From UHGV virus genome UHGV-1700184: a stretch of 10,972 nucleotides of DNA; one strand, written 5' to 3'. Of this stretch, positions 1 to 10,972 are shown in pieces. Under the pieces are notes generated by a model. That model made no database searches. It was given only the letters and a program-made list of their open reading frames with translations, and was not told where the DNA came from. The DNA comes from a virus. The number at the start of each line of letters is the position of its first letter. Position 1 is the first letter of the stretch. The position numbers and the translations under genes were made by a program.

Positions 1-22
1 AAGCCGATACATGCCACACGCA

Positions 23-433
23 TTACTCACCTACTTTGATGCGAATGCCTGCGGCGCGGATTGCATCGATGACTTCAGAAACTTTGTATGCCATTACCGT
101 TTGGTAATCCTCGTGAAAATCTGTTCGATGAAGCATGCTGCTACGTTCCGGGAGCAGTATTTCCCGCGCTTCCAGTTCTGCAATGCGCTTTTTTGCTGCT
201 TCCAGTTCATCCAGTAATCCCAGCACGGTATCCGGATTAGCCTTGGCAACAAAATCCCGGACTGGCTTACAATCAATCTCCGCAATGGGTTGATACGATG
301 TGTAGCCATGCTGTCTTGTATAACTACCGTGACGAATAACGAAAAAATCACCATTTATTTTTTTAGCCTGCCACTTATCTTCACCGGCTTTATCTGCCGC
401 TTCACGCAGTGCCTGATAGTTAATTTCGCTCAC
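23..433 (-). CDS. Ead/Ea22-like phage protein (tentative family assignment)
   Basis: Track ORF 23..454 on minus strand. Preferred start is the in-frame GTG at 433..431, preceded by AGGAGG (442-447); the 454 start has no Shine-Dalgarno. Central coiled-coil segment ([17 protein letters not shown]) and position at the far left of the early-left operon resemble lambdoid ead/Ea22 proteins; family call is from memory only. Confidence 0.5.
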
Positions 434-597
434 TGTTTGCCTCCTTTGCGCCACATCGCATTCAGATATTTGTTTTGATTCACTGATGGAAAAGAATTTC
501 TCTTAAGTAATTCCTCTCTCGATGGCATTGGCTTTACGCGTTGGCGAATAATCATTTCTGCCGGAAGAATGCCGGGATTGTATGCAAGTCCTCTCAT
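430..597 (-). CDS. hypothetical small protein, 55 aa
   Basis: Not in the track (under 60 aa). ATG at 597..595 preceded by AAGAGGA; translation [55 protein letters not shown]. Stop TGA overlaps the GTG start of the downstream gene (GTGA), suggesting translational coupling. Confidence 0.45.
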
Positions 598-613
598 GGT
601 AAATTCCTCTTTG

Positions 614-928
614 TTAATTTATTCGTATGCCTGTTCTCTCTTCATCAAGTTTTTTTAGCTTGTATCGCATAGCTCTTACTGAATAAATTGAGCGGCAGGT
701 TGCAATTGCTATTTCTTCTGCGGAGAACTTACCGAAAAGTGATACTTCGGCTCTTGTCCAGCGTCTTCCACGAAGTCGGCTAACAATGTCAGCGCCAATC
801 CTTGTTGCTTTCGCCATTACTGCTTTTTCAGTCCTTTCCAGTTTTTCAGCGATAACTTCAACTGGCATTGTCGCCGCTACTTCGCGCAAGAAATCGACTT
901 CCCATTTCTCCCATGGAGTCTTTTTCAT
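614..928 (-). CDS. hypothetical protein with two tandem HTH-like repeats (putative DNA-binding)
   Basis: Track ORF, 104 aa, ATG at 928. Two internal ~40-aa repeats share a W-x-x-x-E-V and E-I-A pattern ([25 protein letters not shown] / [26 protein letters not shown]) reminiscent of helix-turn-helix units. No clear SD; starts 11 nt after the upstream stop. Confidence 0.6.
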
Positions 929-939
929 AGGCGATACCG

Positions 940-1422
940 TTATTTGATGAGAAGTGAAGGTTTCCCAACTTTGAGTTGAGCACCGGGGATATTTATTCCT
1001 GCTTTTAGTTGGTGTTTGATTGCCAGTTTGTCGGCTTTAATTGTCGTTTCAAACTCAACGTATTCAGGAGGAAGGGCGCTTGAGTCGATGATTTCTACAA
1101 TTTCTGACGGTTTGCGGATTGTTACCTGGTGAATACCTGCTCGAATATTTTTCTTGCCAACCATTTCAAGCGATGACGCTATATATGATTTGATGCTGTC
1201 AATCTTATTTTGAATTACTGCGGCTCGCTCATTTAGTGACTTTGCCTCTTCCTTGAGGCGTTCAGCATAACCAGATTCGTTTTTAATGACGGAAAGAAGT
1301 TGCTCTATTTTATCGGTAAATTCTCCTTCCATGCCTTCTATTGTGTCAGCAATCATCTCTGGCTCTAAATCTGAATCCATCAGCTTTGCGTATTCATTGG
1401 CTATTTCATACAGTTTGCTCAC
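940..1422 (-). CDS. Siphovirus Gp157-family protein
   Basis: Track ORF 940..1428 (TTG start). Preferred start is GTG at 1422..1420, preceded by GGAGG at a 6-nt spacer. Sits immediately downstream of recT and overlaps its 3' end, the usual Gp157 context; family call from memory. Confidence 0.65.
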   Translation of the reverse strand: MSKLYEIANEYAKLMDSDLEPEMIADTIEGMEGEFTDKIEQLLSVIKNESGYAERLKEEAKSLNERAAVIQNKIDSIKSYIASSLEMVGKKNIRAGIHQVTIRKPSEIVEIIDSSALPPEYVEFETTIKADKLAIKHQLKAGINIPGAQLKVGKPSLLIK

Positions 1423-2308
1423 TGGCAACCTCCAGTTTCGCTTTGCATTCTATGTAAATGGCTTGTACGTTCTGCTGCAATTTCATTCCAGATGTCAGGC
1501 GATATGCTTCTGCAAAATATCGCTTCAAATCATCCATGTTTTCTGCCTGAGCCATTTCATCGCAAAGAAGTTGTGCTTTATCCATTATTTCCTGCTGGCG
1601 TTTCCGTTCATCTTCGCGGATATCTTCCTCTGATTTGTGCGGCATAACTGGTTCCTGATGCATACCTTCATCTTCGTTAAGCAGGTGAATGGCATTATCC
1701 AGTCGCTGGGCTTTAGGCCAGTATTTGCTGGCGCGTTTAACTATTGTTTTACGCGCCATCTCTTCCCAGAATGTCTTCCACGGTCCATTCTTTGCCTTGC
1801 TCGTTGCTTCCACAGCTTTAATTTCTGCCAGACTCATTTCTTCAGTGAGGTAGTCACCATCTGCTGTTTTAACCGTACAATAACCACCAACAATAGAGCC
1901 TCGCTCACCAAATGCGTTGTATTTGTGGGTTGGTGCTGAATCAAGGCCGTTTGATTCATAGGTGTCGTTTGAGTACACCAGTTTGCATTGCCCCCACTTA
2001 ATTGATCCTGTCGACTGTGCAAGGTGAAGTAATCCCATATAGCTGATATCAAGGCAAACCATGCCGTCGCGCGGAACTAGATAAGCAAGTTTGCTGGCCG
2101 GGTTTAAGGTGATGCCGATCGCCGCAACATTGATGATGGCGTTCTGTGCGCTGGTTGGATTTGCCAGTGCCGTTTTAGCCAGGTAATCGTTTTTCTGGAA
2201 ATACTGAATTGCAAACTGGCTTTCCTTAGCCCATGTCACCGTCTGTTCAGTCAATGCTCCGCAGAATAACTGCTCCTGCTGTTTAACGAATTCAACGATA
2301 TTGCTCAT
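1406..2308 (-). CDS. recT: RecT-family single-strand annealing recombinase
   Basis: Track ORF, 300 aa, ATG at 2308 preceded by GGAGAA. Length, charged C-terminal tail and overall sequence are typical of phage RecT/Redbeta-superfamily annealing proteins; start overlaps the upstream stop (ATGA). Confidence 0.9.
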   Translation of the reverse strand: MSNIVEFVKQQEQLFCGALTEQTVTWAKESQFAIQYFQKNDYLAKTALANPTSAQNAIINVAAIGITLNPASKLAYLVPRDGMVCLDISYMGLLHLAQSTGSIKWGQCKLVYSNDTYESNGLDSAPTHKYNAFGERGSIVGGYCTVKTADGDYLTEEMSLAEIKAVEATSKAKNGPWKTFWEEMARKTIVKRASKYWPKAQRLDNAIHLLNEDEGMHQEPVMPHKSEEDIREDERKRQQEIMDKAQLLCDEMAQAENMDDLKRYFAEAYRLTSGMKLQQNVQAIYIECKAKLEVASEQTV

Positions 2309-2616
2309 GCTGCTTCTCCAAAAATGTGTCTGCGCTTGAATATTGCGAAGGCATATTCAGCCTTAACTCTTTCGGTTATTGCATCCCAGAACCATTCAGC
2401 GGCTTTTTCCTGATAGTTACAGTCATCATCTTCCAGCCAGTCGATAGCGTCCTTAGTGTGTTCATCTGGTTTATATGAGCGAAGCATTTCGCTTATTGGG
2501 TCGCAACGTTTGCAGAGGCGATCAACTTCACTGTTGATTCGCTCGTAATCTTCATCAGTAAAACTTGCGATTATTTGCGATATTTCACGCTTATCATTCA
2601 GAGTCAGAATCATCAT
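2305..2616 (-). CDS. hypothetical protein, 103 aa (occupies the gam-equivalent position)
   Basis: Track ORF; two adjacent ATGs (2616 and 2613) follow AGGAGA. Stop overlaps recT start. No recognisable family; acidic, Trp-rich C-terminal half. Confidence 0.7.
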   Translation of the reverse strand: MMILTLNDKREISQIIASFTDEDYERINSEVDRLCKRCDPISEMLRSYKPDEHTKDAIDWLEDDDCNYQEKAAEWFWDAITERVKAEYAFAIFKRRHIFGEAA

Positions 2617-2701
2617 CTTTCTCCTGTTCTTTGTGCTGATTGAGCATTTTGTTCATCTGACGAATGAATTCTTCGTCTGACCAGTTATCTGTAAAACTCA
2701 T
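2594..2701 (-). CDS. hypothetical small acidic protein, 35 aa
   Basis: ATG at 2701..2699 overlaps the stop of the upstream Kil-like ORF (ATGA); translation MSFTDNWSDEEFIRQMNKMLNQHKEQEKDDDSDSE; 3' end overlaps the start of the 103-aa gene. Coding status is uncertain. Confidence 0.3.
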   Translation of the reverse strand: MSFTDNWSDEEFIRQMNKMLNQHKEQEKDDDSDSE

Positions 2702-2850
2702 TTCCTGCGATACCACGGAAGGTTGATAGCTGATTTCATCGCTTTATTTGCTTCAAGCCACATTTTTGAATCACCAATAAATCTGGCTATTACTGCTTTG
2801 TTCTGTGCAGCACGAAGCATCTGGTGATTGATGGCTATTTCATTGCGCAT
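2698..2850 (-). CDS. kil: Kil-like small protein (possible host cell-division inhibitor), 50 aa
   Basis: ATG at 2850..2848; translation MRNEIAINHQMLRAAQNKAVIARFIGDSKMWLEANKAMKSAINLPWYRRK. Lies immediately downstream of cIII as in lambda, and the FIGD-x-KM motif resembles lambda Kil as I recall it; unverified. Confidence 0.45.
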   Translation of the reverse strand: MRNEIAINHQMLRAAQNKAVIARFIGDSKMWLEANKAMKSAINLPWYRRK

Positions 2851-2966
2851 AATAAGACCTCAACTCTTTTCCATCCGTCACGTAATTTACGGGTGATTCG
2901 TTCAAGTAAAGATTCATTTAATTGGAAGGCACCCATGCGAGCGCCTCCCGCGATTGCGTAAATCAT
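2835..2966 (-). CDS. cIII: CIII-like regulator (FtsH protease inhibitor that stabilises CII)
   Basis: ATG at 2966..2964 preceded by AAGGAA; translation MIYAIAGGARMGAFQLNESLLERITRKLRDGWKRVEVLLCAMK. The core ESLLERITRKLRDGWKR matches the amphipathic helix of lambda CIII as I recall it. At 43 aa it is shorter than lambda CIII (54 aa). Confidence 0.7.
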   Translation of the reverse strand: MIYAIAGGARMGAFQLNESLLERITRKLRDGWKRVEVLLCAMK

Positions 2967-2990
2967 GGGTGGTTCCTTATGTTGGTTTTA

Positions 2991-3959
2991 TTAGTAGGTT
3001 ATTTTTGTTGCGAATACTTCGCCTTTTACGATGGCTGTTATGATATTTTTAGCAACATCTTCTGATGCGCCAACCTTGATAAGGTCAGCAAGTATTTTGT
3101 TATTTACTTCTTTCCGGTGAGCTTTATCCTTTGCTCTACACTCTTCCTCTTCCTTGATTCTTTTTTCTTCTGCTATTCTGGCTTGCTCTTTTGCTTCAGC
3201 CTCGCGCCGGATTCGTTCAGCCTCCTCCTGTGCTTTTCGGCGTTCTGCTTCAATTGCCGCCTGCTTTTCTCTTTCAGCTCGTTCTGCTGCCTCTTTTGCT
3301 TCGCGCTGTGCTCGTTGCTCAGCTTCAATGCGTTCACGCTCTGCACGTTCCGCTGCGGCCTTAGCTTCTGCTTCTCGCCTTGCTGCTGCTTCAATTTCGG
3401 CTTTTGCCTTTGCTTCGGCTTCTGCTCTGGCTTTCTCTTCAGCTTCTCTTTTTAAGCGTTCTTCATGCTCTCGCTTTTCCTGCTCCGCTTTGAGTCTTGC
3501 CTCTTCTCTTTGGCGGTCAAATTCGCGATCCATCAAAATCGCTATTTCATGGTCAGACTCAATTTGCTTTGCGAGAGCTTCAGCTGCTGCCTTAGCTTCT
3601 TCTTCGGCTTTAATCCGCGCCTGTTCCTCTTCATAATCAGTAAGAGGCTGGCGTGCCTTGGCTTTCAGCTCATCAAGGCGATCACGCACTGTCTTGCGGT
3701 TAGCATCAATTAGCTTTGGAATTTCCTTCAGTTCAGCAACAAGGTCTTTGCCAAGACCATCGAGATATGTTTTCGTCTGCGCAACTTTATACGCCAGAGA
3801 AGCGATCTCCTTTCTGCCCTTTGCCGTTGTGATATCAGGCACAAAGGACATAACTTCACGTTCAACCTTTTGAAGGATTTCTTCAATCTGGTCGGCAGAC
3901 TGAAATACAGTCATTGCATTTGCTTTTTCAATAACAACTAAATCTGTTACTTCACTCAT
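2991..3959 (-). CDS. phage coiled-coil protein with a long E/R/K/A-rich single-helix segment
   Basis: Track ORF, 322 aa, ATG at 3959 preceded by GGAGG. A globular N-terminal ~110 aa is followed by ~170 aa of near-pure E/A/K/R repeats (AEAEAKAKAEIEAAARREAEAKAAAERAERERIEAEQRAQREAKE) and a short C-terminal domain. The DNA is strongly strand-asymmetric low complexity, which creates spurious ORFs in other frames. Confidence 0.8.
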   Translation of the reverse strand: MSEVTDLVVIEKANAMTVFQSADQIEEILQKVEREVMSFVPDITTAKGRKEIASLAYKVAQTKTYLDGLGKDLVAELKEIPKLIDANRKTVRDRLDELKAKARQPLTDYEEEQARIKAEEEAKAAAEALAKQIESDHEIAILMDREFDRQREEARLKAEQEKREHEERLKREAEEKARAEAEAKAKAEIEAAARREAEAKAAAERAERERIEAEQRAQREAKEAAERAEREKQAAIEAERRKAQEEAERIRREAEAKEQARIAEEKRIKEEEECRAKDKAHRKEVNNKILADLIKVGASEDVAKNIITAIVKGEVFATKITY

Positions 3960-3994
3960 ATATCCTCCTTAATTTGTATGCGTCAAATCCGCGC

Positions 3995-4306
3995 TCAGGC
4001 TGCTGAGGTTTCTTCTTTCAGGCTTTCGATATATTTACGTGGGTCGTCGTAACATTGGCATTCGCTGTACCAATCTACCCAGCGATCCGTAAGCTCCATC
4101 TCTGATAAATCTTCATCAGTAAGGCTCTCATCCCACATCTCAAGGCCGTTAGCATTGCAGTAGTCAGGCTTGATGTTGTTGTCATACTGAAAGGCATCAT
4201 AATCAGCCAGTGCATCCATCAGGCGAACACCCTCTTCAACACTTGCCACTTCTACAATGAACGGCTTCATAGGTACTTGCGGGATATGCCAGACACGTAA
4301 TTTCAT
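3995..4306 (-). CDS. hypothetical acidic protein, 103 aa
   Basis: Track ORF 3995..4402, but the supported start is ATG at 4306..4304 (MKLRVWHIPQ...) with GGAGG 4 nt upstream; the ATG at 4402 has SD spacing of only 2 nt and would read through a terminator hairpin. C-terminal half is rich in D/E/W/Y. Confidence 0.7.
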   Translation of the reverse strand: MKLRVWHIPQVPMKPFIVEVASVEEGVRLMDALADYDAFQYDNNIKPDYCNANGLEMWDESLTDEDLSEMELTDRWVDWYSECQCYDDPRKYIESLKEETSAA

Positions 4307-4318
4307 ATTTCCTCCGTC

Positions 4319-4346
4319 AAAAAAAATCGCCCTCACACTGGAGGGC
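4319..4346 (-). terminator. intrinsic terminator candidate (minus-strand sense)
   Basis: Stem GCCCTC (4329-4334) / GAGGGC (4341-4346) with a 6-nt loop, followed on the minus strand by eight T (complement of A 4319-4326). Lies directly upstream of the RBS of the 103-aa gene. Confidence 0.6.
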
Positions 4347-4408
4347 AAAGAAGATTTCCAACAATCAGAACAAGTCGGCTCCTGTTTAGTTACGAGCGAC
4401 ATTGCTCC

Positions 4409-4436
4409 GTGTATTCACTCGTTGGAATGAATACAC
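4409..4436. repeat. perfect 9-bp inverted repeat with 10-nt spacer
   Basis: GTGTATTCA (4409-4417) ... TGAATACAC (4428-4436), in the ~115-bp segment between two minus-strand terminators. Confidence 0.7.
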
Positions 4437-4463
4437 AGTGCAGTGTTTATTCTGTTGTTTATG

Positions 4464-4491
4464 CCAAAAATAAAGGCCGACTATGCGGCCT
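4464..4491 (-). terminator. intrinsic terminator downstream of the membrane-protein gene
   Basis: Stem AGGCCG (4474-4479) / CGGCCT (4486-4491) followed on the minus strand by TTTATTTTTGG (complement of 4464-4473); 5 nt after the stop at 4496-4498. Confidence 0.65.
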
Positions 4492-4495
4492 GAAA

Positions 4496-4945
4496 TTACT
4501 TAACCAATGATGCTGCATATTCGATAAGGTAAAGCTTTGGGGCCAGCCAAATTTTTAACCAAGTCATATTGGTTACTACACCAATAATAAAAATCCCCCA
4601 CAGAGTCAAAACTCCAACCAATGGCATGATAAGAAGATTAATATCACCTTTGCTATCCCAAACCATTGTCGGCCTGTATTTGGGATTTCCTTTCTCCCAT
4701 GAATATCCTTCATCACCGATTTTACCTGTCTCAACTCTTTGGCACTGCTTCTTCATAAACCAGAAAACCAGTGGGATTGTTAGAATGGCCATTAATGTTT
4801 TAATCAGACTGTCAACCATATTCCATAGCAGCAACTGATGAACAACATCAGGAATCTGTGCCTGGCTAAATGAAACAGCCGCGTCTATTCCATTACTGGC
4901 TTTTTGCAGTAGTTCTACGAGAATCTTGTTTGCTTGTTCTTCCAT
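4496..4945 (-). CDS. small integral membrane protein, 149 aa, two predicted TM helices (candidate superinfection-exclusion or abortive-infection cargo)
   Basis: Track ORF; ATG at 4945 preceded by AGGTGA. Hydrophobic stretches LIKTLMAILTIPLVFWFM and INLLIMPLVGVLTLWGIFIIGVV. By eye the DNA is markedly AT-richer than its neighbours. Has its own terminator, and lies in the N-to-cIII interval where lambdoid phages carry accessory genes such as sieB. Confidence 0.8.
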   Translation of the reverse strand: MEEQANKILVELLQKASNGIDAAVSFSQAQIPDVVHQLLLWNMVDSLIKTLMAILTIPLVFWFMKKQCQRVETGKIGDEGYSWEKGNPKYRPTMVWDSKGDINLLIMPLVGVLTLWGIFIIGVVTNMTWLKIWLAPKLYLIEYAASLVK

Positions 4946-4954
4946 ATATCACCT
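4937..4954. repeat. 18-nt direct repeat, copy A (RBS and start of the membrane-protein gene)
   Basis: TTCTTCCATATATCACCT at 4937-4954 is identical to 5163-5180; on the minus strand both read AGGTGATATATGGAAGAA (SD, ATG, Glu, Glu). Confidence 0.85.
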
Positions 4955-4959
4955 TGATT

Positions 4960-4995
4960 GTAATAAGCATGAAATTATTTACGGACAAAAATAAA
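4960..4995 (-). promoter_or_regulatory. candidate promoter for the membrane-protein gene
   Basis: Minus-strand TTGTCC, 17 nt, TATTAC about 10-45 nt upstream of the RBS; both hexamers are only 4/6 matches, so this is weak. Confidence 0.25.
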
Positions 4996-5084
4996 GGCCA
5001 CCATCAGGCAGCCTTGTAGTTCTGTTTACCAAGTTCTCTGGCAATCATTGTCGTCGTTCGTATTGTCCACACCATTGATTCTTA

Positions 5085-5171
5085 TCAATAGTCGTAGTCA
5101 TACGGATAGTCCTGGTATTGTTCCATCACATCCTGCGGATGCTCTTCGAACTCTTCAAATTCTTCTTCCAT
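5085..5171 (-). CDS. hypothetical acidic, aromatic-rich peptide, 28 aa
   Basis: ATG at 5171..5169 preceded by GAGGTG; translation MEEEFEEFEEHPQDVMEQYQDYPYDYDY. Shares its RBS and first codons exactly with the downstream membrane-protein gene (18-nt repeat). Confidence 0.35.
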   Translation of the reverse strand: MEEEFEEFEEHPQDVMEQYQDYPYDYDY

Positions 5172-5180
5172 ATATCACCT
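5163..5180. repeat. 18-nt direct repeat, copy B (RBS and start of the 28-aa acidic ORF)
   Basis: Identical to 4937-4954. Confidence 0.85.
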
Positions 5181-5280
5181 CAAATAAGTGTTTTGCTGCC
5201 TAATTTCATTTTCTGGCGACCAACACAAGTCACCTCCATTTCACTGCGTGGCTTGCGGTAGTAAATTAGGTTTGTTCAGA

Positions 5281-5304
5281 CAATAAAAAACCCACCGAAG
5301 TGGG
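5281..5304 (-). terminator. intrinsic terminator after the N-coupled gene
   Basis: Stem CCCAC (5291-5295) / GTGGG (5300-5304) with loop CGAA, followed on the minus strand by TTTTTTATTG; abuts the stop at 5305-5307. Confidence 0.65.
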
Positions 5305-5643
5305 CTATGACCATTTTTTATTTGGATTTCGTTGGTGAGCGTGATTAACAACTCTGTGCATTACATCCTCATATTTTTCATCTTCAATTTTTTCGACATC
5401 GCGAGGAAATGGTGTTGCTAATGCTTTGTCAACTTTGTCCATTGGTTCTTCATTAATCTTATATTCAGGACCGTCATCTATAGCATTAAATCCAGGTGTT
5501 ACACCGTTTTTTAATGCATATGCTATCCTTTTTTCCCATCTCGCTATTCTCCTCCTGTCTCGAGATGTAAGACCTCTATCAGATACTTTTCTGTTTTGTC
5601 CGCGGTCAGGATTAACATAAATAGTCTTTTTCACCATAAGCAT
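5305..5643 (-). CDS. hypothetical basic/acidic protein translationally coupled to N, about 112 aa
   Basis: Track ORF 5305..5649 uses a TTG; the first ATG is 5643..5641, 2 nt after the N stop. Arginine-rich segment SRDRRRIARWEKRIA followed by an acidic C-terminal half. No family recognised. Confidence 0.6.
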   Translation of the reverse strand: MLMVKKTIYVNPDRGQNRKVSDRGLTSRDRRRIARWEKRIAYALKNGVTPGFNAIDDGPEYKINEEPMDKVDKALATPFPRDVEKIEDEKYEDVMHRVVNHAHQRNPNKKWS

Positions 5644-5645
5644 AC

Positions 5646-5951
5646 TCAATAAGCACCGTACGGTAGTTTACTGTACAATTTTATTTTTTGGACTGCATGT
5701 ATTTTGTTTCCTAATGGGTTTGAATCTTTGTAATAAATACTTCTATTTTTTCGAACGACTTCTTCTTTCTTCTTGCAGCAAAGGCTTCCTAGTGATGCTG
5801 CTTTGTCTGCTCTGACGCAACCAGAGAGCTTTAGCGCAATTTTTCGCGCCAGTGCTTCATTACTGCGTCGCTCGGCAATAAGTTCTGCTCTGCGAGCTTT
5901 GTAGCGGCTTTTTGCCGTACCTTTGGATTCTTTCCAGACAATGGTTACCAT
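5646..5951 (-). CDS. N: N-family transcription antitermination protein (phage-21 type)
   Basis: Track ORF 5646..5981; preferred start is ATG at 5951..5949 (MVTIVWKESKGTAKSRYKARRAELIAERR) with AAGGAG 6 nt upstream. GTAKSRYKARRAELIAERR matches the arginine-rich boxB-binding peptide of phage 21 N as I recall it. Cognate boxA/boxB lie upstream. Confidence 0.85.
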   Translation of the reverse strand: MVTIVWKESKGTAKSRYKARRAELIAERRSNEALARKIALKLSGCVRADKAASLGSLCCKKKEEVVRKNRSIYYKDSNPLGNKIHAVQKIKLYSKLPYGAY

Positions 5952-6058
5952 GATGGTCTCCTTTAAGTGGCTTTGGCGCATGACGCGTCGAGGTGCTTAT
6001 CTTCTCGATCGCTGTCTTGCAGCTGCAATTCGCGCCATCCCCAAAACCACTCAAGTTC

Positions 6059-6102
6059 TGGTCTCAACGGTTAGGTTGAGAGTCCGTCGATGTTAAAGAG
6101 CC
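6059..6102 (-). promoter_or_regulatory. nutL: nutL (boxA plus boxB hairpin)
   Basis: Read on the minus strand: boxA GGCTCTTTAACA (complement of 6091-6102), a near-perfect match to the boxA consensus, then 9 nt, then boxB hairpin TCTCAAC-CTAACC-GTTGAGA (complement of 6062-6081) with a 7-bp stem. Sits between pL and N. Confidence 0.8.
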
Positions 6103-6139
6103 TGCCAATCTGTTCCGTTTGGCTTCCAGCGTCCTGCTG

Positions 6140-6215
6140 ATGGCTTAAATTTAAGACTTCTTAATTTATTGGTCAAGTGCATTTTTGAAGAAAACTTAAT
6201 TTTATGGGCGTGAAT
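6140..6215 (-). promoter_or_regulatory. pL promoter with overlapping OL operator sites
   Basis: Minus-strand TTGACC (complement of 6171-6176), ~17 nt, TAAATT/TTAAAT. Palindromic operator TTAAGA-CT-TCTTAA at 6151-6164 overlaps the -10; a second imperfect palindrome TTGAAGAAAACTTAA lies near 6185-6200. Half-sites match those in OR. Confidence 0.6.
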
Positions 6216-6245
6216 TTAGTTTGTCTTTGATTTTTAACGGGAAAT

Positions 6246-6266
6246 AAAAAAAGGGGCGAAAGCCCC
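6246..6266 (-). terminator. intrinsic terminator directly after the repressor gene
   Basis: Stem GGGGC (6253-6257) / GCCCC (6262-6266) with loop GAAA, followed on the minus strand by TTTTTTT ATTT (complement of 6242-6252); adjoins the cI stop at 6267-6269. Confidence 0.75.
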
Positions 6267-6917
6267 TTAAGGAAGGTTTGCTAGCTTGGCATCAACGACA
6301 ACGCCAATGATTTTACAGTTCCCATTGATTTCAATCATTGGGTATTGTGGATTGAGTGGTTTCAGGAATTTTCTACCGGCATCAATAACTAACTTTTTGA
6401 ATGTCGCCTCGTTTTCTCCTTCAAGTTTGGCGACTACCAGCTTTCCATTACGTGGTTCGACTTCTGGGTCGACGAGAATAATCATCCCCTCAGGAATACT
6501 CAGTCCTGCCGGGGCAGTCATTGAATCGCCTTTAACGTCGAGCCAAAAAGAGTCTTCAGAACAATCTACCGTTGTGTCGTACCAGTTATCTATTGCACGC
6601 CTATGATATGGCTCTACAGCTTCCATCCAACATCCTGCGCTTACCCAACTAATTAGAGGATACGAACCTCTTGGATCATGCCTGCTGTGATAGGCAATGT
6701 TTGAAAGACTATCCTCTCCTTTCAACAGGTAATCAGGGGAGCACTGCAAAGCCTTGGCTAAGGCCAATAGGTTTTCGCCATTGGGCTCAGTTTCAGATCG
6801 CTCCCATTGGGAAATAGCAACATTAGACACGCCAACCATCTTGCCAAGGGCAGCCTGCCTAATCTTGAGTTCTTTTCTGCGAGCGCGAATACGCTCACCC
6901 ATCAGTTGTGTATTCAT
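6267..6917 (-). CDS. cI: CI/C2-type prophage repressor (N-terminal HTH, C-terminal S24 LexA-like autopeptidase domain)
   Basis: Track ORF, 216 aa, ATG at 6917. HTH segment QAALGKMVGVSNVAISQWERSE; C-terminal domain carries the catalytic-type GDSM serine motif and a downstream lysine (VVAKLEGE). The N-terminal domain closely resembles P22 C2 repressor as I recall it. Confidence 0.9.
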   Translation of the reverse strand: MNTQLMGERIRARRKELKIRQAALGKMVGVSNVAISQWERSETEPNGENLLALAKALQCSPDYLLKGEDSLSNIAYHSRHDPRGSYPLISWVSAGCWMEAVEPYHRRAIDNWYDTTVDCSEDSFWLDVKGDSMTAPAGLSIPEGMIILVDPEVEPRNGKLVVAKLEGENEATFKKLVIDAGRKFLKPLNPQYPMIEINGNCKIIGVVVDAKLANLP

Positions 6918-6997
6918 AGTTAAGACATCTTAAATAAACTTGACTTAAGATTCCTTTGGTGAATAATTTAAGTGTTCTTTAATTTCGGAGCGAGTCT
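6918..6997. promoter_or_regulatory. OR operator region with divergent pR and pRM
   Basis: Perfect palindrome TTAAGA-CA-TCTTAA at 6920-6933, abutting the cI start. A further operator-like site ATTTAAGTGTTCTTTAAT (6966-6983) overlaps the pR -10 region; pR -35 TTGACT at 6939-6944. Confidence 0.7.
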
Positions 6998-7183
6998 ATG
7001 TACAAAAAAGATGTTATTGACCACTTCGGAACCCAGCGTGCTGTTGCTAAAGCACTAGGCATTAGCGATGCAGCAGTCTCTCAGTGGAAAGAAGTTATCC
7101 CAGAGAAAGACGCCTATCGATTGGAAATCGTTACAGCTGGCGCCCTGAAGTATCAAGAAAGTGCTTACCGCCAAGCGGCATAA
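6998..7183 (+). CDS. cro: Cro repressor (P22-type)
   Basis: Track ORF, 61 aa, ATG at 6998 preceded by GGAG at a 7-nt spacer. MYKKDVIDHFGTQRAVAKALGISDAAVSQWKEVIPEKDAYRLEIVTAGALKYQ matches P22 Cro as I recall it. First gene of the rightward operon. Confidence 0.9.
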   Translation: MYKKDVIDHFGTQRAVAKALGISDAAVSQWKEVIPEKDAYRLEIVTAGALKYQESAYRQAA

Positions 7184-7189
7184 GCAAAT

Positions 7190-7231
7190 TGCTCTTTAAC
7201 AGTTCTGGCCTTTCACCTCTAACCGGGTGAG
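7190..7231 (+). promoter_or_regulatory. nutR: nutR (boxA plus boxB hairpin)
   Basis: boxA TGCTCTTTAACA at 7190-7201, then ~10 nt, then hairpin TCACC-TCTAACCG-GGTGA at 7213-7230. The loop shares CTAACC with nutL boxB and spacing is the same. Confidence 0.7.
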
Positions 7232-7298
7232 CAAACATCAGCGGCAAATCCATTGGGTGTGCCGCTATAACTCAATATCAATATAGGAAAATTAACAA

Positions 7299-7595
7299 AT
7301 GGCACAAGCAAGCTACAGCAAGCCAACACAGCGAGAAATTGATCGCGCTGAAACTGATTTACTCATCAACCTGTCAACGCTTACCCAGCGCGGTCTGGCA
7401 AAGATGATTGGCTGTCATGAATCGAAGATAAGCAGAACGGACTGGAGATTTATTGCTTCGGTCTTGTGTGCTTTCGGAATGGCATCAGACATCAGTCCGA
7501 TTAGCAGGGCTTTTAAGTATGCGCTTGATGAAATCACAAAGAAAAAATCCCCGGCCGCCACCGAGGATTTTAAGCAAATTGATATGCAATTCTGA
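7299..7595 (+). CDS. cII: CII-like transcriptional activator
   Basis: Track ORF, 98 aa, preceded by AGGAAA. HTH region and C-terminal KKKSPAATEDFKQIDMQF parallel lambda CII (KKRPAATERSEQIQMEF as I recall it). Confidence 0.85.
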   Translation: MAQASYSKPTQREIDRAETDLLINLSTLTQRGLAKMIGCHESKISRTDWRFIASVLCAFGMASDISPISRAFKYALDEITKKKSPAATEDFKQIDMQF

Positions 7596-7617
7596 GGGAA
7601 TTACTGGATCAATCCAC
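7538..7617 (-). ncRNA. oop: OOP-like antisense RNA candidate overlapping the 3' end of cII
   Basis: Minus-strand hairpin across 7548-7567 (GC-rich stem with one G-U wobble that is a C-A mismatch on the plus strand), followed by a U-tract (complement of A-run 7541-7547). A -10-like CATAAT lies on the minus strand at 7625-7630, predicting a ~77-nt RNA, the same size and place as lambda OOP. Confidence 0.35.
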
Positions 7618-7627
7618 AGGAGTAATT

Positions 7628-7789
7628 ATGACAAAACGTCGTAAGAAATACCAGGAAAAAGAAGAGATTCGACACCCTGATTCACCTGAGGGATTAGTGG
7701 TAGCCGCAGCAAATAACAGGGCGTTCGCAGAGCGCCTTGTTGGTGTTTACAGACTAGCCAAAGCAGGAGTGAAACATGGGCGTCGTTAA
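7628..7789 (+). CDS. hypothetical small basic protein, 53 aa, between cII and O
   Basis: ATG at 7628 preceded by AGGAG at a 5-nt spacer; translation [53 protein letters not shown]; overlaps the O start by 14 nt. Not in the track (under 60 aa). Confidence 0.4.
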   Translation: MTKRRKKYQEKEEIRHPDSPEGLVVAAANNRAFAERLVGVYRLAKAGVKHGRR

Positions 7790-8597
7790 GTTAGCTGATT
7801 ACAGGCCTCAACTGGAGGTCGTGGAGCATCGCGTGGCAGATACCGAAGATGGTTTCATGCGCGTTGCTAACGAGATTACCGACAGTCTGCTGATGGCTGA
7901 TTTAACCGTCCGGCAGTTGAAGGTGATGCTCGCTATCATGCGCAAGACATACGGATTCAATAAGCCGATGGATCGACTCACAAACACGCAGATAGCAGCC
8001 ATGACAGGTATTCATCACACTCATGTTTGCGCTGCCAAGCGCCAGCTTATCGAGCGTAAATTCCTCATTGCTGATGGCGTGAAAATCGGAGTGAACAAGG
8101 TGGTTTCTCAGTGGATTAGCCAGGACAGCTTAACATTAGCTAAAACAGCTAATAAAACATTAGCCAAGTCGGCTAATGGGTATAAGCCAAGTCAGCTAAA
8201 CACAAAAGACAATATACAAAAGACAATAAATACAAATACCCCCTTACCCCCTAACGGGGGCGGCGATGGGCAGGTTAAACCTGAACGTCGCAAGGCAGAA
8301 CGAATCGACTATGAATCCTTCCTGAACGCCTACAACACCGAAGTCGGTGACAGACTGCCACACGCTGTTGCGGTCAACGAGAAACGCAAACGCCGCCTGA
8401 AGAAAATCATCCCGCAACTGAAAACGCCAAACGTGGACGGTTTCAGAGCGTATGTCAGGGCGTTTGTGCATCAGGCCAAGCCGTTTTACTTCGGAGACAA
8501 CGACACTGGCTGGACGGCAGATTTTGATTACCTGCTGAGGGAAGATTCGTTAACGGGAGTACGGGAAGGGAAGTTTGCAGACAGGGGGATTGCATGA
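7776..8597 (+). CDS. O: O-like replication initiation protein (replisome organiser)
   Basis: Track ORF, 273 aa, ATG at 7776 preceded by AGGAG. N-terminal HTH-type domain, a low-complexity linker encoded by the iteron DNA, and a conserved phage C-terminal domain. Stop overlaps the helicase start (ATGA). Confidence 0.85.
8116..8240. repeat. origin of replication: four palindromic iterons plus an AT-rich tract inside the O gene
   Basis: Iterons at 8116-8133 (TTAGCCAGGACAGCTTAA), 8136-8152 (TTAGCTAAAACAGCTAA), 8160-8176 (TTAGCCAAGTCGGCTAA) and 8183-8199 (TAAGCCAAGTCAGCTAA), spaced 20-24 bp, followed by A-rich 8200-8240 containing CAAAAGACAATA twice. Same architecture as lambda ori. Confidence 0.75.
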
Positions 8598-9970
8598 GAC
8601 AGGATATCGAAGCGAGCGTTATCGGTGGCTTGCTGATTGGTGGATTAACACCAACTGCCAGTGACGTTCTGGCAACGCTGGAGCCGGAAGCGTTTTCAAT
8701 TCCGCTCTACCGGAAAGCCTTCGAGGTTATCCGCAAGCAGGCGAGAAACAGAAACCTAATCGACGCGCTGATGGTTGCCGAGGCGTGCGGAGAGGAGCAT
8801 TTCACGTCAATCCTGATGACCAGCAAAAACTGCCCGAGTGCCGCAAACCTGAAGGGATATGCCGGAATGGTCGCGGATAACTATCACCGCCGTCTGGTGC
8901 TGGAAATCATGGATGAAATGCGTGAACCAATTCAGAGCGGAACCATCGACGCATCGAGTCAGGCGATGGATGAACTTGTAAAGCGTCTTTCAGCCATCAG
9001 AAAGCCACGTGACGAGGTTAAACCGGTACGGTTAGGGGAAATCATCACCGACTACACTGACACGCTTGACAGGCGTCTGAGGAACGGAGAAGAGTCAGAT
9101 ACCCTGAAGACCGGAATCGAAGAACTTGATGCCATCACCGGAGGGATGAACGCGGAAGACCTGGTGATAATCGCTGCTCGTCCTGGTATGGGGAAAACCG
9201 AACTGGCGCTGAAGATTGCCGAAGGCGTTGCAAGCCGCGTTATTCCTGGTTCTGACGTCCGGCGCGGAGTGTTGATTTTCTCGATGGAAATGAGCGCATT
9301 GCAGATCGCAGAGCGAAGCATTGCCAACGCCGGGAGGATGTCGGTTAGCGTACTGCGAAATCCTGCATCGATGGATGACGAGGGCTGGGCACGTGTTGCT
9401 AACGGAATGAGTCAGCTTGCAGATTTGGATGTATGGGTGGTCGATGCCTCGCGGTTATCGGTCGAAGAAATACGCTCAATCGCAGAACGGCACAAACAGG
9501 AAAATCCAAACCTCTCACTCATCATGGCGGATTATCTTGGCCTGATTGAGAAGCCGAAAGCAGATCGCAACGACCTCGCAATTGCTCACATCTCCGGAAG
9601 CCTGAAGGCGATGGCGAAAGACCTGAAAACGCCAGTAATCTCCCTGAGTCAGCTTTCGCGCGATGTTGAGAAGCGACCAAATAAACGCCCGACAAACGCA
9701 GATTTGCGTGATTCAGGAAGCATTGAACAGGACGCAGACTCAATCATCATGCTCTATCGGGAGGCGGTATATGACGAGAACAGTAGCGCCGCGCCATTTG
9801 CTGAAATCATTGTGACGAAAAACCGTTTTGGCTCGCTTGGTACGGTTTACCAGCGGTTCTGCAACGGACACTTTGTTGCATGTGACCAGGATGAAGCCAG
9901 ACAGATTTGCACAACATCAAATGCACCTGCTGCGCGTGGCAGACGATATGCACAAGGGGCTGACGTATGA
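8594..9970 (+). CDS. DnaB-family replicative DNA helicase
   Basis: Track ORF, 458 aa. Walker A motif [12 protein letters not shown] in a RecA-like C-terminal domain, plus a DnaB-type N-terminal domain. Occupies the lambda P position; P22-type phages encode their own helicase here. Confidence 0.9.
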
Positions 9971-10047
9971 CCATCTACATCACTGAGCTAATAACAGGCC
10001 TGCTGGTAATCGCAGGCCTTTTTATTTGGGGGAGAGGGAAGTCATGA
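9967..10047 (+). CDS. hypothetical hydrophobic peptide, 26 aa (coding status uncertain)
   Basis: ATG at 9967 overlaps the helicase stop (ATGA) and its stop overlaps the ninB start; translation [26 protein letters not shown] has a single TM-like segment. The same DNA contains the tR2-like terminator hairpin. Confidence 0.3.
9996..10028 (+). terminator. intrinsic terminator (tR2-like) between the replication genes and the nin region
   Basis: Perfect 8-bp stem AGGCCTGC (9996-10003) / GCAGGCCT (10012-10019) with an 8-nt loop, followed by TTTTATTTG. Confidence 0.7.
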
Positions 10048-10484
10048 AAAAGCTAACCTTTGAAATTCGATCTCCAGCACATCAGCAAAATGCTATTCAC
10101 GCGGTACAGCAAATTCTTCCAGACCCAACCAAACCAATCGTAGTAACCATTCAGGAACGCAACCGCAGCTTAGACCAAAACCGAAAGCTTTGGGCTTGCC
10201 TTGGTGACGTCTCTCGTCAGGTTGAATGGCATGGTCGCTGGCTGGATGCAGAAAGCTGGAAGTGTGTGTTTACCGCAGCATTAAAGCAGCAGGATGTTGT
10301 TCCTAACCTTGCCGGGAATGGCTTTGTGGTAATAGGCCAGTCAACCAGCAGGATGCGTGTAAGCGAATTTGCGGAGCTATTAGAGCTTATACAGGCATTC
10401 GGTACAGAACGTGGCGTTAAGTGGTCAGACGAAGCGCGACTGGCTCTGGAGTGGAAATCGCGATGGGGAGACCGGGCAGCATGA
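10044..10484 (+). CDS. ninB: NinB (Orf-family recombination mediator)
   Basis: Track ORF 10026..10484 uses a TTG; preferred start is ATG at 10044 ([23 protein letters not shown]...) preceded by GGAGAGGGAA. Near-identical to lambda NinB as I recall it. Confidence 0.85.
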
Positions 10485-10654
10485 TGCGATGTTATCGGTG
10501 CGGTGAATGCAAAGAAGATAACCGCTTCCGACCAAATCAACCTTACTGGAATCGATGGTGTCTCCGGTGTGAAAGAACACCAACAGGGGTGTTACCACTA
10601 CCGCAGGAAAAGGAGGACGTGTGGCGAGACAGCGACGAAGTATCACCGACATAA
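10481..10654 (+). CDS. ninD: NinD-like small zinc-ribbon protein, 57 aa
   Basis: ATG at 10481 overlaps the ninB stop (ATGA); [34 protein letters not shown] carries two CxxC pairs. The track ORF 10421..10654 is the same frame with an upstream extension. Confidence 0.7.
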
Positions 10655-10797
10655 TCTGCGAAAACTGCAAATACCTTCCAACGAAACGCTCCAGAAATAA
10701 ACGCAAGCCAATCCCAAAAGAATCTGACGTAAAAACCTTCAACTACACGGCTCACCTGTGGGATATCCGGTGGCTAAGACATCGTGCGAGGAAATGA
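10621..10797 (+). CDS. ninE: NinE-like small basic protein, 58 aa
   Basis: GTG at 10621 preceded by AGGAGG at a 4-nt spacer; translation (M)[57 protein letters not shown], resembling lambda NinE from memory. Overlaps the ninD 3' end in another frame. Confidence 0.6.
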
Positions 10798-10972
10798 CAA
10801 TGGATTATTCACAGTTAAGTGATTTTGAAATTAACTTAAAAATCGCGCATATCGTGCTAGGAAAAAACAATTACGACTGGGATCCAGAAAAGAAAGAAGT
10901 TTGCTTGGCTGGAATTGATGGTGGTGAGTTTTTGCCTTGTGGATATTTCGACCCATGTAATAGGGCCGCTGA
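10794..10972 (+). CDS. nin-region hypothetical protein, 3'-truncated by the window end (possibly NinX-like)
   Basis: ATG at 10794 overlaps the ninE stop (ATGA); open to the window edge: [59 protein letters not shown]. Absent from the track because it has no stop in the window. Confidence 0.55.

Follow-up and report, generated by a model that had tools for sequence, protein, structure and literature searches.

Lambda Gam (the PF06064 family; GamS in PDB 2uuz, 2uv1 and 5mbv) acts as a dimeric DNA mimic that has an acidic surface and an N-terminal helix located inside the RecB channel, and an interaction of Gam with SbcCD has also been reported (PMC5218532). In Rac RecET and in the YqaJ/RecT systems, a cognate exonuclease is encoded next to the annealing protein. 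In P22, the recombination genes have the order arf-erf-abc1-abc2 and Erf depends on RecBCD that has been modified by Abc2. Mu Gam is a Ku-like end-binding protein. Here, we analyzed a lambdoid prophage region of 10,972 nucleotides (UHGV virus genome UHGV-1700184; the window in the following), in which a RecT operon is led by a small protein (protein X), and we suggest that X is probably a strongly diverged relative of lambda Gam.

Layout of the RecT operon

The leftward operon on the minus strand of the window consists of cIII, kil, a 35-aa ORF, a 103-aa ORF, recT, gp157 and a 104-aa ORF, and the genes from cIII to the 104-aa ORF are tightly overlapped and form a single unit. All ORFs named in an earlier note on this DNA were found, on the minus strand, at the coordinates given here:

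2835..2966, minus strand: cIII (PF02061, E=4e-15)
2698..2850, minus strand: Kil, FtsZ/septation inhibitor family (PF06301, E=1.7e-20; phrog_2055, E=1.2e-35)
2594..2701, minus strand: 35-aa ORF (phrog_17766, E=5e-16; matches the N-terminal 20 residues of phrog_2123)
2305..2616, minus strand: 103-aa protein X, leader of the recombination cassette, joined to recT by a stop/start overlap (ATGA)
1406..2308, minus strand: RecT-family single-strand annealing protein, 300 aa (PF03837, E=2.5e-33; phrog_148, E=1.8e-91; TIGR00616)
940..1428, minus strand: Siphovirus Gp157-family protein (PF05565, E=2.4e-37; phrog_253, E=5e-54)
614..928, minus strand: 104-aa protein with two HTH/Myb-like repeats (phrog_323, E=5.4e-20)
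23..454, minus strand: Ead/Ea22-like protein (PF13935, E=2.1e-16)

ORF coordinates and Pfam matches bear out the arrangement described in the earlier note, i.e. RecT lies between Gp157 on the downstream side and the overlapping Kil, 35-aa and 103-aa ORFs on the upstream side. Likewise, the proposed coupling of the 103-aa ORF to recT by an ATGA overlap is present at the junction, which reads ...GCAGC-ATGA-GC. RecT scores above the curated cutoffs of both PF03837 (115.7 bits; cutoff 24) and TIGR00616 (76.8 bits; cutoff 52.65), and Gp157 matches PF05565 over its full length (128.9 bits; cutoff 28.6). The true start of Gp157 is likely the GTG at 1422, which is located 6 nt past a GGAGG sequence and gives a protein of 160 aa as in homologs. 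The Ead/Ea22-like gene lies beyond the cassette on its downstream side as the first gene of the variable "ea" region, and it is part of the context outside the recombination module.

The absence of a RecE- or YqaJ-type exonuclease from the window, as noted earlier, was confirmed by Pfam, PHROG and tblastn searches, all of which were empty. Specifically, Pfam and PHROG scans of the ten left-operon ORFs (23..4945) identified no exonuclease, and the two ORFs on the N side (5305..5981) gave no nuclease match in Pfam. Six query proteins (three of the YqaJ type, two of the DUF3799 type and RecE of Rac) were used in tblastn searches, and no YqaJ, DUF3799 or RecE homolog was found in the window, in the six complete carrier genomes mEpX1, HK140, Gally, Kapi1, E212 and PDP110P1, or in 80 loci from IMG/VR that included as much as 8 kb of flanking sequence; nor is an exonuclease listed in the five carrier genomes that are annotated (all but PDP110P1). 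An exonuclease gene immediately past the window edge, the arrangement that according to the earlier note would speak against its proposal, is absent from all complete relatives. Judged from these close relatives for the region left of position 1, the cassette lineage as a whole appears to lack a cognate exonuclease. Phages with this RecT-Gp157 layout are viable, and one may ask how RecT obtains its single-stranded substrate: Because the cassette has no 5'-3' exonuclease, resection would be carried out by host nucleases or, alternatively, RecT would use single-stranded DNA exposed by replication.

Among the sister cassettes led by the X family, some have a RecE-like DUF3799 nuclease and others have YqaJ, and in the latter the YqaJ exonuclease holds the slot filled here by Gp157. 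In PHROGs, Gp157 is labeled "Mu Gam-like end protection", a point absent from the earlier note; Gp157 (phrog_253) and Mu Gam (phrog_491) are separate PHROGs with this identical label. The similarity detected by hhalign is weak (E=0.049 over 60 collinear columns), Gp157 gave no match to the Pfam Mu_Gam model at E<=10, and BLASTP of Gp157 against Mu Gam was empty.

Based on profile comparisons, the 104-aa protein is a member of the P22 Abc1/Mu gp9 family: phrog_323 is matched by the 104-aa ORF (5.4e-20), by P22 Abc1 (1.3e-23) and by Mu gp9 (5.2e-29). BLASTP of the 104-aa ORF against P22 Abc1 found nothing, and the link appears only at the level of the PHROG profile. The slot of the 104-aa ORF is occupied in L079-L085 by a homolog of P22 Abc1 with 47-51% identity. 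This family membership was absent from the earlier note.

The 35-aa ORF overlaps both of its neighbors, the stop of kil by its ATG (ATGA) and the start of X at its other end. It is conserved in 70+ loci and sits where P22 has arf. An assignment to P22 Arf (PF17585/phrog_2445) is not supported, since the ORF has no Pfam match and hits phrog_17766 and phrog_2123 instead; the two proteins have in common only a short stretch of 12 residues with an SDEEFI motif (E=0.007).

Protein X and lambda Gam

That the 103-aa ORF represents a real gene is evident from its conservation and from a confidently predicted fold. An ORF of ~100 aa is kept among 37 aligned homologs down to 24% identity, and the AF2 model of the X monomer has a pLDDT of 91.5 and a pTM of 0.78. 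Translation probably begins at the second ATG (position 2613), which is located 7 nt past a GGAG sequence and gives a protein of 102 aa that matches the homologs in length. The family (phrog_3486) comprises ~50 clusters, all of ~100 aa, is carried by >1,000 E. coli and Salmonella sequences as well as by the phages mEpX1, HK140, Kapi1 and Gally, and is annotated as hypothetical everywhere. X has no match among Pfam, NCBIfam and named PHROG families, a search with the X-family profile against PDB sequences gave nothing significant, and we found no description of the X family or of the RecT-Gp157 cassette in the literature.

At the junctions, a GGAG or GAGG sequence is located 4-8 nt upstream of the ATG of the next gene. 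The codons for the C-terminal residues of X (G-E-A-A or E-V-A) contain this Shine-Dalgarno sequence, and stop and start overlap. We considered that the conserved C-terminus (E-[A/V]-A) might serve as a degron or peptide motif and rejected this idea, because the conservation is largely explained at the RNA level by the Shine-Dalgarno sequence (GAGG/GGAG) and by the start codon of the following gene, which overlaps the tail. Since the terminal Ala varies synonymously, the tail may have a role at the protein level as well.

Several lines of evidence connect X with lambda Gam. First, hhalign aligned the X family with the Gam family with E=1.1e-3, a probability of 20% and 42% identity over 26 columns. 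The aligned segment is the invariant Gam motif DDDVEFQER.AE, which in X reads DDDCNYQEKAAE, and the two families have in common the motif DDDxx[F/Y]QE[R/K]xAE at collinear positions; this motif spans only about one quarter of the protein, and the sequence statistics are all marginal (P ~1e-3). Second, in a database of 12.2k sequences the X and Gam HMMs each retrieved the other family first among the genuine non-family matches (E 3e-3 to 7e-2), with the repeat proteins P0055 and P0064 outscoring the first Gam protein in the ranking by the X-family HMM. Third, the merged X and Gam alignments (MAFFT) are collinear end to end; the overall identity of lambda Gam to X is ~15%. Fourth, the X model is predicted to have the helical fold of GamS: In a Foldseek search of 350,542 PDB chains, six GamS chains were among the top 25 and 2uuz_B (GamS) had the highest probability in the list, in matches that are not significant and with a global TM to GamS of only 0.46-0.54. 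Fifth, the X family has a composition like that of small acidic DNA mimics, with medians of 102 aa, a pI of 4.65 and a net charge of -9 compared to 98 aa, 4.7 and -9 in the Gam family.

None of the 37 X-family members matched the Pfam Gam model PF06064, even at E<=10, nor was there an NCBIfam match, and Foldseek searches with the X model against PDB and against viral models gave no significant match. X could be an unrelated small acidic helical protein, e.g. a regulator or a host-takeover factor, that shares the slot and a generic helical shape with Gam by chance; we consider this very unlikely. Two other proteins were tested as relatives of X and rejected, i.e. P22 Abc2 (PF11043; BLASTP E=3.1; hhalign E=0.1 over 11 columns) and RacC, which is encoded upstream of recE in Rac (hhalign E=0.66).

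The gene order in relatives provides independent information. In every context examined, the recombination operon begins with X, which overlaps the gene behind it, and X-led cassettes have the gam-bet-exo order. The order X-RecT-Gp157 is found in the window, in the 80 IMG/VR loci and in L086. Sister cassettes have the order X-RecT-YqaJ or X-DUF3799 exonuclease-RecT, and X is also followed by RecT alone or by DUF3799. In Enterobacterales phages, RecT operons are as a rule led by a member of the X family, whatever follows RecT. Dewey, a phage with the same RecT-Gp157-Abc1-like block, has a true Gam of the lambda family (PF06064, E=1.5e-50) in the slot of X ahead of this block. The earlier note had placed the 103-aa protein in the gam position by a purely positional analogy, and this placement is now backed by synteny, by the replacement with Gam in Dewey, by fold and by motif.

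The near-universal adjacency of X to the RecT operon and its translational coupling would also fit a cofactor that assists RecT or annealing, as Arf assists Erf in P22, without inhibiting a nuclease. The earlier note had offered this function as an alternative, and it has become less likely because in Salmonella phage SEN22 an X copy with 95% identity is followed by a DUF3799 exonuclease and by an unknown protein of 189 aa in an operon without RecT. Moreover, X is coupled to the exonuclease and not to RecT in the X-DUF3799-RecT arrangement, RecT of Dewey works with Gam in the place of X, and fold and motif favor Gam. We, therefore, strongly doubt that X is a recombinase cofactor. Combining the data on sequence, fold and gene order, we suggest, with a probability of roughly 0.65, that X is a strongly diverged lambda Gam homolog and a putative blocker of a host nuclease acting on double-strand ends, most probably RecBCD.

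Possible activities of X

If X is a Gam homolog, the following scheme can be envisaged. X, a small, acidic and helical protein, would be the first product of the early-left operon made directly ahead of the phage recombinase, and it would be translationally coupled to the next gene by means of the Shine-Dalgarno sequence inside its own end and the overlapping stop and start. X, possibly as a dimer, would bind and block the host double-strand-end nuclease, most probably RecBCD, and phage DNA ends and rolling-circle tails would survive and be passed on to RecT. In the lineage of the window with its X-RecT-Gp157-Abc1-like cassette, the single strands would arise by host-nuclease resection or during replication.

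The N-terminal third of X is predicted to form two short helices (6-17 and 21-35) with a break compared to the one long helix of Gam. As a consequence, the part of Gam that most directly blocks the ssDNA channel is not clearly conserved. This predicted divergence from the channel-plugging helix, together with the reported Gam-SbcCD interaction (PMC5218532), would be in line with a Gam fold that has acquired another activity, i.e. X would act on another host or defense nuclease such as SbcCD or would remodel RecBCD in the way of P22 Abc2. In the remodeling variant, X-modified RecBCD would supply the resection missing from the cassette, and both the lack of an exonuclease of its own and the P22-like context with an adjoining Abc1-family gene are as expected for this variant. 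However, the X family also heads cassettes with their own YqaJ or DUF3799 exonuclease, in which a hijack of RecBCD is unnecessary; moreover, X lacks similarity to Abc2 and a true Gam stands in for X in Dewey. We consider such another activity improbable.

Chi sites provide a further readout. Four of the six complete carrier genomes contain no Chi site compared to ~2-3 expected in each, a pattern that has been reported for phages with RecBCD inhibitors (PMC3784561). In the 80 early-region loci, which are highly redundant, 4 Chi sites were observed compared to 43 expected. However, mEpX1 has 6 Chi sites (O/E ~2) and HK140 has 4 (O/E ~1.5), counts that resemble those of the inhibitor-less phages in the same study, and this retention of Chi sites in some carriers again fits an activity other than inhibition of RecBCD. 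As an indirect sign of RecBCD inhibition, Chi avoidance gives a mixed picture.

A more far-reaching model is that X-RecT-Gp157-Abc1-like constitutes a self-contained, exonuclease-free system that combines a Gam-like blocker with a Mu-Gam/Ku-like end binder. In this model, the differently built N-terminus of X would engage RecBCD or another end-processing enzyme, and Gp157 would replace the exonuclease by holding the ends for host resection or for loading of RecT. We regard this two-end-protection model as rather unlikely; if true, phages considered recombinase-positive and inhibitor-negative would have to be reclassified.

The identification of X as a candidate Gam homolog suggests a concrete function for a protein family so far annotated as hypothetical (phrog_3486). 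RecT-based recombineering systems currently borrow lambda Gam, and X, if it inhibits RecBCD, would be a natural anti-RecBCD partner matched to RecT. It would also be another trigger or evader for defense systems that monitor RecBCD. Finally, inhibition of RecBCD by X would imply that lambdoid phages with RecT that have been counted as inhibitor-less need to be reclassified, e.g. in the Chi-site analysis that looked only for Pfam Gam and Abc2 (PMC3784561).

Comparison with described recombination cassettes

The cassette in the window has a RecT-family annealing protein in common with the Rac RecET and YqaJ/RecT systems and differs from both in that the lineage has no cognate exonuclease. Gp157 and Mu Gam show a weak collinear likeness in the C-terminal domain (R.PS.S[VI] motif), so that a relationship between them is tentative at most, and Mu gp9, the neighbor of Mu gam, falls into one PHROG together with the 104-aa gene that adjoins gp157.

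The overall organization is similar to that of P22, i.e. the early-left order is cIII-kil-small ORF-recombination genes without a phage exonuclease, an Abc1-family gene (phrog_323) is located downstream of the annealing protein, and an anti-RecBCD function, putative in the case of the window, is coupled to the recombinase. The two differ in that the annealing protein is Erf in P22 and RecT in the window, in that the 35-aa ORF is outside the Arf family, and in that P22 has Abc2 whereas none was found in the window, where the putative anti-RecBCD gene is located upstream and is Gam-like and where Gp157 is present.

Similarly to lambda Gam, X is ~100 aa in length, all-helical as predicted, acidic and encoded ahead of the annealing protein. 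Whereas lambda Gam partners Red-beta and Exo, X partners RecT together with Gp157, YqaJ or DUF3799.

The leftward operon and its recombination cassette

The window comes from a lambdoid, P22-like temperate phage or prophage of Enterobacterales and covers its immunity and early region. A long leftward operon occupies the minus strand; on the plus strand, facing the repressor, lie cro, cII, an O-like initiator, a DnaB-type helicase and NinB. In megablast the left 4.5 kb is ~93-97% identical to many E. coli prophages and to the sequenced phages vB_EcoP-683R2, Louie, Kapi1, mEpX1, HK140, Gally, E212 and PDP110P1. The ORFs listed in the earlier note are all present where it had placed them, and the features that concern us here are as follows.

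6267..6917, minus strand, repressor
2835..2966, minus strand, cIII
2698..2850, minus strand, Kil
2594..2701, minus strand, 35-aa ORF
2305..2616, minus strand, 103-aa ORF (protein X)
1406..2308, minus strand, RecT (PF03837, E=2.5e-33; NCBIfam RecT threshold passed)
940..1428, minus strand, Gp157 (PF05565, E=2.4e-37; full-length Siphovirus Gp157 protein)
614..928, minus strand, 104-aa Abc1-like gene

X had been described as coupled to recT by an ATGA overlap, and the junction indeed reads GCAGC-ATGA-GC, and a GGAG lies 7 nt before the recT start codon; the kil stop and the start of the 35-aa ORF also overlap as ATGA. The second ATG of X (2613), 7 nt past GGAG, is its most likely start (102 aa, as in homologs), and Gp157 probably starts at GTG 1422, 6 nt past GGAGG (160 aa, as in homologs). 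The P22 gp17-like superinfection-exclusion ORF (3995-4402, minus strand) is listed as 135 aa with its Pfam domain at residues 33-130, and its true start is probably internal. The 322-aa protein at 2991-3959 (minus strand; phrog_1376, function unknown; 'TolA' in the annotation of relatives) has a long E/A/K/R-rich, coiled-coil-like middle, and this region shows an extreme AT skew (-0.6). From ~8250 on, G+C rises from ~0.42-0.47 to ~0.53 over the O-like and DnaB-helicase genes, suggesting a mosaic boundary within the replication module.

Across 80 IMG/VR loci, all with RecT of at least 93% identity, the X(103 aa)-RecT-Gp157 block is invariant, and the 104-aa gene comes next in 71 of the 73 loci with close copies of X. 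Divergence is greatest in seven loci, L079-L085 (X 54-56% and Gp157 ~75% identity), where a homolog of P22 Abc1 (47-51% identity) follows Gp157 in place of the 104-aa gene. Because the 104-aa ORF (E=5e-20), P22 Abc1 (E=1e-23) and Mu gp9 (E=5e-29) all match phrog_323, we assign the 104-aa gene to the Abc1 family, a link to P22 Abc1 that is invisible to pairwise BLASTP; the annotators of Gally likewise guessed Abc1-like. The phrog_323 members neighbour Mu Gam in the case of Mu gp9 (phage Mu, L097, 5482-6325), Gp157 in the window (614-1428), and Erf and Abc2 in the case of Abc1 (P22, L005, 1971-2255), i.e. a small HTH/Myb-like protein is recurrently linked to end-protection or anti-RecBCD genes. 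In Louie (L001) an HNH endonuclease gene, probably encoding a homing endonuclease, lies between recT and gp157 (7249-7716) in an otherwise identical cassette.

Protein X and lambda Gam

X is unnamed in PHROGs, Pfam, NCBIfam and all GenBank records examined, and our literature searches found no description of X or of the RecT-Gp157 cassette. A word-indexed search yielded nothing beyond close E. coli copies, which carry the name 'hypothetical protein'; when 1.84 billion representatives were searched exhaustively with an HMM, 53 proteins emerged, ~35 of them full-length (~100 aa), down to 24% identity. In the comparison loci, diverse members of the family are found in the orders X-RecT-Gp157 (L086, X at 41% identity), X-RecT-YqaJ (Cronobacter phage ENT47670, L089, L090), X-DUF3799 exonuclease-RecT (L091 and Erwinia phage phiEt88, L096), X-RecT (L093) and X-DUF3799 (L094). 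X comes first in all contexts examined, an order matching gam-bet-exo in lambda, and between its stop and the start of the following gene there is an overlap of 1 or 4 nt. Moreover, in phage Dewey the exact slot of X, before the same RecT-Gp157-Abc1-like block, is filled by a true Gam (PF06064, E=1.5e-50). This supports the proposal that X sits in the gam position.

In Salmonella phage SEN22 (L087, NC_028696, 5001-7013) a copy of X with 95% identity precedes, in order, a DUF3799/RecE-like exonuclease of 273 aa, a 189-aa protein and an Abc1-like gene; this interval has no RecT or other recognisable annealing protein. The 189-aa protein, which matches phrog_11517 but no Pfam or NCBIfam model, stands where the annealase would be expected and could be a single-strand annealing protein not described so far.

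Proteins of the X family terminate in E-[A/V]-A. The tail codons, GAG GTG GCN or GGA GAA GCA GCA followed by TGATG, TAATG or ATGA, place a Shine-Dalgarno-type GAGG/GGAG 4-8 nt ahead of the next ATG, so their conservation is mostly a translational-coupling signal; since the last Ala codon varies synonymously, the tail may act at the protein level as well. Two comparison proteins show that a mosaic joint lies inside the X gene: in P0025, an in-frame deletion variant, the 35-aa ORF contributes the N-terminus and X its C-terminal 42 residues, and P0022 is identical to the window X over its first 48 residues and different in its C-terminal half.

The AlphaFold model of X reached pLDDT 73.6 with six close sequences and pLDDT 91.5 (pTM 0.78) with a 37-sequence alignment, and has five helices (6-17, 21-35, 40-47, 54-64 and 66-102). 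Foldseek found no significant match in PDB or BFVD; in the non-significant list six chains of GamS, the lambda Gam form in the PDB, are in the top 25 of 350,542 PDB chains, and the top probability, still below significance, is the 0.54 of 2uuz_B (TM 0.46/0.54). A PDB sequence search with X was negative, and none of the 37 family members is recognised by the Pfam Gam model. In single hhalign comparisons the X alignment matched one Gam at E=1.2e-3 and an 18-sequence Gam alignment at E=1.1e-3, placing X 53-78 on GamS 57-82 with 42% identity (TKDAIDWLEDDDCNYQEKAAEWFWD vs SKNAISKAFDDDVEFQERAAEFIRY); in Gam the segment does not vary (D67 D68 D69 V70 F72 Q73 E74), and in the X family it is the best conserved. 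Against ~12,200 local ORFs and proteins, the first genuine non-family matches of the X HMM were Gam proteins (the repeat proteins P0055 and P0064 score higher), and those of the Gam HMM were X proteins with nothing between. In a MAFFT merge the two alignments are collinear end to end, and the medians agree closely (X 102 aa, pI 4.65, net charge -9; Gam 98 aa, pI 4.70, net charge -9). RacC (hhalign E=0.66) and Abc2 (E=0.1) were rejected as relatives of X.

No single statistic is strong. Because five mutually independent lines, namely its position, the Gam that takes its slot in Dewey, its fold, the shared motif and its physical chemistry, all point to Gam, we suggest that X is homologous to Gam (probability roughly 0.85). 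Our main reservation is that the long first helix of Gam, which plugs the RecB ssDNA channel (PMC5218532), has as its counterpart in the X model two shorter predicted helices. That X also functions like Gam, inhibiting RecBCD or a similar end nuclease, is a reasonably probable prediction.

Absence of an exonuclease and Chi sites

Pfam and PHROG scans detected no nuclease in the ten left-operon ORFs (23..4945), and the two N-side ORFs (5305..5981) have no nuclease match in Pfam. The sequence beyond the window edge was judged from relatives. In the whole genomes of mEpX1, HK140, Gally, Kapi1 and E212 no exonuclease is annotated anywhere, including the stretch from cassette to integrase, and the parts of the Louie and 683R2 regions that were read have none from the cassette to the integration end. 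Likewise, tblastn with three YqaJ proteins, two DUF3799 (RecE-like PD-(D/E)XK) proteins and Rac RecE gave no match in the window, six complete and three partial carrier genomes, or the 80 IMG/VR loci (<=8 kb either side of recT). The earlier report of a RecT module lacking an adjacent exonuclease therefore holds for the window and for relatives covering the sequence past its edge. As the carriers are viable, plaque-forming phages, this layout is a genuine and stable arrangement rather than the product of truncation.

Chi sites provide an indirect test. Chi is reported to be avoided by lambdoid phages that carry Gam or Abc2 (O/E ~0-0.3) and over-represented in recombinase-positive, inhibitor-negative ones (O/E ~2.5) (PMC3784561); since inhibitors were sought there by Pfam Gam and Abc2 only, carriers of X would count as inhibitor-negative. 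Gally, Kapi1, E212 and PDP110P1 have 0 Chi sites (expected 1.9-3.0 each), as does the window (expected 0.46), and the 80 early-region loci, which are redundant, have 4 against 43 expected. mEpX1 (L098) has 6 (2050-16824 and 40060) and HK140 (L103) has 4 (2143-16201), all on one strand, with all but one inside HK97/HK022-type head and tail genes and none in the early regions. These counts favour the inhibitor class, not decisively.

A model for the cassette

We class X as a predicted, strongly diverged lambda Gam-type inhibitor in a variant recombination cassette; the observation in the earlier note is confirmed, and its interpretation is supported by position, Gam replacement, fold, motif and physical chemistry. 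A single overlapped operon encodes the Gam-like protein, RecT, Gp157 and the Abc1-family protein, and no exonuclease. In our model, neutralisation of RecBCD by X would preserve phage ends and rolling-circle tails, and RecT would anneal single-stranded DNA that host nucleases generate or that replication forks expose. We liken this to P22 Erf, which also has no exonuclease of its own. Gp157 occupies the slot of YqaJ in the sister cassettes. PHROGs labels it 'Mu Gam-like end protection'; hhalign against Mu Gam gives a weak match (E=0.049, 60 collinear columns, a common R.PS.S[VI] motif), and neither Pfam nor BLASTP links the two. The finding on X is useful and readily testable, and extends rather than overturns what is known.

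Follow-up and report, generated by a model that had tools for sequence, protein, structure and literature searches.

Results

The locus and its coding frame

The window, that is, the whole stretch of 10,972 nucleotides analysed from the virus genome UHGV-1700184, carries at positions 2991-3959 of its minus strand a complete open reading frame with an ATG start and a stop codon at 2991-2993. It encodes an Agt-like protein of 322 residues (36.8 kDa, pI 5.4). A Shine-Dalgarno sequence (AAGGAGG) was read at 3964-3970 on the same strand, 5 nt 5' of the ATG. When homologues of 62-73% identity were compared, changes were found to pile up at the third codon position of the minus-strand 322-residue frame, which marks this frame as the coding one. 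The predicted 322-residue protein is thus the product of a real protein-coding gene.

A P22 gp17-type superinfection-exclusion gene (3995-4402, minus strand; PF17420, E = 5.6e-55) lies upstream, 35 nt from the start codon. Downstream, the same leftward operon continues at 940-2966 with genes of a recombination module, recognised by Pfam and PHROG matches and by synteny and all on the minus strand. They are cIII (2835-2966), kil (2698-2850), a 40-residue ORF, a 103-residue ORF of phrog_3486 (2305-2616), RecT (1406-2308) and Sipho_Gp157 (940-1428).

Family assignment

BLASTP aligned the protein with phi80 Agt (YP_007947961.1) colinearly from residue 1 to residue 322 of each, at 51% identity (E = 8e-64). 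PHROG 1376 matched the protein over its full length (E = 1.6e-109), and 98-99% nucleotide identity was observed to Sf6, mEp043, mEp213, HK544, IME10 and CUS-3. Judged from these matches, the gene is a known one and its product is a homologue of phi80 Agt. In the phi80 record, Agt is annotated as "anti-toxin for Gam; Mog (modifier of Gam)" and the adjoining gamL as "toxic without Mog". A search with the N-terminal profile returned 5,695 cluster representatives at 50% identity, and an amphipathic N-terminal helix, a charged helix of ~130 residues and a C-terminal module of ~40 residues ending in I-x-Y are common to the family. Pfam searches with the whole protein, with each end and with 53 N-terminal domains gave noise only, DUF1351 being absent, and so did an NCBIfam search. 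No mention of the gene or of Agt was found in the Sf6 evolution paper or in the 2025 survey of lambdoid Rec modules. An apparent Agt-RecE fusion in the phi80 Agt cluster (P0343) was rejected as a clustering artefact, since it is an ordinary RecE-like protein without an Agt region.

It had been anticipated that annotation pipelines would name such a protein TolA-like. NCBI PGAP and several phage records indeed do so, wrongly. The Ala/Glu/Lys-rich, helix-forming low-complexity composition resembles domain II of TolA, and nothing else does. TIGR02794 (tolA_full) scored 7.2 bits (E = 2.6) against a cutoff of 59.45, and neither Pfam TolA nor TolA_C was matched. The protein lacks a transmembrane segment, its Kyte-Doolittle 19-mer mean peaking at 1.03 (residue 293), and the gene is located in a lambdoid pL operon between gp17 and cIII/kil, not in a tol-pal locus. 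With the score, the missing membrane anchor, the missing C-terminal domain and the context all against it, the identification as a TolA-like cell-envelope protein was ruled out and retains practically no credibility.

Composition of the protein and of its DNA

Glu (63), Ala (60), Lys (36) and Arg (33) make up 60% of the 322 residues. Stretches rich in E/R/K/A/Q cover residues 107-136 and 144-285, and are interrupted by a conserved island of different composition. The original prediction of an E/R/K/A-rich centre was right as to composition but not as to length, as the uniform charged run comprises 132 residues (154-285) and not about 170.

The plus strand at 3117-3640 is 72% pyrimidine, versus 53% for the whole window, which confirms the predicted strand skew. 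Over codons 154-285 (3105-3500) the coding strand reaches 75% purine, the maximum among all 396-nt segments of the stretch, the 99th percentile elsewhere being 62%. Five spurious ORFs were found over this DNA instead of the three noticed before. Those at 3117-3455, 3154-3636, 3191-3364 and 3465-3713 run antisense on the plus strand and would give low-complexity products rich in Ser/Ala/Phe/Leu/Cys, and one of 73 residues (3173-3394, minus strand) uses an alternative frame of the coding strand. It is the purine skew that opens them. The codon-position pattern backs the minus-strand 322-residue frame only, and not the antisense ORFs.

The description of this DNA as repetitive did not hold. Apart from two 2-copy arrays, TRF detected only a GCTTCT-type hexamer array, which is degenerate (63% matches, score 43), and no pair of in-frame 30-nt windows of the gene reached at least 80% identity. 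The spacer DNA is of low complexity but not truly repetitive, and true DNA repeats as an origin of length variation were searched for and not found.

N-terminal region and island

The conserved N-terminal region (residues 1-115; 3615-3959, minus strand) was delimited by family alignments, profile search and AF2. In the AF2 model (pLDDT 86 for this region) two short helices, 12-20 and 22-38, precede the start of a long helix. R49, G70, R88, L95 and P105 are invariant in the family alignments, and synonymous changes greatly exceed non-synonymous ones. Residues 46-115 (3615-3824, minus strand), helical in AF2, form an amphipathic helix: Fourier analysis revealed a single hydrophobic face with a period of 3.60 and a power of 9.9, equalled in none of 500 shuffles. 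This face is likely a surface for packing, dimerisation or partner binding. The region gave no Pfam family and no specific fold match, its sequence-profile search of the PDB returned Rad50 coiled-coil and apolipoprotein noise only, and hhalign showed its profile to be unrelated to the neighbouring Gp157 and to GamL.

The conserved island QIESDHEIAILMDREFDRQ (residues 132-153; 3501-3566, minus strand), seen in the alignment and in the pLDDT profile, is not of the ER/K type and is absent from a 245-residue allele. Just past it, at residues 150-170, the AF2 confidence falls, and in the model this drop may mark a hinge.

The spacer helix

The spacer (residues 154-285; 3105-3500, minus strand) is 59% E/K/R and 27% Ala, with 7% hydrophobic residues (I/L/V/M/F/W/Y) and a net charge of -1. 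At i,i+4, 50 opposite-charge pairs and 3 like-charge pairs were counted, which corresponds to z = 5.0 against 2000 composition-preserving shuffles, and like charges recur at i+8. No hydrophobic periodicity (heptad, hendecad or 3.5-3.7) was detected in the spacer, the maximum power of 2.2 being matched or exceeded in 69% of the shuffles. AF2, run as a monomer and so giving the same picture for a single helix and for a coiled coil, placed one helix over residues 46-295 with a mean pLDDT of 85, rising above 90 over most of residues 190-290. The charge pattern and composition persist in the family: among 110 homologues (34-80% identity), the median charged run is 129 residues long (IQR 114-141), and z exceeds 3 in 93% of them. 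The central single alpha-helix proposed in the original prediction is consistent with the i,i+4 charge pattern, the lack of hydrophobic periodicity and the AF2 helix. In sequence, residues 154-285 have the hallmarks of an ER/K-type single alpha-helix, which would be ~20 nm long.

The long helix could instead be part of a dimeric or antiparallel coiled coil or of a helical bundle, in the manner of TolA domain II or of an Alacoil, which would make the protein a symmetric rod that bears two heads at either end. The hydrophobic face of helix 46-115 must pack on something, and the Ala-rich spacer is enriched in Ala-Ala i,i+4 pairs (19). The spacer also has a weak Ala periodicity of 3.67 (power 5.2), although this was not significant in a second analysis (p ~0.1), and the AF2 prediction, being monomer-only, is compatible with such an assembly. 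However, the few hydrophobic residues follow neither a heptad nor a hendecad, and the charges show the canonical intra-helical E-x3-K/R alternation, conserved across the family. An assembly of this kind is accordingly regarded as rather doubtful.

C-terminal module

The C-terminal module (residues 281-322; 2994-3119, minus strand), defined by alignment, consists of a helix-Gly-helix followed by a strand-like end, G-x-[VI]-x-x-[TV]-x-I-x-Y. The I-x-Y/F terminus is present in 116 of 145 family representatives, and the module is under strong purifying selection. Profile comparison gave weak matches, below significance, to domain III of RuvA (E 0.2-1.2, with a plausible motif alignment) and to UBA domains (E 0.27-2.2). 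Two small globular domains had been expected at the ends of the protein. This picture has to be revised, as the N-terminal part is composed of two short helices and an amphipathic helix that continues into the spacer, and the appearance of a small module is confined to the last ~40 residues.

Length conservation

It had been suggested that the linker might vary in length. This largely fails: the gene measures exactly 969 bp in 37 of 47 close viral loci and in 48 of 60 sampled E. coli records. The other 10 viral loci carry frame-breaking indels and no in-frame ones, which indicates that prophages, at least, can do without the gene. Homologues from Enterobacter, Cronobacter, Citrobacter and Salmonella (76-79% protein identity) retain 322 residues, and this length is kept at 73% nucleotide identity, where the spacer alters 38% of its residues with zero indels. 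At both protein ends, by contrast, synonymous changes greatly exceed non-synonymous ones. In the Pseudomonas clade, 75 of 80 loci encode 354 residues.

The comparison among homologues thus gave a mostly constant length, but not an invariant one, as in-frame alleles of 245-333 residues occur, if rarely, and Acinetobacter is the only clearly length-polymorphic clade. Overall, the spacer length is mostly conserved. The natural in-frame alleles that differ by -77, -22 and +11 residues (245, 300 and 333 residues) constitute a linker-length series.

Linkage to recombination genes

An SSAP, exonuclease or SSB gene was found directly downstream in 67 of 72 E. coli-type, 76 of 77 Pseudomonas D3-type and 56 of 57 Acinetobacter-type loci, so that the Agt-like gene stands just upstream of recombination genes in ~96% of 206 loci from three clades. 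The same neighbourhood was observed in the annotated phi80, D3, Yersinia, Serratia Eta, Vibrio, Acinetobacter and Alcaligenes phages. In the E. coli clade, the SSAP gene is 0.5 kb, or 2-3 genes, away from the Agt-like gene, and the synteny may for this reason partly reflect mosaic operon order. Near-identical Agt-like loci adjoin annealing proteins of the ERF (27), Rad52 (24) or RecT (15) type. The N-terminal domains of these loci are 99-100% identical, and the gene shows 976-981 per mille nucleotide identity where measured. That the same allele is found beside ERF, Rad52-type or RecT proteins argues for independence from any single annealing partner. The gene also co-occurs with GamL (phi80), Abc2 (Sf6) or Gp157 (the window).

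The phi80 annotation quoted above could mean that the protein serves solely to counteract a single cognate early protein that is toxic, in the style of a toxin-antitoxin pair. Its target would be GamL in phi80 and, in the window, a small neighbour such as the 103-residue phrog_3486 protein or Kil. The 103-residue acidic ORF does fill the gamL slot directly upstream of RecT, and kil adjoins the Agt-like gene in many lambdoid loci. However, GamL is present in just 5 of the 72 E. coli-type loci, and none was found downstream in the window, where the phrog_3486 protein is dissimilar to it (E = 0.1) and is itself missing from most loci with the same Agt allele. The lack of an adjacent gamL weakens the claim of an anti-GamL antidote and leaves the homology unaffected. 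In the Pseudomonas, Acinetobacter and Alcaligenes clades, moreover, the SSAP gene itself comes next, 8-11 nt downstream, and a 37-nm rod would be unusual for an antitoxin. A dedicated antidote is, on this evidence, unlikely.

The protein might alternatively have nothing to do with recombination and act in anti-defence or as a decoy, for instance as a mimic of the long coiled coils found in SMC/Rad50-like machines of defence or repair, the early-left operon position reflecting only where lambdoid accessory genes gather. Accessory neighbours such as gp17 sie, ral and Lar, the dispensability of the gene in many prophages and very weak coiled-coil matches to Rad50 (E = 0.08) and LmuB (E = 0.038) would suit this proposal. 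These matches are, however, at noise level; no PADLOC model passed, the best ones, LmuB and Cas8a (E = 0.019), being coiled-coil noise. In addition, the linkage to SSAP or exonuclease genes persists in phages of Pseudomonas, Acinetobacter, Vibrio and Alcaligenes that are not lambdoid and whose operons are laid out differently. A role of this type is considered quite improbable.

Discussion

Contrary to the original prediction that no function can be inferred, the 51% identity to phi80 Agt and the synteny with recombination modules allow a partial assignment. The best explanation is that the protein is a cytoplasmic, rod-like adaptor of the pL operon, homologous to phi80 Agt, that modulates host end-processing together with the recombination module. 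A probability of about 0.45 is given to this reading. It starts from the homology, architecture, charge pattern, length conservation and synteny described above, to which it adds partners and a nuclease effect that we infer. The rod would consist of the N-terminal helical region, the island, a semi-rigid spacer of fixed length (~20 nm) and the C-terminal module, the continuous helix measuring ~37 nm. Its two ends would bind two different partners, whose separation the spacer would fix. The Agt-like protein would act beside the phage recombination and anti-nuclease module and would most likely tune the processing of host double-strand ends (by RecBCD and/or SbcCD) instead of serving one phage recombinase. 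The reported relief of GamL toxicity by phi80 Agt would in this manner be generalised to a host-directed role, in which the Agt-like protein probably modulates the nucleases of host end-processing.

A bolder version takes Agt-like proteins as a hitherto unrecognised, near-universal accessory of proteobacterial phage recombination modules, namely a ~37-nm ruler or tether that reprograms the host double-strand-end machine. Its ends would engage RecBCD and/or SbcCD, or the fork/SSB/RuvB apparatus, independently of the annealing or anti-RecBCD protein of the phage. The fixed helix length would be functionally required, and the "antidote to GamL" of phi80 would be one special case. This extension is held to be rather unlikely.

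Several consequences follow for annotation. The gene is carried, wrongly named TolA, by 530 of 5,426 complete E. coli genomes (~1/10). Renaming also affects thousands of proteobacterial phage lineages, puts an end to a recurrent annotation error and removes PHROG families apparently built from frameshifted halves. The Agt family is tied by synteny to recombination/anti-nuclease modules of every annealing-protein type, and it is, for a bacterial virus, a remarkably clear natural case of a salt-bridged helix of fixed length. If the adaptor does modulate RecBCD or SbcCD, this would matter for recombineering toolkits and for insight into how temperate phages keep the nuclease inhibitors that they make from being too toxic.

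Comparison with known systems

ER/K single alpha-helix domains are known from myosin VI, myosin X and caldesmon, in which they are fixed-length spacers, and A(EAAAK)nA peptides are used as synthetic rigid linkers. The spacer resembles the ER/K domains in its i,i+4 pairing of Glu with Lys/Arg, its few hydrophobic residues and its near-zero net charge, and differs from those of myosin VI/X and caldesmon in its bacterial-viral origin. The classic ER/K motif contains ~75% or more E/K/R, whereas the spacer has less charge (59%) and more Ala (27%). It is an Ala-rich variant between ER/K and (EAAAK)n linkers, and may form a stable monomeric helix.

The closest relative with an annotated role is the little-studied Agt/Mog of phi80 (Lula). 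Both proteins have 322 residues and share the N-terminal region, an ESDHE-type island, the charged helix and the I-x-Y C-terminal module, and both genes are found in the pL operon, 5' of a RecT-type recombination module. Identity drops, however, to just 40% over the N-terminal 113 residues, and agt is followed directly by gamL in phi80, whereas in the window cIII, kil, two small ORFs, RecT and Gp157 follow instead. In a genetic result attributed to Rotman et al. in 2012 (J Bacteriol 194:6802), phi80 Agt reportedly counteracts the toxicity of GamL, an inhibitor of RecBCD and SbcCD. According to an independent paper, Rotman et al. did describe recD and sbcCD phenotypes of phi80 lysogens, and reproduction of the lysogen phenotype in MG1655 failed.

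Gene 33 of Sf6 is the same gene (98% nucleotide identity). It belongs with relatives that have no assigned function, namely the mEp043, mEp213, mEp234, HK544 and HK633 proteins and Orf53 of IME10; the HK633 homologue has a 22-residue in-frame deletion, which leaves 300 residues. Orf53 of the Pseudomonas phage D3, noted already as a family member in the Sf6 annotation and likewise without an assigned function, has the same architecture and differs in its 354 residues, as an extra helical middle domain of ~70 residues replaces the short island.

To our knowledge, the well-studied Rec modules of lambda and P22 are without an Agt-like gene. P22 Abc2, lambda Gam and phi80 GamL are phage modulators of RecBCD. 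They occupy a common operon neighbourhood with the Agt-like gene and may share with it the theme of host end-processing modulation (PMC12315714). They differ in being small (about 90-140 residues) and in having no sequence or profile similarity to the Agt-like protein, whose gene coexists with these modulators and does not replace them.

Genomic context and identity of the gene

The window comes from a P22-like, lambdoid prophage of E. coli and holds its immunity and early region. The cro and cII genes, a lambda-O-type replication protein (7776-8597), a DnaB-type helicase and NinB (10026-10484) are read rightward, and cI (6267-6917) lies on the minus strand. The leftward, minus-strand operon has the order N-like, 149-aa membrane protein, gp17, target, cIII, kil, two small ORFs, RecT, Sipho_Gp157 and Ead/Ea22. 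The target ORF (2991-3959, minus strand, 322 aa) has a strong ribosome-binding site (AAGGAGG) and starts 35 nt past a P22 gp17-type superinfection-exclusion gene (3995-4402). It ends 24 nt ahead of cIII (2835-2966; 43 aa; PF02061, E 4e-15), which is followed by kil (2698-2850), RecT (1406-2308) and Sipho_Gp157 (940-1428), all on the minus strand. The cIII ORF overlaps the kil start by 16 nt and is easily missed, being under the default ORF-list cut-off (50 aa). In Shigella phage Sf6 (locus L257, 5482-5510), a lambda-like terminator, tL2A, and the mosaic 'boundary sequence' bsq4 are annotated directly upstream of gene 33, whereas gp17 takes that position in the window, which places the target gene at a mosaic recombination joint.

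Two neighbouring regions were also inspected. The ORF at 5646-5981 (minus) is probably the N antiterminator: it carries an arginine-rich motif, GTAKSRYKARRAELIAERR, the boxB-binding peptide of phage 21 N, and gave a weak, sub-cutoff match to PF25694 N_peptide (E 0.004). No family was found for the adjoining 114-aa ORF (5305-5649, TTG start). An acidic 103-aa ORF (2305-2616, minus; phrog_3486), overlapping the RecT start by ATGA, occupies the slot of gamL in phi80. It displayed no sequence similarity to GamL and no match in a Pfam search, and is a candidate for an unrecognised Rec-module or anti-nuclease gene.

The gene itself is already known, as Sf6 gene 33 and a homologue of phi80 agt. At DNA level it shares 98-99% identity with gene 33 and with genes of mEp043, mEp213, mEp234, HK544, IME10 (Orf53), Sf101, CUS-3 and Stx1a phages, and it is present in 530 of 5,426 complete E. 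coli genomes. Near-identical phage genes are labelled 'hypothetical', 'TolA', 'cell envelope biogenesis protein' or 'antitoxin protein'. The TolA name is an annotation error: TIGR02794 gave 7.2 bits, the cutoff being 59.45, no Pfam match was obtained, a transmembrane segment is lacking and the context is phage instead of tol-pal. The protein is cytoplasmic.

Composition and predicted structure

E, A, K and R account for 60% of the protein, and stretches rich in E/R/K/A/Q were located at residues 107-136 and 144-285. This region is broken up by residues 132-153 (QIESDHEIAILMDREFDRQ), a conserved island whose composition differs, so that the uniform run is residues 154-285. Its 132 residues compare with the roughly 170 first noted for the E/R/K/A spacer. 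This spacer contains 59% E/K/R, 27% Ala and 7% I/L/V/M/F/W/Y, with a net charge of -1. Opposite charges are paired at i+4 in 50 cases and like charges in 3, like charges returning at i+8, and the net salt-bridge score was 5.0 standard deviations over composition-preserving shuffles. Hydrophobic periodicity of 3.3-3.8 was absent from the spacer, 69% of shuffles matching or exceeding the observed power. The spacer sequence has the hallmarks of a single alpha-helix of ER/K type, in an Ala-rich version intermediate between (EAAAK)n linkers and the classic ER/K motifs.

In an AlphaFold2 model obtained with 110 homologues, residues 46-295 formed one unbroken helix (mean pLDDT 85; >90 over most of 190-290, dropping at 150-170). 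At 0.15 nm per residue, the approximately 250 residues would span about 37 nm, and the middle 132, with the single-alpha-helix charge pattern, about 20 nm. The initial observation was correct in substance and clearly above chance, and the single-helix reading gains computational support from charge pattern, missing periodicity and model alike. The same observations bear on the alternative of a coiled coil, which is unlikely for the long helix; on its side can be placed the N-terminal helix 46-115, which is strongly amphipathic (period 3.60; 0/500 shuffles as high) and must pack on a partner, on another copy of itself or on the two short helices at the N-terminus. The model predicts this region to be no free-standing globular domain, at odds with the small globular domain expected there.

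The coding strand of codons 154-285 (3105-3500) consists of 75% purines, the highest share anywhere in the window, the 99th percentile outside this stretch being 62%. The strand skew described before was confirmed, with five spurious ORFs across it, not three, but the DNA did not prove truly repetitive. TRF found no true repeats in the target DNA, just one degenerate hexamer array and two 2-copy arrays; the direct-repeat families are low-complexity matches, 66-89% identical; no in-frame 30-nt window was at least 80% identical to another; and a 22-residue quasi-repeat of the protein uses different codons in its copies.

Length conservation and selection

The gene was colinear, at 969 bp, in 37 of 47 close viral loci. 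Among 60 evenly spread E. coli records, 48 had 969 bp, 4 had 970, 1 had 966, 2 had 955 and 5 were partial. The main 90% protein cluster has 471 members of 322 aa, and homologues from Enterobacter, Cronobacter, Citrobacter and Salmonella (76-79% identity) are almost all of this size. Length is thus conserved in this lineage and not hypervariable, contrary to the suggestion that linker length may vary; this fits the absence of true DNA repeats. Rare in-frame alleles encode 333 (an 11-residue tandem duplication), 309, 306, 304, 300 (HK633), 296, 290, 275 or 245 aa. The last, without residues 127-203, has neither the conserved island nor the initial third of the charged helix. This allele (P0163-P0181, e.g. 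protein P0169) was encountered in Salmonella Saintpaul and in numerous E. coli contigs and seems to be a persisting natural short-spacer variant. Proteins of the phi80-like group have 323 or 334 aa and those of the Pseudomonas D3 clade 354 aa in 75/80 loci. Strong length polymorphism sets the Acinetobacter clade (L177-L256) apart from those of E. coli and Pseudomonas, 15 lengths of 309-368 aa occurring in 73 loci of 86-99% N-terminal-domain identity; true DNA repeats are one possible cause.

The ten remaining close loci (L046, L092 (CUS-3), L007, L019, L042-L045, L061 and L067) have frame-breaking indels: +1 at gene nt 337, -1 at nt 300, 897 and 794 (two loci) and -14 at nt 473 (four loci). 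The +1 change marks the CUS-3/UTI89 lineage, whose annotation splits the gene into two ORFs (116 and 214 aa in CUS-3). PHROG 17211 (116 positions) and PHROG 21365 (214 positions) appear to have been built from such halves. The existence of frameshifted copies shows the gene to be dispensable in resident prophages.

On codon-position evidence, the ORF is a real gene under selection: against homologues at 62-73% nucleotide identity, all segments show substitutions clustered at third codon positions of the minus-strand frame. Compared with locus L050, changed codons were 34 synonymous and 8 non-synonymous in the N-terminal region (1-115), 15 and 3 in the C-terminal module (286-322), and 44 and 50 in the spacer. 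Both ends are conserved under purifying selection. The spacer had zero indels despite its 50 non-synonymous changes, as expected if pattern and length are selected and the exact sequence is not.

Family architecture

When 1.84 billion proteins were searched with a profile of the N-terminal 115 residues, 5,695 representatives of clusters formed at 50% identity were recovered, and 5,129 reached E <= 1e-10. Members are typically 300-390 aa long and share four elements: an N-terminal region with invariant R49, G70, R88, L95 and P105; a clade-dependent middle (the short island in the enterobacterial clade, a helical segment of ~70 residues in most others); the charged helix; and a C-terminal module of ~40 residues, with terminal I-x-Y/F in 116/145 representatives. 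Among 110 homologues (34-80% identity), the longest charged run had a median of 129 residues (IQR 114-141) and the inter-domain distance 181 (IQR 165-195), and i,i+4 charge alternation exceeded z = 3 in 93%.

No well-characterised family was found behind the terminal regions, a Pfam search with 53 N-terminal regions giving noise alone and a BFVD search only relatives. The C-terminal profile (residues 281-322; 2994-3119, minus) suggests helix-Gly-helix, with sub-threshold matches (E 0.2-1.2) to UBA domains and to domain III of RuvA, the RuvB-binding domain; the profile consensus (InnEALaaLiaaGiseeqAkkvitaIakG) was aligned with a matched sequence of 26 residues. This likeness is a lead only. The C-terminus is strand-like (G-x-[IV]-P-x-V-x-I-x-Y), its last aromatic residue nearly invariant.

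Linkage to recombination genes

Agt-like genes were co-oriented with and adjoined recombination genes in all annotated phages examined. The orders are agt - gamL - recT - exo in phi80; orf53 - Erf - YqaJ exonuclease in D3; ERF - SSB - member in Vibrio phiV039C; member - cIII - two small ORFs - RecE - RecT in Yersinia vB_YenM_210.17; member - 252-aa protein - exo in Acinetobacter phi5013-M1; member - small ORF - ExoVIII - small ORF - Bet in Serratia Eta; member - ExoVIII - small ORF - OB-fold protein in Vibrio 1.036.O; member - Bet - exo in Alcaligenes Piluca; and 33 - cIII - kil - two small ORFs - Erf - SSB - endonuclease - Abc2 in Sf6. For 240 IMG/VR loci drawn from three clades, the ORFs downstream were clustered and the main clusters typed with Pfam (RecT, YqaJ, ERF, Rad52/22). 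Where at least 2.5 kb of downstream sequence was available, an annealing protein (SSAP), exonuclease or SSB followed in 67/72 E. coli-type, 76/77 D3-type and 56/57 Acinetobacter-type loci, and in the latter two clades 8-11 nt separate the stop codon from the SSAP start. An 804-aa protein (P0343), listed in the 90%-identity cluster of phi80 Agt, was rejected as an Agt-RecE fusion; it is a RecE-like 'exodeoxyribonuclease VIII' without an Agt-like region, and the listing is a clustering artefact.

E. coli-clade genes with 99-100% identical N-terminal domains adjoin ERF (27), Rad52-type (24) or RecT (15), and GamL occurs in just 5/72 E. coli-type loci. Three unrelated anti-RecBCD types accompany the gene: GamL in phi80, Abc2 in Sf6 and Gp157, labelled 'Mu Gam-like end protection' in PHROG 253, in the window. 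Since SSAP and GamL vary or are absent, a particular one of them is not the partner. The two ends of the protein would bind different partners, with the spacer setting the distance between them, and the common target would more likely be a host one, RecBCD and/or SbcCD or a further invariant element of end processing; a probability of roughly 45% is given to this reading. A dedicated antidote to the product of an unrecognised neighbour gene would accord with the annotation of phi80 agt and less well with the rarity of GamL, and is rather improbable. Still less probable, beside so regular a linkage, is an unrelated anti-defence decoy.

Comparison with phi80 Agt

With the N-terminal region, tblastn led to phi80 agt, annotated 'anti-toxin for Gam; Mog (modifier of Gam)'. 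Agt and the target protein have 322 aa each and are 51% identical end to end (E 8e-64). In phi80, gamL ('toxic without Mog') follows directly, then a RecT-like gene and exo. GamL reportedly inhibits both RecBCD and SbcCD, agt being its antidote or modifier, and phi80 lysogens are said to be recD and sbcCD phenocopies. An independent paper (PMC5862497) confirms that Rotman et al. (2012) reported this lysogen phenotype, and adds that it was not seen in MG1655. The full-length identity and the linkage to Rec modules speak against the view that no function can be inferred. A 2025 survey of lambdoid Rec modules (PMC12315714) makes no mention of Agt or an Agt-like family, and what may be new is the very large family, its fixed-length salt-bridged helix and its near-universal linkage to phage recombination modules. 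If the host-target reading is true, the 'modifier of GamL toxicity' of phi80 would be a special case.

Follow-up and report, generated by a model that had tools for sequence, protein, structure and literature searches.

Small accessory genes in the early left operon of lambdoid phages raise the question of whether they act as self-contained units expressed from the prophage or depend on the transcription of the operon that hosts them. We addressed this for one such gene in a stretch of 10,972 nucleotides of the UHGV virus genome UHGV-1700184 (hereafter, the window). Its minus strand carries a coding sequence at 4496–4945 for a predicted inner-membrane protein of 149 residues, a homolog of Sf6 gene 34 from the PHROG 3054 family. 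The ORF call and its placement between the N-like antiterminator (5646–5981, minus strand), with which the pL operon opens, and cIII (2838–2966) agree with the preliminary description of this DNA, as does the neighborhood of exclusion and anti-exclusion genes, represented by nun and gene 17. In lambdoid phages, the operon is shared with recombination genes. The same description presented the gene as a classic moron: a visibly AT-rich insertion with a candidate promoter and a terminator of its own, encoding what may be a lysogen-expressed exclusion or defense factor that could not be placed in any family.

The insertion itself is evident from the comparison with lambda, in which tL2a reportedly belongs to the tL2 cluster of terminators between ral and ea10. 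The two sequences are collinear except for a single 521-nt gap located inside tL2a, and the aligned flanking positions are ~95% identical. The insertion junctions coincide with two minus-strand copies of a 14-nt direct repeat, GGCCTTTATTTTTG, the right one at 4465–4478 and the left one at 4986–4999, spaced 521 bp apart; the repeat was equalled in 0 of 200 shuffles. Only a 3′ remnant of ral of ~65 nt is present (5004–5070, minus strand, with the TGA stop codon at 5006–5004), the remainder of the gene being absent from the window. The left and right halves of the single tL2a region of lambda correspond to the two hairpin regions of the window, in which the insertion of 521 bp has both divided and duplicated this terminator. 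The alignment thus shows a “gene plus terminator” cassette of 521 bp that has recombined into tL2a, just after the ral remnant, via the 14-nt repeat. The discrete cassette postulated earlier is real, since these 521 bp are missing from lambda at exactly this point and, as a moron does, separate stretches that adjoin each other in a related phage. The cassette is in itself ordinary lambdoid mosaicism, but an unusually clean example of it.

Both hairpins proposed to bracket the gene also exist, although the upstream one, formerly regarded as degenerate, is actually the stronger of the two. This intrinsic-terminator-like element (4986–5015, minus strand), the counterpart of the left half of tL2a in lambda, comprises a 9-bp hairpin (5015–4994, −13.9 kcal/mol) followed by the T-run TTTATTTTT, with the hairpin overlapping the stop codon of the ral remnant. 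The downstream terminator (4465–4491, minus strand) comprises a 6-bp hairpin (4491–4474, −9.7 kcal/mol), likewise followed by TTTATTTTT. Its 3′ half and the downstream flank match the right half of lambda tL2a, whereas the 5′ half of its stem is new and arrived with the gene. The downstream terminator travels with the gene: it is kept in Sf6, HF4s, Gally and Cronobacter, though the flanks beyond it diverge, and in the Sf6 record the hairpin homologous to it bears the name tL2A, with the boundary sequence bsq4. In Pantoea, a different strong terminator lies directly 3′ of the gene. The gene therefore has a downstream terminator of its own, as morons do. Terminator-like sites are abundant in the region (10 observed versus 2.2 expected); the tL2 cluster continues with a hairpin and T-run at 4327–4348 (minus strand), which precede gene 17 in the window and ea10 in lambda. 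The N antiterminator would presumably carry transcription past four terminators, which lie upstream of the cassette and around it.

A promoter belonging to the cassette, in contrast to the terminator, was not found by a sigma-70 consensus scan, which returned no minus-strand site 5′ of the gene; a promoter of another type may be present. The distance from the upstream T-run to the ATG is only 40 nt. This leader (4946–4985, minus strand) contains the sequence AAGGTGA (4949–4955) four bases ahead of the ATG, a good ribosome-binding site, as had been described. Within the shared 75 nt upstream of the gene, no site reached minimal sigma-70 criteria. The best candidate identified by hand, TTGTCC-17-TATTAC, matches at 8/12 positions without the terminal T of the −10 element; it has an A/T-rich run ahead of it, but would put the transcription start on the ribosome-binding site. 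On this strand, only one promoter-like site precedes the cassette, a pL-like sequence, TTGACC-17-TAAATT (6148–6176, minus strand), downstream of the repressor gene. In phages that carry the gene immediately after N, the 3′-terminal coding sequence of N is homologous to the leader, which is thus a relic of an N gene and reveals that the cassette gene once stood directly behind N. The gene abuts or overlaps its upstream neighbor with its start in HF4s, Cronobacter, Citrobacter, Klebsiella and Pantoea; N, Rz, KilA-N and dUTPase genes all occur as such neighbors outside the window. Because the leader supplies a ribosome-binding site without a convincing promoter, transcription from pL is most likely: upon induction, the gene would be transcribed within the N-antiterminated early-left operon.

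Published RNA-seq data for the Gally prophage, hosted by a Crohn’s-associated E. coli strain and carrying a 98%-identical copy of the gene (gene 30), bear on this proposal (PMC9928086, S1 Table). The copy was silent in LB, at 1.2-fold the prophage median, and the authors described the prophage as “devoid of any moron” (PMC9928086). Its RNA nevertheless rose to 8.0-fold the median in B6, 6.5-fold in MB1 and 5.3-fold in MB6 (PMC9928086). In MB1, N itself was induced, and N, gene 31 and gene 30 showed comparable levels, all well above gene 29 (PMC9928086), a profile in keeping with transcription that starts at pL and stops at the terminator of the cassette. In B6 and MB6, N, cro, O and P were all at background, and the values of gene 30 would pass the 5-fold cut-off that the authors applied to morons (PMC9928086). 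This N-independent RNA peak argues against pL as the only source of transcript. The hairpin-bounded RNA seen in some lysogen conditions could thus stem from either a weak, unrecognized promoter or greater RNA stability.

The base composition of the gene does not set it apart. Its GC content (39.6%) is below the left-arm mean (43.3%), but nun is lower still (36.8%), with the Gp157-like gene at 40.5% and gene 17 at 46.2%; the cassette gene is not an outlier among the surrounding genes, which weakens the earlier statement that it is visibly AT-richer. Lambdoid morons are reportedly exemplified by HK97 gene 15. Like morons of this type, the cassette constitutes extra DNA with a terminator immediately downstream, encodes a small inner-membrane product and occupies differing slots. 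Unlike them, it has no recognizable promoter, its leader derives from N and its composition is not deviant; in addition, its translation is often coupled to that of the upstream gene, and its family is also common in virulent phages. Of the moron architecture, the insertion and the terminator therefore stand, whereas the private promoter and the deviant composition do not. The discrete insertion, the terminator that accompanies the gene, the proximity of nun and gene 17, the Gally peaks in B6 and MB6, and the weak candidate site with its A/T-rich run all favor a self-contained moron that is transcribed from the prophage by its own promoter and guards the lysogen through exclusion, abortive infection or defense. 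We consider this unlikely, given the empty promoter scan, a leader of relic N coding sequence, start overlaps in five other contexts, near-background expression in LB, the frequency of the family in virulent phages, and the absence of a distinctive GC content or a PADLOC match; the RNA peak could also reflect a stabilized segment between the two hairpins.

The impression that the protein belongs to no family proved wrong: an HMM search, as proposed in the preliminary description, aligned the whole 149-residue sequence with PHROG 3054 (E = 4.2e-64, residues 1–149 against profile positions 1–137 of 137). PHROG 3054 comprises 1,738 clusters at 90% identity; at 50% identity we obtained 5,094 representatives, a count to be read as at least 5,000 clusters, all of ~125–170 residues and aligned end to end. 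The same PHROG also captures remote members encoded by N4-like, phi92-like, Vibrio and Pseudomonas phages, and database names of the members are all “hypothetical”. We also considered that the reading frame might have arisen by chance in an AT-rich spacer, and dropped this idea because the family is large and conserved from end to end. ORF 4496–4945 is a genuine accessory gene and one allele of a very large family of phage membrane proteins.

Searches beyond PHROG 3054 were uninformative with respect to function. Pfam, NCBIfam and PADLOC scans of the 149-residue protein, as well as a Pfam scan of 150 family members, produced scattered compositional matches only; among the PADLOC-DB v2 defense-protein HMMs, no family matched at E ≤ 1. 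A profile search of PDB sequences returned only GPCR transmembrane noise (E ~0.4), and Foldseek searches against BFVD and PDB yielded family members or noise. No functional study was found in the literature on PHROG 3054, Sf6 gp34 or membrane genes of the early left operon.

The genomic distribution of the family is broad and patchy. Homologs are found in Schitoviridae and in phi92-like, Vibrio and Pseudomonas phages, and are common in virulent phages. It occurs as a single gene, for which temperate phages use early, late and structural operons, and virulent phages their early regions; it is sporadic even within phage genera and is absent from N4 itself. Because the family is found in virulent phages and in late and structural operons, PHROG 3054 is not specific to lysogeny, contrary to the function first suggested. 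Across 20 contexts we found no conserved neighboring gene, and a two-component system was discarded for this reason. Among complete E. coli genomes, 244 of 5,426 (~4%) carry the gene.

The protein consists of an acidic N-terminal helical domain (residues 1–42), a first transmembrane segment (TM1, residues ~43–64), a basic variable loop (residues ~65–100), a second transmembrane segment (TM2, residues ~101–126) and a conserved C-terminal amphipathic helix (residues 130–149). The two hydrophobic segments flanking a loop agree with the earlier description, but the loop (~36–41 residues, versus ~45 in that description), which had been singled out, is hypervariable and the least conserved part of the protein. 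In the family alignments both termini are conserved and the center is variable: the N-terminal motif (G19, D21, F26, P32, Q37-L-L and W41) and the C-terminal motif (I132-W-x-A-P-K and E142-Y-A) are invariant or nearly so, and the window protein carries both. Direct-coupling analysis identified 24 residue pairs above all permutation nulls, controls that ignore phylogeny, and 11 of these pairs join the N-terminal domain to the C-terminal helix. Covarying residues include N42 with Y139, and K15 or L9 as well as V34 with I141. The N-terminal helices (1–42) and the C-terminal helix (130–149) are therefore predicted to form one small module on the same face of the membrane. Lysine and arginine residues near the ends of the transmembrane segments number 4.8 on the loop side versus 2.0 on the side of the termini, with an excess on the loop side in 93% of 386 sequences, although whole-segment counts are nearly balanced. 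By the positive-inside rule, the termini are predicted to be periplasmic. AF2 modeled the 149-residue protein poorly (pLDDT 64), and the packing of the termini was absent from that model; a Vibrio-phage homolog gave a better one (pLDDT 77).

The variability of the center is best illustrated by Sf6 gene 34, a true homolog in the same position after ral, with the same upstream hairpin and the same downstream tL2A with bsq4. The first 42 and last ~25 codons of the two genes are almost identical, even as DNA, whereas the TM1–loop–TM2 center (~250 nt) cannot be aligned with the window allele and is 9 residues shorter in Sf6, which reduces the overall protein identity to 52%. On this comparison, the two genes carry different alleles of the variable center, and the TM–loop–TM portion appears to be swapped between alleles.

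Taken together, the best single explanation is a cassette inserted into tL2a and driven by pL, whose two-TM product acts at the cell envelope; we give this combination about an even chance of being correct in all its parts. The action would be self-contained and of benefit to the phage during infection, as suggested by the single occurrence of the gene in early, late and structural operons and in virulent-phage early regions. The most likely action would be to block DNA entry of secondary phages in the manner of T4 Imm or P22 SieA, with the neutralization of a membrane-based host defense as an alternative. This exclusion mechanism is proposed by analogy only, because neither T4 Imm nor P22 SieA nor lambda SieB resembles the protein in sequence or profile, and PADLOC gave no match. 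T4 Imm is likewise a small two-TM inner-membrane protein, made early and embedded among nucleotide-metabolism and replication genes, as PHROG 3054 is in several virulent phages; it differs in its length (83 versus 149 residues) and from the conserved extramembrane termini of the window protein. Comparison with Imm by hhalign gave a probability of 0.15%, with no match to Pfam Imm_superinfect at E ≤ 1. P22 SieA and lambda/P22 SieB are also prophage-borne membrane proteins of P22-like and lambdoid phages, and in lambda and P22 sieB occupies the same N-to-ral interval. Unlike the cassette gene, however, both sieA and sieB possess their own, mapped promoters, and sieB lies on the strand opposite to pL transcription. 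The hhalign probabilities were 1.1% for P22 SieA and 0.16% for lambda SieB, with no match to Pfam SieB. An exclusion gene in a late or lysis operon, such as those of Pantoea and Citrobacter, would be made too late to help unless expressed from the prophage.

A membrane-anchored anti-defense protein, made early by the incoming or induced phage and inactivating membrane-associated effectors of the Rex, Abi or Zorya/Kiwa type from a host or prophage, would resemble the neighboring ral, gene 17 and abc in acting against host systems. The position in an early operon beside anti-restriction and anti-exclusion genes, the sporadic single copies in early regions of virulent phages and the conserved module with an exchangeable center, which fits a conserved effector with variable specificity, are all consistent with such a role. 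Family and structure searches nonetheless revealed no similarity to any known anti-defense protein, and late-operon positions in some prophages would be odd for early counter-defense, so that we regard this specific function as improbable.

An accessory role in lysis timing, as an antiholin-like or spanin-modulating membrane protein, is suggested by homologs with 60–67% identity that follow the holin–endolysin–spanin genes in Pantoea, Citrobacter and Klebsiella prophages. In Citrobacter, as in one Pantoea copy (there with the Rz1/LysC-type o-spanin gene), the stop codon of the final spanin gene and the start of the homolog overlap, and a periplasmic module, if so placed, would face the i-spanin and holin loops. 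The slot after Rz is, however, a general accessory-gene slot in lambdoid phages, used for example by lambda bor. Here, as in most lambdoid copies, the gene is part of the early pL operon and remote from the lysis genes, while virulent-phage copies lie among replication and nucleotide-metabolism genes; among 150 members there was no consistent holin match in Pfam, with one weak hit (E = 0.02). A lysis role is accordingly very unlikely. Least probable is a role in tethering the phage complexes for DNA replication or nucleotide metabolism to the membrane, an idea prompted by virulent-phage neighbors (thymidylate synthase, dUTPase, SSB/PriB, nuclease and RNA polymerase II genes) and by the recombination genes of the lambdoid operon, but opposed by the lack of a conserved partner across contexts, by copies in structural and lysis operons, and by a sporadic occurrence within genera and absence from N4 that are unlike a core replication function.

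Returning to the pL-driven, envelope-acting cassette, we tentatively extend it to the whole family, as a possibility that we rate as less likely than not: PHROG 3054 may represent a new class of envelope-acting proteins, with a two-TM anchor, a periplasmic acidic helical module composed of the two termini and a swappable specificity center, which would block competitors or disarm defense and be expressed conditionally in prophages, as the Gally data hint. The covarying termini and the swappable center constitute a testable architecture. The protein family is a more valuable lead than the cassette, with thousands of clusters that are absent from Pfam, NCBIfam, PADLOC and PDB and a spread over P22-like, lambda-like, N4-like, phi92-like, Vibrio and Pseudomonas phages. 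Assigning a function to it would annotate a gene present in ~4% of E. coli genomes and in many virulent phages of the therapeutic type. If the proposal is true, virulent and temperate phages alike would use PHROG 3054 proteins against competing phages or membrane-based defense.

The window comes from a mosaic lambdoid E. coli prophage of the P22/HK620-like kind and covers its immunity and early region. Along the minus strand, the C2/cI-type repressor gene (6267–6917) and a pL-like promoter (6176–6148) are followed by N (5646–5981), an HK022-type nun gene (5305–5649; phrog_5632, E=9e-71; C-terminus …KKWS), a 27-aa acidic ORF (5085–5168; phrog_16060, E=1e-17), the target ORF of 149 aa (4496–4945), P22 gene 17 (PF17420; 3995–4402), the gene for a 322-aa coiled-coil protein homologous to Sf6 gene 33 (2991–3959) and cIII (2838–2966), with kil, RecT and others further along. 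The plus strand carries cro, cII, O, a DnaB-type helicase gene and ninB. The target therefore falls within the N-to-cIII interval, in agreement with the preliminary description, which had also called the ORF correctly.

The stop of N overlaps the start of nun, which then has its own terminator at 5306–5289; this tandem is also found in phages mEp235, mEpX1 and Kapi1 at 98–99% identity. The N product carries what we take to be a phi21-like arginine-rich motif (GTAKSRYKARRAELIAERR). The restriction-alleviation gene ral is lost or replaced, with just its last ~65 nt (5004–5070, minus strand) left, fused behind the tiny acidic ORF. The product of this ORF is very acidic (MEEEFEEFEEHPQDVMEQYQDYPYDYDY) and could act as a decoy or as a small DNA mimic. 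The ORF shares a 21-nt ribosome-binding site/start sequence with the target gene (repeat D2, 4934–4954 and 5160–5180) and lies upstream of it; the order is reversed, with the acidic ORF downstream, in a prophage remnant from Cronobacter (L016). The mechanical ORF of gene 17 (135 aa) includes a terminator hairpin (4348–4327), and its Pfam GP17 match begins at residue 33; the true start is probably the ATG at 4306 (GGAGGAAATATG), giving a product of ~103 aa. Long EAKA/ERA repeats and an abundance of Ala, Glu, Lys and Arg mark the 322-aa protein, and this composition accounts for a GC bump and an AT skew as extreme as −0.76. The protein matched no Pfam family, and its relatives are annotated variously as 'TolA', 'coiled-coil' or 'phi80 Agt-like antitoxin'.

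Comparison with lambda locates the insertion. Lambda has a single terminator after ral (…AGCTGCCTGATAGTGGCCTTTATTTTTGGCATAAATAACAG…), whose homologue in the Sf6 record is annotated tL2A. The window and lambda are collinear between the 3′ end of ral and the point where the next gene begins, with aligned flanks ~95% identical, the sole break being one 521-nt gap in lambda, inside this terminator. A 14-nt direct repeat, GGCCTTTATTTTTG, bounds the insertion at 4465–4478 and 4986–4999; two matches occurred in 0 of 200 shuffles. The upstream hairpin is therefore lambda's own tL2a, and the downstream one is a chimera in which the old T-run and 3′ half have gained a new 5′ stem half. Copies of the gene in Sf6, HF4s, two Cronobacter prophages and Gally, a prophage of E. 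coli LF82, are likewise followed by the hairpin AGGCCGCATAGTCGGCCTTT, even where the sequence beyond differs, and a Pantoea copy is followed by a different strong terminator; gene plus terminator is thus the mobile unit. In HF4s and Cronobacter, the sequence homologous to the 40–45 nt preceding the target ATG is the 3′ coding end of N, and the target there starts 8 nt past the N stop or overlaps it. The same junction of N-end, ribosome-binding site and ATGGAAGAA precedes the acidic ORF at 5168 (repeat D2). The leader (4946–4985, minus strand) thus appears to be a recombination scar rather than a promoter module. The cassette is a tidy example of already known lambdoid mosaicism.

Both minus-strand hairpins said to bracket the gene were found, at 4491–4474 (−9.7 kcal/mol) and 5015–4994 (−13.9 kcal/mol), each directly followed by TTTATTTTT, although the upstream one, described as degenerate, is the stronger. 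Two further terminator-like hairpins lie on the minus strand at 5306–5289 (after nun) and 4348–4327, and the region has 10 such sites in all, where 2.2 would be expected. The ribosome-binding site, AAGGTGA, is present four bases 5′ of the ATG. The proposed promoter was not confirmed: our consensus scan found no sigma-70-like site upstream on the minus strand. By eye, TTGTCC-17-TATTAC is the best candidate (8/12); its −10 element lacks the terminal T, and transcription from it would begin at the ribosome-binding site. The T-run and the ATG are just 40 nt apart. The claim that the gene is visibly AT-richer than the flanking genes is weak. Its GC content is 39.6% versus 43.3% for the left arm, with nun lower (36.8%) and gene 17 higher (46.2%), and it is no compositional outlier. 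On induction, pL transcription would be expected to reach the target through N antitermination.

Transcription in a lysogen can be followed in Gally, whose cassette is 98.2% identical and shares the leader as well as the hairpin before it and the terminator after the gene; its target copy is GALLYPH_30 (LF82_104). In LB, the repressor alone exceeded 5x the prophage background, and Gally was called 'devoid of any moron' (PMC9928086). From the S1 Table of PMC9928086 we computed expression in (fpkm+5) units, taking the Gally median as reference. BLB denotes LB stationary phase and MB6 macrophages at 6 h. Conditions B1, B6 and MB1 are reportedly defined by Prudent et al. in 2021; the labels suggest bacteria alone for B1 and B6, and macrophages at 1 h for MB1. 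GALLYPH_30 stood at 1.2x the median in BLB, 2.4x in B1, 8.0x in B6, 6.5x in MB1 and 5.3x in MB6. Its levels in B6, MB1 and MB6 (133, 128 and 122, respectively) compare with 16, 102 and 28 for N, 61, 166 and 55 for the upstream gene 31, and 29, 33 and 24 for the downstream gene 29. The MB1 pattern looks like pL transcription mostly halting at the cassette terminator. In B6 and MB6, GALLYPH_30 forms a local peak without a matching rise in N. An unrecognised promoter could account for this peak, whether within gene 31, further upstream or in the shared 75 nt, and so, equally, could preferential survival of the RNA segment between the two hairpins; the published RNA-seq thus bears out the presence of target RNA in a lysogen, but not specifically an independent transcript. 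Similar condition-dependent rises in B6, MB1 or MB6, without induction of early or late operons, were seen for GALLYPH_20–22 (near xis), GALLYPH_52 (just after Rz) and the mnt-side genes 13–17. Accessory genes with conditional expression are probably missed when morons are called in LB stationary phase only.

The protein, which could not previously be placed in a family, matches PHROG 3054 end to end (E=4e-64), whose database names are all 'hypothetical', 'TMhelix containing' or 'gene 34 protein [Sf6]'. A profile search returned 5,094 representatives at 50% identity (E<=1e-3; 2,346 at E<=1e-10), all of ~125–170 aa and matched end to end. Searches of Pfam, NCBIfam, PADLOC, PDB sequences and Foldseek with the target protein or family gave no match. 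DNA matches to the gene occur in 244 of 5,426 complete E. coli genomes, 130 of which hold a full-length match to the window allele and the remainder only part of the gene. Homologues are found in 178 of 50,697 phage records, including P22-like and lambda-like temperate phages. They also occur in virulent phages: throughout the phi92-like group (gp220 of phi92 itself), in Schitoviridae (N4-like Ithacavirus, Shigella phage B2 and a Vibrio Pariacacavirus) and in many phages of Vibrio, Pseudomonas and Rheinheimera.

The homologue follows N or ral in pL operons. The Pantoea and Citrobacter copies come after the holin–endolysin–spanin genes, and the Klebsiella copy sits behind a KilA-N gene, in the late region past the lysis genes. 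In Pseudomonas-type prophages the homologue lies between head-closure and tail-completion genes, and in virulent phages it adjoins genes for RNA polymerase II, dUTPase, thymidylate synthase, SSB or nucleases. No conserved neighbor gene was found across the compared contexts. In several Pantoea, Citrobacter and Klebsiella copies, the ATG overlaps the stop of the preceding gene. Overlaps of 4 nt occur at loci L013 (6001–6453), L017 (5001–5450), L014 (5001–5453) and L023 (4001–4387), behind genes for Rz1/LysC-type o-spanin, Rz-type i-spanin, KilA-N and dUTPase, and imply translational coupling to unrelated genes. The module is one gene that moves horizontally; it is usually embedded in the operon that receives it, often with translational coupling.

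As described, the protein has two hydrophobic segments, with a loop of ~36–41 aa rather than ~45. Alignments show conservation in the N-terminal ~42 aa (G19, D21, F26, P32, Q37-L-L, W41) and the C-terminal ~20 aa (I132-W-x-A-P-K…E142-Y-A), and variable sequence and length in the TM1–loop–TM2 center; the loop quoted in the preliminary description is conserved solely in a close enterobacterial subgroup (G-Y-S-W…PKY-P-T…WDSKG). Between the window and Sf6, both gene ends are near-identical in DNA and the middle ~250 nt unalignable, a case of allelic replacement by recombination, not gradual drift. Mean-field direct-coupling analysis of 386 members (Meff 238) yielded 24 pairs that exceed every value in four column-permutation controls. 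Of these, eleven couple the N-domain with the C-helix (42–139, 15–141, 9–141, 34–141, 42–138, 30–138/139, 7–147, 28–144 and others), four join helices A and B inside the N-domain, two connect TM1 to the segment just past TM2, and the rest lie inside the loop or between loop and TM2. The conserved ends most likely come together as a single small helical module at one membrane face, a suggestive reading given that the permutation control ignores phylogeny. Within 15 residues of the TM ends, K/R counts are 4.8 on the loop side versus 2.0 on the termini side, with the loop ahead in 93% of sequences; whole-segment counts are nearly balanced, and the N-domain net charge is −3.3. By the positive-inside rule, the bias near the TM ends would predict a cytoplasmic loop and periplasmic termini. 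AF2 models reached a pLDDT of 64 (window protein) and 77 (a homologue from a Vibrio phage); the latter model has helices 3–18, 24–73, 80–101, 105–111 and 113–125.

The moron interpretation survives in the discrete gene-plus-terminator cassette, but not in the proposed promoter or deviant GC content, and the family also occurs in virulent phages; there is as yet no evidence for a lysogen-expressed defence factor. Since the gene acts alone, is kept by virulent and temperate phages, tolerates early and late operons and has an exchangeable center, we favor, speculatively, an envelope-level role that benefits the phage. Exclusion of secondary infection at DNA entry, in the manner of T4 Imm or P22 SieA, ranks first as a tentative possibility; the likeness to these two is in proposed action only, and the target belongs to none of the Imm, SieA and SieB families. 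A membrane-anchored anti-defence role ranks second, and would be a speculative and rather unlikely one. Lysis timing, equally speculative, comes third and is improbable. The protein is a member of a large, unstudied family that merits experiment.

Follow-up and report, generated by a model that had tools for sequence, protein, structure and literature searches.

The two short repeats that bracket a membrane-protein gene in this prophage are very probably the cores of punctuation elements delimiting a slot for swappable accessory genes in the lambdoid pL operon, with recombination within the elements moving units in and out. The window (the whole stretch of 10,972 nucleotides from the viral genome UHGV-1700184) is the immunity/early region of a lambdoid prophage and encodes N, Nun, cI, Cro, CII, O, DnaB, NinB, Gp157 and gp17 as well as a RecT-family recombinase (1406-2308). 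The proposed slot lies between the N/Nun terminator and a block containing bsq4 and tL2A. Its left element consists of a leader, a Shine-Dalgarno (SD) sequence and an ATG, sometimes with one or two more codons, and its right element of a hairpin of the intrinsic-terminator type, with a 3' arm and U-tract (GGCCTTTATTTTTG) that continue into GGCATAAACAACAGA. Since the elements are common to unrelated ORFs, whole units can be exchanged, and recombination within them would add, remove, or replace an expression-ready unit while leaving the operon undisturbed. Two units, orf28-ral and the membrane gene, stand in tandem in the window, so each motif is present twice.

The pL operon occupies the minus strand, to which all features described here belong unless otherwise stated. 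It runs from the N-like and Nun-like genes through a terminator (stem 5306-5289), a leader, orf28 with a remnant of ral, the ral terminator, a spacer, and the membrane gene, and continues with the terminator of the latter, the bsq4-tL2A block, and the gp17 exclusion gene. The leader (5181-5278, ending in GCAGCAAAACACTTATTTG) lies 3' of the Nun-like terminator and forms the conserved left border of the slot; in relatives it stands in front of orf28, the membrane gene, and several other ORFs. It passes into the first copy of an 18-mer (5163-5180), which holds the SD (AGGTGAT), a short spacer, the ATG, and two Glu codons of orf28 and which is identical in lambda. The acidic, 28-aa product of orf28 (5085-5171; phrog_16060) is identical to that of lambda (NP_040623), and polymorphism within the gene is concentrated at codon position 3. 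The original prediction took this ORF for a possible remnant; it is in fact the intact lambda gene, and the true remnant is ral, recognized by alignment with lambda as a frameshifted sequence at about 5004-5102. A 103-bp internal deletion has removed part of ral and inactivated it, with its junction near 5062-5066 on a CAAT microhomology. The same allele is found in 204 E. coli genomes, where PGAP annotates a 23-aa Ral fragment. (The mentions of orf28/ral by Martinsohn et al. 2008 proved to be strain genotypes.)

The ral terminator (4986-5015), called here the R hairpin (AAGGCUGCC-UGAU-GGUGGCCUU, then UAUUUUUG), is conserved in lambda. Its 5' arm encodes the final codons of ral (K-A-A-stop), and within it lies the first copy of a 14-mer (4986-4999). 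A 31-nt spacer follows (4955-4985; TCCGTAAATAATTTCATGCTTATTACAATCA), which is seen only in tandem arrangements; the R hairpin plus spacer was found in 35 copies. A resemblance of the spacer to the end of the membrane gene (4967-4981 versus 4488-4502; 15 nt, 87% identity) was dropped as being at the chance level for 1.1 kb. Next comes the second copy of the 18-mer (4937-4954), from which the membrane gene takes its SD, its ATG, and two Glu codons; on the left, the portable module starts at position 4954. The gene itself (4496-4945), of 39.6% GC as against 45.6% for the window, encodes a 149-aa protein with two transmembrane segments (phrog_3054), a homologue of Sf6 gene 34, for which no match was found in Pfam, NCBIfam or PADLOC. 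Beyond it is a second terminator (4451-4491), the M hairpin (AGGCCG-CAUAGU-CGGCCU, then UUAUUUUUG), which includes GGCATAAACAACAGA and holds the second copy of the 14-mer (4465-4478); on the right, the portable module ends at position 4451. The downstream block (4318-4450) is homologous to the Sf6 feature annotated 'bsq4; boundary sequence' and to tL2A, and contains the tL2A stem (4348-4327) and an inverted repeat (4399-4420/4425-4446). The next gene of the operon (3995-4303) is a superinfection-exclusion gene of the P22 gp17 type (Pfam PF17420, 6.8e-55; phrog_1510). No match to Rfam was found when the whole window was scanned at E values up to 0.1, hence the conserved blocks are not explained by any known RNA family.

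Both repeats are as exact as first described. The copies of the 18-mer (TTCTTCCATATATCACCT) are identical, the identity stretches to 21 nt if one mismatch is accepted (4934-4954 versus 5160-5180), and no third match exists anywhere in the window with up to three mismatches; both ORFs begin with AGGTGATATATGGAAGAA. The copies of the 14-mer (CAAAAATAAAGGCC) are likewise identical, and a third site with two mismatches (10015-10028) is found on the opposite strand in an unrelated, terminator-like setting. None of 200 shuffled sequences gave two or more matches to the 18-mer, and none gave three or more to the 14-mer. Each 14-mer forms the 3' arm and U-tract of a terminator-like hairpin, with stems at 5015-4994 and 4491-4474 and computed folding energies of -13.9 and -9.7 kcal/mol, respectively, and each has the architecture of an intrinsic terminator, a GC-rich hairpin followed directly by a U-rich tract (UUUAUUUUU) on the transcribed strand. 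The variants of the two hairpins amount to a handful of mismatches and a single compensatory double change, too little variation to count as evidence of covariation. That each ORF is followed by such an element holds insofar as both hairpins are there, but the ral remnant separates orf28 from its terminator. The two motifs are evidently the cores of longer conserved elements.

What these elements delimit can be seen in related phages. The window matches 393 phage records, among them lambda, Sf6, HK022, CUS-3 and Stx phages. Relatives display three arrangements: orf28-ral alone (lambda type), the tandem form of the window, and a replacement form in which the membrane gene is fused to the orf28 leader. 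The two genes thus occur separately in relatives as well as together. In lambda and many of its relatives, orf28-ral is joined directly to the conserved downstream block at the 14-mer. The window is collinear with lambda through orf28-ral and its terminator and again downstream of the second 14-mer; compared with lambda it therefore carries an insertion of 521 bp, made up of the membrane gene and one 14-mer. The replacement form, common in IMG/VR, lacks orf28-ral and the 31-nt spacer, and in it the 18-mer joins the membrane gene to an orf28 leader of either the lambda type or the window type. Alignment with lambdoid prophages thus bears out the proposal that the motifs mark the edges of variable inserts.

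The positions of the joints can be read at nucleotide resolution. The membrane gene was found in 63 distinct contexts, which fall by their upstream sequence into classes A (tandem, 22), B2 (22), B1 (12), C (4), D (2), and one other. Over these contexts, identity to the window rises from 0.51 at position -10 to 0.98 at -9, the first base of the 18-mer, stays at or above 0.81 through +494, and then falls to about 0.76, the step coming just after GGCATAAACAACAGA. Two pairs of loci come close to a view of before and after. A tandem locus (L137) and a replacement locus (L022) are 100% identical over the upstream 250 nt and part within the start module, and the start module of L022 is a mix of the variant bases that distinguish the two copies in L137. 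Similarly, a tandem locus (L200) and a lambda-type locus (L116), with flanks 99.6% and 99.0% identical, have their joint within the 14-mer. The original suggestion of cassette insertion or exchange at short boundaries is therefore supported, with joints falling in the 18-mer and the 14-mer: genes have evidently been inserted, deleted, and replaced at these motifs among related phages. Insertion, deletion between direct repeats, and exchange between phages would all fit the sequences as the means by which one arrangement changed into another.

Occupancy of the slot is not confined to these genes. Two tandem units do share the same punctuation, as the original prediction had it, but the punctuation serves at least 11 gene families rather than two. 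The 203 distinct contexts examined include no fewer than 11 unrelated families of ORFs that have the start module, one of the two hairpins containing the 14-mer, or both: the membrane gene, ral, an Nmad5 gene (207 aa), and ORFs of 156, 107, 83, 62, 60, 210, 55, and 147 aa. The M hairpin is found 3' of at least eight unrelated ORFs, and the points at which the families diverge are nested around the ATG. Leader and SD are also conserved in enterobacteria of four other genera, where yet other ORFs follow them. A scan of contigs with a 17-mer gave 27 stretches, about the number expected by chance in 596 Gb, and only those from enterobacteria are true homologues. Profile searches of most other cassettes (PADLOC, NCBIfam, Pfam) yielded nothing beyond Ral, Nmad5 and GP17. 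The Ral occupant matches Pfam PF11058, and Ral is an inhibitor of type I restriction-modification (PMC12373910). Homologues of the membrane gene that reside at other positions (L189, L190, L204) have neither the 18-mer nor the 14-mer terminator, their SD and terminator being different. Since the gene lacks the motifs elsewhere while unrelated ORFs carry them here, the motifs are evidently a property of the site and not of the gene.

Could the variety have arisen without exchange between phages? An ancestral tandem form might be the sole source, from which the others were derived by deletion between direct repeats through slippage or single-strand annealing. The arithmetic is exact: the tandem form less the segment from 18-mer to 18-mer is the replacement form, and less the segment from 14-mer to 14-mer it is the lambda form. 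The tandem order may also be old, as in a distant relative (L204) the membrane gene already comes after a small ORF that has an R-like hairpin. This purely intragenomic account is nonetheless improbable. At least four different leaders (B1, B2, C, and D) run into the membrane gene, several different genes lie downstream of it, the slot has held at least 11 unrelated ORFs, and the 83-aa ORF can replace the first gene in front of the same spacer and membrane unit. Varied leaders, downstream genes, and occupants require exchange between genomes; deletion alone does not suffice.

Considerably less probable is a reading of the 521-bp segment as mobile DNA (a small transposon, or a MITE-like or homing element), with the 14-nt repeat as its target-site duplication. 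The membrane gene and terminator do form a precise insertion relative to lambda, flanked by a 14-nt direct repeat. However, the segment encodes no transposase or nuclease (its sole ORF is that of the 149-aa membrane protein), and terminal inverted repeats were not found at its ends. The supposed duplication is part of a terminator, an arm also present behind eight or more other unrelated genes at the same position, and the left end of the replacement form is the 18-mer. Finally, copies of the gene elsewhere lack the repeat, and the 521-bp unit is confined to the slot.

There is even less to be said for coincidence or functional convergence, by which two unrelated genes arrived separately at the same strong SD-ATG-GAA-GAA start and two generic intrinsic terminators merely chanced to have a GC arm and T-tract in common, with no history of recombination. 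Parts of the motifs are certainly under functional constraint (SD, ATG, A-rich early codons, hairpin arm, U-tract), the two-mismatch 14-mer at 10015-10028 stands at an unrelated terminator-like site, and chance copies of the 18-mer occur in five unrelated viral contigs. Against this, neither repeat was reproduced by any shuffle, and outside the slot the motifs are rare: the 14-mer, with 210 copies in 2.1 Mb of phage loci, was found nowhere but at the pL slot, and of the copies of the 18-mer in the 124 loci surveyed (120 stretches from IMG/VR and 4 GenBank loci), 124 lie upstream of orf28 or the membrane gene, leaving only the five chance matches. Moreover, where the orf28 leader runs into the membrane gene, the fusion falls precisely at the 18-mer, and homologues of the gene at other positions have a different SD and terminator.

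An integron-like system, in which the hairpins would be attC-like sites for a dedicated recombinase, can claim an array of promoterless ORFs that each end in a conserved imperfect hairpin, but it has next to no chance of being correct, as no integrase or recombinase gene adjoins the slot among the ORFs of the 11-kb window, the hairpins (GC stems of 6-9 bp, loops of 4-6 nt, and a U-tract) are those of intrinsic terminators rather than attC sites of 57-141 bp, and joints also fall at the start module, which has no hairpin.

If units are indeed exchanged through shared punctuation, the exchange would probably proceed by homology-dependent recombination, through the phage RecT, through the host RecA, or by slippage or annealing between direct repeats. 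Each family would first have entered through an infrequent illegitimate event that joined it to the slot close to or at the start codon already there, after which longer flanking homology would permit its spread, and the units would be transcribed from pL by N-antiterminated read-through. Phage recombinases of the Rad52-like and RecT types are reported to drive the formation of mosaics on short or diverged homology (PMC3945230). The minimal segments quoted for efficient pairing are 23-27 bp for Red-beta and 31-34 bp for RecA (PMC3945230), both greater than the identities of 18 and 14 nt, hence crossovers strictly within the motifs should be rare. Much of the re-assortment could stem from a few founding joints, spread by recombination in longer flanks or within the gene. 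A simple cross of the other two forms does not account for the 31-nt spacer seen in the tandem. Also, conservation of the start module and terminator may reflect mainly selection for expression and termination rather than recombination.

Lambdoid 'boundary sequences' (bsq) were reportedly described by Clark et al. 2001 and Casjens et al. 2004 for HK620 and Sf6. The GenBank record of Sf6 (AF547987) labels them bsq1-bsq7, and bsq4 is directly downstream of the second 14-mer of the window. The concept corresponds to the 'linker' of the Susskind-Botstein modular theory (summarized in PMC3233612). As with boundary sequences, the elements considered here are short conserved sequences at gene edges, accompanied in different phages by non-homologous alternatives: at least 11 families share them, the breakpoints coincide with them, and they lie in a lambdoid genome beside bsq4 (4318-4450). 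They differ in that the start module and the two hairpins are absent from the annotated bsq features, that the left boundary covers SD and ATG and as many as two codons, that the right boundary can take in the last codons of the gene (KAA stop or EAA stop), and that at least 11 alternative genes are documented at one slot. Since the boundaries reach into the coding ends, unrelated proteins share terminal residues. The slot is thus a new and unusually clear example of known boundary-sequence mosaicism in lambdoid phages and not a new kind of system.

Other comparisons are instructive. A moron, as Juhala, Hendrix and colleagues are said to have defined it in 2000, is an extra phage gene with its own promoter and terminator between two others. 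The membrane gene resembles one in being present (the window, L200) or absent (lambda, L116) between conserved neighbors, with flanks 99% identical between L200 and L116, in having its own predicted terminator (4491-4465), and in having a GC content lower than that of its surroundings. A crude scan of the minus strand from 4300 to 5300, which could miss a weak promoter, revealed no sigma-70 consensus site that might serve as a moron promoter. Unlike a moron, an autonomous unit expressed in the lysogen, the membrane gene relies on the start module already present in the slot and belongs to an early operon subject to antitermination by N. Integron cassettes are likewise serial, promoterless, interchangeable ORFs behind an upstream promoter, each closed by a conserved hairpin-forming element, but the slot lacks an integrase, attI, and attC, its hairpins are predicted intrinsic terminators, and movement into it would be general and homology-dependent. 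Hotspots of the P2/P4 type hold variable genes of defense and counter-defense in phages and satellites (PMC9122126), and at the Ip loci of T-even phages unrelated proteins share only an N-terminal leader (PMC12373910). The slot is akin to such hotspots in offering a fixed position to many alternative accessory genes, including the anti-restriction gene ral beside a gene for superinfection exclusion, but it is delimited by expression signals of about 35-45 nt, whereas P2/P4-type hotspots are delimited by conserved core genes.

Competing models of mosaic formation invoke either homologous recombination at short conserved linkers or random illegitimate joining followed by selection (PMC3233612). 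The locus offers a clean natural data set on the matter: one slot, at least 11 genes, joints defined to the nucleotide, and near-isogenic pairs from before and after. Because the points of divergence are nested around the ATG, the sequences suggest that both processes act, rare illegitimate entry at a start codon and then spread through shared punctuation.

More tentatively, the leader, SD, ATG, and terminator may themselves have been selected as a 'docking adaptor', making of the pL slot a plug-and-play site for genes of counter-defense and exclusion, a reading that is possible but somewhat doubtful. An ORF fused to the start codon of the slot and closed off by its terminator would at once be correctly expressed early in infection and could then be passed between phages through the adaptors. 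The anchors of the slot could help in harvesting candidate counter-defense genes, since ral, a gene for an Nmad5 nucleotide-modification-associated protein, and others are found there beside an exclusion gene. If the docking-adaptor reading is true, then enterobacterial prophages could be mined systematically for new genes of anti-restriction or exclusion with these two short anchors, a left one of about 17 nt and a right one of about 28 nt.

The repeated 18-mer and 14-mer are the cores of the punctuation shared on the left and right of a slot able to hold zero, one, two or more units, and the joints between alternative arrangements of the slot fall within these motifs. The 18-mer, TTCTTCCATATATCACCT, is present in exactly two copies (4937-4954 and 5163-5180); a search for further copies, as had been proposed, found none in the window with up to three mismatches allowed, and no shuffled sequence carried two. 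Identity between the copies extends to 21 nt with one mismatch, and on the minus strand both orf28 and the membrane gene begin AGGTGATATATGGAAGAA. The 14-mer, CAAAAATAAAGGCC, is likewise repeated exactly (4465-4478 and 4986-4999), as originally noted. Each copy forms the 3' arm and U-tract of a hairpin judged terminator-like by consensus scan (predicted folding energies -13.9 and -9.7 kcal/mol). The further claim that such a terminator follows each ORF holds for the hairpins themselves, but a remnant of ral lies between orf28 and its hairpin. It had also been allowed that the motifs might prove common elsewhere; in 2.1 Mb of fetched loci, all 210 of 210 copies of the 14-mer sit at this slot. 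A relative of the 14-mer with two mismatches (GGCCTTTTTATTTG, plus strand, 10015-10028) lies just past the DnaB-like helicase gene (8594-9970), where an unrelated terminator reading rightward probably has its arm and T-tract.

The window corresponds to the immunity/early region of an E. coli-type lambdoid prophage, with a cI-like repressor gene (6267-6917) and, on the plus strand, genes for Cro, CII, O, the helicase and NinB. On the minus strand, pL-like sites stand upstream of an N-like gene (5646-5981), which is followed by a Nun-like gene (5305-5649; phrog_5632 at 9e-71), a terminator (5306-5289), a leader, orf28 (5085-5171), the ral remnant with the ral terminator, a 31-nt spacer, the 149-aa membrane gene (4496-4945; phrog_3054) with its own terminator, a conserved block that contains a second terminator (4348-4327), and a P22 gp17-type exclusion gene (3995-4303; PF17420); RecT and Gp157 are encoded further left. 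Genes for an N-like antiterminator and an HK022 Nun-like termination factor thus adjoin in one pL operon (5305-5981), as in mEpX1 and PA28. Sf6's GenBank record gives the block that follows the second 14-mer the labels "bsq4; boundary sequence" and "tL2A". Within the bsq4-homologous block, upstream of tL2A, is a conserved inverted repeat (4399-4446; 22-nt arms, 82% complementary, 4-nt loop) for which there was no match in Rfam.

In lambda, the ral hairpin runs directly into GGCATAAATAACAGAATAAACACTGCACTGT, which in the window comes after the second 14-mer. Relative to lambda, therefore, the window carries an insertion of 521 bp, delimited by the 14-nt repeat and made up of the spacer, the membrane gene, the 5' half of its hairpin and one 14-mer. 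A scan of IMG/VR for the 18-mer returned at least 120 stretches, and 124 loci were fetched. In these 124 loci the 18-mer stands before orf28 in 93 cases and before the membrane gene in 31, and five more copies are unrelated chance hits; the commonest spacing is that of lambda (14-mer at +284, bsq4 start at +308), and tandem forms with intact ral, having two 18-mers 329 nt apart, are also present. When loci were anchored instead at the bsq4 start, 108 distinct upstream contexts were found: about 42 had the lambda arrangement and 13 the tandem one, 19 carried only the membrane gene, and 34 contained other genes. Orf28 and the membrane gene are therefore not always together, and aligning relatives, the check originally suggested, places the 18-mer and 14-mer at the edges of variable units.

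Two pairs of relatives locate the joints. L137 (tandem) and L022 (membrane gene directly on the orf28 leader) are 100% identical over 250 nt upstream and 97.6% identical over the gene and 250 nt downstream, differing by a 330-nt orf28-ral-terminator-spacer segment, and their alignment puts the joint inside the start module. L022 has AGGTGATATATGG at its start; in L137 the copy ahead of orf28 reads AGGTGAGATATGG and that ahead of the membrane gene AGGGGATATATGG, so that L022 takes its first variant base from one L137 copy and its second from the other, as would be expected of a crossover within the 18-mer if the parent was L137-like. L200 (tandem) and L116 (lambda type) have flanks 99.6% and 99.0% identical and a joint inside the 14-mer. 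The original prediction of cassette exchange at short conserved boundaries was essentially right.

The membrane protein has no match in Pfam, NCBIfam or PADLOC, and the GC content of its gene is 39.6%, versus 45.6% for the window. In 80 loci selected by the protein, hence without bias with respect to the motifs, the exact 18-mer was found in 49 and one-base variants in 25. Upstream of the 18-mer, the gene occurs in at least five contexts: the ral-type terminator and spacer of the tandem form, as in the window (A), a lambda-type (B1) or window-type (B2) orf28 leader, and other leaders (C and D). The 63 distinct contexts divide into 22 A, 22 B2, 12 B1, 4 C, 2 D and 1 other, and alleles no more than 1% apart are found in several upstream classes. 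Per-position identity to the window is 0.37-0.63 upstream, except at a few isolated positions, and is 0.51 at -10; it rises to 0.98 at -9, where the 18-mer begins (window 4954), stays at 0.81 or above across the gene, the hairpin and GGCATAAACAACAGA to +494 (window 4451), and then falls to about 0.76. The portable module thus runs from 4954 to 4451, its left end being the outer edge of the 18-mer.

Homologues of the membrane gene also exist outside the slot with neither motif (L189 1950-2399, L190, L204 2501-2950). In L189 and L190 (89-90% protein identity), which adjoin an Rz-like lysis gene, the start region and downstream sequence are unrelated to those of the slot, and in the distant L204 both the SD and the terminator differ from the slot copies. 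The motifs therefore go with the site and not with the gene. Ahead of the L204 gene is an ORF of 53 aa that ends in KQAA-stop and has an R-like hairpin. Sf6 gene 34 (140 aa; L001 1693-2115) matches the membrane protein almost exactly in its first 40 and last 22 residues, with a divergent transmembrane middle and 54% identity overall; judged from this alignment, the membrane protein is itself mosaic.

Across all fetched loci, including those added from a scan for the M-hairpin pattern, the ORFs that end at the terminator anchor were catalogued in 203 distinct contexts: the membrane gene in 66, ral in 51, a 207-aa Nmad5 protein (PF18757 at 7e-71) in 36, ORFs of 156 aa in 10, 107 aa in 8, 83 aa and related in 5, 62 aa in 3 and 60 aa in 2, and ORFs of 210, 55 and 147 aa in one each. 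Their starts depart from the common sequence at points nested around the ATG (slash marking divergence): AGGTGATATATGGAAGAA/GAA for orf28, AGGTGATATATGGAAGAA/CAA for the membrane gene, ...GGAAG/CA for the 107-aa ORF, ...GGAA/ for the 83- and 62-aa ORFs, ...ATGG/ for the 60-aa ORF, ...ATG/ for the 156-, 147- and 55-aa ORFs, AGGTGAT/ for the 210-aa ORF and TTATTTGAG/ for Nmad5. At the other end, the R (GGCTGCC-TGAT-GGTGGCC) and M (AGGCCG-CATAGT-CGGCC) hairpins have the 14-mer in common. The 5' arm (window 4994-5015; also L023, L086 and L103) encodes the C-terminal codons of unrelated proteins, KAA-stop ending Ral and the 83- and 107-aa ORFs, and EAA-stop ending Nmad5, so the right-hand boundary lies inside coding sequence. 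A 17-nt leader/SD core with other ORFs behind it occurs in prophages of Pseudocitrobacter, Phytobacter, Izhakiella and Atlantibacter.

The 28-aa ORF had been taken as a possible remnant. It is lambda orf28, with an identical protein sequence, and it is ral that is damaged: 103 bp are missing relative to lambda, between GGA|CAAT and GGG|CAAT, and the gene is therefore frameshifted. The junction (about 5062-5066; remnant 5004-5102) is at a CAAT microhomology, and the hairpin that follows is the terminator of ral in lambda, with the ral stop codon in its loop. Of 5,426 complete E. coli genomes, 204 cover the whole of a 115-nt probe spanning the junction, and their prophage backgrounds differ; the dead allele is therefore widespread, travelling with intact orf28, and at this place PGAP annotates an "antirestriction Ral family protein" of 23 aa. 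Upstream of the ral overlap, 16 of 18 distinct substitutions in orf28 fall at codon position 3 (24 distinct alleles, 140 copies), and this very acidic peptide looks genuinely protein-coding. Orf28 overlaps the start of ral by 17 nt, which suggests translational coupling. One IMG/VR contig (L016 6427-6496) has a chimeric orf28 start with a HindIII site (ATGGAAGAACAAGCTTTGAAGAG); an engineered lambda vector, and not a natural phage, may be its source.

Rearrangement probably proceeds by homology-dependent recombination or by annealing/slippage between direct repeats. The window encodes a RecT-family protein, and phage recombinases of the Rad52-like and RecT types have been shown to generate mosaics where homology is short or diverged; the minimal efficient pairing segments quoted are 23-27 bp for Red-beta and 31-34 bp for RecA (PMC3945230). 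At 18 and 14 nt the motifs are shorter, and crossovers strictly inside them are therefore seen as rare founding events; most spread would go through the longer flanks (leader about 100 nt, terminator and bsq4 more than 130 nt). The nesting of the divergence points suggests that each gene family entered once, through an illegitimate or microhomology join made at the resident start codon or close to it, which would have given immediate expression. The consensus scan found no promoter-like site with the units, so expression is presumed to come from pL, carried by N-mediated read-through of successive terminators.

The concept of boundary sequences reportedly goes back to papers on HK620 and Sf6, and the Sf6 record uses it too. 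The slot was tested for each of the three features that define them and shows them all; it is a particularly clear new example of that lambdoid feature. The membrane-gene unit resembles a moron in being optional, lower in GC and equipped with its own terminator, but differs in having no detectable promoter. The likeness to an integron array is superficial, as the slot has neither integrase nor attC. A transposon can be dismissed, there being no transposase and no inverted repeats, with the apparent duplication a shared terminator. Accessory-gene hotspots of other phages are parallel cases (PMC9122126; PMC12373910), but they are bounded by core genes and this slot by expression signals. The slot offers a case, resolved to the nucleotide, for the linker model of mosaicism in phages, as well as a left/right pair of anchors for mining accessory genes.

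Follow-up and report, generated by a model that had tools for sequence, protein, structure and literature searches.

The transcription termination (arrest) factor Nun of phage HK022 ranks among the phage transcription factors studied in most depth. Nun competes with lambda N for boxB of the nascent lambda nut RNA, to which it binds through its arginine-rich helix, and, together with NusA, NusB, NusE, and NusG, the Nun C terminus enters the elongation complex and translocation is blocked; polymerase stalled by Nun is freed by Mfd, and the exclusion of lambda and lambda imm434 is the only known role of HK022 Nun (PMC5386594, PMC4124055, PMC4496710). In HK022, the repressed prophage expresses the gene constitutively, and nun mutants show normal growth and lysogenization (PMC4124055, PMC4496710). 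Nun is specific for the nut sites of lambda and imm434 (PMC4124055), is toxic to E. coli when overproduced (PMC5386594, PMC4496710), and is present in the HK022 lysogen at an estimated ~100 nM, a level described as tuned to strike only nut-bearing complexes (PMC5386594).

Here, we analyzed a 10,972-nucleotide stretch of DNA from the virus genome UHGV-1700184 (referred to as the window), which carries on its minus strand, directly after an N gene, an open reading frame (ORF) that a preliminary description made from the sequence alone had left as an unknown arginine-rich protein.

Identification of the ORF as nun

The coding sequence and its functional segments, with residues numbered from V1 of mature Nun, are as follows:

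5305 to 5643, minus strand: nun coding sequence, 112 codons counted from the first ATG (5305 to 5649 in the ORF list)
5307 to 5305, minus strand: nun stop codon, TAG
5503 to 5580, minus strand: Nun arginine-rich motif, the predicted boxB RNA-binding helix (D19 to G44, including Y39), by its sequence identity to the peptide of PDB 1HJI
5308 to 5364, minus strand: Nun C-terminal RNA polymerase arrest segment, V91 to S109 (VMHRVVNHAHQRNPNKKWS), identical to PDB 6ALG

The profile search against PHROGs gave a clear, full-length match of the ORF to PHROG 5632 (phrog_5632, "Nun-like transcription termination factor"; E=8.5e-71, 1-112/112), and the search of solved structures aligned ORF residues 4 to 112 with the whole 109-residue chain N of PDB 6ALG, which is HK022 Nun in an E. 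coli RNA polymerase elongation complex (E=8e-71, 107/109 identical). Moreover, ORF residues 22 to 47 were identical at 26/26 positions to the Nun peptide whose structure in complex with lambda boxB RNA is given in PDB 1HJI (chain B). Just two substitutions, S11R and D63E, separate the protein from HK022 Nun, and neither falls in the arginine-rich motif or in the arrest segment. Y39 is retained, as are H93, R94, N97, H98, H100, R102, K106, K107, and the penultimate aromatic residue W108, all of which are contained in the arrest segment; the roles of the arrest residues are taken from published work (PMC5386594, PMC4496710). At the DNA level, positions 5200 to 6100 of the window were 99.2% identical to phage mEp235, whose annotation names both genes ("transcription termination factor Nun" for one, "antitermination protein N" for the other) and places a nut boxA upstream of them.

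Considering the PHROGs match, the identity to solved structures, and the DNA identity to mEp235 and mEpX1, the ORF is, by homology, nun, the orthologue of the HK022 transcription termination (arrest) factor. It is a real gene, far above chance, with 98% identity to a solved protein and with 69/69 orthologous copies free of internal stops. Both the gene and the N-nun layout are already known, being publicly annotated in mEp235 and mEpX1. Thus, the protein described earlier as unknown clearly corresponds to one of the known lambdoid accessory proteins, namely, Nun and not Ral or SieB. The accompanying guess of an RNA-binding function fits the arginine-rich motif, which is identical to the boxB-bound Nun peptide, and the remark that the gene was not recognizable as ral or sieB stands, as the ORF had no match to Ral (phrog_1055) or SieB in Pfam, PHROGs, or NCBIfam.

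Other identities were considered as well. Ral and SieB were rejected for want of homology, the phrog_1055 match in the window being confined to a separate relic at 5004 to 5075, and the N antiterminator (PF25694/PF11438, phrog_271) was rejected because the ORF had no Pfam match at E≤0.1.

Scans of the nun ORF against Pfam and NCBIfam, neither of which has a model for it, gave no match, and PADLOC lacks a model for Nun or the neighboring genes. The poor naming of Nun in RefSeq, where PGAP calls the exact protein "transcriptional regulator" or "hypothetical protein," follows from this lack of a Nun model in the three resources. For the window, the result is therefore an annotation correction, in which a gene under one of these two names becomes nun. 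In phage PA28, nun is annotated as a truncated 45-amino-acid (aa) ORF.

Gene boundaries and start codon

On the minus strand, the N-nun junction reads ...TAC GGT GCT TAT TGA GT ATG CTT ATG GTG AAA AAG..., with the N stop TGA at 5648 to 5646 and the first nun ATG at 5643 to 5641. The gap between them is 2 nt, exactly as the preliminary description had it. Three start codons are available, namely, ATG 5643, ATG 5637, and GTG 5634. The start in use is probably the second ATG at 5637 (MVKK..., 110 codons), located 8 nt past the N stop, since the updated HK022 record, the solved Nun chain, and the divergent homologues all agree on it. In the old HK022 record (X16093), Nun has 112 residues, while the updated record (AF069308) begins at the second ATG; the N terminus of the solved chain is VKK, mature Nun comprising 109 residues numbered from V1; and the divergent homologues begin with MAKK, MVKK, or MGKK.

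The nun product does contain an arginine-rich stretch of its own (SRDRRRIARWEKRIA), as had been noticed, while the "acidic C-terminus" attributed to it applies in part: an acidic patch (DVEKIEDEKYED) is present, but a basic tail (HRVVNHAHQRNPNKKWS) comes after it.

Expression signals

The signals expected to govern nun transcription, including the pL candidate, are as follows:

5670 to 5698, minus strand: predicted nun promoter, with -35 ATGCAG (5698 to 5693), a 17-nt spacer, -10 TACAGT (5675 to 5670), and TG at 5677 to 5676
5281 to 5306, minus strand: intrinsic terminator right after nun, its hairpin (5306 to 5289) overlapping the TAG stop
6148 to 6176, minus strand: candidate pL promoter (TTGACC, 17 nt, TAAATT), from a consensus scan only

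The predicted nun promoter sits in the N coding sequence, within its last 17 codons, and was called by homology to the annotated promoter of O276/HK022: a -35/-10 "nun gene promoter" is annotated in phage O276, whose immunity region is that of HK022, and the hexamers in the window are identical to it. The nun promoters were reportedly the subject of a study by King et al. in 2000. Among the 69 orthologue loci, the 29-mer was exact in 56, the -35 element was constant in all, and the -10 element was variable in 5, a conservation that is partly confounded by the location of the promoter in the N coding sequence. A generic sigma-70 promoter scan did not flag this promoter on account of its weak -35 element.

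The terminator, which had been placed immediately after the gene and is indeed found there, consists of a 7-bp hairpin (AGCCCAC-TTCG-GTGGGTT) followed by TTTTTATT. The hairpin has a folding energy of -10.3 kcal/mol (z=-3.0), a stability reached by none of 200 shuffled sequences, and the HK022 copy carries paired compensatory changes (CCCAC/GTGGG versus CCCGC/GCGGG).

The candidate pL lies between the repressor gene and nutL, a fitting location, from which it would drive N-nun transcription after induction. On such pL transcripts, the translational coupling to N proposed earlier is possible, with nun lying directly after N, but it is not required, since HK022 and HK75 express nun without an upstream N. 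The "early function" proposed on the basis of this coupling fares less well by analogy with HK022, where Nun is produced all the time by the repressed prophage and excludes lambda and where nun mutants are normal; the gene of the window would be expected to behave likewise.

Phage-21-type N, nut sites, and proposed compatibility with the resident phage

The antitermination elements of the window are as follows:

5646 to 5951, minus strand: N antiterminator gene of the phage-21 type, 101 aa (MVTIVWKESKGTAKSRYKARRAELIAERR...), matching phrog_271 (E=1e-31)
6062 to 6101, minus strand: nutL, with boxA (GCTCTTTAACA) at 6101 to 6091 and the boxB hairpin UCUCAAC-CUAACC-GUUGAGA at 6081 to 6062, from sequence and fold
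7191 to 7230, plus strand: nutR, with boxA (GCTCTTTAACA) at 7191 to 7201 and the boxB hairpin UCACCU-CUAACC-GGGUGA at 7213 to 7230, from sequence and fold

The assignment of N to phage 21 rests on its match to PDB 1NYB, as N residues 8 to 29 are identical at 22/22 positions to chain A of this entry (named "Probable regulatory protein N"), which we take to be the phage phi21 N peptide. Both boxB hairpins of the window expose the hexaloop CUAACC, on stems of 7 bp (nutL) and 6 bp (nutR). The boxA elements of nutL and nutR are both annotated in mEp235, and their sequence is the E. coli rrn/lambda-imm21 form, the boxA of lambda-imm21 being the same as that of the E. coli rrn operons (PMC3177189).

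Across the window, no lambda-type boxB was detected at ≤3 mismatches, no hairpin with a 5-bp stem and a GNRNA pentaloop was found beside a boxA, and no HK022 putL or putR element was found; a gathering-threshold Rfam scan of the whole window likewise gave no match. With no put element in the window, self-protection based on put is ruled out here, and the expected protection of the carrier phage from its own Nun would most readily come from its 21-type boxB hairpins. Nun is reportedly without action at the phage 21 nut sites, as Robert et al. are said to have described in 1987 (Cell 51:483).

Gene neighborhood

Two small ORFs were found downstream of the nun terminator:

5004 to 5075, minus strand: ral relic, a 23-codon ORF matching the last 21 positions of phrog_1055 ("restriction alleviation ral"; E=4.7e-8)
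5085 to 5171, minus strand: extremely acidic 28-aa ORF (MEEEFEEFEEHPQDVMEQYQDYPYDYDY) with a strong GAGGTG ribosome-binding site, matching phrog_16060 over its full length (E=7e-19)

This 3' relic is the only trace of ral in the window, while two other nun-carrying loci (L067 and L069) encode a complete 66-aa Ral downstream of nun, and the acidic ORF has apparently taken the place of the 5' two-thirds of ral. A further terminator-like hairpin lies after the acidic ORF, at 5015 to 4994.

Further along the minus strand (3995 to 4402 and 4496 to 4945), a homologue of the P22 superinfection-exclusion protein gp17 (PF17420, E=5.6e-55) adjoins a 149-aa protein (phrog_3054) that looks hydrophobic by eye; these two genes and nun constitute a cluster of likely exclusion genes left of N. 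A 322-aa protein encoded at 2991 to 3959 (minus strand; phrog_1376, phrog_21365) has a long, repetitive, coiled-coil-like middle rich in Ala, Glu, Arg, and Lys, and a homologue of it is named "cell envelope biogenesis protein TolA" by PGAP. The immunity region (6267 to 7183) encodes a P22 c2-like repressor and a P22-like cro together with N and nut sites of the phage-21 type, indicating that the phage is a mosaic. Coverage of the window by any complete E. coli genome was at most 73%.

Distribution and selection

The nun DNA was detected in 221 of 5,426 complete E. coli genomes (~4%), always on the chromosome and mostly under the label hypothetical. The full nutL-N-nun layout was present in 211 of these 221 genomes, the N type of the window occurred in 820 genomes, and the nun carriers included E. 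coli strains bearing Stx1 phages. In the phage collection, Nun was encoded by 30 records, including HK022, HK75, O276, mEp235, mEpX1, Kapi1, and PA28, with the Stx1a phage set among them showing 93% protein identity. The exact Nun protein of the window was represented by 556 member sequences on 860 contigs. All 69 nun orthologues were intact, residues 92 to 109 never varied, and synonymous changes were roughly equal to or above the nonsynonymous count.

Three upstream contexts were observed among the close orthologues in IMG/VR: by far the most have a 21-type N, while others have an N with another arginine-rich motif and a different boxB (L067 to L069) or an HK022-like putL. Co-occurrence with a phage-21-type N is thus usual but not invariable, given that the contexts with putL and with another N exist. 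In other words, the usual companion of nun is a phage-21-type N, unlike in the textbook case of HK022 with its put RNA system, so that immunity of a carrier to its own Nun would normally have to come from the specificity of boxB. At one locus (L068:1530-1580), Nun orthologues that are 92% identical and carry the substitutions R25Q, I37M, and K42E in their arginine-rich motif were found after an N with the motif DDNARNRRRARRQAQREQ; the nutL boxB there is CCCGC-CGAAAU-GCGGG.

A wider family of Nun-like proteins

A profile search of 5.8 billion proteins yielded only ~70 Nun-like clusters (P0002 to P0070). The named sources of these clusters are Escherichia, Citrobacter, Hafnia, Yersinia, Providencia, Photorhabdus, and Klebsiella, to which a genome scan added Proteus and Shimwellia; every named host belongs to the Enterobacterales, a statement that covers the clusters with a named source, many clusters being without an organism name. 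The C terminus is common to all members (D-[VIA]-M-x-[RK]-VVNHAHQRN-x-x-KKW) and is the only block conserved family-wide, while the arginine-rich N-terminal motifs are very different across the family. The 88-aa Nun-like protein of the Hafnia type matches both lambda N (residues 1 to 52, E=1e-11; precomputed Pfam PF11438) and Nun (residues 25 to 108, E=5e-17); it thus forms a bridge between the two, joining the lambda N segment to the Nun tail.

An N-like gene ends only a few nucleotides before the Nun-like gene in nearly all of the loci inspected, and some phages have a tandem pair of Nun-like genes. Loci of this family include L004 (2501 to 2767 and 2875 to 3180), L074, L075, L079, L081, L083, L085, and L086. 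By local alignment score, the heads of the Nun-like proteins resemble a foreign N in L074, L075, and L081, and they resemble the phage's own N in L083 and partly in L085.

This pattern suggests, at the sequence level, an anti-N exclusion that can be retargeted. We tentatively propose, as a possibility that we rate somewhat below an even chance, that Nun could be one of a group of N-derived "anti-N" arrest factors with a common jamming tail and with heads swapped or diverged to copy the N of a rival (lambda N in the Hafnia phages, the N of L083-type phages for L081), nearly all of them encoded right behind a resident N of different specificity, the N-nun layout being ancestral and the put-nun layout of HK022 being derived. 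If this is true, nut-targeted exclusion would be a general, retargetable contest among the lambdoid phages of Enterobacterales, and Nun would be no HK022 one-off. Searches of a literature library on Nun homologues, on Nun with the mEp phages, and on Nun with phage 21 turned up no publication dealing with the N-nun layout or with diversification among Nun-like proteins.

Proposed function and alternative explanations

The best explanation of the locus, which we hold to be very probable, is that the gene is a nun orthologue expressed by the prophage for the exclusion of lambda-type phages, with the resident phage spared by its 21-type boxB; the activity itself is proposed by analogy with HK022 Nun. 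In the lysogen, nun would be transcribed constitutively from its own promoter in the 3' end of N, giving a short message that would end at the terminator at 5306 to 5289. When a phage with a lambda-type nut (lambda or lambda imm434) superinfects, the arginine-rich helix would bind the nascent boxB and compete with lambda N, and with NusA, NusB, NusE, and NusG the C-terminal tail of Nun would wedge into the elongation complex and stop translocation; Mfd would then clear the stalled polymerase, and as a result the early genes of the invader would stay unexpressed. The resident phage would be spared because its own boxB hairpins would be read by the 21-type N and not by Nun. After induction, N and nun would lie on shared pL transcripts, and N-modified polymerase would read through the terminator after nun; ribosomes may reinitiate after reaching the N stop, which lies 2 or 8 nt before the nun start, but this would not be required.

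A different role, in which Nun acts mainly on its own phage by damping or timing N21-dependent antitermination from pL and pR while exclusion is secondary, would suit a gene that lies in the N operon 2 to 8 nt past N. The order of N then Nun-like gene also recurs in distant Hafnia, Providencia, Proteus, and Photorhabdus phages, and the arginine-rich motif of the L083 Nun-like protein resembles that phage's own N (score 88). This adjacency, conserved in very distant phages, and the likeness of the L083 motif to its own N leave room for a role beyond the exclusion of foreign phages. As the main function, however, self-regulation is improbable: the hexaloop boxB of the window (CUAACC) is unlike the lambda pentaloop boxB that was solved with an identical Nun peptide, lytic growth and lysogenization are normal in HK022 nun mutants, nun is present in HK022 and HK75 without any N, and the clearest cases in the wider family match a foreign N and not their own (lambda N for L074 and L075, and the L083 N for L081).

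The gene could also be a silent hitchhiker or relic, intact but unexpressed or useless in a mosaic phage, which we consider very unlikely. The region is highly mosaic with a ral relic just downstream, HK022 has kept a dead 3' piece of N upstream of its nun, and PGAP names the protein "hypothetical protein" or "transcriptional regulator," but against this stand the intactness of 69/69 orthologues with an invariant arrest segment, the conservation of both promoter and terminator, and the spread of the gene, with the exact protein on 860 contigs and nun in 221 complete E. coli genomes. Nor is there more than the slightest chance that Nun is a general, nut-independent inhibitor of RNA polymerase, similar to a toxin or an abortive-infection factor, and not a nut-specific excluder, although overproduced Nun is toxic in E. 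coli, a host without lambda nut sites, can act without nut in vitro, and has a Kd of ~300 nM for nonspecific elongation complexes (PMC5386594, PMC4496710). The ~100 nM of Nun estimated for HK022 lysogens is described as tuned to nut-bearing complexes (PMC5386594), the same weak nun promoter is conserved in the window, and the boxB-binding helix, which a nonspecific inhibitor would not need, is perfectly conserved.

Comparison with known systems

With respect to position, nun occupies the same slot as lambda Ral and SieB, downstream of N in the pL operon, while the ORF shares no sequence similarity with either. Prophages that have the N type of the window but lack nun match it only from a leftward boundary at ~5729 to 5769 up to 6110 and have sieB after N, indicating that nun is an optional cassette in the ral/sieB slot of lambda; in other nun phages, ral comes after nun.

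Nun has been called an N homologue in the literature (PMC4124055), and similar to lambda N it is small and mostly unfolded, has an N-terminal arginine-rich helix for the same lambda boxB, and works with Nus factors. The outcome is nevertheless the opposite, arrest in place of antitermination, and Nun further differs from lambda N in its C-terminal segment (VVNHAHQRNPNKKW) and in being expressed from the repressed prophage.

The closest relatives of the locus are found in mEp235 (JQ182731) and mEpX1 (JQ182727), in which the Nun protein is 100% identical and the N-nun-nutL DNA is 99.0 to 99.2% identical. In mEpX1, nun is labeled "transcription regulatory protein" (Nun-like in the RefSeq copy) and N is labeled "antitermination protein N." The window differs from both phages in its RecT-type recombination genes, in the region downstream of nun, and in its replication genes.

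Compared with HK022, the window has the same Nun at 107/109 residues, an identical arginine-rich helix and identical arrest residues, the same promoter hexamers, an equivalent terminator hairpin after nun, and nun located to the left of the repressor gene. The homology extends from ~5288 to ~5765 and thus covers the terminator, nun, and 120 bp upstream, corresponding to the last ~40 codons of N (5646 to 5765, minus strand). The HK022 counterpart of this upstream segment (L003, 1859 to 1978) lies between putL and nun, with the N stop TGA changed to TGG. This 120-bp homology to the 3' end of N means that HK022 holds a dead 3' fragment of N, and the annotated nun promoter falls inside its former N coding sequence. 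Because this dead piece of N has been retained, the put-nun layout of HK022 looks derived, judging from the sequences, from an N-nun ancestor. The two phages accordingly differ in what surrounds nun: upstream, HK022 has putL and the N fragment and relies on put RNA for antitermination, while the window phage has an intact phage-21-type N and nutL; downstream, HK022 has IS903, while the window has the 28-aa acidic ORF and the ral relic; and HK022 owes its insensitivity to its own Nun to put RNA, an element that the window does without.

Follow-up and report, generated by a model that had tools for sequence, protein, structure and literature searches.

Antitermination and immunity are encoded side by side at positions 5646–7231 of the window, by which we mean the whole stretch of 10,972 nucleotides analysed here. 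The question that this locus raises is whether the two specificities were brought together by recombination in this sequence or came as one unit from a single known phage. The first-pass annotation had proposed that they were recombined here, with N and nut sites of the phage 21 type joined to a repressor, Cro, and operators of the P22 type. We characterized each component in turn, and then compared the interval as a whole with phage 21, P22, and other relatives.

Organization of the window

The window corresponds to a lambdoid phage early region. Its left arm contains RecT, a Mu Gam-like protein, a gp17-like exclusion gene, and nun, and its right arm contains a P22-type gene 18/DnaB-type helicase replication module. 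The genes considered below are as follows.

5305–5643, minus strand: nun, HK022-type transcription termination (lambda exclusion) factor, in the same leftward operon as N
5646–5951, minus strand: N, antitermination protein (101 aa)
6267–6917, minus strand: cI, LexA-like repressor (216 aa)
6998–7183, plus strand: cro (61 aa, P22_Cro family)
7299–7595, plus strand: cII activator (98 aa; PF05269, E = 2.7e-33)
7776–8597, plus strand: O-like initiator
8594–9970, plus strand: DnaB-type helicase

No single record spanning all 10,972 bases was found among the phage records and E. coli genomes searched; phage Kapi1 accounted for 65% of the window and one E. coli chromosome for 73%, the highest values in either collection. 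Taken as a whole, the phage thus combines known modules in a new way, as lambdoid phages usually do. An Rfam scan of the window gave nothing relevant, the sole match being a chance snoRNA (E = 0.8).

N protein and nut sites

The N frame was read from an ATG that is preceded by a good Shine-Dalgarno sequence and gives a protein of 101 aa; a further ATG occurs upstream at 5981 in the open reading frame listing. Residues 8–29 of N, ESKGTAKSRYKARRAELIAERR, are identical at 22 of 22 positions to chain A of PDB 1NYB (“Probable regulatory protein N”), which we take to be the complex of the phage 21 N peptide with boxB. Residues 1–57 are identical to phage 21 N, and identity over the whole protein is 78.6%. 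The identity of N to P22 gp24 is 34%, and the arginine-rich motifs of the two proteins differ. The Pfam N_peptide model matched N weakly, under its curated cut-off.

The elements of the two nut sites are as follows.

6094–6101, minus strand: nutL boxA, GCTCTTTAAC; maps onto phage 21 boxA-L and is conserved with P22
6062–6081, minus strand: nutL boxB hairpin, UCUCAAC-CUAACC-GUUGAGA, 7-bp stem; folded, and maps onto the phage 21 nutL stem-loop
7191–7198, plus strand: nutR boxA, GCTCTTTAAC; maps onto phage 21 boxA-R
7213–7230, plus strand: nutR boxB hairpin, UCACCU-CUAACC-GGGUGA, 6-bp stem; folded, and maps onto phage 21 nutR

The CUAACC hexaloop is common to both boxB hairpins, boxA lies 5′ of each, and the arrangement of boxA and CUAACC boxB is found downstream of both pL and pR. 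In three-way alignments, both boxB sequences were identical to those of phage 21 nutL and nutR and were not alignable with the P22 boxB. The arginine-rich peptide of phage 21 and the CTAACC loop shared by the two nut sites, both noticed in the first-pass annotation, are thus borne out by the match to 1NYB and by the folding of both hairpins. The N motif and the boxA and boxB elements indicate an N/nut antitermination system of the phage 21 type, for which read-through is predicted.

Repressor, Cro, operators, and promoters

The cI protein comprises HTH_3 and Peptidase_S24 domains (Pfam) and is LexA-like and self-cleaving by homology. Its N-terminal domain matches PDB 1ADR/2R1J, and 202 of its 216 residues (93.5%) are identical to those of P22 C2. 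Relative to the P22 c2 chain 1ADR (residues 1–76), residues 1–67 contain two substitutions, K16E and S54A, and the remaining differences are all in the linker (residues 68–75). Cro (PF14549, E = 5.7e-28) is identical to that of phage 21 at 61 of 61 residues and to that of P22 at 60 of 61 (98.4%). The control sites around these two genes are as follows.

6149–6166, 6184–6201, and 6213–6230, unstranded: OL1, OL2, and OL3, 18-bp operators of the P22/21 type (pattern matches, phage 21 annotation, and near-identity to P22 OL)
6918–6935, 6943–6961, and 6966–6983, unstranded: OR3, OR2, and OR1 (pattern matches and phage 21 annotation)
6148–6176, minus strand: pL, TTGACC, 17-nt spacer, TAAATT (consensus scan); overlaps OL1
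6940–6967, plus strand: pR, TTGACT, 16-nt spacer, AATAAT (consensus scan)
6250–6268, minus strand: intrinsic terminator just 3′ of the cI stop codon (terminator scan; annotated in phage 21)
7308–7321, minus strand: pRE/CII site, TTGC-N6-TTGC (mapped from the phage 21 annotation)

The pL start annotated in phage 21 maps to about 6141. The exact motif TTAAGA-NN-TCTTAA occurs at 6151–6164 (OL1 core) and 6920–6933 (OR3 core), with degenerate copies at 6186–6199, 6945–6958, and 6968–6981; the operators have TTAAG-N4-CTTAA cores, three at each of OL and OR. Over the OR interval, 7 of 106 positions are unlike P22. With a repressor combining HTH and S24 domains, a Cro of the P22_Cro family, and 18-bp operators, the locus belongs to the repressor-operator family of P22 C2 and phage 21 cI, as the first-pass annotation had recognized from the repressor, Cro, and the operator motif.

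The repressors of phage 21 and P22 are alike and probably share operator specificity. In the literature that we searched, no explicit statement of a repressor specificity common to P22 and phage 21 was found. Poteete et al. reportedly compared the operator regions of the two phages in 1980, and Franklin (1985, J Mol Biol 181:75) is said to have compared N/nut in lambda, phage 21, and P22, with differing N specificities.

Comparison with phage 21

In a megablast search of phage records with 5200–7700, positions 5729–7635 of the window were matched in one piece, at 97.7%, by phage 21 (OL657228), lambda imm21, and the DE3 prophage, and a separate blastn search gave the same single colinear phage 21 alignment. 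Between 5782 and 7529, the window and phage 21 differ at 6 of 1748 bp (99.7% identity), and the differences are evenly spread. In the left part they number 2 in 170 (5′ part of N), 1 in 149 (nutL), 1 in 166 (pL/OL), and 0 in 651 (cI); in the right part they number 1 in 80 (OR), 0 in 186 (cro), 1 in 115 (nutR), and 0 in 231 (5′ part of cII). As these per-segment counts are uniform, N/nut and the repressor, cro, and operators are equally related to phage 21. Identity drops to approximately 76% only left of 5781, from about codon 58 of N on, and right of 7530, from about codon 78 of cII on. The right-hand joint lies inside cII at about 7530, where residues 1–77 are identical and the C-terminus is different.

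The nutL, boxA-L, OL1–3, OR1–3, boxA-R, and nutR annotations of the phage 21 record map exactly onto the features of the window. In that record cI is annotated from an internal Met, giving 190 aa, although the 216-aa frame is open there and identical. The order of genes is the same in both from N codons 1–57 through cII codon 77, whereas N is followed by ral in phage 21 and by nun in the window, and the flanking recombination and replication modules of phage 21 are unlike those of the window. The OL-cI-OR-cro segment is colinear with and near-identical to that of phage 21, without a breakpoint, which assigns it to imm21. As repressor and operators match those of phage 21, a lysogen would be predicted to show immunity to lambda imm21.

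Phage 21 immunity is also carried by laboratory material, and the match of lambda imm21 and DE3 to 5729–7635 at 97.7% raises the possibility that the sequence derives from lambda imm21 or from the DE3 prophage of BL21(DE3). This origin is scarcely credible, since the flanks are non-lambda, the 3′ ends of N and cII are not those of phage 21, and coverage of the window by any one record stops at 65% among phages and 73% among E. coli genomes. A laboratory lambda imm21 or DE3 origin was rejected on the basis of the flanks.

These results indicate that the interval is almost certainly the natural early regulatory region of coliphage 21 (imm21 with N/nut), carried in a lambdoid phage or prophage of E. 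coli.

Comparison with P22

P22 aligned to the window at 6087–7201 only, with 83.5% nucleotide identity (blastn). In the three-way alignment, the similarity includes the cI terminator, OL, pL, and boxA-L at the left and is lost at boxB-L; at the right it extends through cro and the cro stop codon to boxA-R and disappears at boxB-R. The right-hand limit is approximately 18 bp 3′ of the cro stop codon (7181–7183), just beyond boxA-R. The junction at nutR had been placed within about 10 bp of that stop codon, which is correct as to its closeness and too short as to the distance. P22 immC has the same architecture, nearly identical operators, and a conserved boxA, whereas gp24, boxB, and c1 differ; the identity between P22 c1 and cII is 21%.

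A similarity to P22 that is confined to 6087–7201 and breaks off, at either end, in the space separating boxA from boxB, together with the identity of cI (93.5%) and Cro (98.4%) to the P22 proteins, is consistent with a recent recombination event joining immC from P22 to phage 21 N/nut, with the joints beside the nut sites. However, we consider such an event very unlikely. The cI and cro genes are 100% identical in nucleotide sequence to those of phage 21 and only 81% and 90% identical, respectively, to those of P22, and the phage 21 alignment crosses both supposed joints with its divergence unchanged. Moreover, the same arrangement is found in lambda imm21, DE3, mEp235, HK629, and hundreds of E. 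coli genomes. Comparison of cI with P22 c2 gave a dS of approximately 2.0, which is saturated, and a dN/dS of 0.02; the dS of cro against P22 cro was 0.6. These values indicate that the immunity modules of the P22 and phage 21 types are old relatives without recent exchange, kept alike by selection on their proteins and operators. The dS of approximately 2 also excludes the public phage 21 sequences as recent recombinants with P22. A recent derivation from P22 is likewise not upheld by the overall identities (83.5% to P22 versus 99.7% to phage 21), and recent recombination between P22 and phage 21 was rejected on the per-segment difference counts and dS.

Because all parts align colinearly to coliphage 21, the proposal that the two specificities were recombined here fails: N, the nut sites, the repressor, and cro are all from phage 21, in one alignment that runs from N through cII without a breakpoint. 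The two observations from which the proposal had been built, N/nut of the phage 21 type and a P22-like repressor, Cro, and operators, are both correct. The combination of this N/nut system with P22-like immunity is already known, as in phage 21 itself. The mosaic exists only as a comparison of phage 21 with P22, in which it is ancient, and the recent history of the sequence involved no recombination between N/nut and immunity.

C-terminal half of N and the pR −10 element

Outside the part shared with phage 21, N carries another C-terminal allele from residue 58 on, which is approximately 49% identical to that of phage 21 over the last 41 aligned residues; the joint lies inside the gene at about 5781–5790. 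We regard N as a natural chimera of the phage 21 RNA-binding half and a different C-terminal allele, which is a mildly new reading, and assume that N functions with the altered C-terminus. A published precedent is provided by the N-like proteins of phage L and P22 (gp24), which coincide at the N-terminus, have unrelated C-termini, and are functionally interchangeable. The second distinctive position is 6962 in the pR −10 element, where the window has A, whereas phage 21, mEp235, and P22 all have G.

An imm21-like sequence with altered specificity or function could be postulated from either feature, as N residues 58–101 are unlike phage 21 and the base at 6962 departs from all three phages. Such an alteration is highly improbable, since the RNA-binding motif, boxB, boxA, repressor, Cro, and operator cores are all unchanged, and the plaque-forming phages mEp235, mEpX1, and Kapi1 have the same N allele. 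The change at 6962 turns GATAAT into AATAAT, and the consensus T at that position is absent from both.

Predicted regulation

The identity of these components with characterized components of phage 21 and P22 suggests the following course of regulation. In the lysogen, cI would bind the three 18-bp operators at each of OL and OR and shut off pL and pR. RecA-stimulated self-cleavage of cI through its S24 domain, as in SOS induction, would leave pL and pR active, and Cro would then occupy the same operators as cI. The pL transcript is predicted to carry nutL and to encode N, and the pR transcript to carry nutR. The arginine-rich motif of N would bind the CUAACC-loop boxB of nutL and nutR, and N, with boxA and host Nus factors, would allow RNA polymerase to read through downstream terminators. 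Action of cII at TTGC-N6-TTGC (7308–7321) would turn on pRE and lead to lysogeny.

Relatives and exchange points

A close phage relative over this region is mEp235 (JQ182731), which is 99.5% identical to the window over 5179–7637, including nun, the N allele, imm21, and cII. This phage is already annotated with Nun, N, a repressor similar to P22 C2, and a Cro similar to P22 Cro. Outside 5179–7637 it shares only short patches with the window, and its recombination and replication modules are unlike those of the window. Among 5426 complete E. coli genomes, 436 contain at least 80% of 5646–7300 in one place, and the identity in E. coli HS is 99.9%.

Pairings of N/nut with immunity that differ from that of phage 21 do occur, in CUS-3 and in PA28 and a group of Stx1a phages, and not in the window. 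CUS-3 has a cI-cro of the 21/P22 type (85% nucleotide identity to the window), whereas its N joins a phage 21-like C-terminal half to a different arginine-rich motif (DDNARNRRRARRQAQ), and the loops of its two boxB hairpins are of the GAAA type. PA28 and the Stx1a phages share 5169–6142 (nun, N, and nutL; 90.8%) and 7171–7635 (nutR and cII; 92.9%) with the window and have boxB loops of CUAACC and CUAACA, whereas an unrelated OL-repressor-OR-cro cassette takes the place of 6143 to 7170.

The exchange points in these comparisons are the gap between boxA and boxB (phage 21 versus P22), the boundaries of the OL-cI-OR-cro cassette (against PA28), and the middle of N. The mid-N exchange, between the RNA-binding and C-terminal halves, is seen against phage 21, HK022, and CUS-3.

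nun and the N remnant of HK022

The Nun protein of the window is identical at 107 of 109 residues to chain N of PDB 6ALG (HK022 Nun), and its residues 22–47 match 1HJI_B. The similarity is full-length and includes the arginine-rich motif and the C-terminal RNA polymerase-arrest segment, so that the protein is assigned to HK022 Nun. HK022 Nun binds lambda boxB and arrests RNA polymerase, which blocks lambda (PMC5386594). In the set of 5426 complete E. coli genomes, nun, N, and nutL (5288–6110) are found together in 211.

HK022 and O276 match 5288–5763 of the window at 97.1%, a segment that contains nun and the last 37 or so codons of the N allele. In HK022, the N remnant consists of approximately 37 codons upstream of nun with 97% identity, its stop codon TGA is changed to TGG, and it lies directly 3′ of putL and a terminator-like hairpin. 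HK022, which uses put RNA, has no N, so this segment is a relic. The O276 record, which is HK022-derived, has the −10 and −35 elements of a nun promoter annotated inside the N relic; the window has identical bases, within the N frame, near 5670–5675 and 5693–5698 on the minus strand. Work by King et al. in 2000 is said to concern nun promoters in a repressed prophage.

As a tentative reading, which we would put at somewhat below an even chance, the N-independent arrangement of HK022 might have arisen from an ancestor with both N and nun, putL having replaced nutL and the 5′ part of N.

Significance

For annotation, the consequence is that the appropriate label for the stretch is imm21 with an N/nut system of the phage 21 type, and not a new hybrid. 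Beyond this correction its significance is small, the locus being a textbook lambdoid control region. The exchange points around it are resolved to the base level and agree with the established mosaicism of lambdoid phages.

Arrangement of N and nun

In the window, an HK022-type nun lies immediately 3' of the N stop codon, and 107 of the 109 residues compared are identical to PDB 6ALG chain N. The window retains the -10 and -35 bases that the phage O276 annotation assigns to the nun promoter, and here they fall within the N coding sequence.

5305-5643, minus strand: nun, HK022-type
about 5670-5675, minus strand: nun promoter -10 (TACAGT, with TG ahead), per the O276 annotation
about 5693-5698, minus strand: nun promoter -35, per the same annotation

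The phage thus has genes for both the antiterminator N and Nun, the factor that excludes lambda. The combination of nun, N, and nutL was present in 211 of the 5426 complete E. coli genomes.

Comparison with phage 21

The N protein is chimeric with respect to that of phage 21: residues 1-57 are identical, whereas the sequence from residue 58 onward represents another allele that is about 49% identical. At the other end, the 3' end of cII (window 7530-7635) shows 75.5% identity to phage 21, and the C-terminus reads KKKSPAATEDFKQIDMQF in the window and KKKRPVCKTERSEQIQMEF in phage 21. The phage 21-like block has its right joint here.

about 5781-5790, minus strand: left joint inside N, within window 5729-5790

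In pR, a single base differs at window 6962, the first position of the -10 hexamer, which is AATAAT in the window and GATAAT in phage 21, mEp235, and P22. The cI gene of the phage 21 record OL657228 (3038-3610 of its locus) is annotated from an internal Met as a 190-aa product; the full 216-aa frame is, however, open in phage 21, identical to that of the window, and colinear with P22 C2.

Flanking arms

No record spanned the entire window (1-10972), and the best reached 65% (phage Kapi1) and 73% (E. coli MLI108K3). The right arm contains a P22-type gene 18/12 replication module (about 83% to P22). The left arm encodes RecT and a Mu Gam-like protein, as well as the following:

2991-3959: 322-aa Glu/Ala/Lys-rich coiled-coil protein
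3995-4402: P22 gp17-like exclusion gene

Related phages

CUS-3 pairs a 21/P22-type cI-cro with an N (1481-1780 of its locus) that has a different arginine-rich motif (DDNARNRRRARRQAQ), and the boxB hairpins of both nut sites have GAAA-type loops (CCCGCCGAAATGCGGG). In CUS-3, N/boxB specificity has truly been reassorted relative to the immunity type of the window.

In the N-nun stretch of PA28 (1604-2249 of its locus), nun looks disrupted, since the N reading frame continues beyond the position of the N stop codon in the window and the annotated Nun ORF comprises only the C-terminal 45 residues.

HK022 (AF069308) is without an N gene. Upstream of its nun, however, are the final ~37 codons of exactly the N allele of the window, with 97% identity and the stop codon changed from TGA to TGG.

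1551-1676 of the HK022 locus: N-allele relic; counterpart at window 5646-5763, minus strand

The relic sits a short way downstream of putL. Together these features suggest an ancestor that had both N and nun and in which putL took the place of nutL along with the 5' portion of N.
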